NCBI GenBank assembly: GCA_963772455.1
Contig: CAVYXJ010000012.1
Coordinates: forward strand, 128,001-192,000
DNA from: Candidatus Bathyarchaeota archaeon
GTDB taxonomy: Archaea; Thermoproteota; Bathyarchaeia; Bathyarchaeales; Bathycorpusculaceae
Reading direction: 5' to 3'
Length of the DNA: 64,000 nt
The number at the start of each line of letters is the position of its first letter. Positions within the stretch are counted from its first letter, which is position 1. Made by a program: the position numbers and the translations under genes. Shown here piece by piece: positions 1 through 64,000 of the stretch. The notes beneath the pieces were generated by a model. It did no database searches. It worked only from the letters and a program-made list of their open reading frames with translations, and was not told the DNA's origin.

Positions 1-319
1 TGCAAGAATTACTATTATGAAACGTATAGAAACGAGTTTTTTCAGGGAAGCTTCCATTTTGAAGGATCAACAGGTAGAAGTACCATGTAAGATGCATTAT
101 TATTTAATTTTATTGATAATCACTAACTTCTTTGTTAAAAGATACGTCAGCTTTTTCGTGGAATCAATAGAATTGTAAAAATTAAACAAGGAAAAAAATT
201 CCGTTTACAAGTGAATGACGAAAATTCTTCGTTCTGGACTTAAAGAAACCAACATCGTCATTATTCATAACAATTTTAGCCTAACTCAAATTATTTAAGC
301 ATATTTGAAAAATAGCATT

Positions 320-631
320 TTACAATTTCATGATTTGAGCGTGAGGCACGCCTTCAATTTTTATCACTGCTTCAGGATGAACGTATCCTTGGGCAATGGC
401 GGTTTCAACACAGTTCTTGCCAACAAGGTTTACAATTGTTGAATTGTTAATCAAGCCAACCGCCTCATCAACGGTTGCTTTTCGTCCATTATAGAACTCT
501 TCTTTTATTTTAAAAACAATTTTTCCCTCTCGAAGAGTTCGACCAAGCAAATCGCAATCGCAAACTGCTAAGAGAACGTTTTTGCCCGCTTTTTTGATGT
601 TAAGATAGACTTCCAATATTAATTCGCTCAT
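320..631 (-). CDS. DUF424 family protein
   Basis: LLAVCDCDLLG...EEFYNG...IVNLVGKNCVETAI...G.VHP...IEGVPHAQ pattern; overlaps the aIF-2beta stop (conserved archaeal pairing). Confidence 0.85.
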   Translation of the reverse strand: MSELILEVYLNIKKAGKNVLLAVCDCDLLGRTLREGKIVFKIKEEFYNGRKATVDEAVGLINNSTIVNLVGKNCVETAIAQGYVHPEAVIKIEGVPHAQIMKL

Positions 632-1038
632 AACTGCTTAATACTTGATTTAGCACCGCAGGCATTACATACAAGGAAAGATAACCGTTTTTCCTTAACT
701 ATTCTAGTGTCGGGACGTTTACAAACTGGACATATAACATAACCCTCTAAATATCGCTGCAGCAATCGTTCAAAGCTGTCTCTTTGGAATTTGCCTTGAA
801 ATATTGCACGTGAATCATGGAAGGTGGCTGCTGTAGCCATTTCTCGAGTTAAAAACTTTATTACATGTTGTGGATCACGGTCTAATGCATCTGATATTTC
901 CTTGAAGTTGGATATTATAGTGCGCATACCTACTGTGTTCATGAATATTCGGGGAAGTTCTAGACGTTCGCGTTTTTCAGAGACTTGAGGCATTTGAGCG
1001 CAGGCTCGCTTAAGCAGATCATCATAATTGAAAGTCAT
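628..1038 (-). CDS. eif2b: Translation initiation factor aIF-2 subunit beta
   Basis: YDDLLKRA, TIISNFKEI..L.RDP.H..KFL.REMAT, zinc ribbon YVICPVCKRPDT...CNACGA. Confidence 0.95.
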   Translation of the reverse strand: MTFNYDDLLKRACAQMPQVSEKRERLELPRIFMNTVGMRTIISNFKEISDALDRDPQHVIKFLTREMATAATFHDSRAIFQGKFQRDSFERLLQRYLEGYVICPVCKRPDTRIVKEKRLSFLVCNACGAKSSIKQL

Positions 1039-1125
1039 GTTTCTATCTCACCCAATCAAGGTATTAGCACATATTTAAAATTTTAACATGCAAAAACAAC
1101 ATTACAAGGGCAATGCGGACTTTCC

Positions 1126-1165
1126 TAAAGTAAATCAATATAAGTTAAAGTAAATCAATATAAAT
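1126..1165. repeat. 20-bp tandem duplication containing a TATA-like element
   Basis: taaagtaaatcaatataagt / taaagtaaatcaatataaat in the divergent intergenic region. Confidence 0.85.
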
Positions 1166-1218
1166 TCCGATAGCAAGCTAAGTATGAACTCGCAACATAA
1201 CTTTACAGAGGCTAACGC

Positions 1219-2169
1219 GTGACAGAGAATCAAAAAACAAGCCAAGATGGAAACATAAATCTACAAATTGACAAAATAAAAAAGCAAATTGGTGAAGCTA
1301 ACAACCAAATTAAGAAGTACGTTGAGAAACGAAACCAATTGCATGAGCAGGTACGCAAGTCTCGCGACGAAATTAATCAAATGAAAATTGAAAGAGATAC
1401 CTTGAATGAGAAGGTAAGGTTGCTTAAGGAACAAAGAGATCTTATCAGAGTCAAAGCAACCCCAATTATGGAAGAAGTAAAGGTTATAGATGAAAAAATC
1501 GCGGAACTCAAAAAAACCGTGCCACATGTGAATCAACGTGCATTGCAAGAAGAGCTCGATGCGGTTGAATGGAAAATTTCTACCACTTCAGTTGACCTTC
1601 AAGAAGAGAAAAGGTTGGTTGGTGAAGTGAAAGAACTTGAAATTCAGTTAAAAGGTTACAAAAAAATAGATAAAAAACATCAAAAAATTAAAGAATTAAT
1701 TTCTCAACGCAAAGTTTTTGATGCGCAGGCAGATGTATTTCATAAAGAATTAACAGATTTAGCCCAGAAGAGCCAAGAATTGCACACTAAAATGATTGAA
1801 AAAATAACCGCTTTGAAAAAGGATAAGGCTGAAGCTGATAGCTTGCATCAAGCGTTTGTTAAAGCAAAGGATCAAAACGCTCTTTGGTATGAACAAATTA
1901 AGCAGTTGATTGATCAAAATAGAGGGTTGAGGGTTGCAGTTAGAGAATTTGATTTAACTAAGAGAAAAGAAGAGGACGCTAAAAGACAAATAGAACAAGC
2001 TAAGTGGAGAGAAGAACAAGCCAAAAGAGCAGTTAAAGAAAAAGAAATTAAAGAAAAAATAGGGTCTGAAGCTCGCGAAAAACTGCAACGAGGCGAGAAA
2101 GTCAATTGGGAAGAGTTCCAATTCATGTTGGGCGATGAAGAAGAGGACGAAACAAAAGCACAAGATTAA
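1219..2169 (+). CDS. Archaeal coiled-coil protein (COG1340-like)
   Basis: K/E/Q-rich heptads; EWKISTTSVDLQEEKRLV and AREKLQRGEKVNWEEF motifs. Confidence 0.8.
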   Translation: MTENQKTSQDGNINLQIDKIKKQIGEANNQIKKYVEKRNQLHEQVRKSRDEINQMKIERDTLNEKVRLLKEQRDLIRVKATPIMEEVKVIDEKIAELKKTVPHVNQRALQEELDAVEWKISTTSVDLQEEKRLVGEVKELEIQLKGYKKIDKKHQKIKELISQRKVFDAQADVFHKELTDLAQKSQELHTKMIEKITALKKDKAEADSLHQAFVKAKDQNALWYEQIKQLIDQNRGLRVAVREFDLTKRKEEDAKRQIEQAKWREEQAKRAVKEKEIKEKIGSEAREKLQRGEKVNWEEFQFMLGDEEEDETKAQD

Positions 2170-2207
2170 AGTCAACTAGCAGCATTAAAATGGGTTAGAG
2201 ATTCGAG

Positions 2208-3440
2208 ATGGCTAAACGGGAAACGCAACAGCAGACGCAAAAGCGTATCCTAATTTTATGTGTTGATAGAGATGGAGATCTGGAAGTTAAAGCTGCTGTT
2301 AAGACCCCTTTGCTTGGAAGATCCTCTAACCTCGATGGTGCAGTTGCATTAGCTCTCAAAGACCCTGAAGAACCAGACGCTAATGCTATGTTTGAAGCAG
2401 TTAGACTTTTTGACCGGTTGCAAGATGAGAGGCAACCAGATGAAACCTTTGAAGTAGCAACTATTTCTGGAAACGATTTAGGCGGTGTAAGTGCAGATCG
2501 AAAACTAGTTTCAGAGCTGAATAGTTTGCTTGGTTCTTTTAACGCTAATGAAGTTATTCTGGTAACTGACGGATATTCAGATGAGGCGGTTTTGCCGCTA
2601 GTAGAATCTAGGGTGCCAGTTTCTTCTGTTAGACGCATAGTAATAAAACATAGTGAGTCAATCGAAGAAACTGCAGCGGTCTTCACAAAATATATTCGTT
2701 TACTTGTAGATAATCCAAGATATGCTCGAATGGCTCTCGGATTACCCGGTATTTTGGTTTTAATTTTCGGTATTTTGTGGGCGATTGATAATTTTCTCTA
2801 TAAAGGTGCAATTTACTATTTCGGCATTGCCTTTGTAATAGTTCTTGGCGGCTTCCTTTTGCTCAAAGGTTTTGGAGTTGATAGAGCAACTAAAGATGCC
2901 TACAAATGGGCAAAAGACTACACACCCCCAGCACTTCCGATACAATTTTCTAACTACACAATTATTGCGGGAATACTTTGCATTGCTGTAAGTGTTTATT
3001 TGGGGATAGTAAACGTTAACATCAGCGCAGCACCGTTTCCCAGCGACTTAGGTGGCTGGTTGGGTGCTACACCAAAAATAGCCACGTTCTTCATTAAAGG
3101 ACTCGATACTTTGCTAGTTGTGGGTATAGCCATAATTCTCATTGGAAGAAGCATACGATTATACTTTGAAAAGGATTCAAGATTATTGCGAAATGCTGCC
3201 TTAATCGTTTCAGTTGCTTGGTCATATTGGGTTCTAGAAGGAACAGCGAACGTAATAATTCATTATTATCAAGATTCATCAGCAGTTGTTGGTTTAAATG
3301 ATCCAATTTTCGCGAGTTTTCTATTTACAATTATTGTTGGCATACTAATTGGTGTAGCTTCTGTGCTCCTGATTTACATAGTTAACAGGTCAGCAAAAGG
3401 TTTCTTTAAGAAAAGAGAAGAAATAACAGAAGAACTGTAG
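2208..3440 (+). CDS. DUF373 family membrane protein
   Basis: LILCVDRDGDL..K, DPEEPDANAMF, LVTDGYSDE, IVIKHSESIE, then multiple TM helices. Confidence 0.9.
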   Translation: MAKRETQQQTQKRILILCVDRDGDLEVKAAVKTPLLGRSSNLDGAVALALKDPEEPDANAMFEAVRLFDRLQDERQPDETFEVATISGNDLGGVSADRKLVSELNSLLGSFNANEVILVTDGYSDEAVLPLVESRVPVSSVRRIVIKHSESIEETAAVFTKYIRLLVDNPRYARMALGLPGILVLIFGILWAIDNFLYKGAIYYFGIAFVIVLGGFLLLKGFGVDRATKDAYKWAKDYTPPALPIQFSNYTIIAGILCIAVSVYLGIVNVNISAAPFPSDLGGWLGATPKIATFFIKGLDTLLVVGIAIILIGRSIRLYFEKDSRLLRNAALIVSVAWSYWVLEGTANVIIHYYQDSSAVVGLNDPIFASFLFTIIVGILIGVASVLLIYIVNRSAKGFFKKREEITEEL

Positions 3441-3560
3441 ATTCTCTCACAAGTCTGATAATATTTTTTAGGATAAGCTTTAATTGAAACAATAAAGGTT
3501 TTAGATAGAGTGCACGACCAAAATGCATTGCAAATCCTTTAGACAAAAGAGGTTCAACTA

Positions 3561-4356
3561 GTGCTTCAAAGAGTTCTTTCTGTTATTGGCGCCTATAAGA
3601 TTTACGAGAAATGGCTATGGCTTCAGGTCAAAAACGGAATTAAACCCGAACACATAGCTATAATTCTTGATGGAAATAGACGATGGGCAAACGATCAGGA
3701 AAATAACCCTTGGCTAGTGGATAAGTGGGGACACAAACAAGGCGCTGACACAGTTGAACAGCTTTTAGATTGGTGCCAAATGTTCGGGCTCAAATATGTC
3801 ACATTATACACGTTTTCTACAGAGAATTTTACCCGCAACCCAGAAGAAATAGCTAAAATAATGCAGATTGCTGAAGAAAGATTCCGTAAACTGTTAACTG
3901 ATGAGCGTGTACACAGAAATAAGGTTCATGTAAAGATTATCGGCAGAGTTAACCTTTTACCAGCCAGCTTGCAGAAGGCAATTGAAGATGTTGAGAAGGC
4001 TACAGAGAATTATGATTGTTACTTTTGGAATTTTGCTTTTGCATATGGTGGAAGAGCAGAAATTGTGGATGCTGCAAAAACTATAGCAAGAAAAGTAAAG
4101 AGTGGTGAATTAGACGTCGATGAAGTCAACGAAACTACGTTTGAAAAATATCTCTATACATCGCATATGACCAAACAGGATCCTGATATGATTATTCGTA
4201 CTTCTGGGAGAAGAAAGATTAAGTGGGTTCCTGCTTTGGCAAGCTGCTTATAGTGAACTTCTTTTCCTGGATGTTTACTGGCCTGACTTCCGCTTAATCG
4301 ACTTGTTAAGGGCGATCAGGGTGTTTCAGCACCGCAAACGCCGTTTCGGAACATAA
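3561..4356 (+). CDS. uppS: cis-prenyltransferase (undecaprenyl/polyprenyl diphosphate synthase); one extra G near 4207
   Basis: [43 protein letters not shown]; the shifted frame continues [27 protein letters not shown]...RKRRFGT* to 4356. Confidence 0.92.
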
Positions 4357-4415
4357 AAAATTTATGCACGTTTTTATGCGCTCACAATGCTAATGATGTC
4401 ACGGTCAATTAACCA

Positions 4416-5054
4416 TTAATATTTGTGGTATTTGCGCCGCTTTTTGCTTTTAGGTTTTCTAAGTTGTTCACCGCATTTGGCGCAGTATGCTTTTCCTTTA
4501 GATACTGGAAGAACTCTGCCTGCTCTCCAGAAATGGCCGTTCGGACAGCTAAGGTCAAAGTTGAAAGCTTGTGTTTCGTAGTCTAGCGGATTGGTTATGA
4601 CATCTTCTTCGGTTGAGAGGTTGTTTTTTATGATTTCATGCGGGGCAGAGACCACGGCTGGGATAATTAGTTTTGACGGAAAATATGGTTCTTCTTGTAC
4701 TTTGACTTTGGTTTCGGCGGTCTTTTTTAATTCAACCTTTTTTGATGAGCGGAAAATTGATGTTTTAGCCAGCTTAGCTATCACGTCTTTATGTTTCAGA
4801 TAAACCGTCGCGGCGGTGACTGGCTTGGCCGCTTTAGCTTGGAGAACGGTCTTGACTGGTTTTGCGGAAGAAAAAACTTTGGTTGAAACAGGGACGGTGG
4901 CTTGCGCTGCCCAGTCTGGGGCGTCAGCTTTAGCCTTCTTTTTGGGTGAGGCTTTCTTGATTCTTATCAGTGTAGCAGTTGTTGAGGTCTTGCATTCGGG
5001 GCAGTTTTCACTGTATTCTTTGAGTCGTCGTCCACATTTTCGGCAAAAAGGCAT
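4416..5054 (-). CDS. Double zinc-ribbon protein with a Lys/Ala-rich linker
   Basis: N-terminal CRKC..CPEC; C-terminal CPNGH..CAKC; basic tail. Confidence 0.7.
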   Translation of the reverse strand: MPFCRKCGRRLKEYSENCPECKTSTTATLIRIKKASPKKKAKADAPDWAAQATVPVSTKVFSSAKPVKTVLQAKAAKPVTAATVYLKHKDVIAKLAKTSIFRSSKKVELKKTAETKVKVQEEPYFPSKLIIPAVVSAPHEIIKNNLSTEEDVITNPLDYETQAFNFDLSCPNGHFWRAGRVLPVSKGKAYCAKCGEQLRKPKSKKRRKYHKY

Positions 5055-5321
5055 AAGCTCACTTTGAATTTTAGAAAAAGTGTGCTGCTCCCTTTAAACT
5101 TTAACATATCAAGCGAATATTGTTGCATGCATTAGGACACCGGTAACTATTATGCCGCCCTCGAAAATTAATAAGGAATCCAAAATTTATTACAACACTC
5201 TTAAGAGAAAACTGTGTGGATTCACGGTTTTATAGGATTGTCTTCGCCGATTTGCGTTGTCTCTAGCTTGGATGTGGGGCAGGTTTCAATTAAAAAAAAT
5301 AAAATATTTTTGGTTTAGACT

Positions 5322-6546
5322 TTACGATCGTTTTTTGGCGCTAATAATCGAAATTACGTCTCGGTCTTTTAGGATGGCGTCTTCGCCGATTCTACGTTTG
5401 TCGCGGGCATCAATGGCGTATAGGAAGTTTTCTCCGAGTTCAGTGTGGATTATGTAAGCGAATAGGTGTGCTGTTGTGCCTTTTGGGATGAGGTATGCGT
5501 CGGGTAGGATGCGTCCGTTGTGGTCGGTAAAGTGTTCTAAGTCTTCAACTGGATAAACAGTTATCATGTCGAGTAGTTTGAAGTATGCGGTGTTTATGGC
5601 TTCTTGCACTCCAGTAGACCCGTTTGTAGCTAAGATCTTTATCTTTTATTGCCTCAAGCCCTTTAATTTGGCCAGCCGACAACTTTTCAGGTTGCGTTAT
5701 CTTGAAAGTGTTGTCGCCAGGTTTATAATCGACCAACTGTTTCTCTGCGGCACGTCTAAGACCCAATTCGGCCTCAGCGCTACATGAAATCACGACATAG
5801 TCAAGTTTTTTTAAGCGTTCAATGTTTGCTTGCGCTGTGGGCAAATCAATTTTATTTGCAACAATCAACATCGGTTTAGCTATTCGCCGTAAGTTGTCTA
5901 CGAAACGGTAAAAGTCATCATCCGTCCAAGATACAGGTCTATCAAGGTTCAAGTTGGCTCTTCGAACTGCCTCAGCTACGTATTGACGCTTAATGCTTAA
6001 ACCTGCTAAGCGGTCTTCCAGATGGTGAATGAGACCTTTTTTGTCCGTTTCCGCTGTTCTAGAGATTTTGGACCAGTCTTTTTTGAGAATGGTGAGCATC
6101 CACATGTTAATTTCTTTTTCCAGAAACTGTACGTCTTCGATTGGATCATGTTCGCCTGGTTTGCAGCTTTTGCCTTCGCAGTCGGTTCCGCCTGAAGCAT
6201 CAACTACGTGGATGAGGGCGTCTGCTCGGCGGATTTCGTCTAGGAACTGGTTTCCTAAGCCGCGTCCTTCCCAAGCACCCGGCACGATACCTGCTATATC
6301 CACAATTTCTACGGGAACAAGGCGTGCGCCGTCAAGGCAGACTGAGTTTCGCGGGTTGTCTTTGACTTTGAAGTCTTCGTGGACACATTTGGTTCGAACG
6401 TATCCGACGCCGCGGTTGGGTTTTATGGTGGTAAAGGGGTAATTGGCTATTTCAGCCGCCACTAAAGTTGCTGCGCTAAAGAAAGTTGATTTTCCAGTAT
6501 TTGGTTTTCCAACTACTCCAAGTAAACGCGAGTAAGATCTTTGCAT
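5322..6546 (-). CDS. ychF: YchF/Obg-family ATPase with C-terminal TGS domain; frameshift near 5638
   Basis: GKPNTGKST, NYPFTTI.PN, DIAGIVPGA..GRGLGNQFL, NKID; TGS part (AYIIHTELGENFLYAIDAR) in ORF 5322..5609. Confidence 0.92.
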
Positions 6547-6698
6547 AAGTATTCCTGTTTTATTGTTGCGTTAAGGGCTATATTACTTGTGTTTTTAAAA
6601 AACAAAAAGCATTCTGCAAATATGCGAAGATTTGTTGTATAGATTTGAAAACCATCATCATAATAAATATGATACTCATAATTCAACCTGAATAGTAG

Positions 6699-9275
6699 AT
6701 GAAGTCCATTAGATCCGAAGATTTTCTTCGTTTAAGTAATAAATTTTTTGTCTTCATGTTCATTTCATTAATTATCATTGGTTTTGTTGCTCAAAATGAA
6801 ACTCAAAAAGAATCTGATAAACCAACTCAACAATGGGTTGCGCATCCAATGTATATTTCGCCTTTTGCAGGAACCCCCAATCCGACGGGTTATTCGCCGA
6901 ATCAAATAAGAACAGCCTATAATTTGCCTTCTTCAGGAGGCGCAGGAAGCACAATTGCAATAATAGATGCTTACCATACTCCCAACATCTTGAGTTATTA
7001 CAACTATTTTTCTAGTCAATATAATCTTCCAGACAATACCACAGGCAACTTTATTGTTCACTCAATGGCTCAAAATATGCAAACAAACAGCGAATGGGCA
7101 ATGGAAACTTGTCTAGATGTCGAATGGGCTCATGCAATAGCTCCAGACGCAAAAATATTGTTAGTTGAAGCCGTTTCACCTGATGACACAGATCTTCTAT
7201 CAGCCATTGATTATGCAACAAGTCAACCAGGAGTTGTTGCCGTTTCTATGAGTTGGGGTGGTAATGAATTTGCAGCCGAAGTATACAATAGTGTTAATAA
7301 TCATTTTATTAGACCTGGCATAACTTTTTTTGCTTCTTCAGGTGATGATGGCACAAGTACCATGTGGCCTGCTGTCTCCCCAAATGTTGTTAGTGTAGGA
7401 GGAACCACTCTTCTTCTGGCTGCAAATGGAAGAGTAAATGCTGAGACTGCTTGGAATTTTAGCAGTGGTGGGTTAAGTGAATATTTCATTAAACCCTCTT
7501 TCCAAACAAATTACGGATTACCTTATTCTGCTCGAGCTGTACCTGATGTTTCTTATAATGGAAACCCTGCCACTGGAGTTGCTGTGTACAATGGTACATG
7601 GTGGAAGGTGGGAGGAACAAGTGCTGGAGCACCTCAATGGGCAGCTATCCACGCGTTAGGACTCTCAGCAACGAACATCAACCTCTACCAAAGGGCGAAA
7701 TCAGCTTATTCAACTTATTTTAGAGATATTACTGTCGGCTCAAGCGGATCCTACTCAGCAGAGATAGGTTATGATTGTGTTACTGGTTTAGGCAGCCCGT
7801 TAACTTTCAAGTTCGCAACAACTCTTGAAGTTTCCCCAACCTTAGGTCCTCCCAACGGGGCAATTAGTCTTAATGGATTTGGCTTCACAGCCGGCAGTTC
7901 CGTAAATATTTCTTATTTGAATCCAATAACTTCCAAATGGGTTTCAATAATCAACAACTCTGCGACCGATTCTGGAAATTTCACTTATAGCATGAACGCT
8001 CCTGATTTAGCTCAAAATAGCACTGCAGGAGACCATCAAGCACAATTCGACAACATTATTTTCAGAGCCCAAGACAACAGCAATAGCCGCTCTTACTACA
8101 CGACTATTCCATATTCTCAGGGACGTAGAGGGTTAATTCAAATAGGCAATAATGAAGCAGCAGGATTATTTGGAAATAACACAAATTTAGCTTCAACTGT
8201 TTTTGTTCAAAATGGTCAATTTTTAGGAATTTCTGGAAGCTGGTTTAGTCCGGGATATGCATCTTTAGTATTTGATGAATCATTAAACATAGGTTCAGTA
8301 AGTATCGATGAAACCGGAGGTTTTAATGCAAACATCCAGATACCAATCATAGCGCCGGGGCAACATAGACTTTCAATAAACGATGGCATCAATTCTTTCT
8401 GCATCAATTTTACTCGTTTACCTAAAATCTCCAACGATTACGTGGATGGTTGGAACTCACAGGATATTACAATTAACCTTACACCTGACTACCCCATGAA
8501 TGAAACCTTTTATCGAATAAACGACGGCCCCGTCTATAACATTTCAAGCATTGGAAGCCCCATTATAACAACTGAAAGCAGCAACAACACTTTGGAATAT
8601 TGGAGTACTTGGAATGTTTACGGAACAACCCTAAGTGAAATCCCTCATATGACAATATCAGGAATTAAACTTGATAAGACCCCACCAACAGGATCCTTAA
8701 CATTTGAATCATCCACTTCTCAAACAACTTCAGTGATTCTGTCTTTATCCGCGACCGATGATACATCTGGAGTTGCTCAAATGCGTTTTTCCAATGACAA
8801 CTTTACTTGGTCTGTTTGGGAACCTTATCAAACAATTAAGACATGGACTCTTTTAGATGGCGAGGGATTGAAAACCGTGTTTGTTCAATTCAATAATAAC
8901 GCAGGTCTAACGTCAACGTACAGTAATACTTTAACTCTCGAAATTCCACTTCCCTCTGCAACCCCAAATCCAACCAACATACCCATTGCTACCCCAGCTG
9001 TTATCCCATCTGAAACTCCTGAAACAACAAATAGCCCGATTTCAACATTATCTCCAACGTCAACTCCCCATCAGTCACCAATACTTACAACTTCACCAAC
9101 TCAAAGATCAAATCCAACTTTGAACCCCGACTTGAATAATGATATTTTACCAAGTAATTCACAAACGCCACCAGCCTTACCTGAAATTCCACTATGGACT
9201 CTTACAATTTTTGTCTTATTGTCACTATTAATTGCGCCAGTAATTAAGAAAAAGACGAAACTAAACCATAAGTAA
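6699..9275 (+). CDS. Membrane-anchored S53 (sedolisin/kumamolisin-like) peptidase with Ig-like domains and a P/T linker
   Basis: ETCLDVEW (Glu/Asp), SSGDDG, GGTSAGAP (Ser), GYDCVTGLGS Ca site; C-terminal LPEIP + TM + KKK. Confidence 0.9.
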   Translation: MKSIRSEDFLRLSNKFFVFMFISLIIIGFVAQNETQKESDKPTQQWVAHPMYISPFAGTPNPTGYSPNQIRTAYNLPSSGGAGSTIAIIDAYHTPNILSYYNYFSSQYNLPDNTTGNFIVHSMAQNMQTNSEWAMETCLDVEWAHAIAPDAKILLVEAVSPDDTDLLSAIDYATSQPGVVAVSMSWGGNEFAAEVYNSVNNHFIRPGITFFASSGDDGTSTMWPAVSPNVVSVGGTTLLLAANGRVNAETAWNFSSGGLSEYFIKPSFQTNYGLPYSARAVPDVSYNGNPATGVAVYNGTWWKVGGTSAGAPQWAAIHALGLSATNINLYQRAKSAYSTYFRDITVGSSGSYSAEIGYDCVTGLGSPLTFKFATTLEVSPTLGPPNGAISLNGFGFTAGSSVNISYLNPITSKWVSIINNSATDSGNFTYSMNAPDLAQNSTAGDHQAQFDNIIFRAQDNSNSRSYYTTIPYSQGRRGLIQIGNNEAAGLFGNNTNLASTVFVQNGQFLGISGSWFSPGYASLVFDESLNIGSVSIDETGGFNANIQIPIIAPGQHRLSINDGINSFCINFTRLPKISNDYVDGWNSQDITINLTPDYPMNETFYRINDGPVYNISSIGSPIITTESSNNTLEYWSTWNVYGTTLSEIPHMTISGIKLDKTPPTGSLTFESSTSQTTSVILSLSATDDTSGVAQMRFSNDNFTWSVWEPYQTIKTWTLLDGEGLKTVFVQFNNNAGLTSTYSNTLTLEIPLPSATPNPTNIPIATPAVIPSETPETTNSPISTLSPTSTPHQSPILTTSPTQRSNPTLNPDLNNDILPSNSQTPPALPEIPLWTLTIFVLLSLLIAPVIKKKTKLNHK

Positions 9276-9295
9276 ACATTGTTCAAATTTTTTAA

Positions 9296-10106
9296 TTAAA
9301 ATAAATCAGGTTCAGATTCCTTTGAAGGTTCTTGAGAAACTTTAGGTTGTACTAGTTTCTTCAAAGTTTTGTGGCATTTGCTGCATTCAAACATCTCATT
9401 GCCGCATGACGGACAGAATATTTCTTGCTTTATCATGCGATCTAAAAGCTCGAGCAATTCTGCTTTATTCTTTACCTCGCGTGGAGATTCTTCCCGCACA
9501 AAATCATTAGCCGCCTTTTCTGGTTGTGGGTTTTCATTGGTGACTATTTCTTGATATACCTTTGAGATGCTGGTTTTTCCTTCCCTTAGCTTTTGTTTTT
9601 CATCTTCACTAGCTTTTTCCATTATTTTTTTACCGCGTTCAAGGGTTCGGGTAGAAACACCTGCTTTTTTGGCCACAATATCAGTTGCTTTTGCCTTTAA
9701 CTCAGGCGTAGCGTCATCTGACGCTATCCCCAATTGCATATCTCGACCATCTTTGCCTCCTTTGGATTGTCTTGACTTTGCAAGAGCTTTTTCAATTTCA
9801 AGCAGAGGAACAGCTAATTCAACAAGCTGGAAGTTGTTGAGGTGGCGACGTCTTAGGTTTGCTTCAATAACGAATTTCTTTTCATGAAGTTTGTCATCGA
9901 ATTTGCGAACTTCAAAATCTGGTTCGATACCAAGTGCCATACAAGCTCGAAAGCGGTGGTGTCCATCTAAAACTTCTAGGTCTTCATTAACGATTATTGG
10001 GTAGTGTTGGCCTTCGGTTTGTATTGAAGCTTTGAGTTCCTGCGAATTCTTCATCGGACATTCTTGGAAGTAGTTTGTCGTATTCGGGGTTTAAACGTAA
10101 ACTCAT
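9296..10106 (-). CDS. ParB/Srx N-terminal domain protein with HTH-like region and C-terminal zinc ribbon; frameshift near 10040
   Basis: Reconstructed start MSLRLNPEYDKLLPRMSDEEF..LKASI; PIIVN...LDGHHRFRAC, EANLRRRHLN, VAKKAGVSTRTLER, CPSC..CSKC. Confidence 0.85.
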
Positions 10107-10250
10107 GGATACCGCCTTCTTCTTTGTTTGAATTATTATTTAAGGTGAAGGGTCAAAGAAGTGTGCCAAAGTTGAAATTTTTAAATAAACAACAACTTCT
10201 TGCTTGTTGACTTTGCTTGAAGCAATCTTTGCGCCAAATAATATATTTGA

Positions 10251-10288
10251 GAGAAGAAGAAGAGAAAAAAATTTGCATTCTTCTTCTC
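10251..10288. promoter_or_regulatory. 11-bp inverted repeat upstream of the parB-like gene
   Basis: gagaagaagaa-N16-ttcttcttctc. Confidence 0.45.
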
Positions 10289-10390
10289 TTCTACAAAAAT
10301 TTAGTTCATACCCTTTTACAACTGGGGATATTGCGGTGTCTTATTACGCTTTTCAGTTAGAAAAGGTGCCTTTTCGTCAAACTTTCTTTA

Positions 10391-19976: not shown

Positions 19977-20330
19977 TCATTGTTCCTGAAGTGGTTTTTT
20001 GTTCAATGTTTTTTGCATAGCCTCGGCAACGATGAATAAGCCAACTAGCACGATCACTGTTGGAATGAATGGCATTGCAAATCCAACTATTCCGGCACCG
20101 CTTAATGATAGGGCAAGTAGGCCTATGAAGAGACTGAATTTGCTTACGCTGATTCCTGTGGTCCATCTGGCAAAGTTTAGAACTATCAATATCAAGCCAG
20201 CTCCAAGTGCAATGTAAATTCCAGTGTCAATTTGGTAGTAAGTGGATGTTATCCATCCAGCGCCAAGTAGGACAATGAATACTCCCCATGCTATTGGATC
20301 AAAGATTTTGTTTTTTGCTGATTTTTCCAT
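19977..20330 (-). CDS. Hypothetical 4-TM membrane protein
   Basis: GAGGAGGTGA RBS; four TM helices (IAWGVFIVLLG...). Confidence 0.8.
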   Translation of the reverse strand: MEKSAKNKIFDPIAWGVFIVLLGAGWITSTYYQIDTGIYIALGAGLILIVLNFARWTTGISVSKFSLFIGLLALSLSGAGIVGFAMPFIPTVIVLVGLFIVAEAMQKTLNKKPLQEQ

Positions 20331-20372
20331 TCTTTTTCACCTCCTCATCATTATATTTTTTTTTAATTTTTA

Positions 20373-20618
20373 TCAAGTGCATCCGCAGGAGTTCTTGGAT
20401 TCTCCGTCGGCGTCAATTTCTGCTATGCCTGAGGCAAATCTGTCTATTTGAGTTATGGCGTTTTTTCGAACGACTTTTGCAACTCCGATTGCTTCTGCGA
20501 TTTCTTTTTTGTCGGCTCCGCTGTCGAGGGCTTTTTTGATTATGGTTCTAAGGCATGGTTGGCAGTTTGCGACTACGGCTGCTCCGACTGCTATTAGCAA
20601 TTTTGTTTTGGTTTCCAT
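20373..20618 (-). CDS. Carboxymuconolactone decarboxylase/AhpD family protein
   Basis: KTKLLIAVGAAVVANCQPC....A...GA...EI.EA; C-terminal SCGCT. Confidence 0.85.
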   Translation of the reverse strand: METKTKLLIAVGAAVVANCQPCLRTIIKKALDSGADKKEIAEAIGVAKVVRKNAITQIDRFASGIAEIDADGESKNSCGCT

Positions 20619-20631
20619 CTTATTCCTCTGT

Positions 20632-20669
20632 TAGTTTTCTTCTACTTCCTTTTATGGTGGAGAAAACTA
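20632..20669. promoter_or_regulatory. Inverted repeat in the divergent promoter; candidate TrmB-family operator
   Basis: tagttttct-N20-agaaaacta, abutting a TATATAAC box. Confidence 0.45.
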
Positions 20670-20716
20670 TATAACAATTCTCTGACAACTCCTTACCAGA
20701 AGAGAGGAGAAAAACT

Positions 20717-21472
20717 ATGACTATCTCGAAAACCACTTCCAGAGACAGAATGATAGCGCAATTAAAGGAATTGGAACTTTCAACGTACGAAGCCACAGTT
20801 TACGCTGCATTAATCACTCACCCGTCAATGACTGCGAGCGCACTCTGCAAAGAAACAGGCATCCCAGACACAAAAATTTACTACGCGTTAGAGGGACTGA
20901 GCGAAAAAGGAATGCTTACAGTCCGAATAGGCAATCCAAAGATCTACCGTCCTGTACCTCCGAAAGAGGCAATTGCTAACCTTAAACAACGGTTAACAGA
21001 GAGGCTAAATGAGAAACTAAAAGAAGCAGATGTCCTAGTCGACATGATATCGCCCATATTTGAAAGCGCAGAAAAACCCGATGAGTTAGAAGTTGCATAC
21101 ATCATCCGGGGACAAAACAACCTCATAAACCGTATGAAAGCATTAATTGAAACAGCACATAGAGAAGTCACTTTGTTTGTTTCCTATCCAACCCTTTTCC
21201 AAGACCTTAAAATGTCACTTCAGCAAGCACAAGAAAAGCGCAGAATCAAACTTAACATAGCTATGACTGAAGAAATGTTAAAGACTGAAGACTTCAAGGG
21301 TTTAGGTGATGTGCGTCAGCTTTGCTGTCCTGTTACGCTTCTTATCTCAGATCTGAAGACTTTGATAACGGTCTCTGACTGGGTTGAGGAATCTGCTATG
21401 CTTTCGCAAGACCAGAACCTGATTCGAGTAGCAAGAGACTACTATGAAAATTCGATGTGCTATGCTCCTTAG
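20717..21472 (+). CDS. TrmB family transcriptional regulator
   Basis: LKELELSTYEATVYAAL, GIPDTKIYYALEGL.EKG, PKIYRPVPP.EA. Confidence 0.9.
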   Translation: MTISKTTSRDRMIAQLKELELSTYEATVYAALITHPSMTASALCKETGIPDTKIYYALEGLSEKGMLTVRIGNPKIYRPVPPKEAIANLKQRLTERLNEKLKEADVLVDMISPIFESAEKPDELEVAYIIRGQNNLINRMKALIETAHREVTLFVSYPTLFQDLKMSLQQAQEKRRIKLNIAMTEEMLKTEDFKGLGDVRQLCCPVTLLISDLKTLITVSDWVEESAMLSQDQNLIRVARDYYENSMCYAP

Positions 21473-21564
21473 AAAACGATTGTGAAGCATGTTTCTTTTC
21501 AGTTGCTGTTAATGCTATATTGCATTAATTTTATATATGTAGAGTTACAAACTTAGCAAAACGT

Positions 21565-22020
21565 ATGTTGTCAAATAAAGAATTGGTTCAAAAAGCAGTC
21601 AATGACTTCCAAAGTGGATTCAATTGTACTCAAAGCATACTCCTAACGTTATATGGAAATATGCTGCCAGAGGGAAAAAGCGATCTGATTCCAAAAATAG
21701 CCAGTGGGTTTGGGGGCGGCATGGGACTCTGTGGATCGGTTTGCGGGTCGTTAACTGGAACTATTATGGCGATTGGAATCAAATATGGTTCTAACGAAAA
21801 AGGTGAGGAAAAAAACATGCCAGCTTATGCCAAGGCTAACGCGCTTTATCGGTTGTTTGAAAAGCAACATGGCACTGTTCTTTGTCGTGAGCTAATCAAA
21901 TATGACCTTACCAAGCCTGAAGAGTTGGAAAAGGCAAGACAAGAAGGCGTTTTTAATAGAGTATGCACAAATTTGGTCAGAACTGCTGTGGAAAATTATC
22001 TTGAATTGGAAAATAAATAG
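21565..22020 (+). CDS. C_GCAxxG_C_C family putative redox protein
   Basis: GFNCTQS, GFGGGMG..G.VCGSLTG, F....GTVLCREL, C...V. Confidence 0.9.
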   Translation: MLSNKELVQKAVNDFQSGFNCTQSILLTLYGNMLPEGKSDLIPKIASGFGGGMGLCGSVCGSLTGTIMAIGIKYGSNEKGEEKNMPAYAKANALYRLFEKQHGTVLCRELIKYDLTKPEELEKARQEGVFNRVCTNLVRTAVENYLELENK

Positions 22021-22119
22021 CTTTGAGATTTGCATTATAATAGAGGGGCTGGGAGTTAATTTTTAATGTGCGCATATTATTAATATTGTAACAGCCTAAC
22101 CTTACTGGTGTGAGCACCT

Positions 22120-22449
22120 TTGCTCTTTGGACATAAAAACAGATTCCAAGTAGACTTTGGCGATTTACAAAACGAAAAAGAAGGCTTATCAAACTTTTTG
22201 CAATCAAACCTCAAAGTATCCGTTGCCTCAGATGAAAACAAATTGATTGTGAATTCAGAAAAGTTGTCTGTGCTGGAATTGCAGCAAGCAGTGGCAAAAT
22301 ATGTTTATCGCCATAACTTGAGCAGGACTCACTGGGTCTCTGTGCAAGATAAAACCGTTAAAATCAATAGGTTCAAAGGCGCTAAGAAAAAAGAAAAACC
22401 CAAGAAAAGCACACCTCATCAAAACGTTACACAAAGCTGGGGACTATAA
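22120..22449 (+). CDS. Ribosomal protein eL22 (L22e)-like protein
   Basis: F.VD......L.NFL...LKV......KLIV.S.KLS...L...V.KY.YRH.L....V.......I.RF follows the eL22 pattern. Confidence 0.6.
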   Translation: MLFGHKNRFQVDFGDLQNEKEGLSNFLQSNLKVSVASDENKLIVNSEKLSVLELQQAVAKYVYRHNLSRTHWVSVQDKTVKINRFKGAKKKEKPKKSTPHQNVTQSWGL

Positions 22450-22473
22450 AATGCATCGTTAAGTAAGCAAAGA

Positions 22474-23025
22474 TTATTTGTGGTTTGTCGGTGGCTTTTC
22501 GCTTAATTCAAGGAACTTTTCCATTGAGTATTCTACGATTTCCCGAGCCACTTGAGCATCTTTCCATTCTCTAACCTTAACCCATTTATGGGGCTCAAGT
22601 CGTTTGTAAGTTTCAAAGAATTCTTGAATCTCTATTAATCGGTGTTTGTTGACATCGGTTATGTCATGGTAGCCTTCGAATCGAACATCGTTAACCAGTA
22701 CGGATAGAATTTTGGCGTCTAGCCCTTCTTCATCTTCGATTATTAGGGCACCTATAACTCGGACTTTAACAATGCAACCGACTGTAAGAGGTGCGTAGCT
22801 GAGTAGCATAATATCTAAGGGGTCCTCATCATCAGACCATGTCTGTGGAACAAACCCGTACTCAACTGGAAACACCACTGATGAAGGAATAATTCTATCC
22901 AGTATGAAGGCTTCCCATTTTATGCCGTATTCGTATTTATCTCGCGAGCCACTTGCAACTTCAATAACCATATTTAAAAGCCCAGGTGGATTATCTCCCG
23001 CTGGGATATCTCTCCAAAAATTCAT
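22474..23025 (-). CDS. ppa: Family I inorganic pyrophosphatase
   Basis: IEV..GSR.KYE, LDR, YGFVPQT.SDD.DPLD, DEEG.DAKIL, FFETYK.LE. Confidence 0.96.
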   Translation of the reverse strand: MNFWRDIPAGDNPPGLLNMVIEVASGSRDKYEYGIKWEAFILDRIIPSSVVFPVEYGFVPQTWSDDEDPLDIMLLSYAPLTVGCIVKVRVIGALIIEDEEGLDAKILSVLVNDVRFEGYHDITDVNKHRLIEIQEFFETYKRLEPHKWVKVREWKDAQVAREIVEYSMEKFLELSEKPPTNHK

Positions 23026-23296
23026 AACTTGTCAACCTTTTATTAGGCAACGCTGTCAACGATTTAAATTTTCGCCGATTTTCTTTAACTTTAATGGTGA
23101 TCTCAAAGAATAAAGGAAGTTAAGATTACTAAAAATATTTTTCAATTAGACAATGCCGTCAATTAATCGTGAGATAAGAGAACTCTTGAATAGAGGGTGA
23201 TGGGGATGTTGTTGGATTAACTGTTGGTTGGTTGGATTGAATTTTAATCCTTCACCTGTCCACCTTAATCTTATATGCTAAGCAGTCAATAATAAA

Positions 23297-23848
23297 TTGG
23301 CGACAAAATTGCTTAAATCAAAAGCAATAAGCAAGAAGCACATTATTGCCGTTATCTCAATTGCAATTGTTCTTGCAACAATCTTATCTGTTTTTGCAAT
23401 TGAACAACTTGCAAGCCAAGGTCAAGTTACAAATCAAAACAACATCTTACAACCAGATGCATTAAGTCCTTTAAATGAGACTCCTGCAGCTACCGAGGAA
23501 CCTACACCAACTCCGACACCCTCGGCTATTCCGACGCCAACGCCTATACCCATTCCAGTTGATTTCACAATTAACGATTCCTCTCACATACTCACTGTCA
23601 ATATTGACTTGAACGATGGAATGAATAGGGAAGAAGCTATAGTGGTAGCCCAGCAACTGTTTTCTTACGCACATTCACATTCTACTTATGAGCTTAAATC
23701 AGCAGAAGTTAATGAAGCAGGGGTTTGGAGTGTTAGTCTTCCATGGGGAATAGTTTGGGCTGATGGCACTCAAGAGAGCCACAGTCACTTCTTTATCGCC
23801 ACAATAGACCCAACGACTCTAACCGTCGAATACGCCACATGCGAATGA
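23297..23848 (+). CDS. Anchored surface protein with P/T linker and PepSY-like C-terminal domain
   Basis: N-terminal TM, PTPTP, MNREEAIVVA...WSV......IDP.T.TV. Confidence 0.7.
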   Translation: MATKLLKSKAISKKHIIAVISIAIVLATILSVFAIEQLASQGQVTNQNNILQPDALSPLNETPAATEEPTPTPTPSAIPTPTPIPIPVDFTINDSSHILTVNIDLNDGMNREEAIVVAQQLFSYAHSHSTYELKSAEVNEAGVWSVSLPWGIVWADGTQESHSHFFIATIDPTTLTVEYATCE

Positions 23849-23916
23849 GATTAAACGTACCCTTCACCAAGTAAATTAGCCTTCACTTGTCCACTAAATT
23901 ATTTTTCACAAAAAAA

Positions 23917-24066
23917 TTATTCTGTTTTATTTTTAGATTCCAATTTATTATTCGAAGGTACTTTGTTTTCTGGTATTAGAGCATCTGGATTCTTAGCTTT
24001 TCTTTTCAAATAAGCCGCATACTGTTCAGGCGTAAAGTCTTTCCTAAACTCATGGTCTTTACCCAA
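23917..24066 (-). CDS. 49-aa basic microprotein (not in ORF track)
   Basis: AGGTGA RBS + TTG; MGKDHEFRKDFTPEQYAAYLKRKAKNPDALIPENKVPSNNKLESKNKTE. Confidence 0.55.
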   Translation of the reverse strand: MGKDHEFRKDFTPEQYAAYLKRKAKNPDALIPENKVPSNNKLESKNKTE

Positions 24067-24256
24067 ATTTTTTCACCTATTTCTATTCGCTAATTTTTCA
24101 GGGAGATGATGGATTAAATTTTAATTTAGCCTGCGAAGTTACGGGTTTACGAAATTTCAGTTTAACCCTAACTAATTAAGAATAAGTTGTAAGAACATAA
24201 ATGACCTTCGGGATTCCAGCCCCATTTGTGAGATTCACCAAGGTAATGTTATTTGC

Positions 24257-27200
24257 CTAAGAAACGATTTGATAATTTTCTTTTCCATTCTTGTTAAGTT
24301 TAGGAATAGACATTACAAATTTTACTCCTTTGCCTGGTTCTCCCTCTTCAGTTATGTTCCAACCGTAGATATCTATCATTTTTTTGGTCAGGAATAATCC
24401 AAAGCCCGTGCTGCCACCAGTGCTAAATCCCTCAGAGAAAAGCTTCAACTTATTCTCCGCTGAGATGCCTACACCGTCATCTTCATAAGTCAACATCAAG
24501 TTGCCCTGGTCAGTTTTTTTGTAGTGTACTTTTATTGTGGTGGTTTTTTGTCCATATTTTCTTGTGTTATCAATAAAATTGTAGAACATTTGCCTCAGAA
24601 AAGAATCAGCCAACACTATTAATCCATGGCATTCATTTTTTATCTTTGGACATGAACCCGAGAAGAGCGTGGCTGCTTCGTTTAGCTTTGCCTCAACATT
24701 CATGTAGGATAATTCTTCTGCTCCTAGTTGTTCGTACATTTTTGCGAAATCAAAGATTCTAACAGTTTCCTTAACGGCTTGCTCCATCTTGTTAAGTCCC
24801 TCAACAACATCTGCTTGGTCGAGATGCTTTTTCTTTAGCATATAGGCATATCCTGTAATTGTTGAAAGTTTATTGCGAACATCATGTCTAGTTAAACTGC
24901 CAACGACGCTCAACTTTTCGTTAACCAAAACCAACTGATCCATTGTCTGGTCCAATTTTTCTTCAGCTTTTTTGCGGTCAGTGACATCTTGAATGGTTGT
25001 TCGCAGAAAACTCTTTGTCCCAATCTTAAATTTTGATACATTCAAAATAACGTCTACAACAATGTTGTTTTTGTCTTTAAAACGAGTAAAGAATTCAGAG
25101 ACAATACCGTCTCGTTTGAGGGCTTCAAGCAGCGTTTTTCTATCTTGAGGGTTTTCATATAGATTAACAGAAGAAGTCTTGTTCAACTCTTCAAAAGAGT
25201 AGCCAGTAAGGGTTTGCATAGCCCTGTTCGCATCAACTATGGATCCTTCTAAGGTTGTTATGGCAACAGGGAGGGGCGCTTGTTCAAAGAGCGATCGATA
25301 ACGCTCTTCACTCTCCTGCAATTCCAGTTTAGTTTTCTTCTGTTCAGTAATATCTGTATTGTAACCGCTCCAAAGAATGCTGCCGTCTTCTAATCTTTCT
25401 GGAGTAGACTGCCCCCACATCCAACGTATTTCTTGACCTGGAAGTTGTACACGATATTCACACCGCCAAACAGTCATGTTTGCTGCAGAATACTCAATGG
25501 AACGAACAACTAGGTCTAAATCTTCTGAGACTATTGCTTTGGCAATTGGGGAAAAATCGTTTTGAACATCTTGTGGAGAACAACCAAAAATGTGGTTTAT
25601 TCCATCAGATGTTAATGGAACACAGTATGTTCCGTTTGGTCGTTTCAAAAATTGAAAAAGCATTCCTGGAGTTTGAGAGGCAAGTTTTGTAAATCGAAAG
25701 TCTTTTTCTCGTAACGCATCTTCATTTTTCTTACGTTCTGAGACGTCTTGAACCATTGAAAGGACACCAATTACTGTGCCGTCTTCTTTTTTGAGTGGAG
25801 TGTTTGACCATTCGCATAAGATGGTCCGGCCGTTTTTAGTTAAATTTTCGTTAGCACTATTTGCAGTTACGTCCCCTTTGATTAATCTACTCCAAATCCC
25901 GTCAACTTGGGGTTGGGCTTGTTTTGGTACAATCAAGTCGTAGGGATGTTTTCCGACTGCTTCTTGTTGCGTGAAACCAAATATTCTCTCGGCTGAAGGA
26001 TTCCATGTTTTAACGCGAAACTCACTGTCCCAAACAATTAATCCAACAGGCATCCGATCAATTTGCAATTGGAGATATTCTTGGAGCTTGCTGACTTGGT
26101 CTTTATTTTGTCTGCAGGATTCTGTTGGTTTCTTTGTCTCTGTAATACTTCTTGAGATATGGGTTGCTTGAATTATTTTGCCTTCAACGTTTCTAATTGG
26201 GTACACCGAAACTTCAACTAATAATTCATTGTTATTTTTGTCAAAGTGTTTGTGTTCAACCTTGACTGGTTTACCGGTTTCTAGCATTTCATGAACAGGG
26301 CAAATATCATTCGGAGGTAGACAAGGAACGGATTTATGATGCGTCATTGCGTAGCATGTTTTCCCAGTCAATTCTACTTTACTAAAGCCTGTTTGTTTCA
26401 ATGCCGCAACATTGGCATCGACTATCCTGAAATCATTAACATCAATTACAAAAAGCACCTCACCTACCGAGTTAATTACGCTCTCACTAAACTCCTTCGA
26501 AAACTTCAAATCATCTTCGGCTTTTTTGCGTTCAGTTACATCTCTGACGAGAGCAATAACCAATTTTTCTTTATCAAAAGATATAGTGCTCAAAGTTACC
26601 TCTATTGGAAATCTGCTTTTGTCCTTACGTATTTGGGTACTCTGCAGATTGATAGTGTTCCCTGCAAGCACTTTAGACCATATGTCACCCACAAGTTTTT
26701 GATCTTCTGCCCTAACGGATATGTCTTTAATACTTCTTGCGAGCAGCTCTTCTCTTGTGTACTGTAAATTTTTGCATGCTTGCTGATTTACATCTAATAT
26801 TTTGCCTTTTTCATCGTGGATAAAAATTGCTTCGGCTGCCTGATTCATAAGCGTAAAATAACGTTTTTCACTCGCCTCTAAGGCTGATTTTGCTTTTGTT
26901 TTTTCTGTGATCAAGTTAATACCGTGTACGAGTTCTCCATAGACGGTTTCGGGTGAGCCTTGCTTGTGGAAGTAACCCTCTGCGCCCAGATTGAGCGCAG
27001 TTACAGCTACATCTTCTCTGCCTTTGCCAGTAAACAAAATAAATGGAACCATGTTTTTGCGTTTTCTAAGTTCCCGTAGAAAATCTAATCCGTTCTTCAT
27101 GGGCATATCATAATCAGAAACTACCAAATCATAGTGCCCATCTGCTAATTTGCCAAGACCCTCATCTACACAGCTAGCCTGATCGATCTCCAAGCTACCG

Positions 27201-27364
27201 TTCAAATCCAGAAGCATTAACTTTGTTATCTCTTGGATCGATGGGTCATCGTCAACATGTAATAATCTAATAATGCTTTTTTTGTTTGAAGCAGTTAACT
27301 CAGGTACTTCTACAACTATTTCATTCTGGGTGAGAGTTTGTATTAACAATGCCCCGCAACTCAA
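24257..27364 (-). CDS. Hybrid REC-multi-PAS-histidine kinase
   Basis: LHVDDD, VSDYDMP..NGL, FTGKGRE; five PAS/PAC units; RHDVRNKL H-box; DDGVGI, GTGFGL-like G boxes. Confidence 0.93.
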   Translation of the reverse strand: MSCGALLIQTLTQNEIVVEVPELTASNKKSIIRLLHVDDDPSIQEITKLMLLDLNGSLEIDQASCVDEGLGKLADGHYDLVVSDYDMPMKNGLDFLRELRKRKNMVPFILFTGKGREDVAVTALNLGAEGYFHKQGSPETVYGELVHGINLITEKTKAKSALEASEKRYFTLMNQAAEAIFIHDEKGKILDVNQQACKNLQYTREELLARSIKDISVRAEDQKLVGDIWSKVLAGNTINLQSTQIRKDKSRFPIEVTLSTISFDKEKLVIALVRDVTERKKAEDDLKFSKEFSESVINSVGEVLFVIDVNDFRIVDANVAALKQTGFSKVELTGKTCYAMTHHKSVPCLPPNDICPVHEMLETGKPVKVEHKHFDKNNNELLVEVSVYPIRNVEGKIIQATHISRSITETKKPTESCRQNKDQVSKLQEYLQLQIDRMPVGLIVWDSEFRVKTWNPSAERIFGFTQQEAVGKHPYDLIVPKQAQPQVDGIWSRLIKGDVTANSANENLTKNGRTILCEWSNTPLKKEDGTVIGVLSMVQDVSERKKNEDALREKDFRFTKLASQTPGMLFQFLKRPNGTYCVPLTSDGINHIFGCSPQDVQNDFSPIAKAIVSEDLDLVVRSIEYSAANMTVWRCEYRVQLPGQEIRWMWGQSTPERLEDGSILWSGYNTDITEQKKTKLELQESEERYRSLFEQAPLPVAITTLEGSIVDANRAMQTLTGYSFEELNKTSSVNLYENPQDRKTLLEALKRDGIVSEFFTRFKDKNNIVVDVILNVSKFKIGTKSFLRTTIQDVTDRKKAEEKLDQTMDQLVLVNEKLSVVGSLTRHDVRNKLSTITGYAYMLKKKHLDQADVVEGLNKMEQAVKETVRIFDFAKMYEQLGAEELSYMNVEAKLNEAATLFSGSCPKIKNECHGLIVLADSFLRQMFYNFIDNTRKYGQKTTTIKVHYKKTDQGNLMLTYEDDGVGISAENKLKLFSEGFSTGGSTGFGLFLTKKMIDIYGWNITEEGEPGKGVKFVMSIPKLNKNGKENYQIVS

Positions 27365-27897
27365 ACAAATGTTGTAATTAATAATAAATCAATTATGAAT
27401 CCAAAATACTGAGCATTATATGCTAAAAATATAATGATGTGAAAAGGGATAGTCTTGATGAATATCACTACCTCTGATGCATCACAACTATTGCAGTGTA
27501 CCTGTCCCTCGAGAGAGTCGGATAATTTACCTATTCCCCCAAGTGGGACTTTGGTTTTAATATATTTCTCCACGGAAGTAAGGTTTAATTTCATTTAGTT
27601 TACCGAAGAAGAATGGGCTTCGGTAGATTAACAATGACTTCAGAATCACTCTCTGCACCTTTTAGTTTTCTAAGAAAATAAACCCGTCTTTTTGCTGGTT
27701 GAATTTTAATCCACCACCACCACTTCAACGTGAGGTAGCAGTTAGAACAAAGGAGGTATAAGCGTTCATACCTACATTGTTTAGCCCCAAACACGACTTA
27801 GACAAAAGGCATAGAGGTTAGTCAAGAAACTTTGTCCAGCTTAGATGAGGAATATGTACAAGAAGCCTTTTATTGAAACTCTTTCTAAGATTCACTT

Positions 27898-28758
27898 ATG
27901 GGTAGCTTAGGTAAAAATTACCCTTTAATGCTTGTCTTCTTATTCCTAATTAATTTGTTGCTGTTACCTTTTGTGGTTCCTAATGTGGAATGTCAAACTG
28001 ATTTTCCGATTGTTCAGACATCAGCCCATCTTATCGATTATAACCTAACTCTGCGTAATCCAAAACCCAATGCTACATTCACAAACGTTATACCATTAGA
28101 CTATAGCTTGAAAATCAACTCCAACGTTTCTCTCTTAGGGAATCCATTAGGTTTGTCAGTATCTTACAGAGTAGATAACAACTCAGAAATCATTCTAATT
28201 GGAGGAGACCAGTATATTTATGAATTCATTGATGTTACCTATCTAAAAAATGGCATACATCAACTAACACTTTTAGCTCAGTTTAATTATTTATACAATA
28301 ACACTATTTTCCACAATAAACAAGAACTAACAACTACCTATTTTTCAATCTTCAACAAACCAGCAACAATCCATATTCTAAGTCCTCAAAACAACATCTA
28401 TTTCACTAATAATATTCCCTTAACATTTGAGATCGGAAATCCCTCAAGCTATGGATATCAACATTATCCATTGTATAGGCAAGGCTACAGTTTAGATGGC
28501 GGAAATAATGAACCACAAAATGTAAACGATACTTTGACAGGATTAGCTGATGGTTTTCACACCATAACATTTTATGTTGAAATTGGAAACGCTACTCGCA
28601 GTTCTACTACAGTATCTTTTTTGGTAGGTGCCACTCCATTTAGTTTAATTCTAATAATTACAGCAATTGCATTAGTGGCATCTATAGTGCTTATTCCATT
28701 ACTGCTTTACAGAAGGCATCGAAAGCCCGCATCATTGAATAAAGTAGCCATAAACTAA
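27898..28758 (+). CDS. Surface protein with Ig-like repeats and C-terminal TM anchor
   Basis: Signal peptide; ILSPQN..Y, GYSLDG, L.DG.H; TPF + TM + RRHRK. Confidence 0.82.
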   Translation: MGSLGKNYPLMLVFLFLINLLLLPFVVPNVECQTDFPIVQTSAHLIDYNLTLRNPKPNATFTNVIPLDYSLKINSNVSLLGNPLGLSVSYRVDNNSEIILIGGDQYIYEFIDVTYLKNGIHQLTLLAQFNYLYNNTIFHNKQELTTTYFSIFNKPATIHILSPQNNIYFTNNIPLTFEIGNPSSYGYQHYPLYRQGYSLDGGNNEPQNVNDTLTGLADGFHTITFYVEIGNATRSSTTVSFLVGATPFSLILIITAIALVASIVLIPLLLYRRHRKPASLNKVAIN

Positions 28759-28811
28759 AATCTAAATGAAAAGCTTGATAAACTTAACTTTATGCGTTTT
28801 TTACGAATAGG

Positions 28812-28889
28812 CTATTGAATTGACTTTTTGTTTTTAAGAAACCTCTTAGCGTAATAGTTAGCCTCTTTTTCTTCTGTACTCAGAGGCAT
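28812..28889 (-). CDS. 25-aa basic micropeptide (not in ORF track)
   Basis: MPLSTEEKEANYYAKRFLKNKKSIQ*. Confidence 0.3.
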   Translation of the reverse strand: MPLSTEEKEANYYAKRFLKNKKSIQ

Positions 28890-29188
28890 CTCTGAGCTCT
28901 TAATTCAACAAGGTGAGGGTACAGTTCATGCAAAACTATCTGCTTTCTTAACGTTCTTTTTGAAGCATGCGGTATTTCTTAGGTAGGAACCCCCAAGGAA
29001 TTTTGCCTACTTTTTTGCCATTCAAAACTATCTTCATTTTCCTAACTTCATAATGATCCGTCAGAAAATTAACGGCTTTTTGACACCCTTCAAGTTCGTA
29101 TATAATTAGAAATCTTTCTCGCACTTTCAGTGAGGGAAGCTTCAGGCTTAGCGGAATCGAAGAATACTTTTGAGCCTTTTTTATGTTT

Positions 29189-29413
29189 TCATTTATCCAC
29201 TCTTATTGTTCCCTGTGGCTTTCCTGATTTGTATGAATACCATCCATATACGAATAAGAAAAGTGCTACAATCAAAATTCCTATTCCCAATGGAACATTA
29301 TAGCTTGTTGAAACAAAATTTAAGAATCCTAAAAGGATTACAATTCCAAAAATAGCTAAAAGAACTGCTAAAATTTCAAGCAATGCGCCGCCAATGAATC
29401 TTCCAAAACCCAA
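29189..29413 (-). CDS. Small 2-TM membrane protein
   Basis: GGTGA RBS; two TM helices. Confidence 0.7.
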   Translation of the reverse strand: MGFGRFIGGALLEILAVLLAIFGIVILLGFLNFVSTSYNVPLGIGILIVALFLFVYGWYSYKSGKPQGTIRVDK

Positions 29414-29726
29414 ACCTTTTCACCGATAACTCTAGCTATTTATCTCTTTAAATTGTTTGCTGTTTTGTCACAATATAATCTTTTCAAAATTGACGAGTCT
29501 AACGGAAATCGATATTTGAATATGTTAACCACCTAAAACTCTTCTAAAATAGATAAAAAAGAAGATACTCGAGATACATAGCCAAACTACAAAAGTTATA
29601 TTAAACACAATGCACCTAAATTCTGAATTAGTAACAAATTAAAATCTCATAATTTGCGAAAGAACTCGCAAAATGCGATTAACATAATCAATTAAATTTA
29701 AACTTACAAATAGGAAGTGCATATTT

Positions 29727-30911
29727 ACGGGAACATCCCAAACATTTACGATAAAGTACGTTGTACACGCTAGATTTGAAATTGAAGGTGTAGTTGAAAA
29801 ACCTGATGTTATTGGAGCAGTTTTTGGTCAAACCGAAGGACTTTTTGGACCAGAACTTGATTTACGTGAACTCCAAAAAACTGGGCGCATAGGCAGAATT
29901 GAAATTGACTTACACTCCAAAAATGATCGAACCACTGGTTCTATAACTATTCCAACAAGCTTAGATCGAGTTTCTACAGCCTTAATTGCAGCAAGCGTAG
30001 AGAGCATAAACCGCGTTGGACCATGCTCAGCCAAAGTAACTCTAGATAAAATCGAAGACATCAGAGAAGCACGACGAAAAATAATCATCGACCGAGCCAA
30101 AGAAATCCTGCACAAATGGAACATCGAATCTATGCCAAGCGTAGACGAAGTCTACAAAGAAATCTCAGATACAATGAAAGTTGGCAAAGTGGAAAAGTAT
30201 GGACCTGAAGATTTACCTGCTGGACCAGGATTAGAGGGAGCAAAAGAAATCTTTGTGGTAGAAGGTCGTGCGGACATTATCAATTTAATGCGATGTGGAA
30301 TCTTTAACACTGTAGCACTCGAAGGCGCAAAAGTTCCTGACTCAATAAGGAAGATTACAAAAGAAAAATTAGCCACAGCATTGCTTGACGGTGACCGAGG
30401 CGGAGACTTAATCTTAAAAGAGCTCATGCAAGTAACAAACGTAAAGTTTGTCGGTCGCGCACCAAGAGGCAAAGAAATTGAAGAATGCAACTGCAAAGAA
30501 ATCGCCGAAGCCATTGAAAACAAGTTGCCAATTGCAGAAGCTGCAGGAGTTCAAGTACCCAAACCAACACCAGCACCAAAAAAGATAGTTGTTCCAGAAC
30601 GTGTCAAAATTGAAGTCCCAGAAACCATAAGTCAAGCAGCAAAAGCATTAGTTGGAACATTAGAAGCGGTACTGCTCAACAGTAAACTCGAGTTAATCGA
30701 GCGTCTTCCAGTAAGTCAATTAGCCGAGAAGCTTTCGCAGATGACAGGTGTTGAAGCTGTAGTCTTTGATGGCATTATTACTCAGAGAATCGTTGACATT
30801 GCAGCTGACAAAAACATCAAACGAATTGTTGCCTCACGCGTCTCTGAAGCCGTTAAACCAGCTTTGAACGTTGAATTGATAACGTTCCAAGACGCTATTC
30901 CCCCAGCCTAA
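29727..30911 (+). CDS. dnaG: Archaeal DnaG-type primase / exosome-associated protein (apparent ACG start)
   Basis: In frame upstream of ORF 30132: GTSQTFTIKYVVHARFEIEGVVEKPDVIGAVFGQTEGLFG..LDLRELQKTGRIGRI; TOPRIM VVEGRAD, LDGDRGGDLI. Confidence 0.92.
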   Translation, partial: TGTSQTFTIKYVVHARFEIEGVVEKPDVIGAVFGQTEGLFGPELDLRELQKTGRIGRIEIDLHSKNDRTTGSITIPTSLDRVSTALIAASVESINRVGPCSAKVTLDKIEDIREARRKIIIDRAKEILHKWNIESMPSVDEVYKEISDTMKVGKVEKYGPEDLPAGPGLEGAKEIFVVEGRADIINLMRCGIFNTVALEGAKVPDSIRKITKEKLATALLDGDRGGDLILKELMQVTNVKFVGRAPRGKEIEECNCKEIAEAIENKLPIAEAAGVQVPKPTPAPKKIVVPERVKIEVPETISQAAKALVGTLEAVLLNSKLELIERLPVSQLAEKLSQMTGVEAVVFDGIITQRIVDIAADKNIKRIVASRVSEAVKPALNVELITFQDAIPPA

Positions 30912-33295
30912 ACGTAATCCATTAGGCTTCTAATTTCTTCTGTTTCTTTCCCTTCTTTTAGCAATTCTTCTTCTTTAACATCAAAGAATGAAAGTATTCT
31001 TGAGGCTGCAGGAATCACTTGATTGGTAATGTAGTAATCCATGTCTATTTCCTCGATTTTTGCGAAGATGTAAGGTTTAACTCGGCTGTATAGGCGTCCT
31101 TTTCCTTCAAGGATAACATAACCTACCTTGTCACCGCCAGCCAAACGCCACCCTTTTTCCTTAAGCATTTTTGCAGCCTCAACATGAGGCGCTCTATTGG
31201 CGTATTCGTCAGGAGATTTCGTGAGAGTTTTCCATATAATTAGTTCAGTAAACGGGACTTTTCGTTGTTTTAAGTCAGCAACAACTGAACGTACATAATC
31301 AGCTGCTTTTTTAGGAGACTGCTCCCGTAGGATTATTTCAAGAACATGTTCCTGCACATCTTTAGCAACTTTTGCCCAGTCCCCACGAATAACCTCCAAA
31401 CCCACAATGTCAAGACTGCCATCCTGCCGTAACCCTGCATACCGTTTCTTGGCTTCTGTGAAGAAAATACGCGTATAAACTTCCCCAATTTCAACTTCAA
31501 GTTTTAGTTCGCATTTGATTTCTTCTTCCAGCTTTGAAATCTTTGCTTTATCGTAGCTAAGAAATAGGCTGTCCGTGTCGCCATAAACTACTTGTATTCC
31601 TGCATATTCAGCCATTTTTGAAGCAGACAAAATAATGTGCCTACCCCAAGCTGATGCGGCTTCCGCAACTGGTTTAAGGTACCATCTTGCTCCAATCCAA
31701 CCAGCATATCCGTAAGCTGCGTTTGTGATGATTTTAACAGCCTTTTGACGTGCATCCAAAACGTGGTATTCAACAGTTTTTGGATCTGTAGTTTTCATTC
31801 TTTGCCGAATTGTTCCTCGCACTTTGATTAGGTATGTTATTGCTTCTTTGTAAAATCCCGGAGGTGCCTTGCGAAATTTATGACCTACCTCTGGAGCTGA
31901 ATAAACGCCGCCTATTGGCATTGGCTCATCAGGGGCAACATAAGTATCGGGCGACAGGTTGTAAGTTATCATGATGTTGGGGTACATCGATTTGAAATCT
32001 AAGACGGCAATGTTTTCTTGTAATCCGGGTTTTGGGGAAAGAACTAAACCGCCAGCATAGGGAATATAGGGTTGTTCGATTCGTTTGGGGATAAGTTCGC
32101 CTATTTTTTGTCCTTGTTTGATTAGAAACCATTCAACTCGAAAACCTACAGCAGCAGTCATCACATGGTCCAAAGGAAGACTTGTCAAGCTAGCAAGCCC
32201 CATAGCAAGATCCAAAATCAATTTAGCTGTACCCTGCACTTTGCCAGCACTAGCCAAACCAAACTGAATTAATTCGACGCGTTTTTCCTTATCATCCCAG
32301 TAATCCGCAAACGCCACATCTTCAACAACACTTTTGCTATCTTTCATTATATCCAAATTTTTTGCAAGGTTCCAAAGAGTCTTCACTTTCACCTCAGGAA
32401 ACACATCCATAAAATCTGCCAAGTCAATGTTTACAATTCCTGTAATCGAAACGTGACCATAGATGCTTGTATGAGGTTCCAAATGTGCTCGATCGAAATT
32501 TAGTTTCATTTTTAGTTTGTGGCTTCTGCCTTTGAGGTATGACCAATCGACTGAGTTGGCGCCAAAGGTTGCGATGATGTCGGGGTCGTACTTGCAGATA
32601 TAGTCGATGAATTCTTCAATGATGATTTTGTCGTTTTTGTTTTCGTCAGCAATGAATTGTCTTGTTTTTCCGTTGCTAGTTGAAGTTGATATTATTATAA
32701 CGGGGTTTCGTTCGGGTTTGGGTGAACCTTCGCGACTATAACAAATCATAGAATAACTTAGAACTCGTAAGTCTGGCTCAACTATTTTCTCAATAGGTTT
32801 AGGCGGCGTTTTAGCGGAATAAACTTTAGATACTCTTACGCCTTGGGTGTTCTCTTCCTCATCTACATCAGCCTCATGCCAACTGCAAGGAGCTATATTA
32901 TTGTCGATTAAATAACGCATTGATGCGCGAATTTCGTCTTCGAGGCAATCTTTTACGCCTTCGATGCTTCTAAGTTGCTTGGCAAGCTTGCTTGTTTCGG
33001 ATGCCACTTTGCAATAGACCTTTATTGCAGTCACGGGTTTGCCAAAGAAGCGGCGTTCAACAACTTCTGTCTTCACAATTGAAGAGCTGTAATCATTCAT
33101 GATTTTCTCTGCAACTTTCGATCCTTCAAACCCGTCGACTAACACAGCATAAAAGTAAGCAATAAAATTGCGGTCAATAATGAGTACTCTATTGTTGTCT
33201 GAGTCAATTCCCCATAACCATAATTCAATTGTGCCATTGTCTTTATCGATTTTAGGGTTAATATCTAAAAGCCAAAAGGAGAATATCACAAACAA
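30908..33295 (-). CDS. polB: Family B DNA polymerase (PolB3-like) with degenerate 3'-5' exonuclease motifs
   Basis: YAGG, LDFKSMYP, QKAVKIITNAAYGY, YGDTDS, KKRYAG, GLEVIRGDW. Confidence 0.95.
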   Translation of the reverse strand: MFVIFSFWLLDINPKIDKDNGTIELWLWGIDSDNNRVLIIDRNFIAYFYAVLVDGFEGSKVAEKIMNDYSSSIVKTEVVERRFFGKPVTAIKVYCKVASETSKLAKQLRSIEGVKDCLEDEIRASMRYLIDNNIAPCSWHEADVDEEENTQGVRVSKVYSAKTPPKPIEKIVEPDLRVLSYSMICYSREGSPKPERNPVIIISTSTSNGKTRQFIADENKNDKIIIEEFIDYICKYDPDIIATFGANSVDWSYLKGRSHKLKMKLNFDRAHLEPHTSIYGHVSITGIVNIDLADFMDVFPEVKVKTLWNLAKNLDIMKDSKSVVEDVAFADYWDDKEKRVELIQFGLASAGKVQGTAKLILDLAMGLASLTSLPLDHVMTAAVGFRVEWFLIKQGQKIGELIPKRIEQPYIPYAGGLVLSPKPGLQENIAVLDFKSMYPNIMITYNLSPDTYVAPDEPMPIGGVYSAPEVGHKFRKAPPGFYKEAITYLIKVRGTIRQRMKTTDPKTVEYHVLDARQKAVKIITNAAYGYAGWIGARWYLKPVAEAASAWGRHIILSASKMAEYAGIQVVYGDTDSLFLSYDKAKISKLEEEIKCELKLEVEIGEVYTRIFFTEAKKRYAGLRQDGSLDIVGLEVIRGDWAKVAKDVQEHVLEIILREQSPKKAADYVRSVVADLKQRKVPFTELIIWKTLTKSPDEYANRAPHVEAAKMLKEKGWRLAGGDKVGYVILEGKGRLYSRVKPYIFAKIEEIDMDYYITNQVIPAASRILSFFDVKEEELLKEGKETEEIRSLMDYV

Positions 33296-33471
33296 CCGCC
33301 ACTAAAACATAACACGAAAGCGCCTTTAAACCGTTTTCTCCAATAGATATTAGAAGGTTCTGGCAATGAGGCCATTTGAGTTCCCCTTGTGTCTGTTCCA
33401 CTATTGGAACATATTGTTCCTTGAATAGAACTAAATCACGCTTAGCGTATTGACTATTTGATGGAGAGCAT

Positions 33472-34314
33472 ATGAAAAAGACCGAAGTGATAACTACAGC
33501 CGCTTTGTTAGGTTTAATCGTTTTAGTTCCATTCTTAATTGAGCTACAAACTGTCAAGGCGCAATCAGCAGATACAGAAAGCTACTCTTCCTCCCTCAAA
33601 ATATTATCTCCATCCAACACTACCTACAACTCAAATTCACTATTACTAAACGTAACAATACATCGTCAGTTTAAGCCAACCGAGTACAATTCAAGAATAA
33701 TGTATAGTCTAAACGGAGAAGCTAATGTGAGTGTTCCATCAACATCAACTTTTTTTGACTTAACAACACCAGGCTCTATCTGGAGCGCACTTGCCTCTTA
33801 CACCCTAATCTCAGGCACTACCACTTTACAAAACCTCTCTGAAGGTCACCATTTCTTAACTGTTTTTGGAATATATGAACGGGCAGAAGGAATCAGCACA
33901 AAATACCCAGCAATCATGCATGATATCAGAACGGTTTATTTTACAATTAACAAAGGCATTTCACCACATTTGACAAACCTTCAAATTGAGAATAAAACCT
34001 ACAGCCAAAATGATTTACCTTTGAATATTACTGTTGATAAGCAGGTTAGCTGGATGGGCTACAGTTTAGACGGGCAAACCAACATCACCTTTACTCAGAA
34101 CATAACTCTAAATGAATTAGCGTACGGGTCTCATAGCTTAACAGTATTTGCTAATGATACTCTTGGAAACATGGGAGCAAGTGAAAATGTAAATTTCTCT
34201 ATCGAGAGAAATGAGGATTTTCCTGTTTTGCCTTTCGCAATTATTTCGATAACAGCAATCATTTCTTTTTGTGCTGGTTTGATAGTCTATTACAAACGCA
34301 AAATGAAATTGTAG
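33472..34314 (+). CDS. Surface protein with Ig-like repeats and C-terminal TM anchor
   Basis: VKA signal site; ILSP.NTTY; WMGYSLDGQ.N; G.HSLTVFANDT.GNMG; DFP + TM + KRK. Confidence 0.85.
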   Translation: MKKTEVITTAALLGLIVLVPFLIELQTVKAQSADTESYSSSLKILSPSNTTYNSNSLLLNVTIHRQFKPTEYNSRIMYSLNGEANVSVPSTSTFFDLTTPGSIWSALASYTLISGTTTLQNLSEGHHFLTVFGIYERAEGISTKYPAIMHDIRTVYFTINKGISPHLTNLQIENKTYSQNDLPLNITVDKQVSWMGYSLDGQTNITFTQNITLNELAYGSHSLTVFANDTLGNMGASENVNFSIERNEDFPVLPFAIISITAIISFCAGLIVYYKRKMKL

Positions 34315-34343
34315 AATTGTTACCTTAAAAGAAAAAAAAGTGT

Positions 34344-34640
34344 TTATGAATTTGGAATATTTCGTGCCCAACATGGTCCAAATCCAAAGGTGTTGCCGTA
34401 GCCTTGATTCGGTGCAGGAACTGGATTATTAGTTGAAATTGGTGGAGCTACATATTGGTTAGCGGATTGTTGGTTGTTTCTTAATCCAAAGCAGTTACCC
34501 ATCCATCCCCAGAAGCCATTATTGGCGTTTGTGCCACCATAAGTTTGGCTTGCAGATATTTGGGCTGAGGCTAATCCCACAATGGTCAACGTCAAGAATG
34601 CTACGGCGACCAAGACAATTATTATTTTTGTTTTTTGCAT
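34344..34640 (-). CDS. Small secreted Gly/Trp/Cys-containing protein
   Basis: Signal peptide; GFWGWMGNCFG and GFGPCW motifs; GGTGA RBS. Confidence 0.75.
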   Translation of the reverse strand: MQKTKIIIVLVAVAFLTLTIVGLASAQISASQTYGGTNANNGFWGWMGNCFGLRNNQQSANQYVAPPISTNNPVPAPNQGYGNTFGFGPCWARNIPNS

Positions 34641-34687
34641 TTTATCACCATATTAGAATATGGTCATGGACTCTTATGGTAGTTTAG

Positions 34688-34718
34688 TGAAACAAACTTG
34701 AAACAGTTTTTTGAAACA
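34688..34718. promoter_or_regulatory. Three direct TGAAACA repeats in a divergent promoter
   Basis: tgaaaca at 34688, 34699 and 34712. Confidence 0.6.
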
Positions 34719-34795
34719 GTCTGTAGTTGGAATTTAATGTTTTGAATGGTTTTTTTGGGTAAAACTTAATTTGCAGCCTCGAGTTTTAATTTAGT

Positions 34796-35431
34796 ATGCG
34801 AAAATTATACGTTTTTCTAGCTATTTTCTTAATTGCAATAGGTGTTTTTCTGTCTCTTGCCGTGGTAGGCTGGTATTTAGCCGCTACCTCTCCGTCTTAT
34901 TACGGTTCCAGCTGGATGAGTCAAATGTGGGGTCCTCATTTAGGCAGTGATGGAAATTATGGCGGTATGGGTGGAATGATGGGCAACGTTGGAACTACCT
35001 CTTCTTATTTGTGGATAATCCCTGTTGCATTAATTGGTATAGTCGTGGTATCTGTAATAGGGGTTGTTTTTTACTTAGCTTTTCCTCAGCTTAGATATGT
35101 TAAGAGAACTTGTGAAATTCCAAATACTAACGGTGCCCCAATGGAAGCTGTCAATAGTGATGTTGGCTTAGTCGGTAGCTCAACTGTTGAACCGAACACT
35201 TGCGGTGTGGTGTTAAAAACTATGACGCCTGAAGAACAGAAGGTTCTAAATGTCTTAGTTGCTCATCAAGGAAAGTATCTTCAAAAATATGTTAGCAAAG
35301 AAGCTGGACTTAGCAGACTCAAGACACATCGAATTGTGGCTCGTTTTGCTGAACGTGGCATTGTTACTGTTACAGAATTTGGAAACACTAATGAAATAGT
35401 TGTTTCCGACTGGGTTAAAAACTCAAAGTAA
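34796..35431 (+). CDS. Membrane-tethered winged-HTH regulator (COG2512-like)
   Basis: Two TM helices around a Met/Gly loop; C-term TPEEQKVL..L....G..LQK.....GLSRLKTHRIVARFAERGIV....GNTN.I. Confidence 0.85.
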   Translation: MRKLYVFLAIFLIAIGVFLSLAVVGWYLAATSPSYYGSSWMSQMWGPHLGSDGNYGGMGGMMGNVGTTSSYLWIIPVALIGIVVVSVIGVVFYLAFPQLRYVKRTCEIPNTNGAPMEAVNSDVGLVGSSTVEPNTCGVVLKTMTPEEQKVLNVLVAHQGKYLQKYVSKEAGLSRLKTHRIVARFAERGIVTVTEFGNTNEIVVSDWVKNSK

Positions 35432-35552
35432 AACCAGGACTATTGAATCCGCATTAAAAAAGTCAATGTGCAGGAAAAGTTGTTATTTTGAGGTGTTTCA
35501 AGCGCTGACTAGTCGATATGCTTAAATATGCACAACGGGTCAATGGAAAACA

Positions 35553-36947
35553 GTGAAAAAAATGAAAGTCACAACAATAGCAGCAATCGCATTAATAGCA
35601 ATAATCTTAACAGGAATAGCCGCATACACTGCGGGTTATTACACTCAAAATAATGGACAACCCCAACCAACACCAACTCCAACACCATCTCCATCGGCCT
35701 CACCAACTGTGACTCCAACTCCAACGCAGAGTACATCGCCCACACCAACTCGATCGCCCACCCCAACACCAAACCCAACTGCTTCTCCGTCGCCTACTCC
35801 AACTCCAATGCCCAGTCCCACAACACTTAGAGTTGCAACAACCACAAGCCTCTACGATACAGGTCTTGAGGATACTCCTGAAACTTTGAAAAACGGAACA
35901 GTAGTAAAAGACGACCTTAAAGACGCTTTCCAAGCTAAATATCCATGGATTACTGTTAACTTCATTGCTTTAGGAACGGGTGCAGCAATAGCTCAAGCAC
36001 AAAGAGGTGATGCAGACATGCTTCTGGTTCATTCGCCAGCCCAAGAATTAACTTTCCTAAAAGGCGGCTTTGGCGTTGACCGTAAAATAATCGCTTACAA
36101 CTTCTTTATCATTGTTGGTCCAACCAACAACCTTGCAGGAATAACTAGCACAGACAGCGTTTCGGACGCACTTGTCAAAATTTATAATGCACCACATACA
36201 GGCAGCAATCCAGTTTACTGGTTCTCTAGAAATGATGCGTCAGGTACAAACACAAAAGAAATTTCTTTATGGAATGCCGTTGCAAGCATAACCGGACAAA
36301 ACTATACTCAACTGACAAATTCAACTGCGAATCCATGGTTTAAGTCAACAGGAACTGGAATGGGGCAAACATTACTTGCAACTAACTACTATGGCAGTTC
36401 AGGTGGATATACAATTGCAGATACAGGCACGTTCCTCGCTTACTCAACAAGGGGGGACATTCAGCTGAAAGTGCTAGTTCAAGGACAACAATCATTGCTT
36501 AATGTTTACAGTGCAATAATCGATGATCCACGAAACTCCAATCTTGTAAATACAAATTTTGCCGCCTCTCTACTATTCGTTAATTATCTAGTGTCCACTG
36601 AAGGTCAACAATTAATCGGCAACTATGGTGTATCCCTTTACAACCAATCGCTCTTTACACCTTTTGTCCCATTAGCAACTGGAATAGTTTCTGATCCCCA
36701 ATTATTAGGCTGGATAAAAAGCTACGCCTATATGAGCTCAGATTCTACTCCAATAATTAGCGCTAGTGGAACCGAGTGCCCTACACAATTTAGATACAAC
36801 GAAGGATCTCTCTTCTCCGTCACATACATCGCAAACTCCAATGCCAACATTTCGTTCAACGTTCCAAACTACTACATTGCAGACAAGCCAAAAATCACAA
36901 CTGCACAAGGAATACTTTCACAAAGCAATAAGTTATACAGTGTTTAG
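35553..36947 (+). CDS. tupA: Tungstate ABC transporter substrate-binding protein
   Basis: [19 protein letters not shown]...A.RGDAD..LVHSP..E, YN.FIIVGP, SRND.SGT..KE, TG.GMG.TL, L.N.YS. Confidence 0.92.
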
Positions 36948-36995
36948 CTAGGAAAAAGCTCAAATTTTAATCCCCTCATTTTCTTTGTGATATGA

Positions 36996-37757
36996 ATGGC
37001 CGATATTATCGTTCAGGCTTTCCAGCAAGCAATTAATTTGATTGCAAGCGGAGATCCTGAAGTTTACGCCACAATTTACAGAACAATTTACGTTGCCGGT
37101 TTGGGAACTCTACTATCTTGCCTGTGGAGCATTCCACTTGCAGTGATAATAGGTCTGCACAATTTTAGGGGAAAATGGATAATCAAAGGCATTTTTAATG
37201 CTTTAATCGGTGTTCCTACGGTTGCATTAGGGTTACTCTTGTTTTTGCTTTTTTCACGTCAAGGAGAATTCGGATTCTTAAACCTCCTCTACACACTCAA
37301 CGGAATTGCAATTGGACAATCCATACTTGTTACCCCAATAATTGTTAGTTTCACAGCTAACGCTTTAGACAAAGCCGACATCCAATTAAGAGACCTTGCA
37401 AAAACCCTTGGAGCATCGGGAATTAGAACAAATTTAACTCTTATTCGTGAAACTTTTTGGTCGATGATGCTTTCCATAACTGCAGCTTTCAATAGAGGTT
37501 TTGGTGAACTTGGAATAGCAACAATTATTGGCGGCAGTTTAGCAGGCGAAACAAGGGTTTTAACGACTTCCATTGCGCTTGATTTAAACAGGGGATTCTT
37601 CGACGTCGCAATGGCATATGGAGTAATTCTTATGGTAATTGTAATTGTTCTGGCTTTAACTGTAAGCCTAATTGAGCGCTTAAGAAACGAAGATTTGGGC
37701 TGGAGTAAACTAATGCTATGGAATGGTTTTAGGAGCAAGGTAAAGTTTGAGCGTTAA
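36996..37757 (+). CDS. tupB: Tungstate ABC transporter permease
   Basis: GVPTVALGL, SRQG.FG...LLYT, TLGAS, F.R...ELG....GG...ETRVLTT.I. Confidence 0.92.
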   Translation: MADIIVQAFQQAINLIASGDPEVYATIYRTIYVAGLGTLLSCLWSIPLAVIIGLHNFRGKWIIKGIFNALIGVPTVALGLLLFLLFSRQGEFGFLNLLYTLNGIAIGQSILVTPIIVSFTANALDKADIQLRDLAKTLGASGIRTNLTLIRETFWSMMLSITAAFNRGFGELGIATIIGGSLAGETRVLTTSIALDLNRGFFDVAMAYGVILMVIVIVLALTVSLIERLRNEDLGWSKLMLWNGFRSKVKFER

Positions 37758-38463
37758 TCTTCAATTAGTGGATTTGAAAAAAAGTTACCGAACTGTAAAA
37801 GCATTAAAATCTGTTAATCTTACGTTGAATGGAAACAAGATAATAGTCCTCCTGGGCGTTAACGGCGCAGGAAAAAGCACCCTAATGCGCATTCTCGCAG
37901 GTTTAGAAAACGCTGATGAAGGAACAATTCTTTTCAACAATCAAAAAACAACTGCCAAAGAACTTCGCCAAGTCTCCACTTTAGTTTTTCAAAAAACAGC
38001 AATGTTCACCATGAATGTCTATGACAACTTGGCATATGGATTAAAAATTAGAAAAGTCCCCAACGAAGAAATTGAAAGGAGAGTACCTGACGCGCTGGCA
38101 GCTGTTAGGCTTTCTGATTTTGAAAAAAGACGCGCAAAAAAACTTTCTGGAGGAGAACAGCAGCGAATTGCTTTGGCACGGGCGTTTCTGCTGGATTCAA
38201 ACGTTCTACTTTTGGACGAGCCTACGGCGAACTTGGATCCAAACAGTGCCTTAATCATCGAGAAAGCAATTGTGAGTAAAAAAAATAATCAACGAATCAT
38301 AATAATGGCAACTCATAATCTTAATCAGGCAAGACGAATGGCCGATGAAATAGTTCACATCCATGACGGAGAAATAGTTGAGGTTGCAAATCCCGATGAT
38401 TTCTTTGAGAATCCTAAAAGTGAAGTGACTCGCAAATTTATAAATGGAGAATTGGATTTCTGA
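37747..38463 (+). CDS. tupC: Tungstate ABC transporter ATPase
   Basis: GVNGAGKST, LSGGEQQR, LLLDEPTANLDP, THN; overlaps tupB. Confidence 0.9.
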   Translation: MSVNLQLVDLKKSYRTVKALKSVNLTLNGNKIIVLLGVNGAGKSTLMRILAGLENADEGTILFNNQKTTAKELRQVSTLVFQKTAMFTMNVYDNLAYGLKIRKVPNEEIERRVPDALAAVRLSDFEKRRAKKLSGGEQQRIALARAFLLDSNVLLLDEPTANLDPNSALIIEKAIVSKKNNQRIIIMATHNLNQARRMADEIVHIHDGEIVEVANPDDFFENPKSEVTRKFINGELDF

Positions 38464-38553
38464 AATTAATTTATATGTCAATTATAGTTTCTGCTTTCTT
38501 GATTTTGCAACAATGGTTTTATCTTTATACAATATAAGGTCAAGTTAGTTTAG

Positions 38554-38982
38554 TTAGGGTGCATGTAGCCAACCGCGTCCACTTTTCTTAGGTTGTTTAC
38601 CTTTTGGTTTTTTTGGAGCATATTCTTGGGCACGTTTGGTTTTTTGGCCTTGATTTTTAGTTATTTCTGTTTTTACAAATTTTCCCCATCCGCCTTCGCG
38701 ACGATCTGGTTGAATGTAGCGTTCGGGGTTTTCGACCATGTGTGTTTCAAGGATTTCTTTAAAATTCAGTGGTTTAAAATCCCTTGTGGCATGGATGATT
38801 GTGCCTCGTTCTACACGTAGAGACTCATAGTTTGCAACTGAGATGCCTTCGGCTCGGACTTCGTCATTTACGCGTTCGTTCCAAAGTTGTTTCCATTGAA
38901 CTTTGAGTTCTTCAACCAGTTCTTTCTGAGCTTTGGCTTTGTCCTCAGTTGGTTTGTTGGCTGAATCTTCTTTGCCTTGCAA
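38554..38982 (-). CDS. Hypothetical soluble protein
   Basis: 142-aa ORF with W..LW.ER..D..RAEG and GGW.KF motifs. Confidence 0.7.
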   Translation of the reverse strand: MQGKEDSANKPTEDKAKAQKELVEELKVQWKQLWNERVNDEVRAEGISVANYESLRVERGTIIHATRDFKPLNFKEILETHMVENPERYIQPDRREGGWGKFVKTEITKNQGQKTKRAQEYAPKKPKGKQPKKSGRGWLHAP

Positions 38983-39093
38983 GTTGACTTCTCTTCCATT
39001 TTAAGTTGTTAATTTATTCTTTGTTAGATTATTTAACTTTATTTAACATCCATTCTTAATCTTTGAAATGTTAATGGTGATGTTTTGGTGTCG

Positions 39094-39561
39094 TTAAATG
39101 CTGCCGGAAATTACTATGTTGAAGTCGAAATCGGATATGTCGCCTGTGTCAGCAGCTACGTTTAACGTGAGTGTTGCGGGTACTATGGCGCCTGCTTGGA
39201 GTGTGGCGCTTTCTTTATTCCACGTTAAGAATAGGCTTGACGTGGCGGATGGTGGATTTCAATCTTTGGCAGTCATGCTTAGGGTTTCAGTTATGTTGCC
39301 TGTATTTTTGACGTAAATTGTTTTTGTGGCAACGAATGGCGTAATCAGTGTACCCCAATCAATATTTGAGCATAATGTTGTGGCTTGCGAGTCACTGTAG
39401 ACACTTATGTTAACTGTGTTGGTTGTTATACTTCCGCCTAGGTGACCTTGTGCTGGGATGTTTTGTTGGGCGTTTAATATTCCTGCTGTTACTACTGAGA
39501 GTGCTATTGCAATGAAAACTAGGGTTATGAGTGGGATTATTGCTGCTTTTTTTAGTTGCAT
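39094..39561 (-). pseudogene. Secreted beta-sandwich protein with an in-frame TGA at 39259-39261
   Basis: IDWG, IYVKNTGN..TLSM..KD-[TGA]-NPPSA....LTWN...ATLTLNV...FDFNIVISG* stays in one frame. Confidence 0.75.
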
Positions 39562-39748
39562 AACTTTTTCCTAAATTCATTGTGTATAGCGTCTTAATAA
39601 ATGCTATACATTTCTGATCAGTAACAAGAAATAAAAAAAAGAAATTCAAGCAACAAAGTCCCTAAAACACGAATTATTTGCATTTAATAATTTCAACTAT
39701 TCTAACTATAATAAAAAATAGTTAAACTGCTCAAAGAAAATCCGGGAA

Positions 39749-40024
39749 TCAAGTGTCAAGAATCGCTTTTAATTCGCAATCAGGCGTGTAAATGATTACG
39801 CCGTCGGGATCTTCTTGTACGGATAAACTACGTTTTTTGGCAACTTCTCTAACCTTTTGTTTGTCTGTTTCAGGAATTATTCCTTTAATGTTGATGCGGT
39901 AACCAACTGAATCGCTGTCATTTGGGGTTTCAAAAGAGACGCATTCAGGCGATAAGTCATTGCATTGGCTCAGAAGCTCTTTTAAGTAGATGATTGCCTC
40001 TGATCTATCCAACGGAATCCCCAA
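39749..40024 (-). CDS. Small M[DN]RxEA-family protein
   Basis: LDRSEAIIYLKEL...GYRINIKG...VAKKRSLSVQE..GVIIYTP; paralogs elsewhere in the window. Confidence 0.75.
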   Translation of the reverse strand: MGIPLDRSEAIIYLKELLSQCNDLSPECVSFETPNDSDSVGYRINIKGIIPETDKQKVREVAKKRSLSVQEDPDGVIIYTPDCELKAILDT

Positions 40025-40215
40025 TTGTCTCTTTCTTGTCTTTTAATATAAAAGGTTTGCACAAACATTTCCATATAATTAGCAGCGTTTTGTTTCATTT
40101 GCATGGTAAAGATTGTTACGTACGTATCAAAAATGTGTCTAACCGTAAAATTTTATAGAAAACTTATTTGATACCTGATCAAAAGGCGATATTTGAAGTT
40201 CAGCAGCTTAGCGGT

Positions 40216-40238
40216 TGTGATTTCAAAGTGTAATCACA
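40216..40238. promoter_or_regulatory. Palindrome TGTGATT-N9-AATCACA directly upstream of a TTTATATT box
   Basis: Perfect 7-bp inverted repeat; TATA-like box at 40243-40250. Confidence 0.55.
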
Positions 40239-40270
40239 TTGTTTTATATTTTTGAGACAGCTAACCAGTT

Positions 40271-40410
40271 GGTAGGAATGCAAGGGATAGCCAACAAAAG
40301 TTGAGCGAATCCGGCTGCTAAATAAGGAAAGGCCGTTGCCCACCTACCCTTTTGGCCTAACCTGTTTGGCGTATGGCTTGGTTCGCTTAACTCTTCATTT
40401 TGGGTTGTCT
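40271..40410 (+). ncRNA. Candidate novel ~140-nt structured RNA
   Basis: ~40-bp interrupted hairpin with many G-U pairs; TATA box upstream; T-rich tract downstream; no ORF. Confidence 0.6.
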
Positions 40411-40515
40411 GAAAAGCAATTTTAACTAATTTTTGTAGCGGTAGATTTCCAATATCAGGACTTTTTATTAAATTTGCATAAAAGAAAAAATGTTAAACTA
40501 TTCATAAACGATGTT

Positions 40516-40786
40516 TTGCGTCAGATTGCGCAACATGATAAAGCCCCTTTCACACTGTCAAAAGCCCAACAGCGATAACTGTTGAACGTTAAACGTTCAT
40601 ACGCTAACAGCACAACGCTAAAAGCTCCTCAAATCATCCGCATTTCAGCGTTTAACGGAGAAATTTTGCTCGTTTCGCTTCGACTTTGGATGTTAAAAAG
40701 TGCGAAAATTCTGGATGTTCGTCCGATTGATAGCGATACTGAAAACAGAAACGATGTTATGCTTTTGTGTCGCAATCTGAAAGCAA
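40516..40786 (+). ncRNA. Candidate ~270-nt multibranch structured RNA
   Basis: Nested long-range stems tcagattgcg/cgcaatctga, tttca/tgaaa, ctgtcaa/ttgatag. Confidence 0.5.
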
Positions 40787-41005
40787 TAAGCTATTTTTAG
40801 ACATCTCAACAAATTGGAAACATTATGTGCTTCAACTATCGCAAGGTTACATTTTTAATCTGGTTGATTGCAACTTTTAATGCTAATGGCCTATTTTTCT
40901 CGCTATTTCTAAAGACTTATTGCTTAAACTAAATTTTTTCTAACTACTGTTTGAACCTCTTAACGAAGACTAATGACCCAAAACTGATAGTAGTCATTCC
41001 TGCTA

Positions 41006-41092
41006 GTGAATAGCAGTGAGAAAAAAGATTACCTCGCGCGTATTAAGAAAAAGAAGCCTGAGCCCATTTCCATAAAAATTCCAACGGATTAG
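41006..41092 (+). CDS. 28-aa basic micropeptide (not in ORF track)
   Basis: MNSSEKKDYLARIKKKKPEPISIKIPTD*. Confidence 0.3.
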   Translation: MNSSEKKDYLARIKKKKPEPISIKIPTD

Positions 41093-41172
41093 GAGAACGC
41101 TTCGGATTGATTATTGTTAAACCCGGATACTGAAGAATTAAATGGAACAAAAGGTGAAAACGATTTGAAAGA

Positions 41173-41417
41173 TGAATGGTTCACTGAAAAAAAAATCAAA
41201 GACCGTTCACCATGGGGCAAAAGAGAGTTCAGCCTTCGATTTACCGGCGATGCGCGTTAATTTACCGTATTTTAGGCTGAAAAAACGTCCGATTTCACAT
41301 TTTGAGGTCGGGCAAGAATTCCTTTGCATTCTTCTTTATGGTATTATTCGATCTCAGACTGCCAGGGCCCCCGGTGACTTCTGTCGTGGTTTTCCCCGCA
41401 GGTATTCTGCAAAGAAT
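41173..41417 (+). ncRNA. Candidate structured RNA, four consecutive stem-loops
   Basis: tgaatggt/accgttca, ttcagcct/aggctgaa, gtccgatttca/tgaggtcgggc, ctttgca/tgcaaag; locally GC-elevated. Confidence 0.45.
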
Positions 41418-41484
41418 CTTAATTGCTTTTTTGGTGGTTTAACAAGCAAGCTTTAAATTGCTTAAGTACACACAAGAATAACCT

Positions 41485-41720
41485 ATGAATCGCCAGGAAA
41501 CAGTCTCCTTGCTAAAGGAAATGATAGCTGTTTGTGGGTCATTCTATGATGCTCGAGCAGTATCCGTTCAAAATGGTGGGAACAGTGATAATTTGGGAAC
41601 TCTCATGTTTACTGGGTTCCTAATCCCTCAGATATCGAATGTATACAAAAAATACTTGCTGAACACATTTTAGAAATGGTTACTATTAACGGACGCTCTG
41701 TATTTCGGTCGAAAAAATAA
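41485..41720 (+). CDS. Small M[DN]RxEA-family protein; frameshift near 41595
   Basis: MNRQETVSLLKEM...; shifted frame HVYWVPNPSDIECIQKILAEHILEMVTINGRSVFRSKK*. Confidence 0.65.
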
Positions 41721-41847
41721 ATTCAGTTATAACTTTAAAATTCTTCTTGCAATTCTTGCATGTGTAAGCTTCAATGTTGAAGACCTGATTTGTAAGCGAT
41801 TTGTGGGGTTTCGCCACTTCTTCACCACAGCTTGGACAACTAACCAT
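41686..41847 (-). CDS. Small zinc-ribbon protein, Cren7-like (not in ORF track)
   Basis: MVSCPSCGEEVAKPHKSLTNQVFNIEAYTCKNCKKNFKV... Confidence 0.65.
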   Translation of the reverse strand: MVSCPSCGEEVAKPHKSLTNQVFNIEAYTCKNCKKNFKVITEFIFSTEIQSVR

Positions 41848-42104
41848 GCAAACTCTCCAAAGTTAGAATAAACTAATGATCTGTGATAAAAGTATTAGAT
41901 GGTTTGTTGGCACATATTGAAACAACAAACAAAACTGGTGGAAATTAAATTATAATGGAAGATTTGAGGTTCAAAAAGGGTTTGTACGCTCAATCAATTT
42001 ATTAATTAACCTCTAAGATAATGAGTCTAAGTCACTTGTTTTTGCAGAGGATAAGATCATGTAAACAGAATTTGATATGGGAGTTCTGTTGGTGAGTTGT
42101 TGGT

Positions 42105-42324
42105 TAGTTTTGAGTTATTGTTTGTTCTTCTTGGTTTGGAATAACCATTAATTGTATTGGGTCTTGTTCTGTGTGTTTTTAGTAGTTGGTGTTTGTGGTT
42201 TTTTGTGGTTTGTGTTTCCGATCCAGTATAGGCTCCAGCCAACTATGAAGGTGAAGGCCATTATTGGCGCTAAAAGGAGTATGGTGAGTTTGCTTCGTTT
42301 TTTTCTATTATGGCGTGTTGTCAT
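42105..42324 (-). CDS. Small single-TM protein, frameshifted
   Basis: AGGTGA RBS; MTTRHNRK..SKLTILLLAPIMAFTFIVGWSLYWIG...IQLMVIP..E. Confidence 0.5.
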
Positions 42325-42760
42325 TTCGTCACCTACTACATCTTGTTACTTAATTCTTAATATATAAATTTTGTTAATTAGCAATGCACTATACTTCTGT
42401 AGAACACAAATATTAGTAAAAAAAAATCACAAATCAAATTAACAATATCAAAGGTCAACAAGTTATTTTTTACGATAAACTCACAACTTTTGTGGGTTCA
42501 GTCGTAAGACGCCTTGACCCATTACTGGATGTTACCCCAGTTTTAGATTGTTTAATATTTTAGTCTGCAAGAAAAAGATTTAGGGATTCTGATAACTAAA
42601 AGAAAACATAAATGATAGTCGTCAGTAATACGGCTAAAACTTCAATTTTCCAATCTCAGCACAATTGAAAATAAGCAAGTAGGAAGTAATTTTTCGATAG
42701 TTATATATGCGTAATGTCATCCAATTGAAGTGAAGTTTTGGGTTCTGAGGCAAAAATAAC

Positions 42761-43789
42761 ATGGCAGCGCTAAAAAAACGAAATTTCATAATCATTACCG
42801 TTATTATCTTGGTTATAGCCATCATTTTAAGCTCATTTGTATATCTCAATTCCCAAATCCCCTACAAAGGCAACATAGAGACCGTAACAATCGGCGTGTT
42901 CCCTTCTGAATATAATTCCTTAATTTATATTGCAAACGACCAACAATTCTTCTCAAATAATGGCCTCAAAATAACATTGAAGAACTATCCTTCTGGAGCT
43001 GCTGCTGCGGGAGGGATGTTAAATGGGGAAGTAGACATCGCTACGGCTTCCGAATTTGTCGTTGCTGACAATGCACTCCCGAATGCAGATCTCAATGCAT
43101 TAGGGAGCCTCTCACAATACCTCAATTTGTACTTGGTTGCAAGAACTGACAAAGGAATTAACGGCATTTCAGATTTAGTCGGCAAAAAGATTGGGCTTAC
43201 CATTGGAACTGGCAATCAATTTTACCTTGGCAGATTCCTCGAACTTAACGGGATAAACCAAAATCAAGTTACACTTGTTAATGTCAATTTTGCACAAGCA
43301 CCAAATGCTCTTGCAAACGGCACAATAGATGCAACAATTACGTTTCAGCCATACATAAACCAAATAAAAAGTCTTCTCGGCAACGCAATCTTAGTGTGGC
43401 CAGCACAAGCTGAACAATTCGGTTACTTCGAAGCTATCAGTACAAACACATGGGTAACCACGAATCCTGGTCTAATTGAACGGTTTTTGAAGGCAATTAT
43501 TCAGGCTCAAAACTTTAATATCAACAACCAAAACATGGCAATATCAATCGTGTCAAAGGAACTAAATTATACAACCTCATACACATCCTCGGTTTGGGCT
43601 GATTATCGTTATTCAGTTACGCTTGACCAATCCTTCATCTTACTCATGCAAGATGAAACCAGATGGCTAATTAACAACAACTTAACTACTGCAACTTCTG
43701 TTCCCAACTTTTTCAATTATATTTATGTTGATGGGTTAAAATCTGTCAGTCCTGAATCAGTCAACATTATAGGCATGGGAACCCCATGA
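42761..43789 (+). CDS. NMT1/SsuA/NrtA-family substrate-binding protein (no transporter nearby)
   Basis: LIYIA....FF..NGL, GEVDIA, ISDLVGKKIG, L.NGTIDA...F.P, NP...ERFLKA. Confidence 0.88.
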   Translation: MAALKKRNFIIITVIILVIAIILSSFVYLNSQIPYKGNIETVTIGVFPSEYNSLIYIANDQQFFSNNGLKITLKNYPSGAAAAGGMLNGEVDIATASEFVVADNALPNADLNALGSLSQYLNLYLVARTDKGINGISDLVGKKIGLTIGTGNQFYLGRFLELNGINQNQVTLVNVNFAQAPNALANGTIDATITFQPYINQIKSLLGNAILVWPAQAEQFGYFEAISTNTWVTTNPGLIERFLKAIIQAQNFNINNQNMAISIVSKELNYTTSYTSSVWADYRYSVTLDQSFILLMQDETRWLINNNLTTATSVPNFFNYIYVDGLKSVSPESVNIIGMGTP

Positions 43790-46078
43790 GACTTAAAACT
43801 CAAAATTTACTCAGCATAATAATATTCTCCATCTTGATTGTCATAATTGCAGCATCAGTTGTCGTTACTTCACAACAAACAGCCCAGTTAAACAATCAAC
43901 AGACAATTTCCCATGACATACAAACCCGAGCAAGTAACCTCCAATACCTTTCAAATGACTATTTTCTGTATCAAGAAAACCCTGTGGTGAACATGTGGCA
44001 AACAGAATACAATTTACTTTTAGCAGACCTTTTAAAACTTAATGTCAACAACCCTGCGCAGCAGATAATGGTTAACAACGTGAAAAATGACTCGCAACTT
44101 CTCATTAACCGATGGACTGACGTAACAGCTTACCTCGCAAATGCTGATAGAAACGTTAGCGTTCGAGTTTTGCCCGCATTCCAAGCTATTTGGAGCAGAA
44201 TGTCTCTACAAAACCAAGCATTACTCTTCGACAATCAACAATTGTCACAAAATTTCCAAAGCCAAATCGACCAACTTAATGGCACTATTCTAATTCTTAT
44301 TTTCGCTATGCTGCGGTGTTTGGTACCTACTTCATCACATATTATTTAATAACCTTCCGAAACACCTTAAAATCCATCTCAGAATTACAATCTGGAATAG
44401 CGGTTATCGGTTCAGGAAACTTTGACCACACTTTAAACGCTGAAAAGAAAGATGAAATCTCTGATATTTCAAAATCTGTCAATCAAATGGCTGCCAACTT
44501 GAAAACTATAACGGCTTCCAAAAAAGACTTAGAACAAGCCCAAATTTCTTTACGAACAAGTGAGCAGCGTTGGGCAACTACACTGTCAAGCATTGGAGAC
44601 TCAGTAATAGCTACCGATGAGTTGGGTGCTGTCACATTTATGAATGCGATAGCTGAGCAATCAACGGGTTGGACTCTTAGTGAAGCTTTAGGAAAGCCGC
44701 TCAAAGAAGTATTCCACATAATTAATGAGGAAACTCGCATGGAAGTTGAGAGTCCATTTGTCAAAGTTATGCAGAATGGAGTTATTGTTGGTTTGGCTAA
44801 CCACACGATTTTAATTCGAAAAGACGGATTAGAAGTTCCTCTTGATGACAGCGGTGCACCCATAAAAGACGAAAAAGGCAAGATCACGGGTGTTGTTATT
44901 GTATTTCACGATATTACCGAACGTAAGAAAACAGAAGAAGCTATGGTAAAACAAGCTGAATTAATCAATCTAAGCCCCGATGCCATAATTGTCAGGAAAA
45001 TAGATGGCACCATAACTTTTTGGAGTGACGGCGCAGAGAAACTTTACGGTTTCTCAAAAGATGAAGCTATTGGACATGATATTAACAAATTATTGAACAC
45101 AAAATTGCCTCTACCGTTAGACGATATACAAAGAAAACTTGAACAAGAAGGAAAATGGTCAGGAGAAGTTGTCCATTTCTGCAAGGATGGAAATAAATTG
45201 TTTGTGCAGAGTTATTGGTTGGGTAAATTTGGTTCAGACGGAAAAATCTATGAAATGCTTGAGTCAAATGTTGACATTTCCCCGCGAATAGAGATGCAGT
45301 TTAAACTTGAAAAGTCAGCTGTTAGGCTTGAAGAATTACTTCAAATCAAATGGAAAATCTCGCAAATCAAAGAGCAGCCCAGCTAAAGGACTCTGAGCGT
45401 TTAGCAGCTATTGGCGCAACTGCAGGCATGGTTGGTCACGATATTCGAAATCCACTTCAGGCAATAACTGGAGATATTTACTTAGCAAAAACCGAATTAG
45501 CATCTTTACCTGAGGGTGAAGAGAAAAATAACATTCAAGAGAGCCTAACTGAGATTGAGAAAAACGTTGATTACATTAACAAAATAGTCGCAGACCTCCA
45601 AGACTACGCAAGACCTCTCAATCCTCGAGCACAAGAAACAAACATAAAATCGTTATTCAATGAAATCTTGGCTAAAAATGGGGTTCCCAAAAACATCAAG
45701 GTAACTGTTCAAGTAGAGGATAAAGCCGAGAAAATTATAGCTGACCCTGACTATCTCAAGCGCATAGCCGCCAATTTGATACTTAATGCAATCCAAGCTA
45801 TGCCTAATGGAGGTAAACTTAATGTTCGGGCGTATACCGATAAGCAAACTAATGATGTTTTGATAACTGTTAAAGACACCGGAGTCGGTATCCCTGAGAA
45901 CGTTAAACCTAAACTATTTACGCCGATGATGACGACCAAATCTAAGGGTCAAGGATTCGGATTAGCGGTAGTTAAACGCATGACTGAAGGCTTAGGAGGA
46001 ACTGTAGATTTTGAAAGCACCGAAGGAAAAGGCACAACCTTCCTTGTACGTTTACCCTCACAAAAAGCTAAACTGTAA
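43786..46078 (+). CDS. Membrane HAMP-PAS-PAS histidine kinase; frameshifts near 44315 and 45347
   Basis: Two TM helices; HAMP (GNFD......KDEISDI...NQMA); PAS; GMVGHDIRNPL; NAIQAM; DTGVGI; GQGFGL. Confidence 0.88.
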
Positions 46079-46094
46079 ATCAAGATTTAGGGGT

Positions 46095-46417
46095 TTATTT
46101 TTTGAATAATTTTCTAATTTTCCATAATTGCCAAAAAAACAGTACCCAGAAAGCAACAGTTACCCAAATTAACACTCCAGATCTAATCACGTACGTATAG
46201 TATTGGATGTCGATTTGATTTAGAGGAGTTAGCAACATACCAGCGATCCCCGAAGGCAAATAAGGCCACGGAATAAATGAGCCACCTAAAGTGTTAGGCC
46301 AAAAAGGTGCTCCTCAATTTCATAGACAAAGGAAGCCACATAATGAGCACTTGCGGCGTAGATCGTTAAAAATACTGAAACAATAAACAGTAAAACTAAT
46401 GTTACTTTATTGTTCAT
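46095..46417 (-). CDS. Small membrane protein, frameshifted
   Basis: MNNKVTLVLLFIVSVFLTIYAASAHY...PFWPNTLGGSFIPWPYLP...IRSGVLIWVTVAFWVLF. Confidence 0.45.
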
Positions 46418-46659
46418 TTTAGGACCCAAGGTGATTCTTGTTTGCAAAGGTTAAGAATCTAACTGTTTACTGAATGTAATGATTTCATTTGATAGAGGAT
46501 ATCTTGGTTAATTTTAGTCCACATCTAATTCATCAAAGGTTAGAAGTCCTTATCCAAATGCGAAAAATATTGCTTTGGTTAATCAAGAATCTTTGATTAA
46601 GTACATTGACATAAAACTTAAATCACCATTGTTTCGAAGTAGTTACATGAGGGGAAAAA

Positions 46660-47160
46660 ATGAATAGAAATCAAATCATAGGATTAGTCGCTATTGTTAT
46701 TGTTATGGCTGTTGGTTTCCCAACCGCTTACATTTTACAATCATCATTGGCTCCAGCTCAAAATCCAACAGGGGCGCTGGATTTTACTGTTAACGCAAAA
46801 AGTGATTGCTTACGATTTCTAAACAGTTCAGTACCGACAATTTACGTTCCATTTACAGTTGCTGCAAATGAAAACTGGGAATTAACTATTAATTCTACAA
46901 AGATGCCTGGTGGGTTAAACGGTTGGACTGATGTCTACATTTACAAAGGCTATTGGGATGGAGGAACCAACAATACCTGCACGGCAGGCGATCTATACCC
47001 AATTATAAGCGATATTCAAAACGCTGATTTTGAAATAAAAACAAACCAGCCTTACATAGAAACCTTCGGAGAATCAACACAACAAAGCTACACAATATTC
47101 TTTTTGGTTCCTCCAGGCGGACCCGCATCATTCCACGTGACACTAAAACAGCTAGTTTAG
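46660..47160 (+). CDS. Anchored/secreted beta-rich protein
   Basis: GAGGGG RBS; N-terminal TM; beta-strand-rich domain. Confidence 0.8.
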   Translation: MNRNQIIGLVAIVIVMAVGFPTAYILQSSLAPAQNPTGALDFTVNAKSDCLRFLNSSVPTIYVPFTVAANENWELTINSTKMPGGLNGWTDVYIYKGYWDGGTNNTCTAGDLYPIISDIQNADFEIKTNQPYIETFGESTQQSYTIFFLVPPGGPASFHVTLKQLV

Positions 47161-47170
47161 AGGAAAAATT

Positions 47171-47818
47171 CTGAAGTTTTTTCTTATCTTACCTATTTTT
47201 TTGCTACTTTTAACCACTTTTACCGGGCTTGTTCAAGCATCAAATTTACATTCCGAATCGTTTCCTCTATTTGAATCAGCTTCTGTATCAAGATCAGTAT
47301 TTGCCAATGAAGGCGACCGGCTTGTAGGCAACTTTACAGTTTCCAACATTCCCATTTGGATTGACTCTACCACTGGAGACGCTCAAACGATTCAATATTC
47401 ATTTAAAGTCTCCAAGATTGAAGGTTTAGAAAAATGTCCAACGGATATCGTTCTGTACGAAGTATACCAGACCAAAAATGCATCGTTTGACGTATCCTGT
47501 GAATATACTGGTGACTACAGGTTAAGGTTCAATGTGGGAATAGGAGCCCCAGATTTGGGAATAGGGAGCATGCAAGCAACTCTCAACTATGATGTGATTA
47601 AAAGTTCACCTGAACAGGCAAATTCTTCATTGCCAACGCCAACTCTAACACCATTACCAAAATCTACTGCTACGCCTAATCCTTCACTTTCAATCCCAGA
47701 AATCCCCTCATTGACAATTCTCTTGCTTCTTAGCATAATCGTGGCAATTGCTAGCTTGTTAGTTTTAAACTATAAGGACACAATACAGCGAGTTCTTGCA
47801 TACAATACAGCAGTCTAA
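47171..47818 (+). CDS. Surface protein with P/T linker and IPEIP-TM anchor (probable CTG start)
   Basis: In-frame CTG after GAGGA gives signal peptide MKFFLILPIFLLLLTTFTGLVQA; C-term SIPEIP + TM. Confidence 0.78.
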   Translation: MKFFLILPIFLLLLTTFTGLVQASNLHSESFPLFESASVSRSVFANEGDRLVGNFTVSNIPIWIDSTTGDAQTIQYSFKVSKIEGLEKCPTDIVLYEVYQTKNASFDVSCEYTGDYRLRFNVGIGAPDLGIGSMQATLNYDVIKSSPEQANSSLPTPTLTPLPKSTATPNPSLSIPEIPSLTILLLLSIIVAIASLLVLNYKDTIQRVLAYNTAV

Positions 47819-47873
47819 ACTGAAAGAACTATGGGACATCCAAAAGATGAGGCTTAGCAAGATTCTTAGAGCG

Positions 47874-48806
47874 CTAATCTTGGATAACTAAGGAAATCTT
47901 GTCAGAATCAATACTGGTTAACAAATTTGACATGGTTTTCTTAAATTTGTTTCTAACATACCATAAAACGCCAAATACTCCTCCAAATATAGCTGCGACA
48001 GGTGCAGTACCCAGTAATATCGTAATTTCACGTCCAGAAACAATCTTGTGGTTGATTATCTGCTGCATTCCAAAAGTATTCGTACTTGTTAAGATATAGA
48101 GCCATAAAATCAGAAGAGGCATTGAAATCATAAAAGCTGCATAGATCGCTAGACCTGTGCGCCTAAACTTTTTCATTACATTGAGTATTTGTTGAAGAAG
48201 TTGTTTGGAAGAATAATCAATGTTTTCTTTCTTTTTTAGTTCATTGATATATAATCCGGAATATCCAACATGCAAATATAGCGAAGATAGGTCTTTTGAC
48301 ACTAAGTCTCTTATGAAGTAATAGAATCTGTCGATCACGTTTGGATTCTGAACTTTCCAATAATGAATACCATAAACGAAAACGAAGAGCATTACTTCAT
48401 TTTCTTTCTCAAATTTGTTAAAGTACCAACCGCTTGAGCCTAAAATTGAAATGATGAACGGGAAAAATGCATAAACGCCAAAGGGCAGAGACTCTGATGC
48501 TCCAATAAGTTGTGTGACAACTAACCAAGGTAAAGCAAATATGGCAATTCCAATAGGCAACACTGTCCAAACGTATGTTTCTATATTTTCCTCTAATTTT
48601 GGAATTACTTTCTTAGTTTCAAATAAGCCAAATAGCAAACCTGCAATGACTCCAAACAACAGATAAATCTGGCGTGTAGTTGTGAACCATTTTAGGTTAA
48701 TTGAAACAAAAACAAGCAGTATACCAAAAGAAAAGGCAGTCACTATGAATGCTATCAGTCTGAATTTGCCTAAGGGATAACCAATTTTTGCGAATTTTGG
48801 AAGCAT
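47874..48806 (-). CDS. Hypothetical multi-TM membrane protein
   Basis: 310-aa ORF, about 6 TM helices. Confidence 0.75.
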   Translation of the reverse strand: MLPKFAKIGYPLGKFRLIAFIVTAFSFGILLVFVSINLKWFTTTRQIYLLFGVIAGLLFGLFETKKVIPKLEENIETYVWTVLPIGIAIFALPWLVVTQLIGASESLPFGVYAFFPFIISILGSSGWYFNKFEKENEVMLFVFVYGIHYWKVQNPNVIDRFYYFIRDLVSKDLSSLYLHVGYSGLYINELKKKENIDYSSKQLLQQILNVMKKFRRTGLAIYAAFMISMPLLILWLYILTSTNTFGMQQIINHKIVSGREITILLGTAPVAAIFGGVFGVLWYVRNKFKKTMSNLLTSIDSDKISLVIQD

Positions 48807-48878
48807 AAATAAATCACGTTGGTGTGATTCAACATAGGATATTAAAAAGTTATAATTCTTTGCTTAATGTTTTAGAAC

Positions 48879-49106
48879 TTACCTTTGTTCGCTTCCAAAT
48901 CTTCTATAAATGAGAAAGCCTATAAAACCTCCAACAAATGGGCCTATACTAAAACTGAAGAATATCCAATCGTTAAAAGTTCCAAAGAAATGTAGTTTCA
49001 ACCAAACAAGTAATAATCCTCCTCCAAAGAAAAGAATAACCCCTCCAAGCCAAGCGCAAAACATAACAGTAACTAAAGCTGAGGCGAAACCTGATTTCAA
49101 TTTCAT
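48879..49106 (-). CDS. Small 2-TM membrane protein
   Basis: Two hydrophobic helices plus YRR tail. Confidence 0.6.
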   Translation of the reverse strand: MKLKSGFASALVTVMFCAWLGGVILFFGGGLLLVWLKLHFFGTFNDWIFFSFSIGPFVGGFIGFLIYRRFGSEQR

Positions 49107-49220
49107 AGTATTATTACCCTTTATTCAATAATATAAAATAAATGCGTAATTTACAAACTACACTAACCAGCCAAAAGTTATAAGCTCTAAACAGCATATC
49201 GACAAACAGAGGACAAACTA

Positions 49221-50010
49221 ATGGAAAACAAAAATCTCCAACGCGAACTCTCTATAGGCGAAATTATAACAGAAACATTCAGTTTATATTCGCGAAATTT
49301 TGCACATTATCCAGTTCCCTTCTTAATTGCAGCCATATTAACCGGATTAGTAACTATAATTGTGAATTTAGTCATAGTTATTCCTGAAGCGCCCTCTAAT
49401 CCTACATCCTCATTACTAGTAGCGTGGTTTCCTACCTTCATAACAGCAAGCATAACGTCCCTATTTTTATCAGGAATCGTTAGTTGGATTACCAGCAGCT
49501 TCACATCAGGAATAACAATAAAATTCACTTCAGACATTTTGGAGAGTGGACAAGCAAACTTGCAAAAATCTTTCCAGTTCACCTTAACGAAGGTACTTTA
49601 TCTGTTGGCAGCAAGCATTGTCACAGTTACTCTTATGCTTCTTGGATTTATTGCATTAATTATTCCCGGAATAATCATCGCACTAATGTTTACACTTGTT
49701 AACCCAGCTATAATGCTTGAAGGAACAGGCATTGTTGGAGGCTTCTAGAAGTCGCGTTCTCGTAAGCAACAGATGGCTTAAAACCTTCGGATTATTTCTC
49801 GTGGTCAGCATTATTGTTGCCGTAGTAAATGGGGTAGCTGTATTAATCGCTGGTCTATTTGGATTTGTCAGCCCTCTAATAGCAGGCATCCTGACGGCGT
49901 TTATAACACCAATCATCCCCATAGCCACAACACTCTACTATTATTCGATGAAAGCAAGAACACTGCAAACCCCGCCATTCCCACCTCCACCACCTCCTCA
50001 AACCTTCTGA
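49221..50010 (+). CDS. Multi-TM membrane protein (YciC/GDPD membrane-domain-like); frameshift near 49740
   Basis: RELSIGEII.ETFSLY.RNF, LIIPGII...F.L..PAIMLE.....A..RSR.LV..RWLKTF, TLYYYSMKAR, poly-Pro tail. Confidence 0.8.
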
Positions 50011-50583
50011 AAAGCAAGTTTTTAGTATTGACTACATGAATAATTTTAGCAGGGTTAGTTATCAAAAAATGCTCATACACCAACAATTAAACCGTTGAGT
50101 TGGTCGACTCATAATTGTTATGTTGATATTGCAGTGTCAGTTTGTTGGCTAAGAAGTTGGCTACAATCAAGCCATCTCTTCCTCCAAGCTGCTCGAATAA
50201 AAAACGCAATAAAGTTTTTATTTTTCCACGAAATATATTATCACAGCCATGAAAAATCAAAAGAAGAACCGCAAAGAGCGACGCAAAGAAATCTTGGCTG
50301 ACATTCTATTTCAACAAAGTCCTTAGCGGTTAAAAAAAGCAAATTCTTCAGAGAAAAGCAGCCTTTGAAGTTCTGGTGAAGGCTGAGTTAGTTAGCAAGA
50401 GCTATTGAATGAAATTTAATTATTGGCTGCAATATAGTCGAAAGACCTTTTACTTAACAAGAAATAATCGAATGGAGTTTTGCTCTAGTTTTCAAAGCAA
50501 AAAATCATAGCTCCAACAGAAATCTTGAAGTTTATAAGTCTGCAATCAAAATATTTTTTGTATAAATAATTATTTTTTCTAAT

Positions 50584-50802
50584 TTATGGCTTAAAGACAA
50601 GAATATATTTTTTATCTTTGTCCTCTTCAGCCTCCAAGTTTTTTGCCTGCACAAAAGTGTAGATTGCCAAAAAATCATAGTCACCCTTAATTTTCAATTG
50701 ATGTTTATCAGATTTTTTTTGTTCGATAGAAACAAAACTAGGATTAATCAACCCTCTAGCTACTAATTCTGTGAATATTGAAATTGCTTCTTTCCTATCC
50801 AC
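50584..50802 (-). CDS. Small M[DN]RxEA-family protein
   Basis: MDRKEAISIFTEL...VSIE.....QLKIKG.....F....NLEAEE....ILVFKP. Confidence 0.75.
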   Translation of the reverse strand: MDRKEAISIFTELVARGLINPSFVSIEQKKSDKHQLKIKGDYDFLAIYTFVQAKNLEAEEDKDKKYILVFKP

Positions 50803-51014
50803 TAAGGTTCTCTCTCTGATTGTTTGGGGACGTACTATCCTAATAACACTTTGGTTAAATTGCTATTCCACTTCACTTTTAAGGAGCCGACCATTCTTGT
50901 TAAGACTAAATCACAATCAGCATACAACAAATGCAAAGTAGTAGTCTCATGATACCCGCAAGTCTTTAAAAACAGCAATAAACCAAGTACTTTAATTGAA
51001 ATGGGTTTCAGTAA

Positions 51015-51269
51015 ATGAATTTTATTGATGCAGTAGATTTTATTAAGAAATTTCCATCTTGCCACCCCAAAATATTCAAAAGTTTTTTTGAATGGGGAAT
51101 CTGTGACATTGAAACAGAAGGCTACGTAATTTTAACTGATATTACTTTAACTAAAGATCCAGTGTTCCCCCAACTGGAAGCTTACGCTAAGAACCATGAT
51201 TTGAGGGTAGATAAAGGTCAAGACTACTTGGTAATTAGCACAGCCTGTTATGCTCATATTAACGGATGA
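51015..51269 (+). CDS. Small protein, divergent M[DN]RxEA-family member
   Basis: MNFIDAVDFIKK...EGYVI...EAYAKNHDLRV.....LVIS. Confidence 0.6.
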   Translation: MNFIDAVDFIKKFPSCHPKIFKSFFEWGICDIETEGYVILTDITLTKDPVFPQLEAYAKNHDLRVDKGQDYLVISTACYAHING

Positions 51270-51341
51270 ATAATCACGTACTTTATCGAAGAGATTGAAC
51301 CCGTAGTAATCTTGTTAAGAAAGGATCTTATAGTCAATTAG

Positions 51342-52266
51342 TTGATTAACCAACAGATAGAAATCATGAAGGGAATTTATTCATCCGTAATTGTTTCAAT
51401 TCTTTTTCTAACATTTATCTCAGTTTCTGGTTTGGGTTGTGCAAATGGTGAAAATAATTATTATCCAAGATTTGAAATAATTTCTCCAAAAGCAACAATT
51501 TATCACAACAGTACTGTAGAGATTTTTGCGGTTGTTACTAAGCTAACAGACGAAGCATATCCAATGATAGACGGTATTCGCTATACACTCAATGATTCAA
51601 ATATCTTTTCATATGAATTTACAAATTTTACATATAATGGATTGGTTAACCTTCCAAATAACAAGACAGGGCATGAATATGTTGGCAGAGCTACTTTAGA
51701 AGGCTTGAAAGAAGGCAATTATACTCTTAATTTAAGCTATGGGCATGGTAATAATACAATTGGAAGTTGGTGGGGGTCATCAGTTAATTTTAGGGTAGTT
51801 TACGGAGATTATGAACCTTCAGCATTACTGTCTCCCATCAATCAAACATATTATAGTTCAGAAGTACCAATAGATTTTTCGACTAACGAGGACTACGTTT
51901 ATGCTTATTATTCTTTGAATGGTGGAAAACCTGTTTTTATTAAACCAAATACTATGATGACTAACCTTCAAGAAGGCTCCAACAACCTTTTGGTATTCAT
52001 AAAATTCAGAGATATCCATTCTGATTTCAAGATCAACTTTACAGTAGATTCAAATCCTGAGAACTTACAAAACACATGTAAAGAGTTTATTCTCATAGGA
52101 GTAGCTGCAATATCATTAGTTCTAATTGATTAACTATTTTTAGAGAAATCCAGCGGAGAAAAACTAAAAATAGCAACCGAAGACTATTTCCCGACAACAT
52201 TAATCATAATTTTGATAGCTTCAGTTGCAATTATGGTCATAAGTCTAATTGTAATCTTCAATTAGC
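51342..52266 (+). CDS. Surface protein with Ig-like repeats; C-terminal frameshift
   Basis: IISPK, LKEGNY.L, LLSP.NQTY, YSLNG, L.EG.N.L; anchor ..EDYFPTTLIIILIA.. in a shifted frame. Confidence 0.75.
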
Positions 52267-52421
52267 CTAGTGGAGGCGCAATAATGTGAAGAAAACGTGG
52301 TTGACATTAGTTCTTTTTGTGTTTCTCCTCTTCATATTGAGCCTTCAAGCAGTCAATTCTGTGAAGGATACCCCTCGGTTAAAATCCCGCCAAAAGTCAA
52401 TGAGCCAGAAACTAATGTAAT

Positions 52422-52892
52422 TCAATTGTGCCTTTCCGAAACTTGCTTTAATTTCTCAAGTGCCTTGGGCCACATTTCTTTAAACATATCGTAAAACTCG
52501 TCATCAGCATCAGCATCTACTTCAAACTTCGTTGAATCGCCTTGTTGTGTGATAGTATAGTTCTCGTATGCAGGAACCCACTTCTTAGCTGCCTCGCTTG
52601 TTGAATCTTCTTTGCTGCCCAAAACGATGCCGAGATGCCTAATCGAGATAAAGGAAGGCTTTCTACTTTCAGCTATTTCAGAGAACATTCCTTCTTTCTC
52701 CCCTTTTTCGTTTACTGCTAAAAACTGTATTTTATCGCCTTTGTTCCAACCGCCTTCGAAGTAGGATCCTTCATGGAAGGCACTTGTCCATTCTCGATAT
52801 TTCTTGTCGTCGACAATTGCGTTCCAAACTTCTTCGGGTTTTGCTTTGACGAGTATTTCAAAATGCATTTTCCGCATAATATTCACGGGCAA
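52422..52892 (-). CDS. SRPBCC (Aha1-like) domain protein
   Basis: KAKPEEVW......Y.EWT.AF..GS...G.W.KG..I.F, ENYT, WPKAL.KLK..SE. Confidence 0.88.
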   Translation of the reverse strand: MPVNIMRKMHFEILVKAKPEEVWNAIVDDKKYREWTSAFHEGSYFEGGWNKGDKIQFLAVNEKGEKEGMFSEIAESRKPSFISIRHLGIVLGSKEDSTSEAAKKWVPAYENYTITQQGDSTKFEVDADADDEFYDMFKEMWPKALEKLKQVSERHN

Positions 52893-53192
52893 ACTGTGGG
52901 ATTGAAAAATATTAGTGTTTGTGATTGAGGTTTAACAGCAACAAAAATTCCTATCCAATGTTAACTAAAGAAATTGAAAATGCGCTTCAAAAGACGATTA
53001 AAAATAAGAGAACAAAATTAAGAATCACCTCAAAGATGAATTCATTAAACATAAAAAACGCTACTCTTGAAAAAAGATTCTATGATGCATCTTCAAATTG
53101 GGATAAAAATTAATTTGATTGTTTGCTTTAGAATTGAAGAAAATATTTTAAAAGACTAAAAAAGGGGAAAGATAGTTTTTTTGTTTGTGTGT

Positions 53193-55862
53193 TTATGCTC
53201 GTTTTCTAAGCATCATGAGCACTAGCAGACTAGTACTATGATGATTAAAACGAATAGACCCGCGATTGCTGGTACAAAGTACATGTCAGCTGATGATTGA
53301 GGTGGTGTTTCTGTTGGTGCTGCTGTTGGATGCGTTGGATCAACTGCAAATGAGGTTACTGAATGTGATGGCCAGTATGATTCAGATCCTGCGAAAGAAG
53401 CGTAGACTGTATATTGTCCTGTAATGTCTGGTTTCCAGTTGAAAGCGAAGAATCCATCAGTATTGCTTGTTGTTGTGCCAATTTCTCTATAGTTTCCGTT
53501 AGCGTCAAGAACGCTAAGAGTAACTAGGACACCTGTTGCATTGGTTGGAATTGGTTTTTGCATATAGATGTATTCCATCCATGGGGCCATGCTATCGTCT
53601 GATACGGCTGGAACTCCCTGTGGGAAGCGTGTTGCTATTTCATTGTCTTTGGTGCCTGCTGAAGTATCGATAACTGTTCCTTCAATAACAATATTGTCAC
53701 CTAAGGCTGTTGTTTTGGGTGAAACAGAAATCGTTGTTGAACTAGGTCCTTTGCCAACTGAATAGACAGAGTTGTCGTAGTAATTGTAGTATGCGAGGTA
53801 ACCGTCGGCTAATACAGCTGTTGAGCCTCCTTGTCCACCTGTTTGACCTGACCAGCTGAACATTGACCAAATTTCTTCACCTGTGAAGGCATCTAGGCAG
53901 TAGACTTTGGAGCCTCTGAATAGTGGTGCGTTTGGTGAGTGTTCATTGTTGAATGCATAGACTTTTCCATCTGCGACTGACGATATGAAGATTGGTCGAA
54001 GACCCCAGTTTGTTTCAAGGCCGCCGTTTGTATTGTTGAAGCGCCATACTATAGATTTCCGTTGTCGGCATTATAGCAGAAGATTTCTCCACCAAATCCT
54101 TGAACGTAAATGTTGCCATATGCGGTTACGCCTCTGGGTCTCTCCTCCTTCTCCGCTGCCGAAGAATTGGAGGCTTCTGAAATCAGTTGTTGTTGGACCC
54201 CATGCTTCAGCTCCTGTGTCAAGGTTATATCCTCTCCATTGCATGTCTTCAACGTCGTTCATTGTCCATATGCGGTTTATTGGGTCAACTGGTCTTAGTC
54301 TAACTGTTAGGTTTCCTGATTCTGGTGCTACATAGCTCTTTACCCATTTAATGGATGCTAATGTTCCTTGGGAAGCGTTTAGGTTTAGTGCCCACATTGT
54401 GTAGGGATTGTCTGTGAATCGAGCGCCTACTCCGGGTGCAAGGTTGCTGCTTCTGCCAAGTAAAATGTCATCAGGTAATACGGCAAATATTGCTGGAGCT
54501 GTGGATCCTGTTATGTCTCCGGTGAATGTTCTGTTCCAAGAATATGATGTGCTTGCGTTAATAACGTTGCCAACTGGTCTCCAACTGTTAATGTTGTATC
54601 CTGTGCCTATTGAAAGAAGTGCTTGGGTGCTATTCCAAAGAGCTATCCAACCTGCCTTAGCAGTAGTATTGTATCCTAGGACATAGCGGAGTATTTCGCC
54701 CTTAGCGTTGTAAACATCGGTTCCGGCTGGAACACTGGTTAAATTATACATCCATTTTCCAGTGTATGCATCGATTGCTTGCCAGACAGTGTAAGCTGCT
54801 GCACCTGTTCCCACGTTTGAAGTTTGCCACAGTACTCCTCCGACTACACCGTGTTGATTGGGTGATTCAAAATCAAGTAGTTGACCAAAGCTTGGCGCAG
54901 GAATTAATGTTGAAGTTGTAGCTGAGTTGTTGACATATGCGTTGAGATCTGCACGATACCAAATTTGCTGTCCAGTTCGAAGGTCATAACATGCGTATCC
55001 TCCACCGTTGCCTGAGTGTCCAAGTGGGTGCTGTACGTAAATGTAGCCGTTCATTATGATGGTATTTTGGAATCTGCCTTCGTATGATCCACCTGAATAT
55101 TCAGTGACGTCAGAGATCTCGGATGTTCCTCCTACGACTCCTCCGAATTCAATTGGCTTTGTCCATGCAATGTGTGGGGTGTTTGGTGCGATTCCATCCC
55201 TCTGCCAGAGATTGTAGTTAATTGACATCTGGAAGGTTCCGAAAGAGTTTCCTCGCAACCAATGAGATTTCTAGGCTTGACCATGCTAAGTTCTGTCCCT
55301 CAACAGGTCTAGACCAATATTCGGTCGGGAGCGGATACCATGGAACGGATGATATTGGTTCTTGTTGGACATCTAGCGTAATTGTTTTTGATGCTGGTGC
55401 GTAGGTGTCGTTTTCGTATACTGCATTTGTTGCTAGATCAGAAACGTAATTTGCAGCTCCCAATCTATTGGTCCATTTGTAGACTTGTCCACCATAGTCA
55501 AATTTGATTGTGTATGTACCGACTTGATCGGGTACATAAGAAATCGATTGCACATTTGTGGTGTCATCAATTACGTCCCAATGTTTGGTTTCAATTGTGC
55601 CGTCAGGCTTTGTGATGGTTAATGTGTAGTTTTCGCGTCTAATGTTGTTTGTAATCATTGATCCTGGTAAAGACACATCGATCCACATAGAGATGTAAGT
55701 ATTTTGTCCAACACCTATTGGGTCAGGTGCGGCAAATAGATATGCATAACTGTTAATTTTCCATGCGGGTGTATGAGCTTCCGTGCTGGGTACCAGTAAA
55801 AGCGATCCGGTCATTGCAAACAATAGAAATAAAGTATATACGAATGTTTTGAAATGTTTCAT
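53193..55862 (-). CDS. Large PQQ-binding-like beta-propeller surface protein; about 3 frameshifts
   Basis: P.PIGVGQ, ITKPDG, PLPTEYW.RP, HI.WTKP...GG, DL.TG...W repeats, ADGY...N.YD...Y..GKGPS, PAVSD.SM..WMEY.YMQKP, F.GSESYWPS, TM anchor. Confidence 0.88.
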
Positions 55863-56289
55863 TGTTTTTTCTCCTTAAATCTGTGCTTTTATTTAATGTA
55901 AGCATTATATATAATTTTAAGGTCTGTGACTTAGGACAAAAAATATTATTTAATTAATTGAGTCATGAAGGTTCTAGTACATTATTAATACTTCATGCAA
56001 TAAGACCGAGTTGATAACTGTGAGAGCAAAAATTTAGCTGTAATTTTATAAACGCGGCAGTAATTCCAACTTTATTTGTGTTTTTTTCGAATCCTTACTA
56101 AAACTACTGCCAAAACAACTAAGGTGATAGCTAAAGCAGGCAGTCTTTGATAGTTCGCAATAAAAGGCTTGCAGTAAAGATTTCTTTATTAAACTTGATA
56201 TAAGAATCTTGACTACTCAAATGTTCTTTATCGATTTTGAAAAAAAAATGCATCTATTTTATCTACCTTAGAACCTTTTTACTTACCAT

Positions 56290-58832
56290 CTAACTTTTAT
56301 TGTTAGTTGAATTCTGAGAAGGTAAACGTATTGTAAAAGTAGTTCCTTGGTTTAATTTTGATTTCACTTTAATAGTTCCCCCATGTGCCTCAATTATCCG
56401 TTTACATATTGCTAAGCCAAAACCCATTCCTTGTGCTTTCGTGGTGAACAGTGGAGTGAAGAGTTTTTGCATAGTTTCTTCAGGTATTCCAGTGCCTGTG
56501 TCAGCAAAAACAATGTCCACCCAATCATTTCTATGGCAACTGCTTATCTCGATTGTACCTTTCTCAGGCATAGCGTCAATGGCGTTGTTAACAAGATTAA
56601 TAAAAACTCGCAGCATCTTGTCTGTATTGACCCAAATCAAATCCTCTTGTTGAACTCTGTTCACAATTTCTATTCGATCTGGAACCTTAATCACTTTTAT
56701 AGTCTCATCTACGAGAGCACGTGCAGAGTATCTTATTAGTTCCAAATGCATCTCTCGTGAATAATCAAGTAGATCGTTGATAATTTTGTCTGAGTGATCA
56801 ATTGCGTTATCGATGATTTCAAACATTTCTTTTGTTTGAGCTTCAGAAATTGTTGTACCTTTCCTTTTTAGGAAGTAGACAGCGTTTTTGATTCCTGCCA
56901 ATGGATTGCGCAAGTCATGGCCTATCATGCCTGATAGTTCACCTATAGCTGCAAAGCGTTCAGCCTTAACAAGGCGTTCATTTGCATCTTTCAACTGTTC
57001 GGTTCTTAGGTCGACCATGCATTTTAGGTGGTCTGAATAATTCTTTACTTTTCTTTCTAAAATTTTGCGATGTTCTTCAGCTTTCTTTCGTTCAGTAATA
57101 TCGATTGCAATCTCTACTGCTGAGGTAATATTTCCTTGATCATCCGTAATTGGAGTGGCGACTATTTGAACCCAGTAAGGATCGCCGTTAACGGTCGTGG
57201 AACAGTATTCGTGGGAGTCAAGAGTTGTTCTTCCTGCAAAAATCTTTACTATTCCGCAATCTGAGCAAGGTCCATTTAAATCGTTAAGTGAAGCATAGCA
57301 CAATTTTCCTACTGTATCACCTTTGTAGCGTTTAATGAAATCGTTTGCCCAAATTACGTGGTAGTCTTTATCGATAATTACCAAACCTGCCCCGATTGCT
57401 TTGGCAACGGATTCAAATTTGTTGCGTTTCAAGGAGAGCTATTTCACTTTTTTTGCGATCTGTAACGTCTCTTGCTGCGGCAAAAATTCCTTGTATCTCG
57501 CCTTGGGGGTTGCGGTAAATTGATGCGTTGTATAAAACATCTGTTACTATCCCCGATTTGTGTCGTATTGCCAATGGGTAATCTCTAACCAACCCTTCAG
57601 TGAAGACTTTCTGGTATCCTGCTCGGGCTTTTTCTGGTTCGGTAAAATAGCTTGAAAAATCACTTCCAACTAGGTCCATACGAGAGCAACCAGTTACTTT
57701 TTCGGTAGCCACATTGACGTCTGTAATTTTTCCTTCTTTACTAATTGTAACCAACGGATCTAAGCTTGCTTCAATTAGACTTCTTGAATATGACGAAGCG
57801 GCAAATAACTGCTTTTCAACATTTTTGCGCTCTGTGATATCAGTGACTATTCCCAGTATTGCTTTGTCGCCATTGTATTCTATTAGAGATGTGTTGATTA
57901 TTGCGTTAATTCTCTTGCCATCTCTTGTGATAAGTTCATATTCGTATGGAAGAACCTCTTCCAAATTCAAATGCTTCTCAAAAGCAGTCTTTACATCCTT
58001 AACATATTCTGGTGGATTAAGAGAAAGAAAATCAAAGTTAGGAGAATAGAATTCTTCCTTACTGTAACCAGTAATTTCTTCACATTTCTTGTTTGCGTAA
58101 ACCACCCTGCCCCGTTTGTTGATAAAAATCATGTTTGGTGATTGTTCAGCTAAATTTCTGAATTTTTCCTCGCTTTCATTTAATGCTGCTTCAGTTTTTT
58201 TGTTAATTGTGACGTCTCTGAAAATATTTATGATACTAACGATTTTTCCTTTCTTATTTTTTATAAATTTAGTTCCAACTTCGACAAAACTATGTTGCCT
58301 TTTTTGTGTTTTAAGTTTAATGTAACTATTTTCTTTTCTTCACCTTTTTGGATTGCCTCCAAGAAAAGATTCAACAATTTTGACGTATCAAAAAATTTTA
58401 ATGCGTCAAGTTTGATAAAATTCTTGCCAATTACCTCCTCTCGAGTATAACCAAGAAGCTCTTCAACCCGATTATTTACATTGCTAGGATTTTTCCATGA
58501 TTGTCTGAATAAGTAATTACATCTTGGACGTTTTCAAATAGTATTCTAAATTTCTCATCATCAGTAGTAAACAGGGTGTCTTTAGAGTCTGCAATATCTT
58601 CACCAGTGGATAATATCCCGACTGGAAGATTTTCCACTGTTAACTTAGAAGCAGAACTATCTTCATCCATAGACAAGAATGTTGATGGTAAATTAAAAAC
58701 AATTATGAATTCTACTTTCATATCCAGAATTCCAGAATCAAAGAAAGAGACGAATTGTCTGAGGTCATAAAAAGAATCCAGTTTCTTTACATCAGATAAC
58801 CGCTTTGTTACTGTATCGCCACAGTTACACAA
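56290..58832 (-). CDS. Multi-PAS histidine kinase; frameshifts near 58480, 58330 and 57425; start uncertain
   Basis: PAS units (RSLIEASLDPLVTI..EGKITDVN); GMIGHDLRNPL; NAIDAM; DTGTGI; GMGFGL. Confidence 0.85.
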
Positions 58833-58878
58833 GTTTAATAGCCATTTACATTATAGAGTTTGATTGGAGATGTAGGCT

Positions 58879-59205
58879 TTGGCCATTTTAGATGACATTT
58901 TTGGATTCATTACTTCTGGAAACATAGGCGGAATACCAACATTTGTTATAATGATTATTCCGTTTGTAGTCGGATTAATAATAGGTTACTTACTTCACAA
59001 ATTCTTAAAGATCGCAATAATAGCTGCAATCATTATTGTTATAGTTGCTTACCTTGGATTTTTTGGCTTAAGTCTTGGTGCATTGAAGAATCTAGCAGAT
59101 ATTTATGGTCCTGTAGCAATTCAGTACGGAGTACTTCTAATAGGAATATTACCGCTCGGCCTTGGATTCATCGTTGGGGCAATAATAGGCTTCATATTCT
59201 CATAA
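58879..59205 (+). CDS. FUN14-like small membrane protein
   Basis: PFVVGLIIGY.LHKFLKIA......YLG; LP...GF..G..IGF. Confidence 0.7.
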   Translation: MAILDDIFGFITSGNIGGIPTFVIMIIPFVVGLIIGYLLHKFLKIAIIAAIIIVIVAYLGFFGLSLGALKNLADIYGPVAIQYGVLLIGILPLGLGFIVGAIIGFIFS

Positions 59206-59273
59206 ACTCAATCTCTCTTTGAGTCATTTACCGCATAATAGGTATAGCATGTATTTTTAATACCTTACTTCTA

Positions 59274-59841
59274 TTCAATTATGTTTTTTGCCGTAATCAT
59301 TTTGAATTCACTGATCGCTTTTTATTCCGAGTTTTATTTAAAAGGTTTTGCAGGGCGAATTCATAGAAAAACTGAGAAAGAGAATAAATGATTTTGTAAT
59401 TTAATTGCTTCTTCTTTGATCAACTGTGAAAGATCAATGAATTAATTGACTTTCTTCTCATTTTCAGGAGCTTTGTTATTCTTGAAATCTTTTTTGTTTT
59501 TGTCCATTTTTTCTTTAAAGACTCTCTTGCGAATTCCTTTTCGTTTCGTTTTTCTTTTTCGATTAATTCAATTATGTTTTTTGCCGTTATCATTTTGAAT
59601 TCACTTTACGCTTTCTATTGCGAGTTTTATTTAAAAGGTTTTGCAGGACTATTTTAATAAGAAAAACTGAGAAAGAGAATAAATGATTTTGTTATTTGTT
59701 TGCTTCTTCTTTAGTCAGCTATGAATGATCAATGAATTAATTGACTTTCTTCTCATTTTCAGGAGCTTTGTTATTCTTGAAATCTTTTTTGTCTTTGTCC
59801 ATTTTTTCTTTAAAAATTTTCTTGCGCATTCCTTTTCGTTT
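59274..59841. repeat. Tandem ~293-bp diverged duplication of the 3' end and downstream region of the flippase-like gene
   Basis: 59274-59546 aligns to 59567-59841 (ttcaattatgttttttgccg...gaattaattgactttcttctcattttcaggagc...ccttttcgttt). Confidence 0.9.
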
Positions 59842-61308
59842 TATATGTTTATTTTTATCACTTTCGGTCTTTGCTTCAAAATCTTTTTCGGTACTATCTC
59901 TTTCTTCTTTGTATTCGCTTCGATCAGTGCCGGATTTTTCCTCAAAATCTTTTTTGTCACTATCCCTTTTTTCTTCGTAAGCTTTTTCTTTATTATCTCT
60001 TAGTTCTTCGAAGTCTTTTTTGTCAGTGTCAGTCTTTTCATCAAAAGCTTTTTCACGAATATCTCTTTGCTCTTTGTAGTCTCTTTCATTGGTATCTCTT
60101 ATTTTTTCGAAATCCTGCTTTTCGCTGTCAGTTTTTTCTTCAAAAGCTTTTTCGGTTACATCTCTTTGTTCTTTATACTCGGCCCTATCACTGCCAGATT
60201 TTTCGTCAAAATCTTTTTGTTTAATGTCAGTTTGTTTATCGAAATCTTTTCTTTCTCTTTTTTCTTTTTGTTTATAGGCTTTGTTCAATATTTTTTCCTC
60301 AATAGTTCCTAATCCATAAACTTGGAAAAATACGAAAGAAGTTACAAATACAAACCAGAAACCCGCAAAACCTGCTAGCAAACTTGAAGCTTGGGCCAAT
60401 GAAATATTGATTCCCAGAACTTGATAAAGACCACTGGAAATTATTTGTGAGAAGCCCGAAAGTGCTATTCCTTGATTGCTAATCGTACTAACAATTGTAT
60501 TTGTAATTACGACTTTATCTAATCCAGTGACTATTCCTAGCGCAACGAAAACAAGATATAACGCTGCAATGCTGCAAACCCAGGCCATGGTTTGATGAAA
60601 CAAGGGCTTAACCATGCTTTTTGGTTTTTTCTTAATAATCATTATTACGTCATGGAAATTAGCGATTTGAGTAGTGATGTTTTCTTCAAAATCCCCGCTG
60701 GGTTTTTTACGCTTTATTTTTGCCATTATTCTAACGAGAAATTTAAGAAGCCTTTTTGTTACAGAAACATTTGTACTCAAATAAACTATTAACACAAGTG
60801 GCAGTGCAAAGAACAACATGGTTATTCCAATAGCTGTTAAAACCAGAGCATTGACTGAATAAAACACAACCAAAAGAACCATCCCAATTATCAAGGATAA
60901 TATGGTAACTAAGAGTTCAAGAATGTCTTTAACTATTACAGAAGCTGCTACTTTTACTATATCTACGCCTTCATCTTTCCCCAGAAGATAAGTCATGAAG
61001 ATATCTCCCGACCATCCTCCAACTATAATGCAGTCAAGAAAAGCACCGACTCGACCAAGACAAAATACTCTTTTGAATGTGGTTTTTACTGAAACGTTAT
61101 CAAGGGTAGCCTTCCAAGCTAACGAATTGAATAATGCTTCACCTATGATACATAAGAAAACCAGAAAATAGATTGGAATACTTATACCGCTAATTATTAC
61201 AGCAACTTTTGTAATATCTGTAAAGAAAAAAAGGTAGACAACAAAAATTATGAAACCAATTATGGCTAGTAAACTAACCCATTTCTTAATTTCTGGTCTA
61301 TTTGACAT
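59737..61308 (-). CDS. Lysylphosphatidylglycerol-synthase TM-domain (UPF0104, flippase-like) protein with an 11-mer repeat tail
   Basis: W...L......F..VF....VGAF......GG.SGD, W......LY.VF.ALG; charged C-terminal repeats. Confidence 0.8.
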   Translation of the reverse strand: MSNRPEIKKWVSLLAIIGFIIFVVYLFFFTDITKVAVIISGISIPIYFLVFLCIIGEALFNSLAWKATLDNVSVKTTFKRVFCLGRVGAFLDCIIVGGWSGDIFMTYLLGKDEGVDIVKVAASVIVKDILELLVTILSLIIGMVLLVVFYSVNALVLTAIGITMLFFALPLVLIVYLSTNVSVTKRLLKFLVRIMAKIKRKKPSGDFEENITTQIANFHDVIMIIKKKPKSMVKPLFHQTMAWVCSIAALYLVFVALGIVTGLDKVVITNTIVSTISNQGIALSGFSQIISSGLYQVLGINISLAQASSLLAGFAGFWFVFVTSFVFFQVYGLGTIEEKILNKAYKQKEKRERKDFDKQTDIKQKDFDEKSGSDRAEYKEQRDVTEKAFEEKTDSEKQDFEKIRDTNERDYKEQRDIREKAFDEKTDTDKKDFEELRDNKEKAYEEKRDSDKKDFEEKSGTDRSEYKEERDSTEKDFEAKTESDKNKHIKRKGMRKKIFKEKMDKDKKDFKNNKAPENEKKVN

Positions 61309-61442
61309 TATTTAACAAATACCTAATTGTCTGTCCTATTAACTTACTGATTTTGCATTATATTCACTTTAAGTTTACGTTTTGATTAAACGCTTCAGCT
61401 CATGTGAGTTTACAGTTTCTTAGGACAGATTTCATTGGTTGT

Positions 61443-61652
61443 TTAGGCTTTCTTTGGTTTTATACATAGTTTAACGTTGATTTCAACGGTGTATTCTTTG
61501 TCCACGTTTCCAACTGCAAAGTTCCAGTTCTTTACTTCAACATCCATGTCCTGAAAATGATTCATTAAAGTATCCTTATATTCGCTTACGGTCTGGCCTA
61601 TTTTCTGCAACCGCTCAGTTATATCTATATTTTTATCAGTCATCAAAAACAC
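61443..61652 (-). CDS. Hypothetical small protein
   Basis: AGGTG RBS; ..F.DMDVEVK.W.FAV......TVE..VKL.IKPK. Confidence 0.65.
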   Translation of the reverse strand: MFLMTDKNIDITERLQKIGQTVSEYKDTLMNHFQDMDVEVKNWNFAVGNVDKEYTVEINVKLCIKPKKA

Positions 61653-61886
61653 CTAAAATTATTATTCAACATAACAAATAACCTTCTTTATGCTTCTTAA
61701 GTTTATGTTGCTGGGAACTAACACCAACGTCTTAATTCAACCTTCCAGGTGCATGCACATTTTCTTTGAGAGCGCTTATCTCCTTTATTATCAATCCATG
61801 ATTCTTTTTCAATGAAGTTGAAAGCATCCTCAGTAAAAGAAATCTTTAAATTTAAATTGAAAAATAAGAATTTAAAAAAACATTAA

Positions 61887-62393
61887 TCAGAAATATTTCA
61901 TAATGAAATCTCTAGCAGTCTTATGACTTGCCATGATTTCAACGATCTTTCTTGTAGCTTGAGTTAATTGCGTATCAAACAGTCTTGTTATAACCAGCGA
62001 AATCCCAAACACAAATACACCAAAGATAATTCCTGTGATAGCGTTTATTGTACCTACTGAAAATATGAAAAGGAATGTAACTGCTGATCCAATAATTCCC
62101 ATGATGAATGATCTTATAATGAAGTAGAGTCGATGCAACCACGTAGAAAACAAAAGAACCTTTATCACAGCTCTTTTCTCAATCTCACTTTCAGTTCCAT
62201 TGATATGCTTTGCTCCTATTTGTTGTAGAACGCTTCTTGCATAATGAATATCTGCTAAATGCAATATTCTTTTTGCGTAACGAACGTCGGATAAATCCGT
62301 TGAACTTGCACATTCAAGCTCTGACAAAATCCTTTGCGCAATTTCATCTATTATGGAATCTACTCTGTCTACTTTAGTAATTCTTGCAACCAT
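61887..62393 (-). CDS. Hypothetical membrane protein
   Basis: 168-aa ORF with two C-terminal TM helices. Confidence 0.7.
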   Translation of the reverse strand: MVARITKVDRVDSIIDEIAQRILSELECASSTDLSDVRYAKRILHLADIHYARSVLQQIGAKHINGTESEIEKRAVIKVLLFSTWLHRLYFIIRSFIMGIIGSAVTFLFIFSVGTINAITGIIFGVFVFGISLVITRLFDTQLTQATRKIVEIMASHKTARDFIMKYF

Positions 62394-62623
62394 TGTCCCA
62401 CCAGAGAAGAACCTGTGGATTTAAAGTGAAAAAGCAATTTCTCATAAACTAATTCAACGTCTTTCTTATGTTAGAAGCTTCAAGTTCTCTTTTAAGTGTT
62501 CGTGACTGAGGACCCACAGCAACAAGTACCTAGTTAACTTTTTCATCTAAAAATGGTGGAAAAATGGGTAGGCTTCTAAAAATAAGTCAATCTCAATTTA
62601 GAAGGATCAAATTCAAAGTTCAT

Positions 62624-62956
62624 TTATGCTTTTCTGGTTAAAGCTACGATGAGTCCAAGTAATCCTCCTAAAATAACTAGTGTTCCTCCTAGTCCGCCGC
62701 CGATTATGCCCACTATTATGAGTACGATTGCCCAGACAAGAGTACTTGCACTTCTAGCACCGATTATTGCAATGACACCGCAGATGATGCTGATGATACC
62801 ACCCCCGAAGGCGAGGCTAGCGAAGCCCCAGCCCCAATAAAGGAACGAAGGTCCAAAAGAAGATCCAATTAGTGATATCAAACCAAAGAGTACCAGCAAT
62901 ATTCCTCCTATAAGGGCTAAGATGTAAGCTATTTGAGAAATTGATGTATCTGCCAT
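62624..62956 (-). CDS. Gly-rich membrane protein (DUF4064-like)
   Basis: GGAGGTGA RBS before ATG at 62956; AYILALIGGIL...GG.L.ILGGLLGL. Confidence 0.75.
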   Translation of the reverse strand: MADTSISQIAYILALIGGILLVLFGLISLIGSSFGPSFLYWGWGFASLAFGGGIISIICGVIAIIGARSASTLVWAIVLIIVGIIGGGLGGTLVILGGLLGLIVALTRKA

Positions 62957-63299
62957 ATACGAATTCACCTCCCTTACATAGTAAATAAGGGATTTAGAAC
63001 TGTTCGAAAGCAACTTGCCGCCTGCATAACGTGAGTTCAGTTATTTTGACAAGAACTGAATTCTGTTATACAATCAGGACTTAGTTTGTGCCGCAAACAA
63101 AAATTCTATTGTTATTCTTTAGTTGAGCGCGAATAAAAAGGTTAGCCCTAAGTTAAATATTAAACAAGTATTAGGATCTAAATCTTTAGCTCTCAATGAA
63201 TGGCTGATGTTTTGACTAATTCTTGGGAAGGTTGGAAAGAATTAATTTAGTTGAGAATAATATTATTTGGACAATGTTGCCTTGAGTTGGTAAAAGATA

Positions 63300-63467
63300 A
63301 TGAATACTCTCTCTATACTTCTGGTTGGTTTAGGTCTTTGGCTAATCATAGACGGCGTTTTGAGTATAATTAAATATTCCGAGCAGAGTTTTCCTGAACA
63401 ACTAATTAGAGCAATAAGGTTTACAATTGGAATTATAATAATCGTTGTGAGCATAGTTCAAAATTAA
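63300..63467 (+). CDS. 55-aa 2-TM membrane protein (not in ORF track)
   Basis: MNTLSILLVGLGLWLIIDGVLSIIKY..Q...EQLIRAIRFTIGIIIIVVSIVQN*. Confidence 0.6.
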   Translation: MNTLSILLVGLGLWLIIDGVLSIIKYSEQSFPEQLIRAIRFTIGIIIIVVSIVQN

Positions 63468-63612
63468 ATAAATCGTGTCGAAAATGTTTCAGTGCCTTGT
63501 TGGATTTTGGACTGAATTGGCTTGGAAAAAGTGATGTTCTAAAGCCAATTATCTTTATATTCTTAAAATTACCCAATAATTATTGATCAGTTAGAAGTCG
63601 ACGGTTGTTCTC

Positions 63613-64000
63613 ATGAATCTTTCTACCCATATAGTATTTGGTATAATTGTTGGAGCCCTATTGTTTGGCAAACCAGAAATAGCACTAATGGTTGGAATCG
63701 GCTCTGCAATTAATGACCTCGATCGAGAATACGGTTTCTTTAGCAAAGAATCCTTTCGACGTCGACAAATTCACCGTGCACTATTTCATAATTTCTTGTT
63801 CATAGGTATAGTATATTTGATAAACCCTTTTTTTGGAATTGGAGCTTTTCTTCATTCATTTCTAGATTCATTCACAACAACAAGAGACAGAGGTGTTGAA
63901 TGGCTATACCCTTTTTCAAGATTGGTGTCTAAAGCAGTTTATGATTCAGACGGCAAAAAATTGCCTCTTGATCCAAAACATAAAATTTATTTTCTTTCCA
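63613..64000 (+). CDS. Membrane metal-dependent hydrolase (YdjM/DUF457-like), runs off the window end
   Basis: M...TH, G....DLD, HRALFHN, H..LD..T, GVEWLYPF. Confidence 0.85.
   Translation, partial: MNLSTHIVFGIIVGALLFGKPEIALMVGIGSAINDLDREYGFFSKESFRRRQIHRALFHNFLFIGIVYLINPFFGIGAFLHSFLDSFTTTRDRGVEWLYPFSRLVSKAVYDSDGKKLPLDPKHKIYFLS

Follow-up and report, generated by a model that had tools for sequence, protein, structure and literature searches.

A small structured RNA gene with its own promoter in a genus of Bathyarchaeia, and two micro-protein families loosely linked to it

The gap between two small protein genes at 40030-41480 of the window (the whole 64-kb stretch of bathyarchaeal DNA that was analysed) is a composite of one small RNA gene and haplotype-specific DNA, and not a single element. 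Judged by comparative sequence evidence, 40275-40402 on the plus strand is a discrete structured small RNA gene with its own archaeal promoter and an oligo-T stop. It belongs to a previously undescribed RNA family with diverged copies in one Bathyarchaeia genus. An RNA gene, haplotype-specific DNA and linked micro-proteins, all three directly supported, combined with a trans-acting role of the RNA that we infer, together form what is in our view quite probably the best explanation of the locus. The features are as follows.

39749-40012, minus strand: paralog 1 of the small alpha/beta proteins, with 87 aa (MDRSEA...) when the second TTG is taken as the start
40041-40054, minus strand: TATA-like box of the presumed paralog 1 promoter, an A/T box that precedes the start codons by about 24-36 nt
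40113-40130: palindrome
40215-40238, plus strand: conserved palindromic box (TTGTG.. / TGTAAYCACA), presumed operator, directly upstream of the TATA box of the RNA gene
40242-40249, plus strand: TATA box of the RNA gene (TTTTATAT), invariant in a 9-sequence alignment
40275-40402, plus strand: structured small RNA of about 128 nt, delimited by covariance models, folding and covariation
40504-41341, no strand: strain-specific 838-bp segment, delimited by homology breakpoints against the sister contig C23
40587-40604/40640-40657: inverted repeat with 78% complementarity
41451-41458, plus strand: TATA-like box of the presumed paralog 2 promoter, with the ATG about 30 nt further on
41485-41720, plus strand: small alpha/beta protein, paralog 2, frameshifted, in two reading frames
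41686-41847, minus strand: CPxCG-type zinc ribbon of 53 aa, convergent with paralog 2, with a 35-nt overlap of the 3' ends

Two covariance models recognised 40275-40402 with scores of 147.5 bits (R1) and 130.5 bits (R2), and the minus strand of the locus reached 4.2 bits compared with 130.5 bits on the plus strand. The predicted shape is a 5' mini-hairpin (GCAA-GGGA-UAGC) and then a long rod-like helix that is capped by an apical stem, with UUGCCCACC as the loop. A T-run (40398-40401) forms the 3' end and is also present in the 9-sequence alignment. The minimum free energy was -44.5 kcal/mol (z -3.25), and none of 200 shuffled sequences was equally stable. When 34 copies were aligned, 92.9% of the cells were able to pair, a proportion that dropped to 47% or less once the partners were slid. 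Both sides had changed in 14 of the 25 pairs, none of 500 shuffles reached any of the five covariation measures, and the helices contain conserved G-U pairs beside the compensatory changes. The compensatory changes, the conserved G-U pairs and the strong strand asymmetry argue firmly that selection at the RNA level maintains these helices.

The promoter and the stop recur with the RNA body. All 34 copies have a TATA-like hexamer 20-42 nt ahead of the model start, TGTAACMACA with up to 2 mismatches stands upstream of 30 of them, and a run of at least four T closes the RNA in 29. In the window's own genome, the box together with the TATA (up to 1 mismatch) occurs four times, exactly at the four RNA genes that the covariance model matched there. 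Solely from these promoter and terminator motifs, we infer the ends of the RNA and its expression; the public sequencing-run index, queried with the stretch, returned no RNA run and five DNA runs sharing only 5-7% of words. When the genome was searched for sites that the conserved 5' tail and apical loop could bind by antisense pairing, the RNA's own genes were those with 0 mismatches. One further 11-mer loop match with 0 mismatches was seen in the genome, about the number expected by chance.

Covariance-model searches of 41 genomes from this genus gave 113 matches; 32 of the genomes carried the RNA, with 1-10 matches each. Besides the copy described here (147 bits), the window's genome contains two other paralogs that score 54 and 40 bits, and blastn recovered only one second copy in that genome, which is the one on the sister contig. 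In a family-level draw, the RNA was absent from all 69 other genera. In an order-level draw with a broader model, it was found in 7 of 12 genomes of the genus, plus two weak matches (27-29 bits) in one other genus. A 16-nt motif of the RNA had five exact matches in viral contigs; these were rejected as RNA copies, the model matching them only partially, with at most 20.5 bits over 41-63 nt. In the literature, we did not find a description of a lineage-specific non-coding RNA family in Bathyarchaeia.

The first-pass annotation had described about 1.45 kb here without a convincing long gene, and this held up: the longest ORF with a start codon encodes 94 aa (41172-41456), and a Pfam scan of the ORFs in 40030-41480 gave no match for any of them. 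The G+C content of the gap (0.34-0.42) is the same as that of coding DNA. The operator-like palindromes were also confirmed, namely the palindrome and the inverted repeat listed above and the promoter palindrome. No tRNA was found by a tRNA scan, and 40020-41490 contains 0 direct-repeat families. Three structured blocks on the same strand had been reported as well, of which only 40275-40402 turned out to be conserved, covarying and more stable than its shuffles. Across the rest of the gap, 120-nt sliding windows on both strands gave folding z-scores between -2.4 and +2, and a covariance-model search did not find a second copy of the 128-nt RNA. At gathering thresholds, the 64-kb window matched no family of Rfam 15, a library that covers OLE, GOLLD, ROOL, SRP, RNase P, 5S, 6S, Y RNA and the C/D and H/ACA sRNAs. 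Relaxing the limit to E 10 returned five rows for 39600-42800, all with E of at least 0.63 and none over 40275-40402. One weak row, for IMES-1 at 41101-41285, scored 18.8 bits compared with a gathering score of 81 (E 0.63).

At the place corresponding to the strain-specific segment, the sister contig from the same assembly, which is 93-95% identical, carries 1729 bp with the gene of a 522-aa Na+/H+ exchanger (PF00999 over residues 23-420, E 2.4e-52, 178.5 bits compared with a cut-off of 26.2). We considered a decayed antiporter in the window and rejected it; because the best tblastn match reached an E of only 0.25 over 19 residues, no antiporter remnant was detected. Compared with its own genome by tblastx and short-word blastn, 40504-41341 showed no similarity, and folding z-scores on both strands showed no excess structure. 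In about 40 related genomes, it gave one 64-nt match with 77% identity (G014, E 2.3e-5). The segment is haplotype-specific DNA without sign of function. Beyond that 64-nt match, conservation across the genus covers about 40200-40404, which is the promoter and the RNA (about 200 nt), and the paralog 2 promoter.

The whole 1.45 kb had previously been read as either one large multi-domain RNA of the OLE, GOLLD or ROOL type or a cluster of several small RNAs, and the coding-like G+C of a geneless gap and the sub-threshold IMES-1 row would agree with such a reading. However, the 838-bp segment is replaced in the sister contig and nearly unmatched in the related genomes, the folding z-score outside the RNA never falls under -2.4, the 64 kb contain no Rfam family at threshold, and the only real RNA there comes with a promoter and stop of its own. 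A genus-wide conserved unit of about 200 nt does not suit a large RNA, nor does a conserved promoter with one 128-nt RNA, lacking further copies in the gap, suit a cluster, and we regard both as extremely improbable. The tempting reading of a giant RNA is thereby corrected: the gene-free 1.45 kb is mostly haplotype-specific filler.

For the small alpha/beta proteins that flank the gap, the start of paralog 1 was placed by alignment with its relatives. Its promoter stretch is conserved at the orthologous loci L011, L023 and L028, and 41428-41477 is conserved upstream of the orthologous paralog 2 genes in G012 and G009. These divergent flanks had been described as M[DN]RxEA paralogs. The paralogy was upheld by profile-profile comparison of the two subfamilies (hhalign, probability 97.6%, E 2.8e-12, 72 columns), by which the two proteins are judged true paralogs, but the second copy is frameshifted here and not intact. 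Pairwise alignment of paralog 2 with the sister contig revealed a net +2 nt in the window near 41592-41600, and therefore the frame breaks after 36 codons. The remainder continues in another frame to 41720, and a genome search recovers the gene as two pieces. On the sister contig, paralog 2 is intact (77 aa; L009, 6471-6704).

The alpha/beta protein represents an uncharacterised Bathyarchaeia family of about 78 aa, which matched no family above the cut-offs of Pfam, NCBIfam and PADLOC. A large protein database contains 147 relatives of paralog 1 without a Pfam domain. These relatives are unnamed or called 'hypothetical protein', except for one JGI row named glutamate 5-kinase. The AlphaFold2 model of paralog 1 (pLDDT 81) has the order helix-strand-strand-helix-strand-strand. 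Foldseek searches of the PDB gave nothing at E ≤ 0.001, the best rows being de novo designed proteins, and the VIA fold search gave a best Z of 7.3, for HAD phosphatase cap domains, against a stated background of 7-8. The ESM Atlas returned only unnamed Bathyarchaeota clusters, with values of at most 0.82. The structure search for an RNA-binding fold, which had been suggested for these proteins, thus ended in a generic alpha/beta sandwich with no informative neighbour. A close-relative scan found no such small protein in viral contigs.

The zinc ribbon belongs to a family of which 18 members, 41-56 aa long, share four invariant cysteines (C4, C7, C30 and C33), the first motif being mostly CPxCG and the second mostly CxxCG. 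With fewer than about 70 aa, two cysteine pairs and at least one CPxCG, it qualifies as a CPxCG small zinc finger. Pfam searches with E up to 0.1 returned 23 families, each a generic zinc ribbon or finger that stayed below its cut-off. Cren7 was absent from these sub-threshold rows, so that of the Cren7-like zinc ribbon named earlier, the four-cysteine zinc ribbon stands and the likeness to Cren7 does not. NCBIfam and PADLOC gave nothing above cut-offs, and the NCBIfam haloarchaeal zinc-finger models scored far under theirs. A predicted complex of the sister contig's paralog 2 with the zinc ribbon and a zinc ion scored 0.01 compared with a mark of 0.32, a value that bears neither way on binding.

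Linkage between the RNA and the two proteins was counted over 113 RNA copies in 41 genomes, using 150 of the 258 zinc-ribbon matches, so that the zinc-ribbon counts are lower bounds. An alpha/beta gene lies within 1 kb of 16 of the 113 RNA copies (0.43 expected) and a zinc-ribbon gene within 1 kb of at least 18 (0.44 expected); among the 142 alpha/beta genes, at least 33 have a zinc-ribbon gene inside the same limit (0.54 expected). For each protein, adjacency to an RNA copy exceeds chance about 35-40-fold, an enrichment that overstates the independent events because the genomes are related and one locus contributes several of the linked pairs as orthologs. On the synteny question raised in the first-pass annotation, small-protein genes do co-occur with the RNA in this genus, next to part of its copies. 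Both protein families are present in all 32 RNA-bearing genomes, all six genomes without the small protein also lack the RNA, and so do all four without a zinc ribbon among the matches listed.

The module of RNA and protein that had been proposed is supported by this proximity but not as an obligate unit. The link is loose, because, with the zinc-ribbon matches listed, both protein genes are missing within 1 kb of 88 of the 113 RNA copies, and an RNA copy is absent from the vicinity of most protein genes. At the best-scoring RNA locus of each genome, neither gene lies within 1.5 kb in 29 of 40 cases, again among the matches listed. At least four arrangements of RNA and protein genes occur (divergent, convergent and both tandem orders), and the zinc ribbon is upstream of the RNA and co-directional with it in 15 of 18 linked pairs among the matches listed. 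At many other loci, the alpha/beta and zinc-ribbon genes form convergent pairs whose 3' ends touch or overlap. In the window, paralog 1 and the RNA form a cassette without a zinc ribbon, and the cassette of paralog 2 and the zinc ribbon is frameshifted. One RNA subtype adjoins protein subfamilies that differ widely (protein distance about 0.7, RNA distance 0.1-0.25), a mismatch that agrees equally with RNA copying into such sites and with co-inheritance. RNA and protein distances were correlated in a Mantel test (r 0.48, a value reached by 0 of 5000 permutations); we rejected the test as independent evidence because orthologous pairs drive the correlation.

Such copying raises the question of whether the unit could be selfish, MITE-like mobile DNA, with the 'RNA helix' being its inverted repeats and the micro-protein genes being neighbours because both occupy permissive intergenic sites. 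Genomes contain numerous copies in a wide range of unrelated contexts, the promoter moves together with the RNA body, one RNA subtype adjoins unrelated protein subfamilies, the 3' flank of the RNA is different in each genome, and contig C4 of G004 has one cassette as an inverted duplicate. We nevertheless consider this unlikely. Copies within a genome are old and diverged, as the 54- and 40-bit paralogs illustrate, and near-identical multiple copies were not found in the window's genome, where blastn gave only the sister-contig copy. Compensatory changes occur together with conserved G-U pairs, which would mismatch in DNA or on the opposite strand, and the covariance model is strongly strand-specific. 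Syntenic RNA copies are retained across species, and the neighbours are housekeeping genes, with one transposase in 57 neighbouring ORFs scanned.

An addiction or defence cassette of the toxin-antitoxin type, in which the RNA neutralises a small toxic protein, would agree with small multi-copy genes of variable presence, with a convergent 3'-overlapping pair that permits antisense interplay, and with pseudogenised members, among them paralog 2 of the window and several matches that contain internal stops. Neither protein, however, matches the PADLOC defence-system models at meaningful scores, the tandem repeats that make up the antitoxin RNA of type III systems, where it lies next to an endoribonuclease toxin gene, are absent, the conserved tail and loop have no antisense complementarity in the genome beyond their own gene, and most RNA copies have no protein gene nearby, which makes such a cassette quite unlikely. 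We hold it very unlikely that the RNA is a cis-acting leader, a riboswitch or attenuator of a downstream antiporter or tryptophanyl-tRNA synthetase-like gene. The sister contig's antiporter does start about 190 nt downstream on the same strand, a TrpRS-like gene is next on the same strand in G002, G012 and G022, and the downstream gene is co-directional at 22 of 37 loci; but it is convergent at 13 and absent at two, the downstream genes are unrelated in function, the T-run directly follows the RNA in most copies, and the window has no recognisable downstream gene at all.

Compared with these alternatives, we favour an independent RNA gene, whose small RNA would act in trans by binding protein and would be controlled by a regulator of its own. 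The invariant parts of the RNA, a single-stranded 5' tail and the apical loop, would serve as the protein-binding surfaces, although the tail (AGCCA) may alternatively pair with the 3' strand (UGGCU). Through the shared palindromic operator, all RNA copies would be co-regulated. By analogy with Brz, an archaeal small zinc-finger regulator (PMC2253796), the zinc ribbon would be the best candidate for the operator-binding regulator or for an RNA partner, and the alpha/beta protein may be a second candidate RNA partner. It is conceivable, and we put this forward tentatively, that the RNA, the zinc ribbon and the alpha/beta protein are parts of an unknown ribonucleoprotein or regulatory system expanded in one Bathyarchaeia lineage, with the micro-proteins binding the RNA tail or loop, the shared operator, or both. 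Bathyarchaeia are abundant and uncultivated, and an RNA that shows strong covariation, has a promoter-operator of its own and reaches as many as ten diverged paralogs within one genome offers a testable entry point into their RNA- and micro-protein-based regulation. The two linked micro-protein families belong to a class of genes usually missed by annotation.

Among known RNAs, the rod-shaped, protein-binding Y RNA and 6S RNA resemble the 128-nt RNA in size (about 100-180 nt), in having halves that form a long imperfect helix, in conserved bulges or loops, and in being independent genes with paralogs in some lineages. Similarity in sequence or by covariance model is absent, because Rfam is empty over the RNA even at E up to 10, and 6S RNA targets the bacterial sigma-70 polymerase, which is absent from archaea. 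OLE, GOLLD and ROOL also occupy gene-free stretches of prokaryotic genomes; they are several hundred nt long and conserved as one unit, whereas here the conserved unit is only 128 nt and Rfam thresholds are not reached. Archaeal C/D-box and H/ACA guide sRNAs are likewise small, present in many copies and equipped with their own promoters. A C/D-box identity was rejected on inspection, the consensus having no C box (RUGAUGA), D box (CUGA) or kink-turn-like tandem G-A, and so was an H/ACA identity, since there is no large symmetric internal loop and most copies lack an ACA after the helix. For the zinc ribbon, the nearest parallel is with Brz and the haloarchaeal CPxCG proteins. A sequence relationship to Brz is undetectable beyond the cysteine motifs, and the neighbour of the zinc ribbon is an RNA gene, not a protein gene. 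However, the haloarchaeal proteins are also micro-proteins of fewer than 60 aa with a CPxCG-type motif, Brz is also encoded directly upstream of, and co-directional with, a gene that it possibly regulates (PMC2253796), and the haloarchaeal CPxCG family, like the one found here, is large in each genome.

Within the gap at window positions 40030-41480 we found no convincing gene, in agreement with the first-pass annotation: ORFs opening with a start codon reach at most 94 aa (41172-41456), and a Pfam scan of the tested gap ORFs returned no match. The G+C content of the gap (0.34-0.42) is similar to that of the surrounding coding DNA. The features that it holds and that flank it are as follows.

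39749-40012, minus strand, small protein paralog 1, an 87-aa ORF starting MDRSEA
40275-40402, plus strand, structured small RNA of about 128 nt
from 41485, plus strand, small protein paralog 2, an ORF beginning MNRQET
41686-41847, minus strand, zinc ribbon, 53 aa, with four cysteines

The two small proteins, which belong to an alpha/beta micro-protein family, had been taken for paralogs and are so indeed, the profiles of their subfamilies aligning over 72 columns with a probability of 97.6% (E 2.8e-12). A palindrome, TTGTTACGTACGTATCAA, lies between the two divergent promoters at 40113-40130 and is retained, apart from one change, in the sister contig. Further left, at 39259-39561 (minus strand), a small protein is encoded that has a hydrophobic N-terminus and gave a weak, sub-threshold archaellin-like match (E 0.022); its counterpart on the sister contig C23 (locus L009, 3323-3670, minus strand) has a different C-terminus (100 aa in the window vs 115 aa).

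Comparison with C23, another contig of the same assembly, accounts for most of the gap. C23 matches window 35904-59257 (about 23 kb) at 93-96% identity over most of its length, with one block at 87% and several breaks; it represents either a second strain co-binned or a large segmental duplication, and offers a useful reference, within the assembly, against which findings made in this interval can be compared. Homology stops at 40503 and restarts at 41342, and between these breakpoints the window has 838 bp vs 1729 bp in C23. The C23 segment carries the complete gene of a Na+/H+ exchanger (522 aa; PF00999, E 2.4e-52), of which no remnant was detected in the 838-bp segment (best tblastn E 0.25). 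This exchanger (L009 4692-6260), the sole copy in the assembly, is a presence/absence polymorphism, and its C-terminal tail is coiled and SHOCT-like. The 838-bp segment showed no similarity to the remainder of the genome and gave a single 64-nt match (77% identity) in 40 related genomes, with folding z-scores of -2.4 to +2 (120-nt windows, both strands). Paralog 2 is intact on C23 (77 aa), whereas in the window copy a net +2 nt around 41592-41600 breaks the reading frame, which could be a genuine pseudogene or an assembly error.

What the gap does contain is one member of a new family of structured small RNAs from uncultivated archaea, for which two kinds of micro-protein are candidate partners. 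When the gap was searched as DNA against 41 genomes, matches were confined to the genus of the window (present in 12 of its 24 genomes besides the window's own, and in 0 of 16 from other families) and fell almost exclusively on about 40200-40404 and the paralog 2 promoter. The alternative of a single large RNA, or of an RNA cluster filling the gap, fails on this narrow conservation and on the replacement of the 838 bp in C23. Of the several structured blocks annotated at first, one stands as a conserved and covarying RNA, while the remainder shows neither unusual folding nor conservation beyond the 64-nt match.

In a nine-copy alignment, a conserved palindromic box is followed by an invariant TTTATAT, then by about 25 variable bases, the conserved body (about 128 nt) and finally a T-run. 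The folded body is rod-shaped (MFE -44.5 kcal/mol, z -3.25), and none of 200 shuffles equalled it in stability. Across 34 copies, 92.9% of pairing cells were compatible with pairing vs at most 47% when partners were displaced by 1-3 columns, both sides varied in 14 of 25 pairs, and none of 500 column shuffles reached the observed covariation values. Since several pairs are conserved G-U and the window RNA scored 130.5 bits on the plus strand vs 4.2 on the minus strand, the constraint acts on a plus-strand RNA and not on DNA inverted repeats; the RNA is a discrete, selected, strand-specific structure. No Rfam family matched it at E up to 10, and our literature search listed no paper describing such a family.

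With a covariance model built on the nine copies, we found four copies in the window's own genome, namely the window RNA, its C23 counterpart and diverged paralogs on contigs C9 and C7. Within the genus, the same model placed 113 copies in 32 of 41 genomes (1-10 each); in 69 further genera from the family it found none. A broader model built on the 34 copies, applied to an order-level draw of 151 genomes, recovered the RNA in 7 of 12 genomes of the genus besides the window's own, and outside it gave two weak matches (27-29 bits) in one other genus only. Elsewhere in the window some sequences are repeated: two adjacent copies of about 275 bp at 59273-59546 and 59566-59841 (90.6% identity); a segment of about 500 bp at 53145-53690, probably a multigene family or a repeat, matched by at least 15 divergent sequences (65-83% identity) on numerous contigs of the same genome; and an element of about 65 nt at 10376-10441 with copies 84-97% identical on C13 (four), C16 (two) and C21.

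The RNA family has a private promoter-operator motif. All copies (34/34) have a TATA-like hexamer 20-42 nt ahead of the model start, the box TGTAACMACA (at most two mismatches) is present in 30/34, and a T-run of at least four ends 29/34. In the window's own genome, box plus TATA (at most one mismatch) occurs four times, exactly at the four RNA genes. Such a family-wide private motif would imply a dedicated regulator.

The RNA is also linked, by position and by phyletic distribution, to both micro-protein families. The small-protein profile matched in 35/41 genomes of the genus (142 places, at least two split genes being counted once) and the zinc-ribbon profile in 37/41 (258 matches, of which the 150 listed underlie the zinc-ribbon counts).

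Pairs within 1 kb, observed and expected by chance
RNA copy and small-protein gene: 16/113 observed, 0.43 expected
RNA copy and zinc-ribbon gene: at least 18/113 observed, 0.44 expected
Small-protein gene and zinc-ribbon gene: at least 33/142 observed, 0.54 expected

These counts include related, non-independent genomes, and several pairs are orthologs of one locus. Both protein families are present in 32/32 RNA-bearing genomes, and the RNA is absent from all six genomes without the small protein and all four without the zinc ribbon, these genomes being 80-97% complete. The proposed association of RNA, small proteins and zinc ribbon survives this comparison in a looser form. Among the matches listed, 25 of the 113 RNA copies have either gene within 1 kb and nine of them both; the other 88 lack the two.

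In the window, paralog 1 and the RNA form a divergent cassette (A) 263 nt apart, the same as in the related genome G007; the layout recurs in G193 and G195 with a gap of 252 nt. A zinc ribbon abuts the small gene in those genomes, and none was found beside paralog 1 in the window. The second cassette (B) joins the frameshifted paralog 2 to the convergent zinc ribbon with a 35-nt overlap. By tblastn, 7 of the 12 best small-protein loci have a zinc ribbon, always convergent and touching or overlapping the small-protein 3' end. The cassette of zinc ribbon, RNA and small protein occurs twice at L065 (G004 contig C4, 1558-2364 and 9882-10688); the two copies, inverted relative to each other and separated by about 7.5 kb, could be a composite mobile unit.

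We infer that the RNA acts in trans by binding protein, with the 5' tail GCAAGGGAUAGCCAAC, which is invariant and in part forms a GNRA-like mini-hairpin, and the apical loop UUGCCCACC as the presumed recognition surfaces. Tail and loop would not serve as antisense seeds, since a genome search gave no complementary sites beyond the RNA's own gene. The less likely rivals to a trans-acting RNA are a MITE-like repeat, a cis-acting leader and a toxin-antitoxin-like cassette. For a MITE-like repeat, one may point to the multiple copies per genome; the cassette neighbours are ordinary housekeeping genes (e.g. EF-2, ribosomal proteins, eIF6, Nop5, fibrillarin), with one transposase among 57 scanned neighbouring ORFs. 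RNA and small protein are arranged divergently (252-263 or 331-338 nt apart), convergently, in tandem RNA-first and in tandem protein-first. Going by strand, 15 of the 18 pairs of RNA and zinc ribbon among the matches listed have the protein gene upstream, pointing the same way as the RNA. The majority of copies of each family stand alone, neither protein lies within 1.5 kb of the best RNA locus per genome in 29/40, and one RNA subtype adjoins unrelated protein subfamilies. Elsewhere, in G002, G012 and G022 (L002, L006 and L007), an RNA copy precedes a tryptophanyl-tRNA synthetase-like gene on the same strand by 170-360 nt, and one in G001 adjoins a HisRS-like gene, both labels being assigned by eye, the former from N-terminal sequence.

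The putative trans-acting RNA may have the zinc ribbon as its regulator or partner, or the alpha/beta protein, or the two together. For neither protein did a Pfam, NCBIfam or PADLOC family score at cut-off. Database searching yielded 147 relatives of the small protein, none with a Pfam domain and all unnamed or 'hypothetical' save for one odd JGI name; the AlphaFold2 model of the small protein (pLDDT 81.2, pTM 0.68; helix-strand-strand-helix-strand-strand) returned nothing informative in a structural neighbour search. The zinc-ribbon family, in which four cysteines are invariant and the core, ENSxFxIExY, is conserved, fits the CPxCG micro-protein class, in which Brz of Halobacterium is encoded directly upstream of the gene that it controls transcriptionally (PMC2253796).

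Follow-up and report, generated by a model that had tools for sequence, protein, structure and literature searches.

A candidate small-RNA gene of Bathyarchaeia belongs to a lineage-restricted family with a constant hairpin base and a variable leader and loop

Y RNAs are small RNAs that are associated with Ro60 in animals and some bacteria. The RNA described here, which we call Bathy-6 RNA, resembles Y RNAs in its size range (about 100–130 nt), in the presence of several paralogues per genome, in the combination of a conserved basal stem, which includes a bulge and wobbles, with a variable pyrimidine-rich loop, and in its 3′ oligo-U end and simple TATA-type promoter unit. With the multi-copy bacterial LhrC, RsaE/RoxS and Qrr sRNA families, it shares the arrangement of paralogues on a common scaffold with a promoter control site, pyrimidine-rich loops that could pair with purine-rich ribosome-binding sites, and an end formed by a hairpin and a U tail. 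It may also be compared with 6S RNA, as a rod-like and probably independently transcribed RNA of similar size, and with the phi29 pRNA, in that the loop of the copy analyzed here has its complement elsewhere in the RNA, an arrangement that might in principle link molecules. With respect to archaea, the repeated intergenic ncRNAs sRkB and sRkC of Pyrococcus abyssi are reported to have BRE/TATA promoters at the expressed copies, K-turns bound by L7Ae, and one locus tied to the 3′ end of an IS605 OrfB gene (PMC3124441). Bathy-6 RNA is similarly archaeal, is similarly found at multiple intergenic loci and is similarly preceded by BRE/TATA promoters, but it has no visible K-turn (tandem G-A), and OrfB is not among its commonest neighbors.

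The copy analyzed here is located on the + strand at 40216–40435 of the window, that is, the whole 64-kb stretch of DNA that was analyzed. The parts that an earlier note had listed on reading this DNA, which were a palindrome, a TATA box, a leader, four stems, a loop and T runs, were all found, each at the coordinates given in what follows. The upstream end is formed by an operator-like, dyad-symmetric palindrome, TGTGATT-N9-AATCACA (40216–40238), which adjoins on the upstream side a BRE/TATA promoter, ACATTGTTTTATATT (40239–40250), with the TATA box TTTATATT at 40243–40250; the promoter sequence is conserved in the family as ACATTATYTTATAT. In archaea, the distance from the TATA box to the transcription start is well established, as is the role of oligo-T as a termination signal. 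Based on the usual distance, the RNA start is placed about 25–30 nt past the TATA box, probably near 40272–40276, and the predicted single-stranded, purine-rich 5′ leader would accordingly extend over 40272–40298, from this presumed start. With such a start, the leader would be about 25 nt long, and part of the GGTAGG segment in GGTAGGAATGCAA (40271–40283), which is the leader of the earlier note, may go untranscribed. In the subfamily to which the window copy belongs, AATGCAAGGGATAGCCAAC in the leader is nearly invariant.

The core of the element is a rod hairpin (40299–40392), which is delimited by folding and covariation. It consists of a basal 18-bp wobble-rich stem (40299–40316/40375–40392), a 4-nt bulge on the 3′ strand (40371–40374), a middle helix (40317–40327/40361–40370), an apical helix (40330–40335/40353–40358) and a 17-nt pyrimidine-rich apical loop, TTGCCCACCTACCCTTT (40336–40352), in which a C-rich part is followed by a U tract. 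An outermost stem (40285–40292/40403–40410) was additionally present in the fold of the window copy. The 3′ tail, CTCTTCATTTT (40393–40401), holds the first oligo-T run (40398–40401), a T4 run 5 nt past the hairpin, and further T runs are present at 40420–40423 and at 40431–40435 (T5). The run at 40398–40401 is likely to be the terminator and the T5 run at 40431–40435 may provide an alternative 3′ end, so that the predicted RNA would be about 130 nt long (from 40272–40276 to 40401), or about 160 nt if it ended at the T5 run, at 40435.

The minimum free energy fold of 40265–40435 on the + strand, determined by RNAfold, included the four stems and had an energy of −59.2 kcal/mol, compared with a mean of −44.6 kcal/mol and an SD of 4.3 for shuffled sequences, resulting in a z score of −3.39, with 1 of 200 shuffles as stable as the native sequence. 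Thus, folding on the + strand was far better than that of shuffled controls, a comparison on which the earlier note had staked its proposal. The − strand was folded with an energy of −41.0 kcal/mol and a z score of −0.71, and 45 of 200 shuffles equaled the native sequence. G-U pairs accounted for 14 of the 59 pairs in the 171-nt fold and for 7 of the 33 pairs in the core hairpin at 40299–40392, and such pairs, which are possible on the + strand only, were conserved in the family, for example, in 53 and 44 of 57 copies. The G-U pairs and the covariation described below support the reading of the element as a structured RNA of the + strand.

A second copy was found in the same assembly, on contig C23, with 85% identity across 218 nt. 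Because this contig is collinear with 35904–59257 of the window, at 87–96% identity, it corresponds either to a second strain or haplotype or to a large duplication, and its copy is not an independent paralogue. When the window copy was compared with that on the 93%-identical sister contig over 181 columns, 8 differences were found in the 86 paired columns, with pairing always kept, and 21 were found in the 95 unpaired columns. The changes in paired columns consisted of two double changes (U-G to G-U and A-U to G-C) and four one-sided ones, and no pair was broken; a simulation indicated that 8 random substitutions would keep all pairs with a probability of 2e-4. Directly 3′ of the element, the sister contig carries a gene for a Na+/H+ exchanger (antiporter; PF00999), whereas the window has 840 unrelated, unique bases instead (40503–41342) and lacks the antiporter gene. 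The RNA unit is, hence, kept with or without the antiporter gene downstream.

A BLAST search with the 220-nt element in 150 genomes of the taxonomic family identified no relatives, as the matches obtained were short, were located within protein-coding genes and were dismissed as chance. With a covariance model (R1) that was built from the window and C23 copies, 42 of the 61 genomes searched in the genus gave matches, and a single genome often had several of them. Furthermore, one genome per prokaryote species was searched for the stem by means of an exact IUPAC pattern, which gave 30 records, all of which were confirmed by R1 (30/30). Of these, 27 were titled Bathyarchaeota or Bathyarchaeia, and the other three were titled Candidatus Bathycorpusculum, “uncultured archaeon” and “Nitrososphaerota archaeon”, one each, which supports a host within the Bathyarchaeia; the same pattern had 0 matches in viral contigs. 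The copies were collected in an alignment of 59 rows, 57 of them distinct, identical records that had been fetched twice being removed before counting, and a second model (R2) was built on a MAFFT alignment of the 57 distinct copies. At E ≤ 1e-4, R2 was matched at 124 places in the genus, spread over 33 of the 41 genomes sampled, with 0–12 copies per genome. The existence of homologs, without which the earlier proposal would have been in doubt, is thus supported by covariance models. Since the remaining 8 of the 41 genomes, 5 of which are 93–100% complete, gave no match to R2, the RNA may be dispensable or may have diverged past the reach of the model there. In an even sample of the taxonomic family, R2 was matched in 4 of 151 genomes. 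These were the window's own genome and two others of its genus, together with a genome of another genus whose weak match has, by eye, the same architecture. Outside the taxonomic family, 0 of 135 genomes in a class-wide sample were matched. The window's own genome has four copies, which are diverged from one another (106.6, 96.7, 90.0 and 64.9 bits against R2), the window copy giving the 106.6 bits, with an E value of 5.9e-27. The conserved hairpin base, GTTGRGCGGRTCYGGCTGCTAA...TTAGCRCAYGGCTYRRTCCGCTTAAC, by which we define the Bathy-6 rod-RNA family, is present in the window copy, as are the palindrome and BRE/TATA box upstream and the oligo-T downstream, by which members are also recognized.

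Rfam 15 gave 0 matches at the gathering score across the 64-kb window. At E ≤ 10, 5 weak matches were obtained in 38400–42800, none of which overlapped 40216–40435, and at E ≤ 5 the sole match on the element among 20 homologous loci was to mir-26, which was dismissed as chance because of its E value of 3.8 and its location on the opposite strand. These gathering-score and permissive scans of the window and 20 homologous loci are in line with the earlier suggestion that the RNA is novel. The 64-kb window contained no tRNA. In addition, literature searches on ncRNAs or sRNAs of Bathyarchaeia/Bathyarchaeota found no description of such an RNA. We rate the family as new, lineage-restricted and previously undescribed, although of a known general kind.

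When 21 close relatives were fitted to R1, 91.0% of cells were paired and changes on both sides were present in 18 of 43 pairs; 0 of 500 shuffles reached the observed values, and slid controls gave 27–53% paired. The MAFFT alignment of the 57 copies yielded an RNAalifold consensus of 22 pairs with 93.4% of cells paired, compared with 26–46% for slid controls. Double changes were observed in 12 of these 22 pairs and in 104 cells, compared with 39 expected, and 0 of 500 shuffles reached the observed values on four of five measures, with 4 of 500 doing so on the fifth. The covariation of the core hairpin is, hence, strong, as judged by RNAalifold and shuffles. Application of RNAalifold to the 59-row alignment kept the three inner helices, with 28 pairs, 16 of which had double changes; the outermost stem at 40285–40292/40403–40410 and any leader-tail pairing were absent from the consensus. 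The proposal of four stacked stems, therefore, holds in full for the fold of the window copy and for the inner three in the family, but not for the outermost one, which is outside the consensus.

The core hairpin has a length of about 92 nt in the family, and its parts differ in how they are conserved. The basal stem is conserved in sequence as well as in pairing and is nearly invariant among paralogues, and it keeps its G-U pairs (in 44–53 of 57 copies), one pyrimidine-pyrimidine mismatch and the 4-nt bulge on the 3′ strand. The middle helix exhibits free covariation. The leader and the loop differ among at least four or five subfamilies, and leaders are strongly conserved inside a subfamily. 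Their mean composition in the family is 69% purine for leaders and 74% pyrimidine for loops, and a run of four or more T is present in 41 of 57 loops.

Because one copy (L053) is without upstream sequence, promoter counts were made on 56 copies. The upstream module nnTTGTTGCT-TCA-nnn-TGTAAC-AACATTATYTTATAT was aligned in 56 of 56 copies. The outer TGT/ACA of its dyad was kept in 51–52 of 56 copies, the inner positions were changed symmetrically (T-A in 26 and G-C in 11), and 77.6% of cells were paired, compared with 30–54% when the dyad was slid. In 56 of 57 copies, the first paired base is preceded, at a distance of 46–66 nt (mode 57), by a TATA-like hexamer. An HMM of the palindrome and TATA box, run on the window's own 2.4-Mb assembly, identified the four RNA copies only (E 7e-8 to 3e-4), the next-best match having an E value of 0.14. 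At the other end, 54 of 57 copies had a T run of at least 4 at 4–8 nt past the final paired base, with a length of 4 in 23 copies, 5 in 23, 6 in 6 and 7 in 2. That of the window copy is of 4 only, which we counted against the explanation favored below. The conserved palindrome, TATA box and oligo-T end suggest, as the earlier note supposed, that the RNA would be a unit of its own. Small ORFs in the leaders (of MQGIANKS and MVPDKLGGSGC types) were also considered and were rejected, because indels of 1 or 2 nt shift the frame between close copies, as judged by eye.

The explanation that we tentatively favor regards the element as a small, independent RNA gene of the + strand and as a paralogue of a lineage-restricted family, whose RNA would act in trans by means of a protein handle common to the family and recognition parts specific to each paralogue. 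That it is instead a cis-acting leader, riboswitch or attenuator of a downstream gene (for TrpRS, mevalonate kinase or the Na+/H+ antiporter) seems very improbable, although the hairpin followed by a T run is attenuator-like and many loci have a co-directional gene 150–500 nt on, which is that for TrpRS at 8 of 10 plus 2 scanned loci, for mevalonate kinase at 2 and for the antiporter at 2. The neighbors were counted over 70 copies, which include orthologous positions and are, hence, not independent; the nearest downstream ORF had the same direction as the RNA in 32 copies and the opposite direction in another 32, and 6 copies had none, so that the 64 copies with a downstream neighbor were evenly divided between the strands. 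The upstream neighbors were opposite in 42 and on the same strand in 26. The 126 neighboring proteins were spread over 97 Pfam families, and no conserved neighboring gene or partner protein was found among them, the frequency of the commonest one, TrpRS-type synthetase (9), being attributable to the conserved synteny of one orthologous position. At the TrpRS loci, moreover, a separate conserved TATA-like block was seen by eye in the interval from the RNA to TrpRS, its distance to the RNA being variable. The RNA itself has a dedicated promoter module, and no antiporter gene follows the window copy. Since its neighbors are unrelated and the downstream orientation is 32/32, the RNA gene is, as judged from the genomic context, independent of its neighbors and not a leader. 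A T-box-like or aromatic-amino-acid control was rejected as well, because the GHMP kinase is mevalonate kinase, the orientation is 32/32 and TrpRS has its own promoter block. As to other positions in the window's own genome, one paralogue is divergent from the 16S rRNA gene, at a distance of about 740 nt, and another is located 182 nt downstream of the L11-L1-L10 genes. It is hardly credible that the element acts at the DNA level or is selfish, whether as the end of a MITE or IS, as a cruciform, or as an inverted repeat that is decaying and does not function as RNA. Its multi-copy nature, with the number varying from 0 to 12, would be in accordance with such an element, as would the copies of one genome (G151) that flank duplicated blocks or are located in PolB/Rad51-like/ligase clusters. 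However, folding and G-U pairs are strand-specific, substitutions are compensatory, the copies of the window's own genome are diverged over 64.9–106.6 bits, positions are syntenic across species, for example, beside TrpRS, the 25 most frequent neighbor families include no transposase, and viral contigs had no match. The IS or MITE end that the earlier note had named as an alternative is, hence, not indicated by the divergence of the copies, the strand-specific fold or the commonest neighbors.

The remaining explanations concern what the RNA does. In the one that we favor, the dyad operator adjoining the BRE/TATA promoter would be the binding site of a dedicated transcription factor, and the transcribed unit would be composed of a purine-rich single-stranded leader of about 25–30 nt, an imperfect rod of about 92 nt, a variable pyrimidine-rich loop with a U tract, and an oligo-U end. 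The RNA would act in trans, a reading drawn from the invariant irregular stem, the variable leader and loop, the U tracts and the shared operator. The invariant basal stem may both stabilize the RNA and provide a protein partner with a handle that all members share, and the leader and loop, which are variable between subfamilies, may give each paralogue its specificity, either by pairing with targets rich in purines or pyrimidines or via protein binding at the U tracts. A search for complementary targets in the window's own genome gave best matches of 12–13 nt, which is the chance level. Against the rRNA operon, the leader gave a duplex of −25.0 kcal/mol, with 3 of 40 shuffles as good, and for the loop 33 of 40 shuffles were as good, neither result being significant. 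Mimicry of the 16S anti-Shine-Dalgarno tail, which reads GATCACCTCCT, by the loop was rejected, as a 5-mer of the tail was present in 17 of 57 loops, compared with 13.1 for shuffled ones, and 140 of 1000 shuffles reached 17. This shortage of convincing complementary targets in the own genome and the rRNA operon fits the alternative that the RNA is a protein decoy or scaffold with no base-pairing targets, like Y RNA, 6S RNA or an Sm-site RNA, whose irregular stem and U tracts sequester or chaperone proteins, and so do the several paralogues per genome, the conservation of the sequence, wobbles, mismatch and bulge of the basal stem among them, and the U tracts in 41 of 57 loops and past 54 of 57 hairpins. 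We consider this possible but doubtful, because the strong conservation of the leader inside a subfamily suggests sequence-specific recognition, a large central bubble such as that of 6S RNA is absent from the fold, Rfam gave no match to Y RNA, 6S RNA or any other family, and a search for TROVE/Ro60 (PF05731) in the 92%-complete genome of the window gave 0 matches, with positive controls matched in 2 genomes. A further alternative, which we regard as quite improbable, is that the RNA is self-associating or is a conformational switch, its leader pairing with an apical loop, either that of a second molecule or, after bending, its own, to give head-to-tail oligomers or two states. The complementarity of the loop to its own leader that the earlier note reported is real in the window copy, with a duplex energy of −16.0 kcal/mol (RNAduplex), and six further copies have similarly strong duplexes, the range for the 7 of 57 being −15.7 to −17.7 kcal/mol. 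The energy is, however, −7.1 kcal/mol in the C23 copy, in which the leader GGTAGG is replaced with ATTAGC and the loop CCTACC with CC-ACT. The z scores had a mean of −0.69 against random genomic 28-mers, which is explained by the purine-rich leaders and pyrimidine-rich loops of the family, and were below −2 in 3 of 57 copies; the mean was −0.27 against loops of other subfamilies. For the ten proposed pairs in the 21 close relatives, the covariation score was 0.177, compared with 0.118 for shuffles (1 of 500 reached it), and both-side-changed cells numbered 10, compared with 5.4 (4 of 500 reached it). On the other hand, 81.1% of cells were paired, compared with 78.1% for shuffles, pairs 11/98 and 13/93 were unpaired in 9 and 8 of the 21 relatives, respectively, and the GGTAGG segment is possibly partly upstream of the predicted start. 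We, therefore, read the leader-loop pairing as a probable feature of a subclade or a coincidence and not as a principle of the family, although it may still apply to the window copy. Of the interpretation originally proposed, a structured, independent and regulated RNA is thus supported, as a prediction, by the comparison of copies, but oligomerization or switching is not retained as a family trait.

With these results, the differences from the systems named above can be specified. Bathy-6 RNA differs from Y RNAs in that the genome is without a TROVE/Ro60 gene and the RNA is without an Rfam Y_RNA match, in that its 5′ leader is free, whereas the two ends of Y RNAs are paired, and in its archaeal host. 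Compared with LhrC, RsaE/RoxS and Qrr, its hairpin is much longer (about 92 nt), no targets were found in its own genome, the similarity of its loop to the anti-Shine-Dalgarno was not above that of a composition-matched control, and no relationship in sequence or Rfam was found. It is unlike the phi29 pRNA in that the complementarity is present in 7 of 57 copies only, no phage context was seen, with 0 matches in viral contigs, and no Rfam pRNA match was found. Where 6S RNA has a large central bubble between long helices, resembling an open promoter, the fold of Bathy-6 RNA shows no more than the 4-nt bulge and some small internal loops; moreover, Bathy-6 RNA occurs in several copies, the loops of which vary, and Rfam gave no match to 6S RNA. 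Thus, as judged from Rfam and TROVE, Bathy-6 RNA has the defining features of neither Y RNAs nor multi-copy bacterial sRNA families. We also considered a bolder and rather unlikely idea, in which the copies would be the RNA subunits of an undescribed archaeal RNP. The handle of about 18 bp would be bound by a lineage-specific protein, the leader of about 25 nt and the loop of about 17 nt would be exchangeable guides, and up to 12 “programmed” paralogues per genome would be under one transcription factor via the TGT-N-ACA operator; the leader-loop complementarity in the subclade of the window copy could add head-to-tail assembly.

To our knowledge, very few structured non-coding RNAs of uncultured archaea are known. 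The lineage in which this family is found is globally abundant in sediment, soil and gut and is not yet routinely grown. For this lineage, the family offers a secondary structure supported by covariation and a clear split between constant and variable parts, and it is a candidate for a new Rfam family. Its promoter-operator module is a ready regulon marker, and these features provide handles for finding a protein partner, a regulator and targets in the Bathyarchaeia. If the RNA is an ordinary regulatory sRNA, the gain would be modest; if it is true that the constant handle recruits a dedicated effector, the family would represent a new class of archaeal RNP.

Window positions 35904-59257 were collinear with, and 87-96% identical to, positions 1-32124 of C23, a 39-kb contig of the same assembly (G000) that carries a sister copy of the RNA, and the SRP RNA gave two matches with identical scores in this assembly, on contigs C2 and C5. 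Judging from this collinearity and the doubled SRP RNA, the bin appears to contain either a second strain or contigs that are redundant. Immediately after the RNA, the two sequences differ by an indel, in which window 40503-41342 stands against positions 1877-3220 of the C23 locus L002 (C23 4692-6197). The C23 side carries a Na+/H+ exchanger gene (PF00999), its sole occurrence in the assembly, whereas the window side consists of 840 unrelated bases that are unique and contain no long ORF; across window 39650-42750, no ORF of at least 100 aa was found. Upstream of the RNA, small minus-strand ORFs of 142 aa (window 38554-38982), 100 aa (39259-39561), and 91 aa (39749-40024) were conserved in C23, all being without a Pfam match.

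Between the RNA and the synthetase gene TrpRS, a conserved block, GAAAAAAGCATATATGACAAAACACCGTTTCTCAT..AAAAGGCRCTGGTGAA, was located, by eye only, about 60-100 nt 5' of the TrpRS start codon in each of the loci L021, L023, L024, L027, L028, L030, L031, and L037; it is probably the TrpRS promoter with a conserved 5' UTR. Further family members were observed beside Nop5 and TrpRS, and one, at L071, was located after the L11-L1-L10 ribosomal protein genes.

Of the 12 copies in genome G151, five were present within two similar gene clusters, L100 (C2, an entire 11-kb contig) and L101 (C4:13000-30500), which contain a family-B DNA polymerase, a Rad51-like ATPase, a small ATP-dependent ligase, and PQQ beta-propeller proteins, together with several ORFs without Pfam matches. 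The clusters may represent an integrated or extrachromosomal element bearing RNA copies. At L099 in another genome (G154:C4:1-12400), Nop5, the RNA, and NrdD were duplicated in inverted orientation around an aspartate/ornithine carbamoyltransferase gene, with one of the NrdD copies being broken into two frames; this arrangement could reflect either a genuine inverted repeat or an error of assembly.

Two family members were found to adjoin rRNA genes in divergent orientation: a paralogue in the window's own genome (C9:177546-177657, plus strand), next to the 16S rRNA gene (C9:175231-176724, minus strand), and a member next to the 5S rRNA gene at L037:952-1071. Together with the copies beside the L11-L1-L10, Nop5, and TrpRS genes, these positions give an anecdotal hint that the RNA family has translation-related neighbourhoods.

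Follow-up and report, generated by a model that had tools for sequence, protein, structure and literature searches.

The window analyzed here is a 64,000-nucleotide stretch of a Candidatus Bathyarchaeota archaeon genome (G000:C12:128001-192000, where G000 is the source assembly; 2.45 Mb in 24 contigs, with a full-length archaeal SSU match). Within it, positions 40040-42760 form a 2.7-kb interval without long open reading frames (ORFs), and this interval holds the block at 40506-40790, in which a ∼270-nt structured RNA had originally been predicted. The following features were recognized there (window coordinates):

40480-40861, + strand: subfamily-1 copy of a repeat family, in its long form, with 84% identity to metagenome contig L086/L085 and 79% identity to G085.
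40484-40503, + strand: A/T-rich promoter-like motif (GAAAAAATGTTAAACTATTC) just left of a strain junction and kept in the sister contig C23.
40504-41341, no strand: strain-variable segment of 838 bp, the largest ORF of which has at most 94 aa; C23 carries 1728 bp instead.
40521-40530, + strand: left arm of a 10-bp inverted repeat, with 9/10 pairs kept in L086 and 7/10 in G085.
40582-40800, + strand: 72-aa ORF with a TTG start, judged spurious.
40602-40729, + strand: core of the repeat family (87.2 bits against the family model R1), best conserved from 40656 (CGGAGAAATTTTGCTCG) to 40715.
40771-40780, + strand: right arm of the 10-bp inverted repeat, within a portion restricted to long-form copies.

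Contig C23 of the same assembly is collinear with the window (C23:1-32124 against 35904-59257) at 87-96% identity, or ∼93% over at least 32 kb, with several indels. The homology ends exactly at 40503|40504 and restarts at 41341|41342, placing a strain junction at each of these positions. The 1728-bp counterpart insert in C23 encodes a Na+/H+ exchanger (C23:4686-6257; Pfam PF00999, 169 bits), and the repeat copy in the window begins exactly where C23 holds this gene. The C23 insert is bounded by a short direct repeat (GATCTCAA..C), and the window has no such repeat. Searches with tblastn and tblastx found no similarity between the two inserts at the DNA or protein level, and on this ground the window segment was rejected as a pseudogene of the exchanger. 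C23 derives from a co-assembled strain or, alternatively, from a large duplication. We also observed that tRNA-Ala(CGC) is present as identical loci on C1, C4, and C20, and SRP RNA as two loci with the same score (C2:8678-8992 and C5:140801-141115); together with the collinearity of C23, these duplicate loci suggest that the MAG holds redundant or strain-variant contigs.

Two further sets of features flank the block. Upstream, a first block at 40204-40413 is non-coding, with stops in six of six frames, and is retained on C23. It shares 75-83% identity with several copies per genome across the genus and, being non-coding and multicopy genus-wide, probably constitutes a small-RNA or repeat family of its own. 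Downstream, three small ORFs at 41485-41673 (+), 41686-41847 (−), and 42148-42324 (−) show protein-level conservation and occur in several copies per genome in the genus; they encode, respectively, a 62-aa protein, a 53-aa zinc ribbon (CxxC...CxxC), and a 58-aa protein with a single hydrophobic stretch. A Pfam scan gave no match for the 62-aa ORF or for the 94-aa ORF at 41172-41456.

The repeat copy belongs to a family with a sequence-conserved, non-coding core of ∼130 nt. Of 119 other genomes in the genus, 10 contain pieces of the 838-bp segment by BLASTN, and six of these 10 share just a 64- to 97-nt core around 40621-40739. We built a sequence-only covariance model of the core (R1) from eight copies that included the window copy, which therefore matches the model by construction (87.2 bits; E = 9.3e-25); other, independent copies scored 26.8 to 84.5 bits. 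At E ≤ 1e-5, R1 gave 23 matches in 18 of 120 genus genomes, including three in the source genome (the C12 copy in the window, C13:85169-85280, and C13:75573-75672), and 36 of the 120 genomes reached E ≤ 0.01 when weaker matches were counted. Copy number is low, at 1 to 4 per genome. In an order-level draw of 151 genomes, the strong matches outside the source genome were confined to four copies in G248, from another genus of the same family, and a metagenome scan recovered 15 loci, 11 of them distinct. Viral contigs (pattern scan), plasmid records, and phage records contained no match to the repeat family, and thus no free element carrying it is known.

Subfamily 1 comprises the window copy, L086/L085, G085, G121, L078, and L077; G109, G128, and G014 are examples of subfamily 2, and the two C13 copies, G127, and G002 are examples of subfamily 3. 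L086 aligns to window positions 40500-40861 at 84%, and G121, L078, and L077 end at 40719. Between species, the core is 78-87% identical, with flanking DNA that is beyond alignment. Nothing but the repeat element aligns when the surroundings of the window copy are compared with those of G121 and G085.

In subfamilies 2 and 3, a 5-7-5 palindrome (CCGCG-N7-CGCGG or CCACG-N7-CGTGG) lies upstream of the core, and its arms are identical to the anticodon stems of the source genome's tRNA-Ala(CGC) and tRNA-Ala(GGC). One family trait applied here was a 5-7-5 palindrome with tRNA-Ala anticodon-stem arms ∼95-110 nt ahead of the core. The window copy lacks it and reads CAACAG-CGATAA-CTGTTG in that place, a hairpin for which the other subfamily-1 copies hold no equivalent. 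On metagenome contig L073 (oriented positions ∼820-1080), a copy resembling subfamily 3 and a core resembling subfamily 2 stand head to tail ∼30 nt apart, indicating that the module can occur in tandem.

In G127, G002, and G111, the palindrome continues directly into the decayed T-arm and acceptor of tRNA-Ala(GGC), a junction that is the expected product of recombination between the att site and the palindrome. In five of six genomes, the distance between the subfamily-3 palindrome and an intact tRNA-Ala(GGC) is 3.96 to 5.55 kb, on the strand that also holds the decayed tRNA 3′ half; the sixth genome, G082, has an imperfect stem, and its core lies 4.7-4.8 kb from tRNA-Ala(GGC). A second att copy with the same loop was considered and rejected, as the palindrome pattern occurs once per element in five genomes.

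The ORF antisense to tRNA-Ala(GGC) corresponds to the first ∼65 aa of a 350-aa tyrosine integrase. The integrase is full-length in G082 (350 aa; PF00589, 32.3 bits; PF16795, 29.8 bits), and its gene contains tRNA positions 33-78. Splitting of the gene into int(N) and int(C) on integration is the mark of SSV-type suicidal integrases in the passages of PMC8371274 that treat them. The location of the tRNA 3′ part inside the integrase gene, together with Int(N) lying over the tRNA, is the signature of this integrase type, and SSV-type features were present at tRNA-Ala(GGC) in all six of six genomes.

In 14 of 24 copies examined, the core is followed 3.6-6.0 kb downstream by a co-oriented Int(N) (9/10 in subfamily 3, 5/11 in subfamily 2, and 0/3 in subfamily 1); the other 10 of the 24 have no nearby Int(N). 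C13, G248, and G082 share the order [full or C-terminal int]-3.7..4.2 kb-[palindrome/core]-4.6..5.4 kb-[Int(N)], and Int(N) overlaps or adjoins tRNA-Ala(GGC) in C13 and G082, the two of these in which the tRNA was sought. The genes between the core and Int(N) vary and include surface proteins in the source genome, a methyltransferase in G111 and G023, and an ATPase in G127. These arrangements link the other copies of the family to the integrase and the tRNA. For three of the five additional Int loci, no copy of the family lies within 7 kb. A decayed Int(C) within the family was also considered and discarded, as the integrase gene with 300-nt flanks matched the copies solely in the tRNA/att piece.

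In the source genome, Int matches are confined to C13. There, a full-length suicidal-type integrase, frameshifted into three tblastn segments (C13:80374-81425), lies between the two repeat copies, which suggests tandem elements beside tRNA-Ala(GGC) at C13:90500-90577. Window positions 30001-55000 have no similarity to Int or tRNA, and the window copy hence does not show the att-region feature of a suicidal integrase element. Other subfamily-1 copies have no Int within 10 kb, and none of eight subfamily-1 and subfamily-2 loci has a tRNA gene within 10 kb on either side. The small ORFs neighboring the window copy found no matches among the islands.

We read 40480-40861 as an orphan copy, devoid of the palindrome, of a hitherto undescribed non-coding module that belongs to integrative elements of Bathyarchaeia. 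The explanation that we favor, tentatively and as one that falls a little short of being probable, is that this module acts at the DNA level, as a secondary att or control region, and that the window copy is a relic. The module comprises ∼350-450 bp of conserved, non-coding DNA and is part of integrative elements in this group of Bathyarchaeia. Its usual order is the 5-7-5 palindrome, with tRNA-Ala anticodon-stem arms, followed by a conserved core of ∼75-130 bp, and it lies a few kilobases upstream of, and co-oriented with, Int(N) of a suicidal SSV-type tyrosine integrase whose attachment site is predicted to be the 3′ half of tRNA-Ala(GGC). We infer that the module may act mainly as DNA, with the palindrome as a putative secondary attachment-like site for the integrase and the core as a putative protein-binding control or arm region of the element; the core may also contain a short transcription unit. 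The window copy has lost its palindrome and stands at the border of a segment in which two co-assembled strains or paralogous regions differ. Given the loss of the palindrome, the lack of a link to an integrase or tRNA, and the position at an edge that varies between strains or paralogs, this copy is most likely a relic of recombination.

The islands at tRNA-Ala(GGC) resemble the SSV-type suicidal-integrase elements, among which the relevant passages of PMC8371274 count SSV1/SSV2, pTN3, pT26-2, and the TKV elements. As in those elements, the att site lies inside the integrase gene and corresponds to the 3′ part of the tRNA, an Int(N) fragment overlaps the tRNA after integration, and islands stand in tandem beside the tRNA (PMC8371274). 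Unlike in the Bathyarchaeial islands, no palindrome-plus-core module is described in these passages (PMC8371274). The Bathyarchaeial case differs further in that most copies of the family have no adjacent Int(C), the hosts are mesophilic, and the window copy is detached.

A second parallel is the accretion of cis-mobilizable elements (CIMEs) and integrative elements (ICEs) in streptococci, in which integrase-less, cis-mobilizable elements accrete beside integrative elements and internal att sites are present. By analogy, the palindrome may be regarded as an internal att-like site that separates two blocks between the tRNA-side att and the outer int fragment, and in G127, G002, and G111 it has apparently recombined with the tRNA att. 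The streptococcal systems belong, however, to another domain of life and use another type of integrase.

Mobile elements of Bathyarchaeia have barely been described, and the titles and abstract openings of the virus and provirus surveys listed in literature searches mention no palindrome-plus-core module. In the portion of PMC8371274 concerned with self-disrupting integrases, these enzymes are known from hyperthermophiles. Our results show that they also shape tRNA-Ala-linked islands in soil and peat archaea of the Bathyarchaeia and that a conserved non-coding module occupies a fixed place in those islands. How suicidal elements stay mobile and exchange cargo is a question raised in the same portion of that source (PMC8371274), and the module would bear on it if it functions as a secondary att site or as a regulatory RNA. 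The remaining general value of the finding is modest.

The main rival to the DNA-level reading is that the family is a plus-strand small RNA (sRNA) gene of ∼100-250 nt, borne by the elements and sometimes standalone, that runs from an A/T-rich promoter to an oligo-T end. We consider this possible but unlikely. The core would in this case act via its sequence, through protein binding or target pairing, and not via a strong fold. Supporting this idea, the conservation edges are sharp, and the left edge of subfamily 1 coincides with the promoter-like motif at 40484-40503; a matching motif stands at the left edge of the five other copies as well (6/6 in total). By eye, the motif appears to resemble the −50 to −30 regions of tRNA genes in the source genome, such as tRNA-Met on C7. 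The core terminates in a run of at least four T in 16 of the 22 rows of alignment A4, with at least 90% conservation of the C-TTT columns, and the mismatches in the hairpin are more often G-U when read on the + strand (6 G-U versus 2 A-C). The identity of the core across species, despite unalignable flanks, also favors the sRNA.

Several results nevertheless count against an sRNA. In subfamilies 2 and 3, inspection of 21 copies by eye revealed no consistent promoter at constant spacing upstream of the palindrome. Convincing covariation was not found: the best core helix had 70.0% of cells paired versus 67.9% in shuffles (14/500) and 65% after a +1 slide. Outside the att pieces, complementarity to the integrase leader or gene amounted to just 8- to 10-nt matches of chance size, and hence no antisense target was found there. 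In the window and its nearest relative, the terminal T-run of the core is lost, so a transcript from the window copy would run on to the T-runs at 40763-40766 or 40794-40798. A separate scan for sigma-70-type promoters and terminators, models ill-suited to archaea, stayed at shuffle level.

Returning to the DNA-level reading, a bolder version of it can be put forward, although we judge it rather improbable. Palindrome and core would together constitute a working second recombination site, with its own short RNA or protein-binding platform, in a two-site, integron-like cassette exchange. If so, the module and the tRNA-Ala att would bracket a ∼4-6-kb cargo slot (surface-protein genes, methyltransferases, and ATPases), an integrase that disrupts its own gene upon entering would drive the exchange, and orphan copies, that in the window among them, would be traces of former exchange points at other places in the chromosome.

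It is a good deal harder to believe that the core is ordinary cis-regulatory DNA that serves as promoter or operator of a neighboring gene, whether the surface-protein gene running divergently on its left or a gene on its right with the same orientation. At L086/L085, L078/L077, and C13 copy a, a surface-protein gene belonging to one family does start divergently ∼240-270 nt left of the core, and a co-oriented gene starts ∼150-170 nt past the core in G127, G023, and G047. The neighbors vary widely, however, with a convergent right-hand gene in at least 12 of 21 copies, and the window copy is separated by more than 450 nt on each side from its nearest ORFs, which are small and unrelated. The divergent gene encodes a secreted surface protein with the N terminus MG.IGKG.SLL... 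and is found at C13:84061-84882 in the source genome, where both C13 repeat copies lie behind surface-protein genes.

A MITE-like, non-autonomous transposon bounded by a 10- to 15-bp inverted repeat, which the original prediction had offered as an alternative, is largely refuted, and we give it very little weight. What stands of that suggestion is that this is repeated DNA linked to mobile elements: like MITEs, the family is short, non-coding, and repeated, contains an inverted repeat that looks terminal, has no coding capacity, and occupies a polymorphic site, the junction position being strain-variable. What does not stand is the proposed unit itself. The genome-wide BLASTN search suggested for dispersed copies returned the 40506-40790 unit as single-copy in the source genome (321-nt query), and the family as a whole has the 1 to 4 copies per genome noted above. 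Moreover, the inverted repeat is not at the unit ends: homologues align beyond both arms (40480-40861), and the short forms have no right arm. Neither the arms nor the C23 junctions show a target-site duplication.

The rod-shaped, ∼270-nt structural RNA closed by a long nested stem now has next to no credibility, even though its pairs are real as sequence. The perfect 10-bp inverted repeat at 40521-40530/40771-40780 is present in the window, and all 54 of the 54 pairs in the nested scheme, 36 long-range and 18 in three local hairpins, are Watson-Crick or G-U. RNAfold recovered the closing stem on both strands. The fold energy of 40506-40790 is not clearly beyond chance: the + strand has a minimum free energy of −68.9 kcal/mol versus a shuffle mean of −61.95 (z, −1.72), with 11 of 200 dinucleotide shuffles folding equally well, and the − strand has a z of −1.83, with 7 of 200 shuffles folding equally well. 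The surrounding 3 kb contains 43 inverted-repeat pairs of at least 10 nt.

Scanning of the whole window with cmscan against Rfam 15 gave nothing at gathering score anywhere in the window and nothing at E ≤ 10 in 40506-40790; the weak sub-threshold matches in the window all fall outside this block. The block is similar to archaeal SRP RNA (RF01857) in size and, in the window copy only, in its rod-like minimum-energy fold. The original prediction had noted that the SRP motif is absent, and the assignment to SRP RNA fails here as well: RF01857 had no match over the finding, and the real SRP RNA of this genome is encoded on other contigs, at the C2 and C5 loci (158.2 bits).

Comparison with homologues decided against the RNA. 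We counted pairs in the two full-length homologues, L086 and G085. Relative to the window, L086 has 36 pairs unchanged, 0 with both sides changed and still paired, 9 with one side changed and still paired, and 9 broken; the corresponding counts for G085 are 29, 4, 5, and 16. Changed pairs were therefore kept in 9 cases and broken in 9 in L086, and kept in 9 and broken in 16 in G085. Among the long-range pairs, the nearest homologue, L086, keeps 32 of 36, 6 of them by one-sided changes, but G085 breaks 11 of 36, and the whole 3′ arm is missing in G121, L078, and L077. Paired columns are no better conserved than unpaired columns (0.83 versus 0.88 and 0.71 versus 0.73). Across the six subfamily-1 sequences, the proposed structure had 72.1% of cells paired versus 72.0% in shuffles, with 248 of 500 shuffles equal to or above the observed value. 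Absence of covariation had been named in advance as grounds for giving up the 270-nt structured RNA, and none was found for this structure, so that reading falls.

Structural conservation is absent from the family at large. RNAalifold energies were weak for subfamily 2 (−10.2 forward and −8.7 reverse) and subfamily 3 (−5.3 and −8.1), and the 5-7-5 hairpin is the sole recurring element in the subfamily folds. The right arm of the inverted repeat is confined to long forms, and alongside it lies a direct repeat of the 5′ end of the element (40746-40762 versus 40503-40519, 88%). We infer from these two features that the long closing stem is not a selected RNA helix and that it may be a by-product of a small duplication, direct plus inverted, of the 5′ end of the element itself. 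A false lead is thereby removed, and no new large structural RNA is to be placed at 40506-40790.

The least credible of the readings is a small protein encoded by the family, whether by the 72-aa ORF or by a frame that stays open in several copies: the window, L086, G085, and G121 share one frame open over 51-74 codons, but it has no ATG start and no Pfam match, the ORF frame is missing in L078 and L077, and single-base indels shift the frame in the window (one extra A at 40696-40700 relative to the five other subfamily-1 copies), in L073 and G104 (1-nt indels within the core), and in all of subfamily 3. The earlier judgment that the 72-aa ORF is spurious was thus well-founded.

We also noted a hairpin in the leader of the integrase gene. 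The pattern (C/A)CACG-N7-CGTGG followed by AG(A/G)TC lies 10-12 nt before the ATG in five of six genomes; the sites are at G000:C13:90578-90800 (L087) and at the same place in G127, G002, G111, G082, and G023. In G111, the leader reads CGTGGTGTTC in place of the hairpin pattern. The hairpin copies the anticodon arm of tRNA-Ala(GGC) and supplies the GGAG ribosome-binding site; it may be an autoregulatory site or a second site resembling att, oriented opposite to the one within the gene.
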